Source: Acaryochloris thomasi RCC1774 (GTDB taxonomy: Bacteria > Cyanobacteriota > Cyanobacteriia > Thermosynechococcales > Thermosynechococcaceae). Taken from it: a DNA stretch of 32,000 nt. The translations under genes were made by a program, and so were the position numbers. The notes below the pieces were generated by a model. The model saw only the letters and a list, made by a program, of their open reading frames with translations. It was not told the origin of the DNA and made no database searches. This document shows positions 1 to 32,000 of this stretch, one piece after another. The stretch lies in the NCBI RefSeq assembly GCF_003231495.1, contig NZ_PQWO01000002.1, positions 1-32,000 on the forward strand, given 5' to 3'. Positions within the stretch are counted from its first letter, which is position 1. Each line of letters starts with the position of its first letter.

Positions 1-2
1 CG

Positions 3-116
3 TTGCTCAGAACAATTGTGATTAATCTGCTGAGATTGAATGGCTTCCAATCGCTCAAAGCCGCTATGACAAAGCTTGCTAATCGGGTTGATGTTATTTT
101 TTCGCTGTTAACTTAA
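3..116 (+). mobile_element. 3' end of a transposase ORF cut by the window edge (possibly ISAs1/IS4-like)
   Basis: Frame 3 is open from the window edge to TAA at 114-116. It reads LLRTIVINLLRLNGFQSLKAAMTKLANRVDVIFSLLT*, which resembles from memory the C-terminal tail of cyanobacterial ISAs1-type DDE transposases. Only 37 codons are visible and no terminal inverted repeat was identified. Confidence 0.3.
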
Positions 117-256
117 AACAACCCTGTGTCTTCTGGATTGCATCTAGGTTTATTCCCCTCTATATTATGGGGAGTAGACCAGCGCACAACGAGAATTTCC
201 AATTCATTATTTGTATTATGAGTGTTGGTTGCTGTATGCCCTAGGATCTGTCGTGT

Positions 257-488
257 TCACAGATCTTCAAGTCGATCGCAAAAGTACAGTTTATACAATG
301 TACATCGCACCTCAACCTCATTCCCCTTCAGCCGCACTAATCCCAATAAACCCCTGCTCCGGTTTGATTCGTACCGGCTCTGACGCCTGCGCCACCGTTT
401 TCATTGCGATCGCAAGTTCAGGATGCGCCTGCAAGTGCGACCACAAATCCCGTAGATGCTGGGCATAGTGCCCATCAGCATTAGAACT
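257..488 (-). pseudogene. Frameshifted C-terminal relic of a cyanobacterial AAA-like-domain (pfam14516-type, STAND-related) protein
   Basis: Minus-strand translation of 488..321 gives SSNADGHYAQHLRDLWSHLQAHPELAIAMKTVAQASEPVRIKPEQGFIGISAAEGE*. One extra base in the CCCC run at 323-326 shifts the frame into GNEVEVRCTLYKLYFCDRLEDL* (stop 257-259). Removing one base restores ...ISAAEGNEVEVRCTLYKLYF..., which matches the conserved tail (GNxVxPxCxLYxxYF) recalled for this family. An in-frame stop lies at 489-491. Only broken frames lie upstream to about 660, so the N-terminal ATPase part is missing. Confidence 0.5.
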
Positions 489-666
489 TCAGCCCTGAAT
501 ATCCGCAAAGAGATCAAAAGCTATCCCTCATTGCGTCGTCATTGTATTGAAAGCCTTGAAGTGACCTATACGTATGCACAAGAACTCGTGTCACTTGAGT
601 CTCAACTTGACCTCGAAGCCTTCCCTGTGCCATGTCCTGCTGTAAGCAGCAAAGAGATCTAAACCT

Positions 667-1497
667 CTAATAGCGACTACTTTCTGCCCAAGGTGTCAGC
701 CAGTGAGATAAAAGCTTAAAGGAAAAATCCGTCAGCAGCCCAATCAGCCCAATCACCGCGATCGCAAATAAGACTTTATCCGTTTGCAAAAAACGCTGGG
801 CCTGCACGACCCGAAACCCTAAGCCATTGTCCGCCGCAATGAGTTCAGAAATTACCAAAAAGTTCCAGGCACCGGCAACATTGACCCGCAGCGTATCGAT
901 AATCCCCGGCACGATGCCCGGTAGAATCACGCGAGAGAGTACATCAACACGATTGGCTCCCAAGGTATAAGCCACGCTAAACAGCTCATTGGGGATGAAC
1001 TTCACCGTATCCGCCACCATAATCGCGTTGTAGAACACAATGCCCAAAAAGATAATTAAAATCCGGGCTAGCTCTCCCAAGCCTGCCCAGAGAATAATCA
1101 ACGGTACAAAAGCAGCCACCGGCATATAGCGAACCGTGCCGACAATAGGACTAAAGAGTCTCTCCATGCTTTGAAATGTTCCCATCGCAATTCCCATCGG
1201 AACGCCAATGGCGGCAGCCAGTCCAAAACCCAGCAGGACTCGATAGCAGCTACTCCAAATATCGAAGAGCAGATTATCTTCAAACAGCATCGTTCTCCCA
1301 GCCTGCAGTACGGCGGTAGGCGTAGGTAAAAAGATGGATTCAACGATGCCGCCATAGCTGAGGGCAGACCAGATCGCCAACGGGAAGGCTAGAGCAAACA
1401 CCACAAGGGCAACCCCTAACCCGTTGGGAAAAGGTTGACGAATACTCCAAAAGACCGAGGGACGCAGATAGCGCTTGGAGGAATTTGATGGCAGCAC
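667..1497 (-). CDS. ABC transporter permease, NitT/TauT (nitrate/sulfonate/taurine/bicarbonate) family
   Basis: 276-aa ORF with a GTG start. Multi-pass hydrophobic protein with an EAA-type cytoplasmic loop (VAYTLGANRVDVLSRVILPGIVPG) typical of TauC/SsuC/NrtB-like permeases. Confidence 0.85.
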   Translation of the reverse strand: MLPSNSSKRYLRPSVFWSIRQPFPNGLGVALVVFALAFPLAIWSALSYGGIVESIFLPTPTAVLQAGRTMLFEDNLLFDIWSSCYRVLLGFGLAAAIGVPMGIAMGTFQSMERLFSPIVGTVRYMPVAAFVPLIILWAGLGELARILIIFLGIVFYNAIMVADTVKFIPNELFSVAYTLGANRVDVLSRVILPGIVPGIIDTLRVNVAGAWNFLVISELIAADNGLGFRVVQAQRFLQTDKVLFAIAVIGLIGLLTDFSFKLLSHWLTPWAESSRY

Positions 1498-1710
1498 GTT
1501 GATGCTCCTGAGTGATTGTAAAGAAACTCTGACTCAAAAACCGATTATTCGCGGCCATGGAGCCTGACACTGTATAGAAACGAACATTTATGATGCCTCG
1601 CCCCGACTTTAATGAAGGTTGAGAAAAATAGCGATTGTTAGTGTCTGTCTCGCGGGCACCCGTTTTCTCGAAATTGCGGACTGCAGATTATTAGGAATGG
1701 TGGTTTCAGG

Positions 1711-2520
1711 ATGCTTCTAAACGCAACCGATATTAGTCGGCCCCTAACCCCGCCCACCCCGATTGCCAAGCTACAGGTGCAGGGAATCACCAAAAGCTTT
1801 CGCCGCAGCCGAAAGCCTTTGACCGTCCTTGACGATGTCAATCTACACCTAAGCAAGAGTGAGTTTGTCTGCATCGCTGGAGCCTCAGGCTGCGGCAAGT
1901 CAACCTTGCTGAACATTATTGCGGGCCTACTGCCGCCCTGCGAAGGCCAGGTTTTAGTGGATGGTGAACCTGTCCCTGGCCCCGGTGCTGATCGGGGAAT
2001 GGTGTTCCAGAGCTATACGCTCTATCCCTGGCTCACGGTGGCCAATAATGTCGCCTTTGGCCTCAAGCTCCGTCGTTTACCTAAAGCACAAATGCGGGAG
2101 CGCGTGGGGTACTTTCTCAATATTGTCGGCCTGAGTGCTTTTGCTAGTGCCTACCCCAAAGAGCTTTCTGGAGGGATGAAGCAGCGGGTTGCCATAGCAC
2201 GTGCCCTGATCAACGGGCCAGAAGTCCTGCTGATGGATGAACCCTTTGGTGCCTTAGATGCCCAAACAAAGGAAAAAATGCAGCAGTTCATGCTGGAGCT
2301 ATGGGAGAAAACCCGCACCTCGATCTTGATGATCACCCACGACCTTGAAGAGGCCATTTATTTGGCCCAGCGCGTCTACGTCATGAGTGCCCACCCCGGC
2401 AGGATCCAGCAGGAGATCAAGATTGATCTGCCTCCAGAGCGAGAACTCGATCTCAAGCTCAGCCCTAAATTTATCCAGACCAAGCGTGAGCTGATTGAGA
2501 GCTTGCGGGCCGTTGCCTAG
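1711..2520 (+). CDS. ABC transporter ATP-binding protein, NitT/TauT family
   Basis: Walker A GASGCGKST, signature LSGGMKQR, Walker B LLMDEPFGALD, H-loop ITHD. About 30-aa N-terminal extension. Divergent from the permease gene. Confidence 0.9.
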   Translation: MLLNATDISRPLTPPTPIAKLQVQGITKSFRRSRKPLTVLDDVNLHLSKSEFVCIAGASGCGKSTLLNIIAGLLPPCEGQVLVDGEPVPGPGADRGMVFQSYTLYPWLTVANNVAFGLKLRRLPKAQMRERVGYFLNIVGLSAFASAYPKELSGGMKQRVAIARALINGPEVLLMDEPFGALDAQTKEKMQQFMLELWEKTRTSILMITHDLEEAIYLAQRVYVMSAHPGRIQQEIKIDLPPERELDLKLSPKFIQTKRELIESLRAVA

Positions 2521-2574
2521 CGTTTGATTTTTTCTGCAAGAGTGACCCTAAATTCGATCAAATAGAAGGTTGAT

Positions 2575-3588
2575 ATGACTGCCGCTGCCTTAGAGATCAA
2601 GCAATTTATACAGAGTAAAAATCGTCTGTGGAATGCGTTTGCGATCGCATATACAGGGTTAACCTACCTAGGCGGCATTGCTCTTTTTTTGCTGCCGCAG
2701 GTGGGACTGAACCTACTCGGCGTGGTCGTTTTGACCCATAGCCTGTTGGTTTCGGCCTACTTGGCCCATGAGTTGATGCACAGTAATTTGTTCGAGAGTC
2801 GAGCGCTCAATGTGGCCTGGGGCAACGTCATGTTGTGGATCAACGGAGCCATTTATACACCGTTTGATGAGCTGATGCGGCTGCACATTGCCCATCATGT
2901 TGATCGGGTTGATTTCTATCGGTTTGATCTAGAGACCTTTTTAAAGGATTTACCCACGCCTCTACGCCAGATTTTGCTAGGACTGGAGTGGCTCTATATT
3001 CCGTCCCTGGCTTTTTTGCTGCGCTTCCGGGTGATGCTGGCCCCCTTCTGGAACCCTGAACATAAGGAGGAGCGCCTACGCACGGCTTTGTTAATGTTGG
3101 TGCGGGGCAGTCTATTTGCCCTGCTGGGGTTTCTCTCTCCTAAAGCGTTGGGGCTTTACTTTCTTAGTTATGTCGGCATGATCACCGTCCTGCGGTTTAT
3201 GGATGCCTTTCAGCACACCTATGAGGTTTTTGCCCTGGGTGAACCACTGCCGAAACGCGATCGCATCTACGAGCAGGCGAATACTTTCTCAAACGTGGTT
3301 TCCCTGCGTTATCCCTGGCTCAATCTATTGCTACTCAACTTTGGCTACCACAACGCCCATCATGAACTGATGAAATGCCCCTGGCACAGCCTGCCCGAAC
3401 TGGACAAGACCCTATTCACAGGTGCAGAACCCCACTACATTCCCCTGGGGCGTCTGCTCGGAAACTATCATCGCTATCGTGTCTCACGTATTTTCTCCGG
3501 CCAAGGCAGCGCGATCAACGAAACGGGAGAGCCAACGCTGGATCGTTTCTATGGTGGAATTGAGGTCTCATTTCTGCTACCGTCTTAA
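2575..3588 (+). CDS. Membrane fatty-acid-desaturase-family di-iron protein
   Basis: 337 aa with N-terminal transmembrane helices and three histidine boxes: HELMH, HIAHH and HNAHH. Substrate not assignable from sequence. Confidence 0.75.
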   Translation: MTAAALEIKQFIQSKNRLWNAFAIAYTGLTYLGGIALFLLPQVGLNLLGVVVLTHSLLVSAYLAHELMHSNLFESRALNVAWGNVMLWINGAIYTPFDELMRLHIAHHVDRVDFYRFDLETFLKDLPTPLRQILLGLEWLYIPSLAFLLRFRVMLAPFWNPEHKEERLRTALLMLVRGSLFALLGFLSPKALGLYFLSYVGMITVLRFMDAFQHTYEVFALGEPLPKRDRIYEQANTFSNVVSLRYPWLNLLLLNFGYHNAHHELMKCPWHSLPELDKTLFTGAEPHYIPLGRLLGNYHRYRVSRIFSGQGSAINETGEPTLDRFYGGIEVSFLLPS

Positions 3589-3609
3589 AGCTCTTTCCCT
3601 GGCCTACGC

Positions 3610-4506
3610 TTGTCCTCTCCCTTGCCCCAATCTCAAAAATCGACGCTCTCTGGGATTGGATTTGCGATCGCAACCGCTCTTCTTTTTGGTTCTGGCACGC
3701 CCCTCTCCAAACTACTGCTAGATCAAACAGACCCCTGGATGCTGGCGGGCCTTCTATTTCTGGGGGGCGGCTGTGGCCTCCTGCCTATCGTCCTATTGCG
3801 GCACCCATTCCAGAAGCCAGACTATGTTCAATCCGGAGAGTGGCGCTGGGTTTGGAGTTCAACGCTGGCCGGAGGCATCGCGCCTATCCTGTTAATGGTC
3901 GGTCTAAGTACAGCATCGGCTTCATCGGTTGCGCTACTGCTGAATTTTGAAGCCGTGTTCACTGCCATTTTGGCCTGGACCGTTTTCCGAGAACGCTGGC
4001 AGTGGCCGGTCTTTCTGGGCATTATCCCGATCACGGTGGGGGGCATTCTGCTTTCTCAATCCACTGAGGCTAAAGGAGCCGGATGGAGCTGGGGGTCGCT
4101 AGCGGTGCTGGGTACCTGTCTCGCCTGGGCCATCGACAGCAATTTGACGTTCCGAGTGTCTCATCGTGACCCGTTTCAGATTGCCTTGATCAAGAATGGG
4201 GTTGCGGGGATAGTGAACGTTGCGATCGCATCCTTGATTGGCCAGCAATTTCCCGACGGGTCTACGCTCATCCAGATCGGTGGCGTCGGCTTTCTTTGCT
4301 ACGGACTCACCTATTGCTGTTTTGTCCTCGCGCTTCGATGCATTGGTTCCTCACGCACAGCGGCTTTCTTTGCCCTTGCCCCTTTAGTCGGTTCTGCCAT
4401 CGCCGTTGTTGTGTTGCATGAAACGGTGACAGCAGGAGTTGCGATCGCAGCCCTAATCATGACCGGGGGCGCACTGCTCTGTGCATGGGAGCCGCAAGCA
4501 CGATGA
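3610..4506 (+). CDS. EamA/DMT-superfamily transporter
   Basis: 298-aa polytopic membrane protein with about 10 hydrophobic segments arranged as two EamA-like halves. TTG start 22 bp after the desaturase stop; the start codon is uncertain. Confidence 0.7.
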   Translation: MSSPLPQSQKSTLSGIGFAIATALLFGSGTPLSKLLLDQTDPWMLAGLLFLGGGCGLLPIVLLRHPFQKPDYVQSGEWRWVWSSTLAGGIAPILLMVGLSTASASSVALLLNFEAVFTAILAWTVFRERWQWPVFLGIIPITVGGILLSQSTEAKGAGWSWGSLAVLGTCLAWAIDSNLTFRVSHRDPFQIALIKNGVAGIVNVAIASLIGQQFPDGSTLIQIGGVGFLCYGLTYCCFVLALRCIGSSRTAAFFALAPLVGSAIAVVVLHETVTAGVAIAALIMTGGALLCAWEPQAR

Positions 4507-4557
4507 TTAGGGAAGCCAGCGATCTCATGGGTTAGAAAGTTATCGCTTTTTGTATGG

Positions 4558-5229
4558 CTAACGAAAATTACAGGCGATGCCAGACCACAAATGGGTAATG
4601 ACACCCTTGGGCTGATTATTAGAAAGCAAGCCAAATAAGCTATCGGAGGCATTAAACTCTGTGCCTAAACTACTTTCGATCACGTCAACGCGATAGCTTG
4701 CTTCCAAATCAGTCAGCGTTTTGCCTAAGCCAATACCATCAACGGTTGTCAAATTGGCACTCTCCGCCTCTGGACGCACTGACCAACCCACAAACTGATT
4801 CTGCATGGCGTTCATGGTTAAGCCATTCGGCCAACTGATAAAACTCATGGGGCCAGCACCGCACTCATTCTCTTGTGCTATTTCTGTTGGCTGTCCTAGA
4901 GTCGCAGAAACAGCAGCTTGGGCAGTGGCCAGATCTGTATCGAAAGAAATGGATCGAGCTTTGCCAGACTGCTCTTCGATGACTAACAAGCCCTCTCCAG
5001 ACAGGGCGAGAACTAAGTCTGCCGAGCCTTCTGCTGATGCCTCAACTGCGCCATCCGTGGCAGACTCCCTCTCGACAGATGTAGAGTCTGAACGTTCTAA
5101 CGGCTGCTGAGATAGCTCTGGGATATCATTATCAGCACCTCCAGAGTTCTCATCACTACAGGCCATCATCGGCAACATGAGAAATAGATTCAAGGGCAAG
5201 AGCATCAAGAATCTGTTTGGTCTAGGCAT
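4558..5229 (-). CDS. Putative secreted lipoprotein, unknown function
   Basis: From Met15 of the tracked ORF the N-terminus reads MPRPNRFLMLLPLNLFLMLPMMAC-SDE, a signal peptide plus a lipobox-like Cys. An acidic low-complexity linker and a globular C-terminal half follow. Alternative start at 5271. Confidence 0.55.
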   Translation of the reverse strand: MPRPNRFLMLLPLNLFLMLPMMACSDENSGGADNDIPELSQQPLERSDSTSVERESATDGAVEASAEGSADLVLALSGEGLLVIEEQSGKARSISFDTDLATAQAAVSATLGQPTEIAQENECGAGPMSFISWPNGLTMNAMQNQFVGWSVRPEAESANLTTVDGIGLGKTLTDLEASYRVDVIESSLGTEFNASDSLFGLLSNNQPKGVITHLWSGIACNFR

Positions 5230-5510
5230 AGTCCTTACAAGAGTAAGAGGTTGATCAGAAAGATATTGCAAATCTCATTCAATATGTAGCAGTTTATACG
5301 TCTGAGTGAGGACAACCTGACTTTATCGCGGTACACATATTGATTAGGGCATAAAAATGGCTGAGCCCCATCTGTGCTAAAGAAGGGCTGTTCTGACTCC
5401 GCCGGGTGCTGCTTGGCATAGTGTTCGGCCTTTGGGTGCCCTTATCAGCTATCTGGCGACAATACTAGCGACACGAGCATGCGCTTGCCCTGTGCCTGCA
5501 GCCAAAGAAA

Positions 5511-5572
5511 TTGACGGTACAAAGAGACGCAGGCTAAACTGTGACCCTTCAGTCACATGACTGTTCGGTCAC
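5511..5572 (+). promoter_or_regulatory. Candidate sigma70-type promoter plus double-palindrome operator upstream of the TetR gene
   Basis: TTGACG (5511-5516), 18 bp spacer, TAAACT (5535-5540). Two abutting 16-mers follow immediately: GTGACCCTTCAGTCAC (5541-5556) and ATGACTGTTCGGTCAC (5557-5572). The ATG is at 5588. Confidence 0.55.
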
Positions 5573-5587
5573 AGCTCTACGCAAGCC

Positions 5588-6289
5588 ATGCCCACCCAAA
5601 CCTTTTTCAATCTTCCGGACAACAAGCGTCAGAAATTCGTTGAGATTGCGATCTCAGAATTCGCGCGTCATGACTACAACAGTGCTTCGATTACCAAAAT
5701 TGTGGCGACGGCAAAAATCGCTAAGGGCAGCGTCTATCAATATTTCAAGGACAAAAAGGGACTCTACCTGTATCTGATTGAGTTTGCTACCGAAGAGAAG
5801 CTGACCTTCTTGAAAAATACAGAGCAACCCGAATCAGCAAATTTTTTCGACTATCTGCGGTGGCTGTTCCACGCCAGCGTTCTCTTCGATTTTGAACACC
5901 CGACGCTGAGTCAGTTGGTCTATCGGGCTAGGTATGGCACGCTGCCGTTTCGAGATCAGGTGCTAGCGCAAACCAAGAAAGCCTCTAGTGGCTATATTGA
6001 GCAACTCGTCGAGCGCGGCATTGCCCAGGGCGATATTGACCGCGATATTGAACCGGATCTCGCAACCTACATGGTCAACACGCTGGCCAGTGAGATCGGA
6101 AGCCTGATTTTCGACCGTTTAGAGATCGATCCACATCGCCTGGCTGAAGAAGGCCCCCTGGCTGACATTGATATGAAGGTAATTGAACAGATTTTTGATG
6201 AGTTGCTTCAAGTTCTCGAGCGAGGGATGGGGCGCAAAACTAAGCCATCAATGAAGCAAGCAAAGGCCCCATCTTCAGCAAAAACCTGA
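5588..6289 (+). CDS. TetR/AcrR-family transcriptional regulator
   Basis: N-terminal TetR HTH (YNSASITKIVATAKIAKGSVYQYFKDKKGLY), an all-helical ligand-binding domain and a lysine-rich tail. Confidence 0.9.
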   Translation: MPTQTFFNLPDNKRQKFVEIAISEFARHDYNSASITKIVATAKIAKGSVYQYFKDKKGLYLYLIEFATEEKLTFLKNTEQPESANFFDYLRWLFHASVLFDFEHPTLSQLVYRARYGTLPFRDQVLAQTKKASSGYIEQLVERGIAQGDIDRDIEPDLATYMVNTLASEIGSLIFDRLEIDPHRLAEEGPLADIDMKVIEQIFDELLQVLERGMGRKTKPSMKQAKAPSSAKT

Positions 6290-6482
6290 GCGCTTCTGAC
6301 CCAAAATTCCCTATAGCCTTTCAGCTCTTTTACGGCATGGGCTAGGTCTTTGGTATTCACCGGACTGATTGTCTAATGTTCAGTCTCTTCTTTGCCATGC
6401 GTGGTGACTTGATGGCCTTATCCCGCGTGGCGTCGCTGCTGGCTGAGGCCACTAAGCGCACGCGAATGCAATTAAGCATGAA

Positions 6483-6543
6483 TTGGCAAACCTAGGTTCA
6501 TTCGCTAGAATGTGACCAGCTGGTCACGTGGCTGAAGGGTCAT
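6483..6543 (+). promoter_or_regulatory. Candidate sigma70-type promoter plus double-palindrome operator upstream of the Coq4-like operon
   Basis: TTGGCA (6483-6488), 17 bp spacer, TAGAAT (6506-6511). A perfect 16-bp palindrome GTGACCAGCTGGTCAC (6512-6527) and then GTGGCTGAAGGGTCAT (6528-6543) follow immediately. The 32-mer closely matches the reverse complement of 5541-5572. Confidence 0.6.
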
Positions 6544-6585
6544 GTCGCCATTTAGCGTTTTAAGTTTCACAAGGTAACGACCATC

Positions 6586-7254
6586 ATGGTTAGCATTAAG
6601 CGCTTCATCAAATCAATCCGGGACTACTACGCTGAAGGTCAGGTCGGAGACATTGCATTTTTAAAAATCAAGCTCTTGGGCCTGAGCGCGACGCCTGAAC
6701 TCTTGGCTCAACTGCAAGACTTGGCAGGCTACGCCCCTGAAATCGATCTCGACGCGCTCAGTCAGCTTCCTAAAGGAACGTTGGGGTACGAGTATGCTCA
6801 GCACATGCACAAGAACGGGATCCTCCCTCTTGTCATCAGCCCCGATTTGCAGATAGAAGCTCAGCAAGCCCCCTTTGCGCTGCGCTATACCACTACCCAC
6901 GATATGTTCCACGTGCTGCTGGGGTTCGATACTAGCTATGCCGGTGAAGTTGGAGTGTTTGCTTTTATGGCTGCTCAAAACTACAGCTCGTTCATCAATG
7001 CAGCTCTCCCTATTATGAGTAAGATTTATCCGCTGATCTTTTGGGGGCAGAGACAGTCAATGATTGCCAATATCCAGGCAGGAAAGGCGTTGGGTGAACA
7101 GGCCAAATGCCTACTGGCTTACCGCATTGAAGATCACTGGGCACGCCCAATTGCCGATATTCGCTCTGAATTAGGGCTGGTTCTTGAAGGGAGCGACTTG
7201 GCTCAGGACATGCAAGACAATCTCTTATACAAAGCGGCAGAAAGTATTGCCTGA
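6586..7254 (+). CDS. Coq4-family protein (paralogue 1)
   Basis: 222 aa. Carries the Coq4 signature HDxxH-x11-E (HDMFHVLLGFDTSYAGE). Alignable over its full length with the next gene. Confidence 0.75.
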   Translation: MVSIKRFIKSIRDYYAEGQVGDIAFLKIKLLGLSATPELLAQLQDLAGYAPEIDLDALSQLPKGTLGYEYAQHMHKNGILPLVISPDLQIEAQQAPFALRYTTTHDMFHVLLGFDTSYAGEVGVFAFMAAQNYSSFINAALPIMSKIYPLIFWGQRQSMIANIQAGKALGEQAKCLLAYRIEDHWARPIADIRSELGLVLEGSDLAQDMQDNLLYKAAESIA

Positions 7255-7324
7255 CATCTCTTCTAATAGATGTTTTCAGCCTAACTGAAGCATCCAAGCT
7301 GTTCAAGCACTGAGGAAAACCGCA

Positions 7325-7990
7325 ATGACCAGTATTAAGCGCTTCATCAAAGCCTATAAAGACTACTTAACGGAAGGAGAGACCGGAGACGCTGCACTCC
7401 TCGAAAGCCAGCTTTATGGATTCGGCACCCATCCTGATCTGCTGAAACAACTGCAGGGGTTAGCAGACTACTATCCCACGATTGATTTAGAGCAACTCCG
7501 TCAACTCCCCAAAGGCACTTTAGGGCATGAATATGCCCAGCACATGCAGGACAACGGAATTCAACCGTTAGAAGTCAGTGATGATCTGAAAGAAGAAGCC
7601 AAGCGTCATCCTTTCGCGCTGCGCTACACCGTCACCCACGATATCTTTCACATTTTGCTAGGGTTTGATACCAGCTATTCTGGTGAAGCTGGCGTATTCG
7701 GGTTTACCGTGGGGCAGAACTATACAAAAACGCTGAATCTAACCTATCCTCTCATTAAGCTAATTCTCGTACTCATTAAGCCGTGGCAAGCGCAGGACAT
7801 CTTGGCCAGCGCCCGCAGAGGTAAAAAACTGGGTGAGCAGGCGGACTGCTTGTTGGCCTATCCGTTTGAAGAAAACTGGACACGCTCCATTACCGATATC
7901 CGAGCTGAGTTAGGGTTAGTTTCAGGAGGCAAACCGTCAAAGCGATCGGCAAGGGAAATTGCGAATGTTCTGCCTAGCGCCGCAGCTTGA
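7325..7990 (+). CDS. Coq4-family protein (paralogue 2)
   Basis: 221 aa. Signature HDIFHILLGFDTSYSGE. Shares blocks with paralogue 1: SIKRFIK, QLPKGTLG-EYAQHM, PFALRYT, LGEQA-CLLAY. Confidence 0.75.
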   Translation: MTSIKRFIKAYKDYLTEGETGDAALLESQLYGFGTHPDLLKQLQGLADYYPTIDLEQLRQLPKGTLGHEYAQHMQDNGIQPLEVSDDLKEEAKRHPFALRYTVTHDIFHILLGFDTSYSGEAGVFGFTVGQNYTKTLNLTYPLIKLILVLIKPWQAQDILASARRGKKLGEQADCLLAYPFEENWTRSITDIRAELGLVSGGKPSKRSAREIANVLPSAAA

Positions 7991-8032
7991 TGCCCTAGCC
8001 TGAGGCCGTATCACCCAACCAAGGAGACTTCC

Positions 8033-8767
8033 ATGCTTGAGTACCGCAATAACCCCACAGACAATATTGTTGAAATCATCGTTGAAGGCCAGCTGACGGA
8101 GGCAGACCTTGACCAGATTATCGCTCAGCTCAAGATTGACCTTGATAAGCACGGCAAGCTCAGGCTACTGGAAGAAATTCGCAGCTTTGAAGGCATCGAC
8201 CCGATCGCACTCTGGAAAGATGCTCAGTTTGGGTTGACCCACGTGGATGACTTTACCCATGCGGCGGTGGTTGCCGAGGCTGAATGGGTACGGACCATTT
8301 CTGCGGCAGCAGACAACATTTTATCGGCTCAGGTAAAAGCCTTCGAACCCTCTCAAATTGAGGCCGCCCGGACCTGGCTGCAGATGGCGCCGGAGTTAGA
8401 TCAGCTATCGGGCATGGAGTACAGGAGCAACGCTGAAAATAACGTTATCGAGATTATTGTCGAGGGCAAGATTACGGTGGCAGACTTTGATCGAATTGTG
8501 CCTTTGATCAAGACTGACTTGGCGAAGCATGGCAAGGTGAAAGTCCTAGAAGAAATCCGCAGCTTTGAGGGCATGGACCCGATGGCGCTGTGGCAAGATT
8601 TGCAGCAGGCCTACATGGTCAAAGACATCACCCATATCGCATTGGTGGCCGATGCCCAGTGGATGCGGACCATTGCGGAAGCCGTGAGCGCGATTTTCCC
8701 GGCTGAGATTAAGGCGTTTGAGCGATCGCAAATAGAAGCCGCGCGGACGTGGCTCGCAAATGCCTGA
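8033..8767 (+). CDS. Tandem-domain STAS/SpoIIAA-like (STAS_2/SEC14-type, DUF3478-like) protein
   Basis: 244 aa built of two homologous halves, about 8033-8392 and 8414-8764. Each half contains EYRxN..N-IEIIVEG, KHGK, LEEIRSFEGxDPxALW and VKAFExSQIEAARTWL. AAGGAG RBS at 8021-8026. Confidence 0.65.
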   Translation: MLEYRNNPTDNIVEIIVEGQLTEADLDQIIAQLKIDLDKHGKLRLLEEIRSFEGIDPIALWKDAQFGLTHVDDFTHAAVVAEAEWVRTISAAADNILSAQVKAFEPSQIEAARTWLQMAPELDQLSGMEYRSNAENNVIEIIVEGKITVADFDRIVPLIKTDLAKHGKVKVLEEIRSFEGMDPMALWQDLQQAYMVKDITHIALVADAQWMRTIAEAVSAIFPAEIKAFERSQIEAARTWLANA

Positions 8768-8821
8768 TTAGAGAGGCGCAATGGTTCGTAGTTGTCAGAT
8801 TAGAGTCGCCCAGCTGGCGCT

Positions 8822-9991
8822 CTACTCTCTTGATCTCGAAGCATCAGCAAGCAATCTCTTCCAGCTCAGGTCACCCGTTTTGGGATTTTGATGCCAGCGC
8901 AATAGGGCCGATGCAGGTTGCCCTAGTCCAATACCTGGTAGTCCGATGGCTTTGCGGGGGGCTTCCGTGGCTAAAGCAATCGCCTGTTCCACAGAGCAAA
9001 TGCGCCAGCGGACGAGGTTCTGGACACCCTGCAGTAGCGATAGTGTTGTCCCCGAGAGGGTCCCATCCGGCAGACGAGCGGTCCCATTCTTCACTTCGAT
9101 CTGCCGCGTATCCCAGGGATAAACGCCATCCGGGAGGCCCAGGGGAGAAAGAGCGTCACTGACTAGGAATAGTCTCTCAGGACTGGCCTGCAGTAAAAGC
9201 TTCAGCATTAACGGATCAATATGCTGGCCGTCGGCAATAAACCCGCACCAGACCTTTGGCTTCACTAGAGCTGCCGCTAACAGCCCTGGCTGGCGATGGT
9301 GGAGGCTGGGCATCGCGTTAAAGGCGTGGGTGACCATTGTGGCTCCCTTGTGAAACGCAGCCTCTGCCTGCTCTGCTGTTGCTTGAGAATGACCTAGGCT
9401 GACGATGATATTGCGATCGCAAAGATATGAAATCGCATCTCCCTCTACATCTAACTCGGGCGCTAACGTCATCACCTTAACGACATCTGCGTGTGGACCC
9501 AGCACCTGCTGCAGATCAGAGATTGTTAACGGCCGCAAATATTCTGCGGGATGAGCCCCTCTCTTTTCAAAATTGAGGCAGGGACCTTCGAGGTGGACCC
9601 CAAGAATTTTAGCCGTGGGCTGTGTGGATGAAGATGGGCCATGATTCACCACTGCCAGCGCTCGATGAATCTTTTCGACAGCGGTGGTCACAACGGTCGG
9701 CAAATAGCCATCGACACCCTGCCGCCAAAGCAATTGTCCAATTTCTTGAAGCTTCGGCTGATCGGCCTCTGTGAGATCAGGGAAGGCTAAACCCAAGGCA
9801 CCATTGATTTGCAAATCAACGCCGCCCAAAGACAACCAGTCTTCTTCAAGATCAAGGTGGCTAAGGGCTAGGGGAGACTCAATACCAGTCAGCGGGTGGA
9901 TGGCCTGAATAAGATTTTGCTGATCAACCCAAACCTGCTGCAGTCCTTGACAACCCGGAACCTGCGCTCGGTCAATACAAAGCTTCAGCAT
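8822..9991 (-). CDS. nagA: N-acetylglucosamine-6-phosphate deacetylase
   Basis: 389 aa of the amidohydrolase fold with NagA blocks: HLEGPCLN, SLGHSQAT, VTHAFNAM, FLVSDALSP. Confidence 0.85.
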   Translation of the reverse strand: MLKLCIDRAQVPGCQGLQQVWVDQQNLIQAIHPLTGIESPLALSHLDLEEDWLSLGGVDLQINGALGLAFPDLTEADQPKLQEIGQLLWRQGVDGYLPTVVTTAVEKIHRALAVVNHGPSSSTQPTAKILGVHLEGPCLNFEKRGAHPAEYLRPLTISDLQQVLGPHADVVKVMTLAPELDVEGDAISYLCDRNIIVSLGHSQATAEQAEAAFHKGATMVTHAFNAMPSLHHRQPGLLAAALVKPKVWCGFIADGQHIDPLMLKLLLQASPERLFLVSDALSPLGLPDGVYPWDTRQIEVKNGTARLPDGTLSGTTLSLLQGVQNLVRWRICSVEQAIALATEAPRKAIGLPGIGLGQPASALLRWHQNPKTGDLSWKRLLADASRSRE

Positions 9992-10003
9992 TGGTCGTTG
10001 ATG

Positions 10004-10306
10004 CTAACTAGTTTGAACCGCTCCTGACGGGGGTGTTGAGTCCGCTGAGGCACCGCTGGCCTTCGTTTCTTCAACCGGTGATAGTTGAATGTGGTTTAAC
10101 AGGGTGGTGACGAAGGCAAAGAGCAGGAAGGGTAGCGAAAGCACCAGGATCAATCCCCCGGTCAGAAAGGCGTAGACTGGATTTTGGTACATGGCGACGG
10201 AGGTTGCTAAGCTCAGGAAGATCACGATTAGCCAAATGATCACCTGCGCGTAGATATCGCCAAAGGTGAGGGTGCAACGAAATTGATACCCTTGTAACGG
10301 ATTCAT
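10004..10306 (-). CDS. Small two-TM membrane protein, unknown function
   Basis: 100 aa with an ATG start, two long hydrophobic helices and a Ser/Pro/Ala-rich tail. It ends 12 bp upstream of nagA on the same strand, so co-transcription is likely. Confidence 0.5.
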   Translation of the reverse strand: MNPLQGYQFRCTLTFGDIYAQVIIWLIVIFLSLATSVAMYQNPVYAFLTGGLILVLSLPFLLFAFVTTLLNHIQLSPVEETKASGASADSTPPSGAVQTS

Positions 10307-10516
10307 TGGAGAGTCCTCAAAAAGAATTAAAATCTTTCAATATCAGCTATGAAAGCATCTGCTGCTGCGTTCTAGCAAAAACTAAAGATCAATGAAGATT
10401 TGTTTGTCTAAATTTTAAACAAAATTCCAAGAAAACTTGATGCTTTTACATAAAACGATAGGTCTTGCTCCTGGATGGCTGAGTCTGTGGAGCTGTAGTG
10501 CAAGGATAGTGAGTGT

Positions 10517-11041
10517 ATGAGTCAACCCGAAGTTGCCGTGATTATGGGGAGTGACTCCGACCTGCCCACCATGCAGGATGCGATCGCAACCCTAACAGCC
10601 TTTGACCTCCCCTGCCACGTTGAAATCATCTCCGCCCACCGCACCCCGGAACGGATGGTGGACTTCGCCAAGACCGCTCACCAGAACAACATTAAAGTCA
10701 TTATTGCCGGGGCCGGTGGCGCGGCTCATCTGCCGGGGATGGTGGCCGCTCTCTCTCCTCTGCCGGTGATTGGGGTGCCGATCAAAAGCCGCGCCCTACA
10801 GGGAATCGATTCGCTATACTCTATCGTCCAAATGCCCGGTGGGATTCCGGTGGCGACGGTTGCGATTGGCAATGCTAAGAATGCGGGACTACTGGCCGTT
10901 CAGATTTTGGCCGCTCAGCGTCCTGATTTGTTAGATAAAGTGATGGAATATCGCCAAAATCTAGCAAATTCGGTTCATACTAAGCAAGAGCAGTTAGCTG
11001 AGCTAGGTTACGAGAAATATCTCGCAGCGCAGACTTGTTAG
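10517..11041 (+). CDS. purE: 5-(carboxyamino)imidazole ribonucleotide mutase
   Basis: 174 aa with classic PurE blocks: IMGSDSDLPTM, SAHRTPE, AGGAAHLPGMVAA. Confidence 0.95.
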   Translation: MSQPEVAVIMGSDSDLPTMQDAIATLTAFDLPCHVEIISAHRTPERMVDFAKTAHQNNIKVIIAGAGGAAHLPGMVAALSPLPVIGVPIKSRALQGIDSLYSIVQMPGGIPVATVAIGNAKNAGLLAVQILAAQRPDLLDKVMEYRQNLANSVHTKQEQLAELGYEKYLAAQTC

Positions 11042-11077
11042 CCTTCATTAAGGTCGTTGCTTGAGACTGAGGGACCT

Positions 11078-12223
11078 ATGCCAACACAGCCAATCGGATC
11101 TCTATTCTGTGAGCGCGCCTGGATCACAATTGATTTAGATGCATTGGCTCACAACGCTCGGCAGCTCAAAAAGAGCCTGCTGCCGCAGACAGAACTGATG
11201 GCGGTGGTCAAGGCTGACGGCTATGGGCATGGGGCCGCAACGGTGGCCCGCACGGTGCTTGAGCAAGGCGTGACGTGGCTGGCGGTCGCCACAATCCTCG
11301 AAGGGAAAGAGCTGCGTCAGGCTGGAATTACCGCGCCAATTTTGCTGCTGGGAGCGGTGCAGGCCCCGCAGGAGGTGGATGCGATCGCATCCTGGCAGCT
11401 TCAGCCCACGCTGTGCAGTCCGAAGCAAGCGCTGGCGGTGTCTCAATATGCCAAGCAGCCCACTTCCGTACACATCAATATCGACACCGGTATGTCTCGG
11501 CTCGGGCCGCTGTGGCAGCAGGGGGCCGCTTTTATTGAGTTTGTGGCAACGCTGCCTAACCTGCAGATCGCCAGCATTTACTCTCACTTTGCAACCGCAG
11601 ATGATGCCGATTCCAGCTTCATGGAAACGCAGCAAAGCCGTTTTCAGACGCTCACGCAGCAGATTCAAACGGCAGGTATTCTTCAGCCTAAGCTACATTT
11701 GGCGAATTCCGCAGGGACACTCAGCGGCCCGCAATACCATTACGATCTGGTGCGGGTTGGCTTAGCGCTCTATGGTTTATACCCCGAGGCAAAATTCCGG
11801 CAAGAGATTCACCTGCAGCCGGTCATGCAGCTCAAGGCCAGGGTGACACAGATCAAGACCCTGCTGGCAGGTACTGGCGTTAGCTACGGTCATACCTACG
11901 TGACGCCCCAAAAAATGAAGGTGGCCGTCGTGGGGATTGGCTATGCAGATGGGGTGCCTCGACCGTTATCGAATCGAATTACGGCCCTGATTCGGGGGCA
12001 GCGGGTGCAGCAAATTGGCTCGATCACAATGGATCAGTTGATGATCGATGTCAGTCAGGTTCCGAATGTGGGTATTGGTGATGTAGTAACGCTGCTGGGG
12101 CAAGACGGCGAAGCAAAAATTCCAGTGGAGACTTGGGCCGATCTGTTAGGAACGATTTCCTATGAAATTGTCTGTGGTTTTAAGCCTCGCCTGCCCCGAG
12201 TGAGCGTTATGAAGACGCTCTGA
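11078..12223 (+). CDS. alr: Alanine racemase
   Basis: PLP-lysine motif VVKADGYGHG, plus SHFATADD and GYADG blocks. The ATG at 11078 is preferred over the tracked TTG at 11057. Confidence 0.9.
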   Translation: MPTQPIGSLFCERAWITIDLDALAHNARQLKKSLLPQTELMAVVKADGYGHGAATVARTVLEQGVTWLAVATILEGKELRQAGITAPILLLGAVQAPQEVDAIASWQLQPTLCSPKQALAVSQYAKQPTSVHINIDTGMSRLGPLWQQGAAFIEFVATLPNLQIASIYSHFATADDADSSFMETQQSRFQTLTQQIQTAGILQPKLHLANSAGTLSGPQYHYDLVRVGLALYGLYPEAKFRQEIHLQPVMQLKARVTQIKTLLAGTGVSYGHTYVTPQKMKVAVVGIGYADGVPRPLSNRITALIRGQRVQQIGSITMDQLMIDVSQVPNVGIGDVVTLLGQDGEAKIPVETWADLLGTISYEIVCGFKPRLPRVSVMKTL

Positions 12224-12273
12224 TCGCAAAGAAATTAAGCAGAATTCTCAAGTTTGCTCTCAGCCACGCCAGT

Positions 12274-14301
12274 CTACGATCTCTGGCTTGGTAACCAGAT
12301 TTTTTCTAAAACCGATAGGAATGAAGGATAAAGCGCACGACTCCCATATGAACTCAGGTGGTCCCCATCATAAAATAGAGGTTGATTCCCATCAAATGCG
12401 GAGCACTCGTCAGCTTTACACAGGATAGGGAATGGATCCCAGATAAAGACATTACTGGAATGACTCGCTAACTTGTTCAACTTATCCATCACTGGCTTTC
12501 TATAGCCTAAAAGAAAGTCACGCTCAGTCGTAAATGCAGAAGAACAAACTGGATTTGATGCATTAAACCAGTCAGAGCAACGAAATGGAGGAGAGGAGAA
12601 CACTGGCTTGGGCGCATCAATGACAACAGTCATTGAGAGGTCACTAAATTTTTTGACAATCTCTTTGGCTTCAGTCAGGGCTGTTTCTCGATCACTGATA
12701 GCTTTTTTTTCTGACTGCTCAGCCATCACATCCTCGATGGGTAAAGGACCATGAAAGTTACTCCCAATGCGATCAATTTTCAGGGCGGCTAGAAACAAAA
12801 TATCGCCAGGCGAAGCTAGTGTCTCGATTGTAGAGAGAGCGTCTTCAATATGCAGTGAGCAGGAGCGCTCCCCAGACAAAGCAGGTTTTCTTAAACTAAA
12901 ACCGCACCCCCCCTTTTGATAAATATGAACATCAACACCCTGATCCTTCGACAACTGCCGAAGCATAGGCCGGTAGGCTCCGGCATGTGAATCTCCAAGC
13001 ACAAACAGCTTGCGATTATTAAAGCCTTTATCTTCATTGTTTATCTGACCCGTATAGGACGAGTAAGGATTCCATACGTCTTGGTTCTGGGATACTACAC
13101 TAAAACTTAAATATTTTTGACCTCGAAAGGCCAGTCTAGTGAATCCATAGGATAGAGCGACTGTCACAATCCCTGCGACAACCATTTTCCAGTTCGGTAA
13201 GCTAGCCGCGTATTTGTTTTTTCTAGCAGGTATTTCAACATAGTAATAAGAAATATTGGCTAACAAAAATGTCAAGACAGTAGCGCTGGCTATTGTAATA
13301 GCAGACTCAAAGCCAACCGTCCATCTAAAAAATACGAAGATAGGCCAATGCCATAGATATAGAGAATATGATTTTTTCCCGATGTCTACCATTCGCCCGT
13401 CTTCAAGCAGTCTTTGTATAATCGGTTTTTGGCAAACACCATCAAGGATGCCGGAAATCAAAAATAGTGTTCCAAGAACAGATGGGAGTGCCCATGGGAA
13501 AGGGAACAGTGTTGAATCAGAGAAGAAGAATGCACCTCCAGCTAGAGCAATCCCGATCAGCAAGCATAAATTCTTGGCTTTGCTTGACTGAGGAATAAGT
13601 ATATTCCTTGAATGCAAATCAAATAGCAAAGCACCACAGGATAATTCCCAAAAACGACTAGGAAGTAAATAGAACGCATTGTCTGGTGAAGCTGATGTCT
13701 CATAAGCTGAATAAGCTAGAGATATGCCTAACAGAGCTGGTAACAGAAAATTAACGATGACTCCAAAAATATCGCTTCTTTTCTTGTGCTTTGCCCAAAC
13801 AAAAAATAGCAGCGGGAAAATGACGTAAAACTGTTCCTCAATGCCTAAGCTCCAAGTATGAGAAAATGGGTTCAGTTCAGTTCCAGGTGAGAAATATGCG
13901 TTGCTATTCCATGCAAGAGAGAAATTACTGATACCCAAAAAGGCTGAAAGCGCAACGTTTGTGTTTGCCCTCGCTATTGGTGATGCTGGGACGAACAATA
14001 TAGAAAAAATGCTAACTAAAACAAGGCATACAAGTAACGGAGGGAAAATTCTTTTTACCCTCCTTGAATAAAAGCTAACAATAAAGTCTGAAAAGTTCAG
14101 CGTAGAGTGTCTGATTAAAGAGCCACAAACGACATATCCTGAGATGACGAAAAATATATCCACTCCAGAAAATCCACCTGGCAGGTATGCAGGAGAAATA
14201 TGAAAGATAATCACTGCCAAGACGGCTAAGGCTCTTAATCCATCGATTCCTCTGATATAGGTGGTTTTTTTGCTAGCACTATTCTTGACTGAATGGTTCA
14301 T
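12274..14301 (-). CDS. OafA/YrhL-like acyltransferase-3 (AT3) fused to a C-terminal SGNH domain
   Basis: 675 aa. AT3 N-terminal motif GIDGLRALAVLAVIIFH and about 10-11 TM helices, then an SGNH block I (FVLGDSHAG) and a DxxH-type block (YDGDHLS). The gene is markedly AT-rich compared with its neighbours. Confidence 0.85.
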   Translation of the reverse strand: MNHSVKNSASKKTTYIRGIDGLRALAVLAVIIFHISPAYLPGGFSGVDIFFVISGYVVCGSLIRHSTLNFSDFIVSFYSRRVKRIFPPLLVCLVLVSIFSILFVPASPIARANTNVALSAFLGISNFSLAWNSNAYFSPGTELNPFSHTWSLGIEEQFYVIFPLLFFVWAKHKKRSDIFGVIVNFLLPALLGISLAYSAYETSASPDNAFYLLPSRFWELSCGALLFDLHSRNILIPQSSKAKNLCLLIGIALAGGAFFFSDSTLFPFPWALPSVLGTLFLISGILDGVCQKPIIQRLLEDGRMVDIGKKSYSLYLWHWPIFVFFRWTVGFESAITIASATVLTFLLANISYYYVEIPARKNKYAASLPNWKMVVAGIVTVALSYGFTRLAFRGQKYLSFSVVSQNQDVWNPYSSYTGQINNEDKGFNNRKLFVLGDSHAGAYRPMLRQLSKDQGVDVHIYQKGGCGFSLRKPALSGERSCSLHIEDALSTIETLASPGDILFLAALKIDRIGSNFHGPLPIEDVMAEQSEKKAISDRETALTEAKEIVKKFSDLSMTVVIDAPKPVFSSPPFRCSDWFNASNPVCSSAFTTERDFLLGYRKPVMDKLNKLASHSSNVFIWDPFPILCKADECSAFDGNQPLFYDGDHLSSYGSRALYPSFLSVLEKIWLPSQRS

Positions 14302-14707
14302 TCACAATGTTCCTTCTAAGTGCGTAAGACACTCACTTTTTTCTGAACTATCAATTAGCGCTTTGCCAATCTTGATAAATATGGATGCTGGATTAAGCTA
14401 GTATCTAACAGAAATAGTTCAAATTTCAACACGCTAAAATCGAGAAAATATTTAGTGATAGTTGGCAGATAGCTTTACCCATATGGGCATATCTTCGCTA
14501 GGAATACTGTGGCGTCAAGGAGCGGCTTTAATTGAGTTTGCAGAACAAAAAGCTATCTTATTCGCAAATCCCTAGGGGATCTTCTCTCTTCGTGACAGCA
14601 GATGATCCAGATGCAAGCCTTGGTTTTTTATCGAAATACAGCAAGGATGCAACAGTGCCGTAATATATGCCAGTAAGCCCTTTCAAGCCTTTATTTGGCA
14701 CTGCGTT

Positions 14708-15652
14708 ATGAAACTCTCGTTAGCGACCCTGATTTTTGCCCCCCGACATCAACTGTTGCAAGTCTTTGCGATCGCAACCACAACCCTTCTCGGCACTCTC
14801 ATGGTTCCCCAGCTTGCCTCTGCCGAAAGTATTCTTGAAAAAGTGAACCGGACCGGCACTTTAACCGCAGGAACCAATGCAGACGCCTTGCCCTTTGCCT
14901 TTGCCGATGACCAAGGTGAACTGCAGGGATACTCCATCGACATGCTGAAGCAGATTCAAGCCCAGTTAACCAAGGAGTTGGGTAAAGACATTGAGCTGCA
15001 GCTTACGGCCCTGACGCCCGAGCAACGGATTCCGAAGCTAGTGGCGGGTGAAGTGGATATCGTTTGCGATGCCAGTAGCTACACCTGGAAGCGAGAAGAG
15101 CAAATTGACTTTTCCGTGAGCTATGGCTTCACCGGTACCCGCCTCCTGACCAAAAGAGGGAGTGAACCGCTGGTGCCTGAAGCCTTTGCCAACAAGCGCA
15201 TTGCTGCCGTTGCTGGCACCACCAATGAAATCGCAATTCGCCGCACTCAGCCCGAAGCTCAAATTGTGGTCGTAGACAGCCATGACCAGGGGTATGAGGC
15301 TTTGAAGCAGGACACCGTTGACGCCTTCGCCGCCGATGGTATTTTGCTAGAGGGCTGGCTACAAACAACGGATAACCGTGACAGTTATGGGGTTGTGGGT
15401 TATTTCTCTAGAGAAGGCATTGCCTGTATGGTGCCGGAGAATAATTCTAAGTTTGTCGATCAGGTGAACTATTCGCTCGTGCGGTTCATGGGGGGATATC
15501 TAGAGGGTAAAGAACCCTATGTCGCTATCTTTGACCGCTGGTTTGGACCGCAGGCCAATGTTCCCTTATCCAAGGATTTACGAGCTTTAGTGTTAGAAAC
15601 TATGCAGCTTGTGATTGACTTCAAGCAAGCCGTTCCTGAAAGCGACCTTTAG
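14708..15652 (+). CDS. Periplasmic amino-acid-type (family 3) solute-binding protein, orphan
   Basis: Signal peptide ending ASA-E. PBP type II / SBP_bac_3-like blocks: GTLTAGTNADALPFAF, GYSIDM, DIVCDASSYT, DAFAADGILL. No cognate permease or ATPase gene is adjacent. Confidence 0.8.
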   Translation: MKLSLATLIFAPRHQLLQVFAIATTTLLGTLMVPQLASAESILEKVNRTGTLTAGTNADALPFAFADDQGELQGYSIDMLKQIQAQLTKELGKDIELQLTALTPEQRIPKLVAGEVDIVCDASSYTWKREEQIDFSVSYGFTGTRLLTKRGSEPLVPEAFANKRIAAVAGTTNEIAIRRTQPEAQIVVVDSHDQGYEALKQDTVDAFAADGILLEGWLQTTDNRDSYGVVGYFSREGIACMVPENNSKFVDQVNYSLVRFMGGYLEGKEPYVAIFDRWFGPQANVPLSKDLRALVLETMQLVIDFKQAVPESDL

Positions 15653-15707
15653 TAATCTGACGGGAGCGAAGAACGTTCTTCCTCGATCGCTTGCGAATAG
15701 CCGACGG

Positions 15708-18059
15708 CTAGAGCCGCGCTTGCTGGGTTACCTTCGCCACTTGCTGGGGGGCGTTCATCTGCGTAAATAACTTGATGGCCTGATCAAAGCTGTCTTGACT
15801 TTGATCAGCACGCTGTTGCAGTTGATGGGTGACCCCAAGCTGGAACCAAGCTTCAGCGAGATCGCACTGGGCGCCGATGGTTTGCAAAAGCTCTAAAGCC
15901 TGCTGTTGTTGCCTTAGTGCCGCCGTTAGCTCTCCCTGCCTACGATTAATATCTGCGAGGCCGATGAGCGTTTTGGCCTGTATCTGAGTGTAGCTACTAG
16001 ATTCTACATGGGTTAGCACTTGCTTAAAGATGAGTCTAGCTTGCTCAAAGCATTCCACATTCACGTAGGTCTGACCCAAGATTTGCATGAAGTAGGCTGA
16101 ACGCCCTGTAGCTTGAGACATTTGACGGTAGGCAGTGTCAGCCAGCGATTTCGCCTCTTGCAACTGACCCTGGTAGGATTTTGCCAGTGCTAGACATAAA
16201 GATGCTTTTTCGGCCCAGCGATGGTGATCGGTATGGGTTGCCGCTAGCGCAGTTCCTTCTGCGGAGGCGGGCCGATCGTAGACCATTGCAACCAGTGCTT
16301 CAAACCAACCCGCCGCTGTTTCTAGCTCCCACAGATCAATGTGATAAAGTCCCAGACTGAGCAGTGCATCTACCTCCAGCATTCTCAGGTAATAACGCTG
16401 ATGGGATGTGAGCGACTCCGCAGCTTGATATTGTTGAATTGCCTGTTCTCTCGCCTGCTTTTGGCAATCAATCGCCGCGTGAATCTTACCTGCTGTCCAG
16501 TAGAAATCACCGAGGATATTGTACAGCTCACTAAAGCTAGAATCAGAGCCAATACGCTCTAGAATTACGGGAATTTCAGTGAGCAAAGATTGGTGTAGCC
16601 CGAACCGATACAGCGTACTGCCCAAAGACAGATACTGATTCCATTGATTCGTGCGGCTGTTGAGAATCACCTGTGCGGCTGCGGCATAGTCGTCAATCGC
16701 GACGTAGTGGTAGTAAGCCTCTAGGGCTTGCAAAGCGTCCTGCGGTTGGGTAATTGTATCCACGCTATCAGTCCAGTAGGCTGCCGCCGCTTGGTTTGTG
16801 GCTTGCCATTGATCGCTGTTTCTCAGTCGGGCAATGGCCTCAGCTCGCAGGACTGGATGGAGCCAATATTGTCCTTTGTGATAGTCTGCCAGCGAGCGAT
16901 TACGGAGAGAAACCATCGCTTGCCGACGATTAGCCTCAGGAACATCCCACAAAAGCGTCGTTAGGGCTGCTGTTGGCACAGTGGCTGGATTCTGATAGCG
17001 ATAGCACCCCAAACGACAAAACAAGCGATAGGACTCAGGGGCCTGATGCTGCAGTCGGTTGACTTGGTTGGCGACCAGGTTTTTGAGGTCAGCAGCCACC
17101 AATAAATCATTCCGATGGTCTCGCCAGTAGGATTTGAGGTCGCCGTCATAGTCTTCTGAGATGGTGCCGCGCAGGACTCGCATGGCTTTGGCGTTGCCGC
17201 CGTAGGCGTGGTGCATTTCCTGGAGACTGGCCGTCTCAATTTCAAGCTCACCCATCTCGAAGAACTGTTGCCAAGCCAGATAGCTGAGTCCCGGTAGGCG
17301 ATAGTGGGTGACGTTGAGGCTGGCTTCAGAGATGCGATCGCAACTCGTCATCAAAATAACCGTCTGCCCCTGGCCTTCTGTGAGGACTCGCAGCAGCTCT
17401 ACGTAATGGCGGTGAGGTTCAATAAAGCGTCCCTGATGATCTAAAGCAGGTTCTAGATTATCGACCAACACTCCCACCCGCCGCTGCCGCAGATGTCGCC
17501 GCAGTCGCCCCAGCGAAATGCCAAGCTCTAGTCCCGGCTCATCATTAAAATCTCGCTGCAGCCATTCTTCAACCACCCGTTCAGCCGAAGTAATGTTGGT
17601 CGTTTCCTTGGCCATCAAAAGCTCCAGCACCAGATCGAATCCCTGACTATGGAGATATTTCTGAGCCAGGGCCGTTTTGCCAACGCCCCCTTCTCCCTGC
17701 AGAACGATAGCTTTTTGCCCTTTTCCTACCAGAGAATTGAGGCATTCGATGGCTTCGACTCGCCCCACCAATCCCCTGAGCGTTGGACGCTCTACGCTAG
17801 GTTTGAAATCTACAGGGATATGGCGGGGCAAAATAATGCCCAAGTTTTTCTTGGTGACTTTTTCACCCAGTAGCTCAGACAGCAGCTTCCATAGAGCAGA
17901 GCCGACATCTTTGGCGTGGCCTTCAGTGCAACCGTAGGCATCGGCAATCTCAAGATAGGTCTGGTCGCAGCGCTCTAGGATTAGGAGTTGCAGCTCAGAG
18001 ATGCGATCGCCTGTCTTGCGGAAAACTAAATCGTCCAGCCAAGCCGTATTTGCAATCAT
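15708..18059 (-). CDS. STAND NTPase: N-terminal HTH-like module + NB-ARC-like ATPase + C-terminal TPR array
   Basis: 783 aa. The N-terminal ~75 aa (SELQLLILER..YLEIADAYGCTEGHAKDVGSALWKLLSELLGEKVTKKNL) resemble the sigma70-r4/LuxR-like module common at the N-termini of cyanobacterial STAND/WD40 proteins. P-loop GEGGVGKT (17673-17696), Walker B VGVLVDNLE, GxP-like GGNAKAM. About 400 aa of TPR-like helical repeats follow. Confidence 0.8.
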   Translation of the reverse strand: MIANTAWLDDLVFRKTGDRISELQLLILERCDQTYLEIADAYGCTEGHAKDVGSALWKLLSELLGEKVTKKNLGIILPRHIPVDFKPSVERPTLRGLVGRVEAIECLNSLVGKGQKAIVLQGEGGVGKTALAQKYLHSQGFDLVLELLMAKETTNITSAERVVEEWLQRDFNDEPGLELGISLGRLRRHLRQRRVGVLVDNLEPALDHQGRFIEPHRHYVELLRVLTEGQGQTVILMTSCDRISEASLNVTHYRLPGLSYLAWQQFFEMGELEIETASLQEMHHAYGGNAKAMRVLRGTISEDYDGDLKSYWRDHRNDLLVAADLKNLVANQVNRLQHQAPESYRLFCRLGCYRYQNPATVPTAALTTLLWDVPEANRRQAMVSLRNRSLADYHKGQYWLHPVLRAEAIARLRNSDQWQATNQAAAAYWTDSVDTITQPQDALQALEAYYHYVAIDDYAAAAQVILNSRTNQWNQYLSLGSTLYRFGLHQSLLTEIPVILERIGSDSSFSELYNILGDFYWTAGKIHAAIDCQKQAREQAIQQYQAAESLTSHQRYYLRMLEVDALLSLGLYHIDLWELETAAGWFEALVAMVYDRPASAEGTALAATHTDHHRWAEKASLCLALAKSYQGQLQEAKSLADTAYRQMSQATGRSAYFMQILGQTYVNVECFEQARLIFKQVLTHVESSSYTQIQAKTLIGLADINRRQGELTAALRQQQQALELLQTIGAQCDLAEAWFQLGVTHQLQQRADQSQDSFDQAIKLFTQMNAPQQVAKVTQQARL

Positions 18060-18149
18060 GACTCACCCAGAGCTCCGCCTCACTCTCTAGTCTACCCATC
18101 TACATTGATCGTTCCCTCCAGTCCATTTGTTCACGGCGAACGGGTGCAG

Positions 18150-18788
18150 CTAAGCTTTAATCTGCTGCTGTACCCACTGGCGAAGGCCAATCTCAGCAGC
18201 GACTTCATCTAGTAATGCTGCTTCTAGAAACTGATATAAATCTTGCTTTGCAACAGCAGGGAAGGTCGGGGAGCGATCGCACTCAACGTACTTGCCGTCC
18301 GTTAATTGCAAGACTTTCCACTCACGCCCATTGAACCGCCAAAATTCAGGCACTCCGAGGCTGGCGTAAAGAGTGTCTTTATTCAAGTCGGTATGGGTAA
18401 TATCGACCTCTACAACCAGATCAGGGGGGGGATCAACTTCTAAGTTAACTTCGTGATCTGCAACCAGGGCGTAGTTCTGAATGTAGTATTCGTTGTCGGG
18501 TTCAGCGCTTTTGAGTAAGTCTTCTCGATCTAGGGTCGTCGAACCCATGGTCTTGATTTTCATTCCCATCTCAACCACCAGAACTCTGATAAAGAGTTCG
18601 ATCAGGCGGGCAGACCGCTCATGGCCTTCGAGGGGCATGGTGATTTCTAAGACTCCGTTGTCGTAGGTGAAGCGAGCGCGAGTTCTCTCTGTCAGCAACG
18701 TCTGAATTTGCTTGAACTCATGCCAATCAAGGTTGCGAAAGGTGAGACGCTTTTCTCCAACGAGTTTGGGGGGTGGCTCTAGTAACAT
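18150..18788 (-). CDS. Uma2-family (DUF820) PD-(D/E)xK putative endonuclease
   Basis: Typical Uma2 layout: F..Y..G.LEI.MP, HE, EPD..Y and the core PPDLVVEVDITHTD...LYASLGVPEFWRF. The ATG at 18788 is preferred over the GTG at 18791. The gene ends 90 bp upstream of the STAND gene on the same strand. Confidence 0.8.
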   Translation of the reverse strand: MLLEPPPKLVGEKRLTFRNLDWHEFKQIQTLLTERTRARFTYDNGVLEITMPLEGHERSARLIELFIRVLVVEMGMKIKTMGSTTLDREDLLKSAEPDNEYYIQNYALVADHEVNLEVDPPPDLVVEVDITHTDLNKDTLYASLGVPEFWRFNGREWKVLQLTDGKYVECDRSPTFPAVAKQDLYQFLEAALLDEVAAEIGLRQWVQQQIKA

Positions 18789-18897
18789 CACAATTGCTGA
18801 GCGAATTGATCAAGCACTCATTGTTCATACCTATAGTGATACTAACGTTGAGCATGCTGCTGAGGTCACTGATGACTGTGTTATCTCTGAGGCAACG

Positions 18898-19743
18898 TCA
18901 TCCTAAATGTCCTGTAAAAACAGGTTCTGCTGGGCCTGTCATATAGACTGGCTCCTCACCCCCGGCCCAAGCAATCTCTAAAGGACCACCCGGTAATTCA
19001 ATGGTTGCTGCCGACTGACATCGTGCCGTCAGCACACCCGCCACTAGCACTGCACAGGCTCCTGTGCCGCAAGCCAACGTGCTTCCTGCCCCTCGCTCCC
19101 AGACGCGCATTTTTAGGTAGTCTGGGCGTACAACTTCAACGAATTCAGTATTGATGCGCTGTGGAAAAGCGGAGTGGGTTTCAAACTGCGGTCCTAATTT
19201 CTCTAGATGGATAGACGCGACATCCTCGACAAAGGTAATGCAGTGCGGGTTGCCCATGCTAACGCAGGTCACGAGCCAGTTCTGATCGTTAACGGCTAAG
19301 GGTCTTTGAACAACCTGCTCTTCAGGGCTATTGAGCGTCGTGGGAATCTGTTCTGCTAGCAAACGGGGCTGCCCCATATTCACCTTGACCTGACCATCAG
19401 GCAGTAGCTCTGGCACAATCACGCCGGCTAACGTATGAATACGGTAGCTGTGGGATGCACCTGCCGCTTTATCTTCGAGTTCCGCAATAAAACGGGCCAA
19501 ACAACGAATGCCATTGCCGCACATTTCTGGTTCAGAACCGTCGGAGTTATAGATCCGCATGGTGTAGTCGGTATCGCCCTGACCGGGCAGGACAAAAATC
19601 ACGCCGTCTGCCCCAACGCCAAAGTTGCGATCGCAAACCTTCTGAGCCTGTTCTGGCGTCAGCAAGGGTTCAGCCTGCTGCCGATTGTCAATCAGGACAA
19701 AATCATTGCCCAGACCTTGGTATTTCGTAAATTCGACCGTCAT
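18898..19743 (-). CDS. dapF: Diaminopimelate epimerase
   Basis: 281 aa. Both catalytic-Cys blocks are present: [16 protein letters not shown] and [14 protein letters not shown]. Confidence 0.95.
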
Positions 19744-19877
19744 AGTGTGGCTCTATCTTTCCTTCAATATCCCCTACTGTTAGCCTACCGTAGGAATTAT
19801 CGATTCATCCCAAATTGTCGCTATGATGGCACGGTGAGTATTCTCTCTACATCAGCACGTCTGTACTGAATTAAACT

Positions 19878-20093
19878 ATGTCAACTGAACTTGATGTCGG
19901 GCTCCCTAGCGTTCGTCAACTCCAAACGCTCATCCAGGACGGCTCAGAAGTCGAAGTCAAAGTGATCACCAATGATTTGCTAGTGGGTAAAATCCGTTGG
20001 CAAGATGCATTCTGCCTTTGCTTGCTTGATCACTACGATCAGCCCACCGTGATCTGGAAGCAGGCCATTGTTTTTCTGAAACCCAAAGCATAG
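19878..20093 (+). CDS. hfq: Cyanobacterial-type Hfq (Sm-fold) protein
   Basis: 71 aa. GLPSVRQLQTLIQDGSEVEVKVITNDLLVGKIRWQD closely parallels the recalled Synechocystis Ssr3341 sequence ([36 protein letters not shown]). Divergent from dapF. Confidence 0.8.
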   Translation: MSTELDVGLPSVRQLQTLIQDGSEVEVKVITNDLLVGKIRWQDAFCLCLLDHYDQPTVIWKQAIVFLKPKA

Positions 20094-20229
20094 GTCGTTT
20101 GGGAACTTTCTTCCCTGAATCATCTGTCTTCAAACGTAGGCTCTCTAAGACTCATCTCGCTATGAGCGACAGGATTGAGATACCCTAGAGCGCAGCTACA
20201 GCATCACTCAATTTCACAAGATACGAGAC

Positions 20230-21102
20230 ATGATTCAAAAGCCACAGATTGCCTGGGGAATTTTATGGGCAGCCTGCAGCACTCTCCTCGGGAACGCTGC
20301 GCAAGCCATTGAAGTTAAAGTTCAACCCACAAAAGTCAGACTCGGAGATACGGTCTCTATTCTGGTGACGCCTGACTCGGGCGAAACTTTGACTGAAGCG
20401 CCTACTGTTAAAGTCGCCGATAAAACTTTCCCTGCCTTTCAAGTAGCGCCTAATCGCTGGCGAGCCTTGGTGCCCACGACGCCTCTAGAGAAACACGGTC
20501 GCCGCAGCCTCACCGTGACCGGCAACCAGCAAACTCGAAATATGCTCCTATGGGTTGGCAGTCGGCGGTTCCCGACGCAGCGTATCTGGCTGCCCCCCAA
20601 GAAGAAAATCACCGTCAAAGACCCAAACTATGAGTTTCGGCAGGCTGATAAGTTCAAGGCAGTGGTGACACCTCAAAAGTACTGGAACGGGACTTTCGTT
20701 CGACCGAATGCCGGACGTTCCAGTACCGGCTACGGCGTTCGTCGCTACTACAACGGTGTGTTCGCCAAGGACTACTATCATCGCGGTTTAGACTACGCCA
20801 ACAGCACAGGTTCGCCAGTTAAAGCGGCGGCGGCAGGAAAAGTCTCCCTGATTGGCCGTGAGTCTGAGGGATTTAGAGTGCATGGCAATGTTGTGGGTCT
20901 TGATCATGGACAGGGCGTCGGCACCATCTATCTCCACTTGAGTCGTATTGATGTCCAGCCGGGACAAACGGTGGCCTCTGGTCAGGTGATTGGTGCCGTC
21001 GGCTCCACGGGAGCAAGTACGGGACCGCATCTGCACTGGGGCCTGTACGTCAATGGTCAGGCCGTCGATCCTTCGCCGTGGTTGTGGCGTGGGTTTGATT
21101 AA
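20230..21102 (+). CDS. M23-family (LytM/lysostaphin-type) metallopeptidase
   Basis: Signal peptide (..GNAAQA-IE). HxxxD motif (HRGLDY) and HxH motif (GPHLHWG). Confidence 0.9.
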   Translation: MIQKPQIAWGILWAACSTLLGNAAQAIEVKVQPTKVRLGDTVSILVTPDSGETLTEAPTVKVADKTFPAFQVAPNRWRALVPTTPLEKHGRRSLTVTGNQQTRNMLLWVGSRRFPTQRIWLPPKKKITVKDPNYEFRQADKFKAVVTPQKYWNGTFVRPNAGRSSTGYGVRRYYNGVFAKDYYHRGLDYANSTGSPVKAAAAGKVSLIGRESEGFRVHGNVVGLDHGQGVGTIYLHLSRIDVQPGQTVASGQVIGAVGSTGASTGPHLHWGLYVNGQAVDPSPWLWRGFD

Positions 21103-21241
21103 TTGGTCCTCAGTATTCCTTAGTCGTTGGTAGCCAAGCCGTTGATTTCTGAGTTTTGTTAGTGACAGGTATGTGTTTGCTCGTTCAGGTGGGCAAACTA
21201 AGTCAAGTTAGATCTCAAACTGACTGTAGGTAACTGTGACA

Positions 21242-21787
21242 ATGACGATCGAAGAAATTGTAGAACAGGCGTTATCCAATGGATATTTGACGCCGACGAT
21301 GGAAGCTGAAGTGGGTCGCATTTGCGATCACGCTGCTGACTTAGCGGTACAGGAGTATCAATCCCTAGATCGCTTGATGGGAGCCTTGCTCACCGGTCAG
21401 GTTGTGGCGGTGCCCCGCAAGCAATTCATTAATGTAATGGAAGAACTCGTGCTGACCGAGGCGATTACGCGGGTCTCTGAAATCGAAGCATCTAGCGATC
21501 AGACACTGGATTTAGGCGATATTGCCGCCTATGCGCTCAACCGCCTGCCGCCCCTCTACGCTACGACCGAAGAAGGAGCGACCTATCAACGTCATCGGGC
21601 CATAGAAGAGCTCAGTGATTTGATTGCTCAGCAGGTCATGGCAGCCATCTCTCGGAACCTTGACCAGCCTGAGTTCTTCCCAGAACGTCATGCAATTGGT
21701 ACCCATGAGCAGGCTGATGTTGTAGGCCAAATGAGTTCTTTGCTGCAGGCGTACGCACCTAAATTTGAAGAACCCGTTAAGGTTTAA
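21242..21787 (+). CDS. ComFB-family protein (candidate cyclic-dinucleotide receptor)
   Basis: The central region NVMEELVLTEA ... DIAAYALNRLPPLYATTEEG matches the ComFB (pfam10719) core as recalled. Start could be ATG 21242 or GTG 21236. Confidence 0.65.
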   Translation: MTIEEIVEQALSNGYLTPTMEAEVGRICDHAADLAVQEYQSLDRLMGALLTGQVVAVPRKQFINVMEELVLTEAITRVSEIEASSDQTLDLGDIAAYALNRLPPLYATTEEGATYQRHRAIEELSDLIAQQVMAAISRNLDQPEFFPERHAIGTHEQADVVGQMSSLLQAYAPKFEEPVKV

Positions 21788-21885
21788 GACCAGCGCTCAG
21801 CGGACTTTGGCGAAACTGTTACGCTAGGTTGTGCTGCCTTGAGCCACGGCTGAAGGACAGTGCGCTGATTTGCACGGCCTAAAAT

Positions 21886-23553
21886 ATGCCTCAATCTGAA
21901 AAGGTTTGGATTTACGATACGACGCTGCGCGATGGCGCTCAGACCGAGGGGTTGTCGTTATCCATTGAGGATAAGCTGAAGATCTCGCTTCAGCTTGATC
22001 GTTTAGGTGTGCCCTTTATTGAAGGTGGGTGGCCAGGCGCGAATCCAAAGGATATCCAATTCTTTCAGCGACTGCAGGAGAATCCGCTGCAGCAGGCTGA
22101 ATTGGTGCCTTTCTGTTCGACTCGACGGCCTGGACTGACAGCGGCAGAGGATCCGCTATTGCGTCCTATTTTGGCTGCACAGACCCGCTGGGTTACGCTT
22201 TTCGGGAAGTCTTGGGACTTGCACGTCACCACGGGCTTAAAGACGACGCTAGATGAGAATCTAGCGATGATTGCTGATTCAATTAGCTATCTAAGCCGTC
22301 AAGATCGCTGCATTATCTACGATGCAGAGCATTGGTTTGATGGCTATAAAAATAATCGAGCCTATGCTCTAGAGACTTTGAGAGTTGCGATCGCATCCGG
22401 CACCCAGTGGATTGTCCTTTGCGACACCAACGGCGGTACTCTACCCCATGAGATTTCAAGTATTGTCGATGAAGTGTCCCAAGCCATGCAGCCCTGGCAA
22501 GAAAAAGCAGGACACGACGTTCAACTTGGCATTCATACCCATAACGATTCGGGGACTGCGGTAGCCAATGCGATCGCAGCCGTCCAGCAGGGTGCAGCTA
22601 TGGTGCAGGGCACCATCAACGGCTATGGCGAACGCTGCGGCAACGCCAATCTCTGTACGTTAATCCCCAATCTCCAGCTCAAGCTGGGTTACGACTGTCT
22701 GCCACCGGATCAGCTCAGTGGCTTGACGCCCGCCAGTCGATTGATCAGCGAGATTGCCAATTTAGCGCCCGATGAACACGCTCCCTTCGTTGGCCTATCA
22801 GCCTTTGCTCATAAAGGCGGCATCCACGTGAGTGCTGTTCAGAAAGATCCGCGCACCTATGAGCACGTCACCCCAGACGTTGTCGGTAACCGCCGTCGCA
22901 TCGTTATTTCAGATCAGGCCGGGCTGAGCAACGTCCTAGAAAAGGCCAGCCTATTTGGTTTGACCTTAGACAAAGCCCACCCCGCCAGTCGTCAGATTCT
23001 TCAAGAACTCAAAACTTTAGAGCATCAAGGTTATCAGTTTGAAGCGGCTGAAGCCAGCTTTGAGTTACTGATTCGTCAAGCTCTTGACCAGCGTCCTTCT
23101 TTCTTTGACCTACAGGGCTTTGACGTACTCTGTCGCACCCATGATGTACCCCAAAACTATGCAGCCTGCAGCAATAGTTCAGTGCTGGCCACCGTTAGTG
23201 TCAAAGTCGGAGACCAAAGAATTCTGACTGCAGCCGAAGGTAATGGCCCCGTTTCAGCTCTGGATTCTGCGCTCCGAAAAGCCTTGGTGGCGTTTTACCC
23301 CGCAATGGTGGAGTTCCATCTCACTGATTACAAGGTGCGGATTTTAGACGGTCATACAGGAACGTCTGCCAAGACCCGAGTACTAGTGGACTTTACCAAC
23401 GGACATCAGCGTTGGACCACAGTGGGCGTTTCCACTAATATCATTCAGGCTTCTTATCAAGCGGTGACAGAAGGGATTGAGTATGGGCTGCTGCGGCAGA
23501 GCCAACAGGCGGAGGCTGAACTCAAATCTACGCCTTTGCCGCTGGCGACATAA
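21886..23553 (+). CDS. cimA: (R)-citramalate synthase (LeuA-family, CimA type)
   Basis: IYDTTLRDGAQTEG, IEGGWPGANPKD and HTHNDSG blocks, plus a C-terminal LeuA-dimer/regulatory domain. Length is 555 aa. The GGWPGxNPKD block is characteristic of the CimA clade rather than LeuA. Confidence 0.8.
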   Translation: MPQSEKVWIYDTTLRDGAQTEGLSLSIEDKLKISLQLDRLGVPFIEGGWPGANPKDIQFFQRLQENPLQQAELVPFCSTRRPGLTAAEDPLLRPILAAQTRWVTLFGKSWDLHVTTGLKTTLDENLAMIADSISYLSRQDRCIIYDAEHWFDGYKNNRAYALETLRVAIASGTQWIVLCDTNGGTLPHEISSIVDEVSQAMQPWQEKAGHDVQLGIHTHNDSGTAVANAIAAVQQGAAMVQGTINGYGERCGNANLCTLIPNLQLKLGYDCLPPDQLSGLTPASRLISEIANLAPDEHAPFVGLSAFAHKGGIHVSAVQKDPRTYEHVTPDVVGNRRRIVISDQAGLSNVLEKASLFGLTLDKAHPASRQILQELKTLEHQGYQFEAAEASFELLIRQALDQRPSFFDLQGFDVLCRTHDVPQNYAACSNSSVLATVSVKVGDQRILTAAEGNGPVSALDSALRKALVAFYPAMVEFHLTDYKVRILDGHTGTSAKTRVLVDFTNGHQRWTTVGVSTNIIQASYQAVTEGIEYGLLRQSQQAEAELKSTPLPLAT

Positions 23554-23623
23554 TATTGGGGCATCCTAAGAGTGAACCGGAGAAAATTCCGTACTGTAAA
23601 TGTGTCTCTCTTACTCAACTCGC

Positions 23624-24172
23624 ATGTACAAATTTAGTGCGGCTATCAATACTGAACGTTTTGTGTTCGGTTCTGCTCAACCTGGATACACCGAACCCCA
23701 GATCGAGCAGTGGATTGAGTTTATGCAAGACCAAAACATTCAACGCGTCTGCTGCCTATTGCCAACAGACCAGCTCAGCAAGTATTCAACAGACTTACTG
23801 AACACGTATCGACAGACTTTTGAGCATCGTCAAGTCTGTTGGGCACCGATTAAAGACTTTCGGTATGCTAATCCAGATGTTCTCATCTATCAAATTTTGC
23901 CGTTTTTGATGATCGCCAAACAGAAGCAAGAAAAAGTTGTGATTCATTGTTCTGGCGGTATTGGTCGAACAGGACATATCTTAGCGGCTTGGCTCGTGGC
24001 TGAGCACGGATTTTCTAGTCAATCTGCGATCTCTGCGATCAAGCAATCTGGTCGAAATCCTCATGAAGCGGTTGTTGCAGCCCCGCTCAAAGGTCGAAGC
24101 CCTCGAAAAGTCGCCGCAGAACTCGATATGCTGCTGAACAAGTGTAGTAACTTCCAACACGAATTAAGTTAA
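23624..24172 (+). CDS. Cys-based protein tyrosine/dual-specificity phosphatase family protein
   Basis: CX5R P-loop VIHCSGGIGRTGH. Small single-domain protein. ATG 23624 is preferred, with 23600 as an alternative. The sequence is AT-rich. Confidence 0.75.
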   Translation: MYKFSAAINTERFVFGSAQPGYTEPQIEQWIEFMQDQNIQRVCCLLPTDQLSKYSTDLLNTYRQTFEHRQVCWAPIKDFRYANPDVLIYQILPFLMIAKQKQEKVVIHCSGGIGRTGHILAAWLVAEHGFSSQSAISAIKQSGRNPHEAVVAAPLKGRSPRKVAAELDMLLNKCSNFQHELS

Positions 24173-24231
24173 ATATTGCCATCAATAGTGCCACTCACGC
24201 ATCTGTCTGTGGCGATGACACTTGCTTTAGT

Positions 24232-24606
24232 CTAAATCTCAACTATTCTAGCGACCCACATATCGGAGAAATTTGGGTAGTAACTTATCTCAAGGATTTT
24301 GTAGTTTATACAGTTATAGGTATGACTGACAATAATAAGATCGTTTACCTTGACTCCAGGCCTTTGAGAAGTCATGCAGAACTCAGTTGAGTTTTCTGAA
24401 CACTCTTCCAGATAAAAATCCAAACCTGTTCTAGATGCCTGATAGTAGTGACTTCTAACTTGTGTCTGCCAGCTCTGAAGCGAGGACGAAACACGCTTTT
24501 TTATTGACTCTACGATGAATTGAAGTGCAGCCCAAATGTAGGGATGATCAGCTTGATTGATGAGGGCAGGCCGTTGCGTAGGCTGCTGCTCTTGATGGGT
24601 AAACAT
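24232..24606 (-). CDS. Hypothetical protein (orphan, 124 aa)
   Basis: ATG-initiated ORF downstream of the RTX gene on the same strand. AT-rich, with no motif I recognise. The C-terminal third looks beta-rich (VKVNDLIIVSHTYNCINYKILEISYY). Confidence 0.4.
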   Translation of the reverse strand: MFTHQEQQPTQRPALINQADHPYIWAALQFIVESIKKRVSSSLQSWQTQVRSHYYQASRTGLDFYLEECSENSTEFCMTSQRPGVKVNDLIIVSHTYNCINYKILEISYYPNFSDMWVARIVEI

Positions 24607-24720
24607 AGGGATGCTCTACTTTGCTTTGGCTATAGCCGGTAGAATTCACGTGACTTTGACGGAAATGAAAAAGAGACCATCTGCGGGATGATAGGTCTGC
24701 CGTACAATTCACTGTCTAGA

Positions 24721-24751
24721 AGCAGATCCAATATTGATGATTGGATCTGCT
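24721..24751 (-). terminator. Perfect 12-bp stem / 7-nt loop hairpin just downstream of the RTX gene stop
   Basis: AGCAGATCCAAT (24721-24732), loop attgatg, ATTGGATCTGCT (24740-24751). It lies 13 nt after the stop at 24764. No U-tract follows on either strand, so the call as an intrinsic terminator is tentative. Confidence 0.4.
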
Positions 24752-24763
24752 GCCATAGAGGTG

Positions 24764-27166
24764 TTAAACCACTACGAAATCAGTCGTATCAATAGCACCC
24801 GTCTGTACACCTTCTAAAAGCACAGTGTTGTTGGGCGAGAAGGTCAACAAGGTATCGCTCCCAATTTGCTGAGCGCCATCAATGACAGCCTGGAGGTCAG
24901 CCGTCCCAAAGTTGAAGGCACCGATGTCTAGCAGATCTGTCCCGTCTTGAAAGTCGGTGATCACATCTGCACCCAGCTCGATCGGTTCAAAGATAAACGT
25001 GTCTCGACCGCGTCCCCCCGTCAAGGTATCGTTATTCTCACCTCCGGCTAAAATGTCACCTCTGCGAGTCCCGGTAATGATGTCGTTACCCCCTAGACCC
25101 GAGATAGTGCCGTTGTCTGTTCCCCGTGAGGCGTCAAAGACATCATCAAAGTTACTAAGCAAAACATCGCCATTAAGAGCACCGCTGTTGTTGACAGTGA
25201 TGGCCGCATCCGCTTGACTAGCATCAATGGCATTGAGTCCACCTGAGATAACACCAGCGTTGTTGATGGTGCCTGTAATAGCTCCCGCGACGAGAATGCC
25301 ATTATCACGACCTGAGATGGTGCTACGCCGTTGGTTGTTGATGTCGCCGGCTAGTGTGACCCCTTCACGAATGTCGATACCGTCATCAGTTGCCAAAATG
25401 CGCCCTCGGTTATCGATATCTGACTCTAGGGTCACAGAACCATTCGGAACTTCAGTGAACAGCCGGATGCCATCGCCCTCAAGGTTTTCCTCGCCATTAC
25501 CGCGACCTTGAATGCGACCGCTATTGCGGAGAGAAGCCGTGACCACGTCACTATCAACATCACCCGTTTGTAGAGAGAGCCCTGCACCTTGATTGCCCAC
25601 ACCTGCATCAATCACCCCACGGCGGCTGTTGAAAATCGAGTAGTTGTCAGCCGTTCCATCCGCGTAGACGTTACCATTGCGTTGGTTACCTGTTCCCAGA
25701 ATTTGACCAGAGTTTGTCAAAGAGACCCCTGAACCGTCGATGTTAACCGCTCGGCTGCCACTTTGAATCGTGCCCGCATTAACTACTCTGGCTTCATGTT
25801 CAGCCTCTCCGAAATACAGGCCATTTTGGGCACCATCAATGAGGCCACCTCGGCCATTGATGAGCGTCCCCTGATAGGCTAGACCGTTAGAAAATCTGAC
25901 GCCAGCAGTCGGCCCCTGCAGACTTTCTGAAAGAATGCTGCCTCGGTTGAAGATATCACCGCGATAGATAGTGCCGCCGCCTTCAATACCCGAGAAAATT
26001 CGGAGTCCGTCTCCCGCAAGCCCGAGGTTGGCTGCTGCCTGACCACGTCCTTGAATGGTGCCAAAGTTCCTCACTGTCGCGTTAACGATATCCCCTGCAG
26101 CATCACCTGTTTGCAGCGCAATACCTGCTCCTTGATTGCCGTCGCCGGCATCAATCACACCGCGACGCGTGTTGAGGATGGAGTAGTTATCGGCTGTTGC
26201 ATCTGAGTAGACGGTGCCGTTTCGCTGATCGCCTGTCCCGAAAATGGTGCCAGAATTAATCAAGTTAACCCCTGTGCCATCAATATTGACGGCACGACTT
26301 CCAGATTCAATGCGACCTCGATTAATGATGTCTAAATCATGAGCAGCGTTGCCGATGTATAGACCGTTGCGAGGGCCAGAGATCAGGCCACGGCTATCAT
26401 TGACAATACGACCGTCGAAGGCAACACCATCTTCGACAACGAGTCCGCCCAAGAAGCCCACGTTTGCCTCTGAGGTAATTGTCCCCCGGTTGACCACTGA
26501 GCCGGATACCGATGCTTCCGGTTGGTCTGAGCCGTTGAAAAAGCGTAGACCGCTAGAGCCATTGGCCGCGACCCGAGCACCATCGGCAAAGACCTCAGGA
26601 CCATCACCCCGTCCTTGAAACAGGCCGCTATTAACGATGTTGATATCCTCATTGCTGGGGTCTCCGGCAGCACCAACCTGCACGGAGACAGCATCCCCTA
26701 AGTTACCTTCACCGGCATTAATGACACCGCGACGAGTATTGTTTAGTCTCAAATCATCAACGGTGCCGTCCACATAGAATGTACCGTTGCGTTGGTCGCC
26801 AGTGCCTAAGATAGTGCCGGAGTTTGTGGCTCTAATGCCATCGCCATCGCTGAGGTCAACGGCACGGCTATCAGATGAAATTGTGCCGGAATTTGTCAAT
26901 CTCAAATCATCACTCGTTGAACTGATGCCGTTGAGCGCACCGGAAATCGAGGCGCGGTTAGTAATGCGGGCATCCTCTCCACTCGATATGACGGCGGTAT
27001 TGTCGGCGTCGGGGGCAGAAATTGAACCTTGACCCAACACGCGTAGGGTCGCATCTTCACCCACGATGTTGACGGCAGGTTCTCCAACGGGAGCGATAAC
27101 AGCCTCCTGGATTGTGACTCTCTGATTGTCGTTGAGAACAATAGTTTCATTAGGTTGGTTTGCCAT
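24764..27166 (-). CDS. RTX-type secreted beta-helix repeat protein (probable T1SS substrate, adhesin-like)
   Basis: 800 aa with no N-terminal signal peptide. About 21 rungs of a hxNxGxIxG motif are organised into three ~180-190-aa tandem modules starting at aa 100, 290 and 471 (SRAVDLSDGDG / SRAVNIDGTG / SRAVNIDGSG). GGxGxD nonapeptides lie at aa 689-722 (GLGGNDIITG, AGGENNDTLTGGRGRD; 25001-25102). The extreme C-terminus DTTDFVVV fits the acidic-then-hydrophobic T1SS tail. Confidence 0.85.
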   Translation of the reverse strand: MANQPNETIVLNDNQRVTIQEAVIAPVGEPAVNIVGEDATLRVLGQGSISAPDADNTAVISSGEDARITNRASISGALNGISSTSDDLRLTNSGTISSDSRAVDLSDGDGIRATNSGTILGTGDQRNGTFYVDGTVDDLRLNNTRRGVINAGEGNLGDAVSVQVGAAGDPSNEDINIVNSGLFQGRGDGPEVFADGARVAANGSSGLRFFNGSDQPEASVSGSVVNRGTITSEANVGFLGGLVVEDGVAFDGRIVNDSRGLISGPRNGLYIGNAAHDLDIINRGRIESGSRAVNIDGTGVNLINSGTIFGTGDQRNGTVYSDATADNYSILNTRRGVIDAGDGNQGAGIALQTGDAAGDIVNATVRNFGTIQGRGQAAANLGLAGDGLRIFSGIEGGGTIYRGDIFNRGSILSESLQGPTAGVRFSNGLAYQGTLINGRGGLIDGAQNGLYFGEAEHEARVVNAGTIQSGSRAVNIDGSGVSLTNSGQILGTGNQRNGNVYADGTADNYSIFNSRRGVIDAGVGNQGAGLSLQTGDVDSDVVTASLRNSGRIQGRGNGEENLEGDGIRLFTEVPNGSVTLESDIDNRGRILATDDGIDIREGVTLAGDINNQRRSTISGRDNGILVAGAITGTINNAGVISGGLNAIDASQADAAITVNNSGALNGDVLLSNFDDVFDASRGTDNGTISGLGGNDIITGTRRGDILAGGENNDTLTGGRGRDTFIFEPIELGADVITDFQDGTDLLDIGAFNFGTADLQAVIDGAQQIGSDTLLTFSPNNTVLLEGVQTGAIDTTDFVVV

Positions 27167-27684
27167 GATTCAGTCTCTTGGTTTATGAATTTGAGTAGAT
27201 TCGAATTTAGAAATTCGGTTTGGCGTTACTTTCTGACCAGCCTCAGTGCGAACAAAATATGAGGGCCGGAATCAGGGTATTTAGACAGATGCTTTCAGTT
27301 CCGAAGAACAGGTTTTGCATCTCGTTGGTTGAATCATACGCAGGGCCAACCTTAGAAATCTTGAGGCGTAGGACCCAAATCTTATCTGGGACTTTAGGCC
27401 CAAAACATCAAGGAGCAACGACTTTATACAAGTAAATAGAACAGGCAAAACACTGTACCCGTAGATATTCGGCTTGCTTGATAATTGGAGAATCTTGTAG
27501 CGAATGGTAGGAAAATATTGGGTTAGAGGGCTAACAACTTAGACTGCCTCGATGAACACGGTTTGTTCACAGCTCTTTCTAAGTCCTCTCTCATGTAAGC
27601 TAAGGGACTGCATCCTACTATTTTGAATAGAGAACAGAGTTCCTTCCTGTTCTTCTGCCGGAATATGGGAGCGGGAGCAAGATT

Positions 27685-28362
27685 ATGGCGAAATCTGAGA
27701 GTCCAGTTCGAGTTTTATTGGTGGATGATGAAGCAATTGTCCGCTATGGGCTTAAAGCTGTTGCTCGATGTACTGCGGAGATAGAGATCGTTGGGGAGGC
27801 TTGCGATGGTGAAGATGCGATCGCAAAAGCTAAATCACTTCAGCCTGACGTCGTTCTCATGGATATCAGTATGCCTTTGATGAATGGTGTTGCGGCAACT
27901 GGACACATTTGTCGAGCACTGCCAGGCGTGAAGATTATGATTCTAACGACACATGATGATGTTCAACATTTAACAGAGGCGATGCAGCAGGGCGCAGTGG
28001 GATACTTGCTCAAGAATACGCCGCCTGAAGATTTTGTCCAAAGTATCCAAAGTGCTTATAAAGGCTACATGCAGTTTGGCCCTGGTTTAGGTCAAAAGCT
28101 CCTGCAGCAACGCCAGCCCGTGACCCGTCAGACACAGCTTGATAAGCTAGTGGATGTAACGCCTCGAGAGCAGGATGTGTTGAAGCTAATTTGCGAGGGG
28201 GCGAGCAACCGAGAGATTGCTCAAGCACTTCACATCACTGAAAAGACAGTCAAAAATCATGTCAGCAGTATTTTGAGCCAGGTTGGTGTGAAGTCGCGGA
28301 CGCAGCTTGCGATTTGGGTTAATAACGGCGGCGCTCACTCTTCTCAGCTTTTATCTGTCTGA
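27685..28362 (+). CDS. NarL/FixJ-family response regulator (REC + LuxR HTH)
   Basis: REC domain (LLVDDEAIVR, VVLMDISMP, ILTTHDD) and a C-terminal LuxR-type HTH (LTPREQDVLKLICEGASNREIAQALHITEKTVKNHVSSIL). Confidence 0.9.
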   Translation: MAKSESPVRVLLVDDEAIVRYGLKAVARCTAEIEIVGEACDGEDAIAKAKSLQPDVVLMDISMPLMNGVAATGHICRALPGVKIMILTTHDDVQHLTEAMQQGAVGYLLKNTPPEDFVQSIQSAYKGYMQFGPGLGQKLLQQRQPVTRQTQLDKLVDVTPREQDVLKLICEGASNREIAQALHITEKTVKNHVSSILSQVGVKSRTQLAIWVNNGGAHSSQLLSV

Positions 28363-28417
28363 TGATCGTTGTGCTTGTGACCCGCTCCATATTAGGAAGC
28401 AACTTTAAACACCGATA

Positions 28418-30127
28418 ATGATTCGCTGGAAGCTAGGTGCTAAATTCAGTTTGTTTTTGGTCATCATTTTCTTGCTCGGTAGCTGTTTGACCGTTTTCAC
28501 ACTCTCGCAACAGCTCAATCAGCAGGCTGAAGACGTTGTTAAAGAAAGGGCAGAGCTACTGCTAACCGCGATGCAGGCGGCCCGTAACTACACTCAAAAC
28601 AACATTCAACCGATTCTTGAAAGCGATACAGAAAGAGAGAACGACTTTGTGCAGGAGAGTATCCCCAACTTTGCGGCTCGAACTATTTTCTCTGATTTTC
28701 GAGATCAGGACTCTAACTTTCAAAACTTTTCCTATAAAGAAGCAACGCCTAATCCAACTAATTTGGATGACCTTGCTGACTCGCTGGAAGTGGATCTCTT
28801 CAACCAATTGACTCAGCTAGCGCCAGAGTCCTCCGACGAAGTTTTATCTGGCTATCGAACACTAGAGGGGCAAAAGCTATTTTACTTGGCGCGGCCTCTG
28901 TTCATGAATGATGTTCGTTGCCTAGACTGTCACGGCGATCCTCGCGTAGCACCGAAGTCTTTACTGAAGATGTATGGCAGTCAAAATGGCTTTGGATGGA
29001 AGTTAAATGAAGTCGTGGCGACCCAACTTATTTATGTGCCTGCGGACAATATCTTCAGCCAAGGACGCCGGAATTTGTTGTCTGTTACAAAAACGCTAGC
29101 GGCCATTTTCGGAGCGCTCTTCTTGGTTATTAATCTGTTGTTATGGAAGACGGTAACGCAGCCTCTTGAGATTTTGACCAAGGTTGCCAAGCAGATTAGC
29201 AGTTGCTCTCTCAACCAACAGCCCAGTCACGATTCGCAAAATCTAGAAGCTTTGACGATGCGAAAAGATGAGCCTGGACAACTGGCGCGTGCTTTTCAAT
29301 ATATGGTGACTGTGCTGAGCCAGCGCGAGCAGGATCTCCAGCTGGCTGTTCAAGAACGCACGCTGTCGCTAGAAGAAGAAATGCATGAGCGTCAGACAGC
29401 GCAGGAGGCGCTACAAACCTATGCCCATGCTATAAACCATGACCTACGGAATTTGGCTATGGGTATTTCTAGTCTGGTTCAGGGGCTGCTGTCCTACTCG
29501 TTTACGGGGCGTTATTCAGAGGGCAAGCAGAATCGACTGGAGCCTTCTGTCATTGAGATAGAGCCGGAGGCATTGACGATGATCAAAAAAAGTTGCGATC
29601 GCCAGCTCAATCTGATGAATTCTCTGATGACAGCGGAGTCTTCAAATCTTTGGCAAACGGCCCTAAAACCTGAGTCCGTCAACCTTCGCCAGCTTGCAAA
29701 AGAACTGCAGGTCGCTTGTGATTATAGGCTCACAGACTCGGCATCGACTTTAAACAATCAGATTGCAGCTGATTTACCCAACATTTATGCAGACTCTCAC
29801 CAGTTGAGACGGGTCTTCGAGAACTTAATCGATAATGCACTCAAATATAATCCTGAGGGAATCACGATTTTGCTCCATGCTGTGGTTCAGAGTGATGCGA
29901 TGATTCGATGCACGGTCAAAGATAACGGCGTTGGCATCGATTCTCAGAGAAGTCAGATGCTCTTCGGAATGTATGCCCGTGGTCAGGGTGATTTTCAGGT
30001 CAAGGGATATGGCCTCGGTCTCTATATTTGCCGAAAGATCATAGAGGCCCACGGCGGAGCCATCGGTGTCGAAGCGCCTGTTGGCGGCGGAGCTGAATTT
30101 TGGTTCACGCTACCCTGTTGCCAATAA
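28418..30127 (+). CDS. Sensor histidine kinase with periplasmic DUF3365/Tll0287-like CXXCH haem-c domain
   Basis: TM1 (aa ~10-30), a periplasmic domain carrying CLDCH (aa 168-172; 28919-28933), TM2 (LAAIFGALFLVINLLLW), a HAMP-like linker and a coiled coil. H-box AHAINHDLRN. HATPase_c boxes N (DNALKYN), G1 (DNGVGI) and G2 (GYGLGL). Confidence 0.85.
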   Translation: MIRWKLGAKFSLFLVIIFLLGSCLTVFTLSQQLNQQAEDVVKERAELLLTAMQAARNYTQNNIQPILESDTERENDFVQESIPNFAARTIFSDFRDQDSNFQNFSYKEATPNPTNLDDLADSLEVDLFNQLTQLAPESSDEVLSGYRTLEGQKLFYLARPLFMNDVRCLDCHGDPRVAPKSLLKMYGSQNGFGWKLNEVVATQLIYVPADNIFSQGRRNLLSVTKTLAAIFGALFLVINLLLWKTVTQPLEILTKVAKQISSCSLNQQPSHDSQNLEALTMRKDEPGQLARAFQYMVTVLSQREQDLQLAVQERTLSLEEEMHERQTAQEALQTYAHAINHDLRNLAMGISSLVQGLLSYSFTGRYSEGKQNRLEPSVIEIEPEALTMIKKSCDRQLNLMNSLMTAESSNLWQTALKPESVNLRQLAKELQVACDYRLTDSASTLNNQIAADLPNIYADSHQLRRVFENLIDNALKYNPEGITILLHAVVQSDAMIRCTVKDNGVGIDSQRSQMLFGMYARGQGDFQVKGYGLGLYICRKIIEAHGGAIGVEAPVGGGAEFWFTLPCCQ

Positions 30128-30137
30128 TTTATCAGCG

Positions 30138-30683
30138 TCAGCTTTCCTGTAGTCCCGTCGGTAAACCATCGATACTTGTTTGATTTTTAGTCGTTCGATA
30201 CTCTTTTAATCCGTCTTCTCCCTTCTTCTCAGCCCACTGCAAAAGCTGATCCCGATGCCCGATGAAGTCATATTGAGGCACGCCGAAGCCGCAGGAGGTC
30301 TGAATGGATGCGATCGCAAGTGTAATAATTTGCCTCTGCCCAGGTAACGCCTCAAAATGCCGTAAATAATCAGGCCAGTCTAGATCGCCGACGTGAAGCA
30401 CCCGTCCTTGACCATAAAGTCTCAAAATGAGTGGCGAACCCGTAAAGCTACAGAACATCATCGTTAGCCGACCGTTCTGCTGCAGATGAGCGCTGGTTTC
30501 GTTGCCGCTGCCCGTTAGATCCAGATAGGCCACCTCACGCGAACTCAAGCATCGAAAGGTATCCATCCCCTTGGGAGATAAATTGGCGCGCCCTGATTCA
30601 GGTGCAGAAGCAGTGAAAAAAATCTGCTGCTTTCCAATAAATTCTATAAGCTGATCGGTGAGTTCAGAATAAAATTTAGCCAT
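30138..30683 (-). CDS. Pyridoxamine 5'-phosphate oxidase-family (FMN-binding split barrel) protein
   Basis: Starting at MAKFYSELTDQLIEFIGKQQIFFTASA..GRANLSPKG, a typical PNPOx-like N-terminus. The upstream extension to 30740 is unlikely to be translated. Confidence 0.7.
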   Translation of the reverse strand: MAKFYSELTDQLIEFIGKQQIFFTASAPESGRANLSPKGMDTFRCLSSREVAYLDLTGSGNETSAHLQQNGRLTMMFCSFTGSPLILRLYGQGRVLHVGDLDWPDYLRHFEALPGQRQIITLAIASIQTSCGFGVPQYDFIGHRDQLLQWAEKKGEDGLKEYRTTKNQTSIDGLPTGLQES

Positions 30684-30828
30684 TTTCAAGCAGTCCTTCT
30701 GATACCAAAACAATCCCGCTATGTCTAACTTAACTGACAAGAATTCCTAAGAGTTTGGAGTCCACCATGTTTGTTAATGTTCGATGATATTATCGGTAGC
30801 GTCCAAGCAACTACAGATATTTAAAACT

Positions 30829-31302
30829 ATGCTGAGACTCACAACATTCTTGACCATTGCCCTGTTAAGCATCCTGCCTCTCACCGGTTGCCAACAAGCT
30901 CAAGATGCTGCTGACCAAGCTCAAGATACGGCAGGTACCGCTGTTGATCAAGCCAAAGATGCTGCGACTGACGCAACAGATAAAGTTAAAGAAACGACAG
31001 ATGGTGCGGTTGACCAAGCTAAAGGGTTTGCCGGAATCAACGAGATGAAAGATGGTGTGACCGAAACGATTTCGTCAGTGCAGGCTGGAGATTTCCCTAA
31101 AGCTAAAGAAGACTTTGCCAAAGTCCAGGAGTCTTGGGGAAGCGTCAGTGAGACCATGAAGGATAATAAAAATTACTCCGCGATCAGCGAAGGAGTTACA
31201 AACGTCCAAGCTTCTTTAAGCGGCGACAACCCAGACTCCGGTGCAGTTGTGGGCCAGCTGCAGGGGCTGCTGAAAAATTTGGGTGAAGCTGCCAAAGGCT
31301 AA
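30829..31302 (+). CDS. Putative lipoprotein with Asp/Ala/Gln/Lys-rich helical repeats, unknown function
   Basis: MLRLTTFLTIALLSILPLTGC-QQ gives a signal peptide plus LTGC lipobox when started at ATG 30829. Repeated D(Q/A)A(K/Q)D..T(D/G) units follow. Confidence 0.6.
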   Translation: MLRLTTFLTIALLSILPLTGCQQAQDAADQAQDTAGTAVDQAKDAATDATDKVKETTDGAVDQAKGFAGINEMKDGVTETISSVQAGDFPKAKEDFAKVQESWGSVSETMKDNKNYSAISEGVTNVQASLSGDNPDSGAVVGQLQGLLKNLGEAAKG

Positions 31303-31348
31303 ATCTTGCTCCTTGCAAGTGTCACTTCTCAGCGCCCGACGTGAAGAC

Positions 31349-31378
31349 GCGGCCCACAGTTCTTATATTGTGAGCCGC
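31349..31378. terminator. Hairpin between convergent genes (possible bidirectional terminator)
   Basis: GCGGCCCACA (31349-31358) and TGTGAGCCGC (31369-31378) pair at 9 of 10 positions around a 10-nt loop. No clear U-tract. Confidence 0.3.
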
Positions 31379-31386
31379 CCTCAGTT

Positions 31387-32000
31387 CTAAGAGGCAAGAA
31401 CGGCTTCATTTGCTGCTGTGACAACGGGCTCGGCCACAGAGGAACACAGAATCTCACAGGAATTGTTGGGACTTTCTATGAGCTTAATGCGATGAAGTTG
31501 GGCACCTAACTGACGAATCGGTTCCTGTAGCAGGTGAGAGATATGCACGGCAATATTCTCGGCTGTGGGCACCACCGTTGCAAAGAACGGAATATCTTTG
31601 TTCAAAAAAGTATGGTCAAAAGGCTCAATCACAGCCTCATCTACGGCTTTTTCGAGAGCGACTAAGTCCACAATCATGCCGGTTTTCGGATCAATATCGC
31701 CAGTCACCGTAACTTCTAGGTGATAGTTGTGTCCGTGACCATTGGGTCGGGCGCACTTGCCATAGATTTCACAGTTCTCTTCGTAGCTTAAGTCCGGGAG
31801 CGCTAGCCGATGTGCTGCGCTGAAGTGAGTGCCCACGGTGAGAGTTGCTTCCATACCAGATCCTTCATAGGTAGCCCAAAGCTTGGGATGTTCAAAAAGT
31901 TGAATTTTAAGCAGCGGCAGATGTGGCGCTAATCGCTGCCAGATGACTTTCGCGATGTGTTCAGTGGCGGGTAAGGTCTGCTTAAACTCTGGCCAGACCT
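31387..32000 (-). CDS. QueD/PTPS-family (6-carboxy-/6-pyruvoyl-tetrahydropterin synthase) protein, apparently two fused domains, 5' end outside the window
   Basis: The C-terminal domain has HFSAAHRL, CARPNGHGHNY (Cys + HGH zinc/catalytic motif) and PTAENIAVHI. The reading frame stays open upstream of the tracked Met (31854) to the window edge. That upstream part encodes VWPEFKQTLPATEHIAKVIWQRLAPHLPLLKIQLFEHPKLWATYEGSG, which looks like the C-terminal end of a preceding QueD-like domain. Confidence 0.75.
   Translation of the reverse strand, partial: VWPEFKQTLPATEHIAKVIWQRLAPHLPLLKIQLFEHPKLWATYEGSGMEATLTVGTHFSAAHRLALPDLSYEENCEIYGKCARPNGHGHNYHLEVTVTGDIDPKTGMIVDLVALEKAVDEAVIEPFDHTFLNKDIPFFATVVPTAENIAVHISHLLQEPIRQLGAQLHRIKLIESPNNSCEILCSSVAEPVVTAANEAVLAS

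Follow-up and report, generated by a model that had tools for sequence, protein, structure and literature searches.

In Acaryochloris thomasi RCC1774, a gene for a 233-aa regulator (tetR, C1752_00577; 5588-6289, + strand), recognized by its Pfam TetR_N and TetR_C_5-like domains and by a 100% match to an NCBI protein, lies upstream of two Coq4-like genes and a STAS-type gene; palindromic sequences occur at the tetR promoter and again at the promoter of the Coq4-like genes. The locus raises the question whether these palindromes are binding sites of the neighboring regulator, and whether the Coq4-like genes are part of its regulon.

Candidate Operators in the Window

In the window, i.e., the whole 32,000-nucleotide stretch of DNA that was analyzed, site 1 (5541-5572) and site 2 (6512-6543) each consist of a pair of 16-mers, RTGAC-N6-GTCAY, set end to end. 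At site 1, the exact motif match O1a (GTGACCCTTCAGTCAC, 5541-5556; PWM score 18.1) is followed by O1b (ATGACTGTTCGGTCAC, 5557-5572; PWM score 21.1), which was recovered by motif search; at site 2, the exact match O2a (GTGACCAGCTGGTCAC, 6512-6527; PWM score 21.2), a 16-bp palindrome without mismatch, is followed by O2b (GTGGCTGAAGGGTCAT, 6528-6543; PWM score 9.3), with two mismatches to GTGAC-N6-GTCAC. No strand is assigned to these units; at each site the second is in register with the first and has one or two mismatches to GTGAC-N6-GTCAC. The arrangement described in an earlier note on this DNA, with abutting 16-mers right after a -10 hexamer at both sites, was recovered unchanged in sequence and position, and its statement that the window holds no further GTGAC-N6-GTCAC pair agrees with the two exact matches found in 32 kb, O1a and O2a, with which the two sites begin.

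When the whole window was scanned with a PWM derived from 157 units of orthologous loci, the top three scores (21.2, 21.1, and 18.1 bits, with O2a the highest) all fell within sites 1 and 2, followed by 9.4 bits at 28120, within an ORF, and 9.3 bits at 6528 (O2b). Chance occurrence of the palindromes could be argued from the abundance of loose matches, as GTGAC-N6-GTCAC with up to two mismatches was observed 18 times vs. 9.8 expected; yet none of 300 dinucleotide-preserving shuffles of the window produced an abutting pair as good as the weaker site (pair scores of 30.4 for the weaker site and 39.2 for the other, against a shuffle maximum of -1.5), and the position of the motif is conserved in 66 loci. 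These results refute the chance reading, to which we assign practically no weight.

The earlier description of the two 32-mers as near-identical holds for one pair of units, which match at 14 of 16 positions including all six spacer bases, but not for the sites as a whole: the 32-mers, the region’s top-ranked inverted repeat in a repeat search (78% complementary), are alike at 24-25 of 32 positions, with the motif positions in common, and the other pair of units matches at 10 of 16. A recent inverted duplication, with site 2 as a copy of site 1, was considered for the identical spacer and rejected, because the Coq4 promoter and operator are present orthologously in locus L086 and in marine loci (see below). 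O2b is a weak unit, because G replaces an otherwise invariant A at its position 4; this substitution and the score of 9.3 bits suggest that site 2 may hold one strongly and one weakly bound dimer.

Conservation Upstream of tetR Orthologs

Among 78 evaluable orthologous loci, 66 have at least one perfect RTGAC-N6-GTCAY unit in the 150 nt preceding tetR, and 59 have at least two; the loci with units belong to at least five phyla (Cyanobacteria, Chloroflexota, Bacillota, Bacteroidota, and Spirochaetes). The earlier note had named absence of the motif from orthologous loci as an observation that would speak against its proposal; the motif is instead strongly present. Of the 157 perfect units, 138 lie in the upstream windows, which make up 11.7 kb of 708 kb in total; they are enriched there 432-fold relative to the remainder of the loci. 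In at least four (L011, L026, L034, L041) of the 12 loci without a perfect unit in the 150-nt window, a unit pair is located farther upstream. The tetR promoters of the orthologs carry one, two, or three abutting units with a fixed period of 16 nt, and this variable number at constant period indicates that the 16-mer is the binding unit.

The position relative to the promoter is conserved as well: in cyanobacterial orthologs, a TTGACA-like -35 box, a spacer of 17 or 18 nt, and a -10 box are directly abutted by the first unit. In A. thomasi, a promoter scan on the + strand identified TTGACG-N18-TAAACT upstream of tetR, with a -35 box (TTGACG, 5511-5516) that has an equally spaced TTGACA-like counterpart in the cyanobacterial orthologs, and, after the 18-nt spacer, a -10 box (TAAACT, 5535-5540) that abuts O1a as it abuts the first unit in the orthologs. 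Judging from the usual distance of 6-8 nt from the -10 box, the transcription start of tetR is predicted to fall within O1a.

The same sequences could conceivably act at the level of nucleic acid structure, mainly as 5′-terminal RNA hairpins or DNA cruciforms that influence mRNA stability or transcription, with protein recognition secondary or absent. RNA folding gave stable hairpins for both 32-mers (-15.5 kcal/mol, z -3.6, for site 1; -14.7 kcal/mol, z -2.8, for site 2); in the 59 two-unit operators, 84.7% of cells are paired about the center, vs. 80.3 ± 0.7 after shuffling (0 of 500 shuffles reach 84.7%), and the spacers are perfectly complementary in eight loci vs. 0.3 expected. However, the sequence (TGAC/GTCA, invariant across phyla) is conserved and the fold is not: the prediction is a single long hairpin for site 1, a pair of short ones for site 2, and a weak fold in L086; the complete Coq4 leader is no more stably folded than its shuffles (z -0.88); and spacer complementarity in the window amounts to just 3/6 and 1/6. 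An Rfam scan of 5000-9000 at E ≤ 1 matched no RNA family, and orthologs with single units, with triple arrays, or, in some cases, with units 32-33 nt apart also speak against hairpin function, as does the association of the motif with one protein family across phyla. A structural role in place of protein binding is thus very unlikely.

The TetR Protein and Its Characterized Relatives

The protein encoded by tetR has, by its sequence, the hallmarks of the TetR/AcrR family: an N-terminal TetR_N helix-turn-helix (PF00440, residues 21-62; 37.1 bits, cut-off 24), an all-helical C-terminal domain for ligand binding and dimerization (PF21256, TetR_C_5-like; 46 bits, cut-off 27), and a palindromic candidate operator at its own and at the adjacent promoter. 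The closest characterized DNA-binding domain is that of HrtR, the heme-sensing repressor of hrtRBA in Lactococcus lactis (PDB 3VOK, 3VOX, 3VP5), with which residues 1-90 align (E = 2e-11), including the N-terminal MPxxT(F/Y)F and the recognition helix. The HrtR operator, ATGACACAGTGTCAT, has ATGAC/GTCAT half-sites like those described here. Across the TetR subfamily the helix-turn-helix is nearly invariant (I44, A45, K46, G47, S48, Y50, Q51, Y52, F53); its K46 and Y50 correspond in the alignment to the HrtR residues R46 and Y50 (structure 3VOK), which contact G11 and T12 of the palindromic HrtR operator, and AibR has Lys47 and Tyr51 at the equivalent positions, with K in place of R as in the present protein (PMC5389471). 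HrtR also adjoins an exporter; it is autoregulated (PMC7858072), as is predicted for the present TetR. In contrast to these similarities, the HrtR alignment ends near residue 90 of 233, and the C-terminal ligand domain comes from another family without homology to the heme domain, so that heme sensing cannot be assumed. The HrtR palindrome is centered on one nucleotide (PMC5389471), whereas six bases separate the TGAC and GTCA cores here, where the units moreover occur in abutting pairs; and the genes next to the A. thomasi tetR are Coq4-like and STAS-like, with no hrtBA-type exporter (FtsX-type permease and ATPase) adjacent. Some distant tetR orthologs (clusters c2 and c4) adjoin genes for an ATPase and large permeases, identified by eye from sequence.

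A full-length homolog of TetR with a known structure is PDB 3NRG (E = 9e-55 over residues 1-216; E = 1e-77 with the subfamily profile), an uncharacterized TetR regulator with PF21256 that belongs to the same subfamily and was deposited under a generic name, as a structure only. A literature search on 3NRG returned matches on other subjects and no description of an operator, target, or ligand; searches for the operator motif in several spellings found no occurrence, those for cyanobacterial TetR/RND operators found nothing relevant, and Coq4 and TetR in cyanobacteria were mentioned together in one paper, only in unrelated passages. RTGACY-N4-RGTCAY, in arrays of one to three, can now be assigned as a predicted operator to this subfamily, which has a solved structure (3NRG) and no described target. 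The subfamily is widespread, with members in five or more phyla, and adjoins genes for RND, ABC-type, and other exporters.

Operators with two palindromes have precedents. In Enterococcus faecalis, FhtR, reportedly a regulator without significant similarity to HrtR and without autoregulation, recognizes a pair of 14-nt palindromes at the hrtBA promoter, each a proven repressor site; two separate palindromes at one promoter, control of the adjacent operon, and relief by a ligand are shared with the system predicted here (PMC7858072). The FhtR boxes, of the TTATCAATCGATAA type, occupy the -10/-35 region of hrtBA, whereas the present boxes abut each other and begin after the -10 box. At QacR-type operators, a pair of TetR-family dimers, sharing one long inverted repeat, overlaps the start site of target-gene transcription. 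Two dimers per operator and overlap with the target’s transcription start are likewise predicted for the A. thomasi sites; in contrast to QacR, each dimer would have a complete 16-bp palindrome of its own, and the number of units varies from one to three among the orthologs.

The Coq4 Operon and the History of the Locus

Downstream of site 2, three + strand genes form the unit 6586-8767. Coq4-like gene A (6586-7254; 222 aa) belongs to Pfam PF05019 (E = 1e-17), is similar to PDB 6E12 (Alr8543; E = 5e-15), and contains HDxxH-x11-E, the metal motif defined for Coq4 (PMC10680789), whose residues H105, D106, H109, and E121 are invariant in an alignment of 26 homologs. Coq4-like gene B (7325-7990; 221 aa), also assigned to PF05019, forms a pair with gene A also in L086 and L089-L091; the two Coq4 domains reach 64.3 and 59.2 bits, where the cut-off is 22.9. 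The last gene of the unit (8033-8767) encodes two SpoIIAA-like, STAS-type domains (PF11964 in two stretches, E = 3e-51) and follows the Coq4 genes also in L086, L087, and L088. The oxidative decarboxylation at C1 in quinone biosynthesis has been demonstrated for eukaryotic COQ4 only (PMC10680789).

Between 5200 and 9000, the + strand has sigma-70-like promoter matches only at tetR and at the Coq4 operon. The Coq4 promoter, the best match of the region (10/12), was identified by the same scan and consists of a -35 box (TTGGCA, 6483-6488), with a TTGGCAAACC box also in L086, and, after 17 nt, a -10 box (TAGAAT, 6506-6511) that abuts O2a; its equivalent in L086, L089-L091, and L105 is TACGAT or TATAAT. 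L086, whose tetR is 83% identical, has the cluster order tetR-MFP-RND-MscS-Coq4-Coq4-STAS and retains the Coq4 promoter, its -10 box, and the operator pair, with MFP-RND-MscS separating tetR from Coq4; the counterpart of O2b in L086 is a perfect unit. The promoter and operator pair are also kept in the marine Coq4-Coq4 loci L089-L091 and L105, where no tetR was found near Coq4 within the examined flanks (8 kb upstream in L090 and L091). Comparative genomics thus backs the earlier proposal of a TetR operator at both promoters, as a prediction, through the 66 of 78 tetR loci and through the Coq4 site kept in L086, L089-L091, and L105. Near Coq4 homologs with at most 51% identity (L093-L122), neither an operator nor tetR is present; since they represent a different Coq4 subgroup, this absence is uninformative either way.

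It could still be argued that the tetR site alone is functional, with the Coq4 site weak or vestigial and the Coq4 operon run mainly by read-through or other factors: O2b is imperfect; in most close relatives a single operator upstream of tetR serves the entire tetR-MFP-RND operon; and a scan of the window detected nothing resembling a terminator from tetR to the Coq4 promoter, so that transcripts begun at the tetR promoter could run on and supply the Coq4 operon as well. Yet O2a outscores every other unit of the window and abuts the region’s best promoter match, and the promoter-operator layout is kept in L086, L089-L091, and L105 at 63-69% protein identity. A functional Coq4 site accordingly remains the preferred reading, and a vestigial one is improbable.

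Locus L088, from a close relative without tetR, provides a contrasting case: its flanks are 88-92% identical to the window, but its operator has four mismatches at conserved positions, Coq4 B has an internal deletion, and Coq4 A is just 73% identical; operator and Coq4 genes have decayed together. This decay of the motif with the loss of tetR bears on the possibility that a different regulator, for example of the CRP/FNR type, binds the sites and that the neighboring TetR is unrelated. CRP half-sites are TGTGA/TCACA, and O1a with its flanks resembles them, reading TGTGA-N8-TCACA (TGTGAC...GTCACA). However, the spacing is N8 at site 1 as opposed to N6 in CRP-type sites, the orthologs do not keep the T and A on either side, the sites lie downstream of the -10 box and not in an activator position, and phyla as distant as Bacillota and Bacteroidota have the motif together with tetR genes of this family. 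Recognition by an unrelated regulator is therefore highly improbable, and the adjacent TetR is the preferred candidate.

tetR and Coq4 are combined in one cluster also in L018, L021, L087, and L123. Close relatives have tetR-MFP-RND(-MscS) followed by Coq4-Coq4-STAS, an MFP-RND pump lies beside tetR in more than ten cyanobacterial orthologs, and L087 carries an MFP::Coq4 fusion. The A. thomasi locus is probably a reduced form; the earlier view of tetR and three genes as a discrete module is supported with regard to the operators at both promoters, but the combination is probably not ancestral, as relatives carry MFP-RND(-MscS). Remnants of MFP, RND, or MscS were not found in the 296-nt spacer between tetR and Coq4, and loss here vs. 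gain elsewhere was consequently judged on parsimony, from the more than ten orthologs with a pump and the L087 fusion. A search with the L086 MFP as query returned no protein labeled A. thomasi among the best 120 matches listed, down to 49% identity; with many of these matches unnamed and the assembly a draft, this is a weak negative.

A Predicted Ligand-Inducible Switch

Taken from sequence comparison, the RTGAC-N6-GTCAY 16-mers are very probably operator units of the TetR protein (5588-6289), through which tetR would be autoregulated and the Coq4-Coq4-STAS operon (6586-8767) repressed until a ligand releases the repressor. Most likely, one TetR dimer would bind each 16-mer, and two dimers each 32-mer; with their centers 16 bp, or ~1.5 helical turns, apart, the dimers would occupy roughly opposite faces of the DNA. 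Since both 32-mers start at the base after the -10 box, they span the predicted start of transcription and about the first 30 bases of the transcript, and repressor bound there would keep the open complex from forming or the polymerase from escaping the promoter, at site 1 for autoregulation of tetR and at site 2 for repression of the Coq4 operon. A ligand, probably hydrophobic, would bind the C-terminal domain and cause the repressor to leave both sites.

Such a switch is of the ordinary TetR type, and the understanding of these switches is unchanged; uncommon are the absence of the efflux pump from the A. thomasi locus and the predicted inclusion of Coq4-like genes in the regulon. Two poorly understood Coq4-like genes thereby come under predicted inducible control, and those of cyanobacteria are placed in a predicted ligand-inducible, efflux-type regulon and not in a housekeeping pathway, which narrows the search for their substrate: the compound that releases the repressor would be either a candidate for that substrate or something related to it. 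The absence of pump genes beside the A. thomasi locus makes it a convenient minimal system for operator tests. As a more speculative and rather doubtful possibility, the PF21256 TetR may sense a hydrophobic aromatic or prenylated quinone-type compound that Coq4-Coq4-STAS, as an inducible set of enzymes and a carrier, modifies, originally in co-regulation with the RND pump and the MscS-type channel; a ligand of this kind would provide the first physiological and genetic handle on the function of a bacterial Coq4 homolog.

As a separate observation, the variable positions co-vary about the center of the 32-mer, which simple independent binding of dimers does not predict; this co-variation might reflect a symmetric repressor complex of four subunits, or template-switch mutation at quasi-palindromes.

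Proposed operator pairs and genes of the module

The putative switch of Acaryochloris thomasi consists of a tetR gene (5588-6289, with TetR_N and TetR_C_5-like domains), whose 233-aa product is identical to C1752_00577, and a unit of three genes, namely Coq4-family gene A (6586-7254; product identical to C1752_00579), Coq4-family gene B (7325-7990) and a STAS-type gene with two SpoIIAA-like domains (8033-8767); the gaps within this unit are 70 and 42 nt, and the gene that follows it is convergent. The Coq4 metal motif HDxxH-x11-E (as defined in PMC10680789) is invariant in 26 homologues. In a simple scan, no terminator-like site was found between or after the genes of the unit, the sole plus-strand match (7163-7177) lying within the first Coq4 gene; because a terminator was not found, read-through from the tetR promoter may occur. 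Divergent from tetR, a 237-aa minus-strand ORF (4558-5271) has an N-terminus resembling a lipoprotein signal (…LPMMAC…); it has no Pfam or NCBIfam match, and a counterpart is absent in the syntenic locus L088 and in other tetR loci.

The operator at the tetR promoter (site 1, 5541-5572; units O1a GTGACCCTTCAGTCAC and O1b ATGACTGTTCGGTCAC) lies directly 3' of TAAACT (5535-5540), with TTGACG 18 nt before this hexamer; the operator at the Coq4 promoter (site 2, 6512-6543; units O2a GTGACCAGCTGGTCAC and O2b GTGGCTGAAGGGTCAT) lies directly 3' of TAGAAT (6506-6511), with TTGGCA 17 nt before it. These sequences and positions agree with an earlier note on this DNA, and a promoter scan of the plus strand found matches in 5200-9000 at these two promoters only. 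The note's statement that the window holds no further GTGAC-N6-GTCAC pair also stands: exact matches in the 32 kb are confined to the first unit of each site, and the second unit follows in register with 1 or 2 mismatches. Its description of the two 32-mers as near-identical is too strong, because they are 78% complementary; a repeat search ranks them first among the region's inverted repeats, and they are better described as two instances of one motif, with the CTGAAGG spacer of one unit exactly common to both. A weight matrix derived from 157 units in genomes other than A. thomasi gives three of the four units 21.2, 21.1 and 18.1 bits; the next scores in the window are 9.4 and 9.3 bits, the latter being the fourth unit, O2b. 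The 9.4-bit match (GTGACCCGTCAGACAC, 28120-28135) is a lone near-match without a partner unit inside the ORF 27685-28362, and is probably due to chance.

Conservation across genomes

Scanning a single genome for each species yielded 80 loci with TetR relatives (29-82% identity), assigned by record title to Cyanobacteria, Chloroflexota, Bacillota, Bacteroidota, Spirochaetes and others; 78 had enough upstream sequence to be evaluated. The comparative check proposed in the earlier note bears out the motif: at least one perfect RTGAC-N6-GTCAY unit occurs within 150 nt upstream of tetR at 66 of these 78 loci, and two or more at 59. The tetR-upstream windows (11.7 kb of 708 kb) contain 138 of the 157 perfect units, a 432-fold enrichment. 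A chance origin of the palindromes is excluded by this conservation and by 300 dinucleotide shuffles, in which the best abutting pair scored -1.5, against 30.4 and 39.2 at the real sites. Units upstream of tetR occur singly, as abutting pairs or triples, or 32-33 nt apart; abutting units have a period of 16 nt in every case, which identifies the 16-mer (consensus R-T-G-A-C-Y-R-N-N-Y-R-G-T-C-A-Y) as the predicted binding unit, of which the 32-mer contains two. A CRP-type site, as a rival reading of the palindromes, fails on its spacing and on the conservation pattern. Cyanobacterial orthologues repeat the promoter layout of the window, with a TTGACA-like box, a spacer of 17-18 nt and a -10-like hexamer immediately 5' of the first unit (TTGACA...TAAGCT before GTGACC in L001, TTGACA...TAGGAT before GTGACT in L018, TTGACG...TATGCT before GTGACC in L081). 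The arrangement varies upstream of tetR (L059, L065, L066, L067, L080, L053): in Bacteroidota the two units do not abut but begin 32-33 nt apart, a distance of roughly three helical turns that puts them on one face of the DNA, and three abutting units are found at several Chloroflexota loci.

In an alignment (59 two-unit operators, drawn from L001-L123 and the two window sites), co-variation of the variable spacer and outer positions is centred on the middle of the 32-mer (84.7% paired vs. 80.3 ± 0.7 in shuffles, a level attained in 0 of 500 of them); co-variation within the 16-mer is absent, the observed pairing being reached by 347 of 500 shuffles. Perfectly complementary spacers occur at eight loci, against 0.3 expected; at these loci the whole 32-bp operator is a perfect palindrome, and its spacer differs from species to species. 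The commonest unit pattern is outer GTGAC and inner ATGAC, and the window sites show the co-variation weakly. The co-variation could reflect two dimers arranged symmetrically on units that are themselves asymmetric, or quasi-palindrome template-switch mutation on unconstrained spacers. An RNA or DNA hairpin as the main role of the repeats is not supported: the predicted folds of the two sites are unlike each other, the whole Coq4 leader does not exceed its shuffles in stability, no Rfam family matches, and conservation is of sequence, not of structure.

The Coq4 operon as a probable conserved target

In close relatives, whose TetR proteins are 60-83% identical to that of the window, MFP and RND efflux genes come after tetR. 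The closest complete relative, L086, carries tetR-MFP-RND-MscS-Coq4-Coq4-STAS on one complete contig, with two operator pairs, one at tetR and one 5' of Coq4. Judged by sequence, the Coq4 promoter of L086 (TTGGCAAACC...TACGAT, then ATGACCATGCAGTCAT ATGACTAACTAGTCAC...TTTAAGTTTCACGAGGTAAC) is plainly orthologous to that of the window (TTGGCAAACC...TAGAAT, then GTGACCAGCTGGTCAC GTGGCTGAAGGGTCAT...TTTAAGTTTCACAAGGTAAC). The cluster may be mobile; in L086 (1-11890) one of its borders carries a phage-type integrase and an HTH gene, and a DUF4158 gene lies at the opposite border. Its STAS-type protein (11178-11573) has one domain in 131 aa; in the 244-aa window protein the SpoIIAA-like domain is tandemly duplicated, giving two Pfam stretches. 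Clusters combining tetR and Coq4 were also found at L018, L021, L087 and L123. Four marine metagenome Coq4-Coq4 loci (L089-L091 and L105; ca. 63% protein identity) show TATAAT with an operator pair immediately 3' of it, and no tetR in their available flanks (8 kb upstream covered in L090 and L091). A small membrane protein takes the place of the STAS gene after the marine Coq4 pairs, and the gene just upstream of their operator-bearing promoter is a 329-aa ORF (L090, 6801-7790) that by eye appears Rieske-type oxygenase-like.

Protein-DNA fit and predicted regulation

The recognition helix is nearly invariant in 29 family members of 37-83% identity (I44 A45 K46 G47 S48 Y50 Q51 Y52 F53), in line with the invariant TGAC/GTCA. 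Among characterised DNA-binding domains, that of HrtR from Lactococcus lactis is the closest (E=2e-11, residues 1-90); K46 and Y50 of the window TetR align with HrtR R46 and Y50, which contact bases G11 and T12 of a palindrome centred on a single nucleotide (PMC5389471). The C-terminal domain, in contrast, is not HrtR-like, and over its whole length the protein has a homologue in the uncharacterised structure 3NRG.

One TetR dimer would bind each 16-mer, giving two dimers per promoter; with centres 16 bp (ca. 1.5 turns) apart, these would sit on opposite sides of the helix. Both operators would extend from roughly -1 to +31, counted from the end of the -10 hexamer, and so would cover the transcription starts expected near 5546-5548 and 6517-6519; repression would act by occluding the start region and be relieved by a ligand of the C-terminal domain. 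Site 1 would thus mediate negative autoregulation, and site 2 would control Coq4-Coq4-STAS; as O2b is a weak unit, repression of the Coq4 promoter may be leakier. A TetR-family repressor that controls its own gene through tandem palindromic operators over transcription starts, as predicted here, is a well-known kind of switch. In the searched literature no description was found of the operator of the 3NRG-like subfamily, of its cross-phylum conservation, or of cyanobacterial Coq4-like genes in a 3NRG-like TetR regulon.

Apparent decay of the module and probable loss of the pump

The metagenome-assembled locus L088 (1-1700, set against window 4095-7866) serves as a natural control. Its flanks share 88-92% identity with the window, and 131 nt stand in place of window 4508-6572, the segment with tetR, both promoters and the 237-aa gene. 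The operator before Coq4 A is decayed (GAAACTACACGGTCAC GCGACTGTTGAGTTAC), Coq4 A is only 73% identical to the window, and Coq4 B has a 450-nt internal deletion; regulator, operator and targets, and with them the whole module, thus seem to have decayed together. The A. thomasi locus is without pump genes, no remnants of them are detectable there, and the best 120 matches include no MFP orthologue labelled A. thomasi; there is weak evidence that the assembly is without the pump. In one Coleofasciculus genome (L087, 8462-9952), tetR is followed by a predicted gene whose 496-aa product joins an MFP N-terminal part to a Coq4 domain, and Coq4 and STAS come next; this looks like the outcome of a deletion of the RND and MscS genes, which, if read correctly, would represent a second, independent pump loss.

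Follow-up and report, generated by a model that had tools for sequence, protein, structure and literature searches.

Two adjacent genes encoding Coq4-family proteins of about 220 residues, here named coqA and coqB, are present on the forward strand of the window, the whole 32-kb stretch of DNA from the cyanobacterium Acaryochloris thomasi RCC1774 that was analyzed. Neighboring open reading frames were annotated by ORF calling combined with Pfam and NCBIfam. A gene for a TetR-family repressor lies upstream on the same strand, and a gene for a two-domain SpoIIAA-like protein follows. CoqA and C1752_00579 of this strain are identical in sequence (100%). The ATG of coqB is preceded by the Shine–Dalgarno-like sequence GAGGA, and the SpoIIAA-like gene starts 42 bp past coqB, after AAGGAG. 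Neither RND permease nor MFP genes were found within the 32-kb window, nor was a P450 gene. The features are as follows.

5511..5540, + strand: tetR promoter-like site from a consensus scan (TTGACG, 18-nt spacer, TAAACT)
5541..5572, no strand assigned: predicted tetR operator doublet, GTGACCCTTCAGTCAC + ATGACTGTTCGGTCAC, two abutting 16-bp palindromes
5588..6289, + strand: TetR-family repressor (C1752_00577), 233 aa, upstream of coqA on the same strand
6483..6511, + strand: promoter-like site of the coqA operon (TTGGCA, 17-nt spacer, TAGAAT), 10/12 consensus matches
6512..6543, no strand assigned: predicted coqA operator doublet, GTGACCAGCTGGTCAC (perfect palindrome) + GTGGCTGAAGGGTCAT
6586..7254, + strand: CoqA, clade-A Coq4-family protein (C1752_00579), 222 aa, PF05019 64.3 bits
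6898..6948, + strand: CoqA metal-ligand motif, HDMFHVLLGFDTSYAGE, residues 105-121 (H105, D106, H109, E121)
7325..7990, + strand: CoqB, clade-B Coq4-family protein (C1752_00580), 221 aa, PF05019 59.2 bits
7637..7687, + strand: CoqB metal-ligand motif, HDIFHILLGFDTSYSGE, residues 105-121
8033..8767, + strand: two-domain SpoIIAA-like protein (PF11964 x2), 244 aa, last operon gene, putative carrier of nonpolar molecules

The assignment of both genes to the Coq4 family, made in a first-pass annotation from the letters of the DNA, was confirmed by profile search. CoqA (64.3 bits, E = 1.3e-17) and CoqB (59.2 bits, E = 4.6e-16) both matched PF05019 significantly and above its gathering score of 22.9. 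As the match spans only profile positions 72-217 of 221, the N-terminal third of the two proteins is unlike that of eukaryotic COQ4. The proteins are 55% identical to each other over 220 aa (E = 1e-86). The metal-ligand motif HDxxH-x11-E was found in both, exactly as it had been quoted, and was retained in 92 of 94 homologs drawn from related loci. In an alignment of 83 sequences the metal-ligand residues were invariant, and the polar residues H73, R100, D115, Q131, Y133, E182 and W185 were likewise invariant and common to the three clades A, B and C described below. Since the metal ligands and these residues are conserved in all three clades, catalysis is favored over plain binding.

CoqA was matched by sequence to two solved structures, PDB 6E12 (E = 5e-15) and 3MSQ (E = 1e-14). 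The same two entries were the only significant PDB fold matches of its AF2 model (pLDDT 90.7), with E values of 7e-10 to 1e-8 and TM-scores of 0.58-0.63. With a TM-score of only about 0.6, the pocket geometry of the CoqA model may differ from that of 6E12. The latter is the structure of Alr8543, modeled with oleic acid and Mg2+, and replaces the obsolete entry 3KB4, in which geranylgeranyl monophosphate had been placed (PMC9774615). The earlier description of Alr8543 as a crystallized protein with no known function holds, whereas the isoprenoid phosphate attributed to it is the ligand since re-modeled as oleic acid and has lost its weight as evidence.

Two paralog clades and their conserved order

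Coq4 homologs were surveyed in a collection of 185,579 species, in which 170 stretches were confirmed, and the best 79 loci were analyzed. About 24 of these best 79 of 170 loci, namely the window and 23 related ones, carried clade A or clade B genes (A/B loci). Tandem order was fixed among the cyanobacterial loci, gene 1 always belonging to clade A and gene 2 always to clade B, and the intergenic gap was 37-70 bp in 11 of 12 A-B pairs. Each of the two clades occurs across several cyanobacterial orders. On phylogenetic grounds the A/B pair is therefore an old conserved duplication and not a recent local one, given the 55% identity, the separate clades shared across orders and the fixed gene order.

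The copies thus fall into two separate clades that are conserved as a pair across genomes. The idea of a conserved heteromeric pair, raised in the first-pass annotation as a point to test, fared less uniformly. The strict A-then-B order is compatible with it, but a heteromer is not obligatory, because among the 24 A/B loci only A is kept in seven and only B in four (some contigs being incomplete).

The third clade, C, is single-copy and usually adjoins a P450 gene. In about 11 loci it lies 2-4 kb from a gene for 4-hydroxybenzoate polyprenyltransferase. The polyprenyltransferase gene is on the opposite strand, and the proximity was seen in related filamentous genomes only.

Predicted TetR control and the wider regulon

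The protein encoded by C1752_00577 contains a TetR_N domain (PF00440, 37.1 bits) and a TetR_C_5-like domain (PF21256, 46 bits). Its closest solved structure is the uncharacterized 3NRG (E = 9e-55). Secondary matches to FadR-type fatty-acid regulators were weak, at 43 bits against a family cut-off of 200.

The predicted operator is a 16-bp palindrome of the pattern RTGACY-N4-RGTCAY. The tetR and coqA promoters share one geometry, with the operator doublet beginning immediately past the -10 hexamer. By itself, the scan for promoters and terminators was at chance level, and it served only to establish the geometry of both promoters. Across the whole window, 15 operator-like matches with at most three mismatches were counted against 8.5 ± 3.1 expected, an enrichment that is not significant. 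The significance of the operators lies instead in their position and their conservation across species.

The count of operator sites with at most one mismatch covered 388 kb from the A/B loci (the window among them) and 980 kb from the clade-C loci. The A/B loci contained 29 sites upstream of clade-A coq4 genes and 23 upstream of tetR; another 4 preceded SpoIIAA-like genes, and 3 preceded pump genes (2 ABC ATPase, 1 MFP). The clade-C loci yielded 8 scattered hits, of which 7 fell within ORFs; no coq4 or tetR promoter had one. Counting the window, 14 of the 24 A/B loci have doublets 19-64 bp upstream of a TetR ortholog (23 sites). Doublets also precede the TetR orthologs of a further group of loci (L082-L085). 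Positional conservation was seen in L001-L023 and L082-L085. The motif persists beside TetR orthologs of only 38-60% identity. The suggestion that the pair is under a dedicated TetR switch was borne out to the extent that predicted operators are present both in the window and across some 20 related loci.

QacR occupies its operator as two dimers. By analogy, the palindrome doublet suggests that two TetR dimers bind each operator of this system. The window TetR resembles repressors of the QacR/AcrR type in combining a helix-turn-helix with a TetR_C_5-like domain, in having palindromic operators that overlap the promoter and in its predicted autoregulation, and its relatives, though not the window itself, also have the adjacent MFP-RND pump. 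Unlike those repressors, it is predicted to control non-transport genes as well (the Coq4 pair, SpoIIAA-like genes and P450s).

Among the 24 A/B loci, TetR genes were present in 14, RND genes in 13, SpoIIAA-like genes in 12 and P450 genes in 5. Genes for an MFP and an RND permease adjoin the orthologous TetR in 13 of these loci and in L082-L084, and in some relatives a MacB-type ABC pump replaces the MFP-RND system. Some TetR orthologs occur with the pump only, others with the pump, SpoIIAA-like genes and two P450s but without Coq4. As TetR orthologs are found with a pump in the absence of Coq4, the pump is regarded as the core of the regulon. The P450s are CYP107/BioI/PksS-like. SpoIIAA-like genes carry their own operator doublet where they stand apart from coq4 (L008, L017 and L084). 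The window is a pump-less version of this regulon and is not itself an efflux operon. With no pump or P450 in the window, its link to efflux rests on the orthology of TetR and the operator.

The SpoIIAA-like protein of the window matched PF11964 in two stretches (172.8 bits) and, weakly, PDB entries 2Q3L (E = 1.2e-4) and 2OOK (E = 3.2e-4). From their crystal structures, these Shewanella proteins were proposed to carry nonpolar molecules in a CRAL-TRIO-like manner (PMC2954212). Compared with such Sfri0576-like proteins, the third gene of the operon encodes two PF11964 domains in tandem, with 1-4 copies in relatives, and the similarity is weak (E about 1e-4).

For other ORFs of the related clusters (L017:9309-9875 and L008:8604-9521 among them), Pfam and NCBIfam returned nothing useful. 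The ORF at L008:14975-16165 was considered as a UbiH/COQ6-like general partner and rejected, since it resembles Tet(X)-type monooxygenases more closely and is confined to one locus.

Proposed function and competing explanations

Coq4 had been introduced in the first-pass annotation as acting in ubiquinone ring modification. It does act in CoQ synthesis, but its role has since been redefined: in vitro it acts as a Zn-dependent C1 decarboxylase (PMC7615680), and in vivo as an oxidative decarboxylase that depends on O2 (PMC10680789). CoqA and CoqB share with eukaryotic COQ4 the PF05019 domain, the HDxxH-x11-E motif and, as predicted for CoqA, an all-helical fold with a lipid tunnel. They differ from it in the N-terminal third and in belonging to a host that makes no ubiquinone. 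Moreover, they are two tandem paralogs, predicted to be TetR-controlled, without COQ or Ubi partner genes. The conditional prenyl-lipid or quinone-modifying or -binding function at first suggested for the pair calls for revision on the quinone side: the genomic context of A and B gives no indication of quinone synthesis, and the regulon in relatives centers on an MFP-RND pump, with SpoIIAA-like carriers and P450s. No quinone-pathway (Ubi/Coq/Plq) genes were found beside the pair in the window or the 23 related loci, and a housekeeping role in plastoquinone synthesis has no support here.

The identities of the genes, the paralogy and conserved order of A and B, the conservation of the operator and the composition of the regulon are observed. 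Together they are best accommodated by a ligand-inducible, TetR-repressed coqA-coqB-spoIIAA-like operon that handles a membrane-active lipophilic compound, as opposed to one serving constitutive plastoquinone synthesis; we give this explanation an even chance of being correct. Repression and induction, catalysis, the class of substrate and any A-B complex are what we infer within it. The upstream TetR would repress the operon, probably binding as two dimers on the abutting 16-bp palindromes at its own promoter and that of coqA, and a hydrophobic ligand would release it from the DNA. The operon would be a single module within a TetR regulon of cyanobacteria that has the MFP-RND pump (sometimes a MacB-type ABC pump) as its evolutionary core and SpoIIAA-like carriers, CYP107-like P450s and the Coq4A/B pair as optional modules. 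CoqA and CoqB would be paralogous metal-dependent enzymes of the Coq4 fold with a hydrophobic tunnel, in which a lipophilic carboxylic acid, either of the prenylated hydroxybenzoate type or a fatty acid, may be bound. By analogy with eukaryotic COQ4, they might decarboxylate that acid, possibly oxidatively, while the nonpolar substrate or product could be ferried at the membrane by the SpoIIAA-like protein. As a whole, the operon would serve, under certain conditions, to handle or detoxify a lipophilic compound that acts on membranes.

A more specific form is put forward only tentatively. Here Coq4A and Coq4B would together act as a metal-dependent and possibly O2-dependent decarboxylase of lipophilic carboxylates outside quinone synthesis and would supply the enzymes of a TetR regulon that senses a ligand and also includes CRAL-TRIO-like carriers, P450s and an RND pump. 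If true, this would represent a previously unrecognized cyanobacterial system for membrane-lipid or xenobiotic detoxification, and the Coq4 fold would gain a second physiological role.

Literature searches (Coq4 with TetR and efflux; Coq4 family protein) found no prior description of these proteins, in agreement with the view that their function has not been reported. COQ4 has been seen as an enzyme only since 2023-24. Bacterial Coq4 homologs are small and soluble, and two have already been crystallized. A repressor-controlled Coq4 pair with a readable predicted operator offers a practical entry point, as the ligand of TetR should indicate the class of substrate. CoqA and CoqB are also suited to existing assays in E. 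coli ubiD/ubiH and in PQ chassis, and the findings bear on whether cyanobacteria have alternative routes of decarboxylation or hydroxylation in making plastoquinone. They also define a TetR-RND regulon of cyanobacteria whose accessory modules are unusual.

CoqA and CoqB might instead bind lipid without catalysis, only sequestering a hydrophobic ligand or passing it on, whether to the pump, to the P450s or to the membrane. Coq4 was long regarded as a scaffold, Alr8543 was crystallized with lipid bound (PMC9774615), the operon partner of the pair is a putative lipid carrier (PMC2954212), and the phenotype of DarK, a remote COQ4-like protein from a sesterterpene cluster, is no more than 'auxiliary' (PMC13625510). 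Nevertheless, the four metal ligands and the other polar residues hardly vary among the three clades, and mutations at the metal site of COQ4 abolished activity and did not destabilize the protein (PMC7615680, PMC10680789). A purely binding role is considered unlikely.

The same regulon could also act on free fatty acids, which Coq4A/B would decarboxylate or modify, the SpoIIAA-like protein carry and the pump of the relatives export. This assignment is thought quite improbable. The oleic acid modeled at the metal site of 6E12 fits it, yet may be an artefact of crystallization or expression, since the same density was earlier modeled as geranylgeranyl monophosphate (PMC9774615). The secondary TetR matches to FadR-type regulators point the same way but fall far under family cut-offs. 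Known free-fatty-acid exporters of cyanobacteria are RND pumps (PMC10114076), and the CYP107/BioI/PksS-like P450s of the regulon are in keeping with such a substrate. Against this, Coq4-fold proteins have no known fatty-acid decarboxylase activity.

A conditional or alternative synthesis of plastoquinone or another prenylquinone has slimmer prospects still. In the cyanobacterial plastoquinone pathway (PlqC, A, D, X and H), UbiD/UbiX-type PlqD/X operate with the flavin hydroxylase PlqH (PMC12998194). CoqA and CoqB would decarboxylate 3-solanesyl-4-hydroxybenzoate, perhaps oxidatively, as a bypass or backup of PlqD/PlqX and possibly of PlqH. The pathway requires decarboxylation of a prenyl-hydroxybenzoate, the type of reaction performed by COQ4 in eukaryotic CoQ synthesis (PMC10680789, PMC7615680). 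Some cyanobacterial lineages are without PlqD/X, some also without PlqH, and an oxidative decarboxylase has been raised as a possibility (PMC12998194). The pair, however, is predicted to be repressed by a TetR, the conserved regulon of which is an efflux pump, and is not linked to plq genes in any of the 24 loci. Its distribution is patchy, whereas Plq genes are near-universal in Cyanobacteriia. The proximity of the polyprenyltransferase (UbiA) gene to clade C, a relative of A and B, lends this route some weight, but it is on the opposite strand, is confined to related filamentous genomes and does not extend to clades A and B.

That the pair arose by a recent, incidental tandem duplication and has no joint function is scarcely credible: tandem duplicates are common and CoqA and CoqB differ at few clade-discriminating positions, but the phylogeny, with its two clades shared by several orders, already contradicts it.

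Alr8543 (6E12) and Npun02000094 (3MSQ) are, like CoqA and CoqB, cyanobacterial proteins of similar length with the same motif. They are nevertheless only about 25-35% identical to the pair and form a separate clade, often on plasmids and in single copy. The neighborhood of Alr8543, unlike the A/B loci, is without TetR, pump or SpoIIAA-like genes. A search of plasmids returned only distant homologs of the Alr8543 type. In Nostoc NIES-3756, a distant plasmid-borne Coq4 is also paired with a TetR/AcrR gene.

The tandem Coq4 pair and its ancestry

The first-pass annotation assigned two adjacent genes to the Coq4 family:

6586–7254, coqA (C1752_00579), ORF of 222 aa, same strand as coqB
7325–7990, coqB (C1752_00580), ORF of 221 aa, same strand as coqA

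Both products score above the curated Pfam cut-off of 22.9 bits for PF05019 (CoqA 64.3 bits, CoqB 59.2 bits), so the match to the family profile is significant, and the HDxxH-x11-E motifs quoted for them are exact, at residues 105–121 of each. CoqA is 100% identical to C1752_00579 of the cyanobacterium Acaryochloris thomasi RCC1774 and 55% identical to CoqB (E 1e-86). Two cyanobacterial Coq4 structures, 3MSQ and 6E12 (Alr8543, modelled with Mg and oleic acid), were the only matches to the confident AlphaFold2 model of CoqA (pLDDT 90.7), at TM about 0.6. By profile, motif and fold, CoqA and CoqB are Coq4 family members.

A protein collection search returned 218 homologues, many of them paired on one contig. 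Scanning at one genome per species gave 170 confirmed stretches, of which the best 79 were retained; all 79 are cyanobacterial or unclassified MAGs. A tree of the 94 Coq4 ORFs from these loci contains three groups: clade A (CoqA and all first genes of tandems), clade B (CoqB and all second genes) and clade C, which is larger, single-copy and 45–52% identical to CoqA. The HDxxH-x11-E motif is retained in 92 of the 94 sequences. The polar residues H73, R100, D115, Q131, Y133, E182 and W185 are invariant across the three clades, and only three positions cleanly discriminate A from B, one being a charge swap at residue 27 (K27 in clade A versus E27 in clade B).

The pair is conserved. A is directly followed by B in 12 of the 24 A/B-type loci, window included, with gaps of 37–70 bp in 11 of the 12, and this order is fixed; A occurs alone in seven loci and B alone in four. 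Some single-copy contigs are truncated and some carry remnants of the missing copy. As judged from sequence comparison, the A/B pair is an old, ordered duplication.

One A/B-type locus, L019, contains TetR, an MFP/HlyD–Coq4 fusion, CoqB and a SpoIIAA-like gene. The fusion is a 496-aa ORF (L019:3007–4497) with an MFP/HlyD N-terminus and a Coq4 C-terminus, and looks like the product of a deletion that took out the RND gene together with the 5' portion of coqA.

Candidate operators and the TetR regulon

The following features flank the pair:

5588–6289, TetR-family regulator upstream of coqA, with TetR_N and TetR_C_5-like domains
8033–8767, SpoIIAA-like gene downstream of coqB, with two PF11964 domains
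tetR promoter region: TTGACG, 18 nt, TAAACT, then GTGACCCTTCAGTCAC and ATGACTGTTCGGTCAC
coqA promoter region: TTGGCA, 17 nt, TAGAAT, then GTGACCAGCTGGTCAC and GTGGCTGAAGGGTCAT

The layout upstream of tetR is the same as that upstream of coqA. In each, two abutting 16-bp palindromes (a doublet; consensus RTGACY-N4-RGTCAY) start at the first base past the −10 hexamer. Neither coqB, 70 bp past the preceding gene with GAGGA ahead, nor the SpoIIAA-like gene, 42 bp past coqB with AAGGAG ahead, has an operator. In the window, operator pattern counts at up to three mismatches were not above chance and a promoter scan gave background level. On window evidence alone the operators are suggestive at best; the case is made by comparative evidence.

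Candidate operator sites in A/B-type loci (388 kb, window included; at most one mismatch, intergenic, within 300 bp of a gene)
Upstream of clade-A coq4: 29
Upstream of tetR orthologues: 23
Upstream of SpoIIAA-like genes: 4
Upstream of ABC-transporter ATPase genes: 2
Upstream of MFP gene: 1

The majority of these sites are doublets at 16-bp spacing. The clade-C loci (980 kb) held only eight scattered matches, seven of them within ORFs. Doublets also precede independently found TetR orthologues at 60%, 50% and even 38% identity, and SpoIIAA-like genes located apart from coq4 have their own (L008, L017, L084). Candidate operators at the tetR and coqA promoters, conserved across A/B-type loci, agree with the dedicated TetR switch proposed at first pass. 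We infer an autoregulated TetR that would repress a coqA–coqB–spoIIAA-like transcript; DNA binding and induction are likewise predicted from sequence.

Behind the orthologous TetR of most related loci come an HlyD-type membrane-fusion protein and an AcrB-type RND permease (PF00873, 583 bits), and then the coq4 pair. In two loci a MacB-type ABC/FtsX/HlyD set separates the RND pump from the pair, and an operator site precedes its ATPase gene. CYP107/PksS-like P450s, one or two each, occur in five related loci, and SpoIIAA-like proteins with 1–4 domains in 12; neither a pump nor a P450 is encoded in the 32-kb window. Some TetR orthologues have the pump as their only partner, and others have pump, SpoIIAA-like protein and two P450s without Coq4; the pump is thus the regulon core and Coq4A/B one optional module. 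We hold this architecture with high confidence.

The number of PF11964 domains per SpoIIAA-like protein varies (1, 2, 3 or 4) among orthologous regulons (window 8033–8767; L007:10736–11095; L011:13805–14917; L008:16375–17865). GenBank locus tags go from C1752_00577 (TetR) to C1752_00579 (CoqA), implying an annotated C1752_00578 in the 296-bp gap (window 6290–6585). This annotation is probably spurious, since the gap has ORFs of 39–50 aa only and holds the coqA promoter and candidate operator. Doublets just downstream of the RND gene in two further TetR-orthologue loci (L082:9523–9554, L083:9522–9553), with no called gene behind, may be what is left of the promoter of a coq4 or SpoIIAA-like gene since lost, or may lie ahead of a small gene that escaped annotation. 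On the Nostoc sp. NIES-3756 plasmid pNOS3756_1 (L081, 5132–6534), a distant Alr8543-type Coq4 gene is divergent from a different TetR/AcrR regulator and the pair lacks RTGACY-N4-RGTCAY, which points to more than one origin of TetR control over Coq4 homologues.

Possible function of the pair

In vitro, eukaryotic COQ4 acts as a C1 decarboxylase that depends on Zn (PMC7615680); in vivo it is needed for O2-dependent oxidative decarboxylation, and this activity requires the HDxxH...E residues (PMC10680789). In Alr8543, a hydrophobic tunnel adjoins a binuclear metal site; the bound lipid, cited at first pass as an isoprenoid phosphate, was first assigned as geranylgeranyl monophosphate (obsolete 3KB4), an assignment superseded by an oleic acid model (PMC9774615, PMC10680789). 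PF11964-type proteins are proposed CRAL-TRIO-like carriers of nonpolar molecules (PMC2954212), and the known RND pumps of cyanobacteria are exporters of free fatty acids (PMC10114076).

The evidence best supports a model of an inducible module in which TetR would sense a lipophilic carboxylate, the SpoIIAA-like protein would carry it and metal-dependent Coq4A/B would decarboxylate or otherwise modify it. In relatives, P450s would additionally hydroxylate the compound and the pump would export it. Candidate substrates are a prenylated phenolic acid or a fatty acid. As a whole, this explanation has about an even chance of being right; the specific chemistry proposed for Coq4A/B is doubtful.

An alternative plastoquinone decarboxylase is an attractive role for Coq4A/B, as some cyanobacterial lineages lack the pathway decarboxylase PlqD/X and some also the hydroxylase PlqH (PMC12998194). 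However, the predicted TetR repression, efflux context, patchy distribution and absence of plq linkage all speak against this role in clades A and B. No A/B locus has quinone-pathway genes beside the pair, and genomic context does not place the pair in a quinone pathway. Such a decarboxylase role is more plausible for clade C, which directly adjoins a CYP120-like P450 in 21 of the loci L024–L079. In about 11 filamentous cyanobacteria, clade C lies 2–4 kb from ppx and from a 4-hydroxybenzoate polyprenyltransferase that scores above the TIGR01474 cut-off. Example coordinates for the clade-C context are L029:9980–12040 and L029:13060–13950. A plastoquinone-related role may fit clade C better than the A/B pair. 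The conserved metal site weakens the case for a purely binding or scaffold function of Coq4A/B, and the phylogeny rules out a chance duplication.

Literature searches yielded no paper on the A/B pair, its TetR or operator, in keeping with the earlier view that no function had been described; among bacterial COQ4-like proteins, DarK of a Streptomyces sesterterpene cluster (PMC13625510) gives the sole hint of function. The pair shows a known fold in a regulatory setting that is new and a physiological setting that is probably new. The architecture is clear and open to direct testing, but the key functional claims are inferential.

Other genes of the window

The remaining window genes are housekeeping or unrelated, and include:

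2575–4506 (+), fatty-acid desaturase and EamA transporter, upstream of the TetR locus
12274–14301 (−), AT3 plus SGNH acyltransferase, 675 aa
15708–18791 (−), NB-ARC/TPR (STAND-type) protein of 783 aa, adjoining a Uma2-family putative endonuclease
27685–30127 (+), LuxR-type response regulator, then a histidine kinase whose sensor domain is Tll0287-like

The desaturase and EamA transporter are probably outside the regulon, as no operator lies ahead of them. GC around the acyltransferase is 0.41–0.46 versus about 0.51 elsewhere, and this stretch may have been horizontally acquired.
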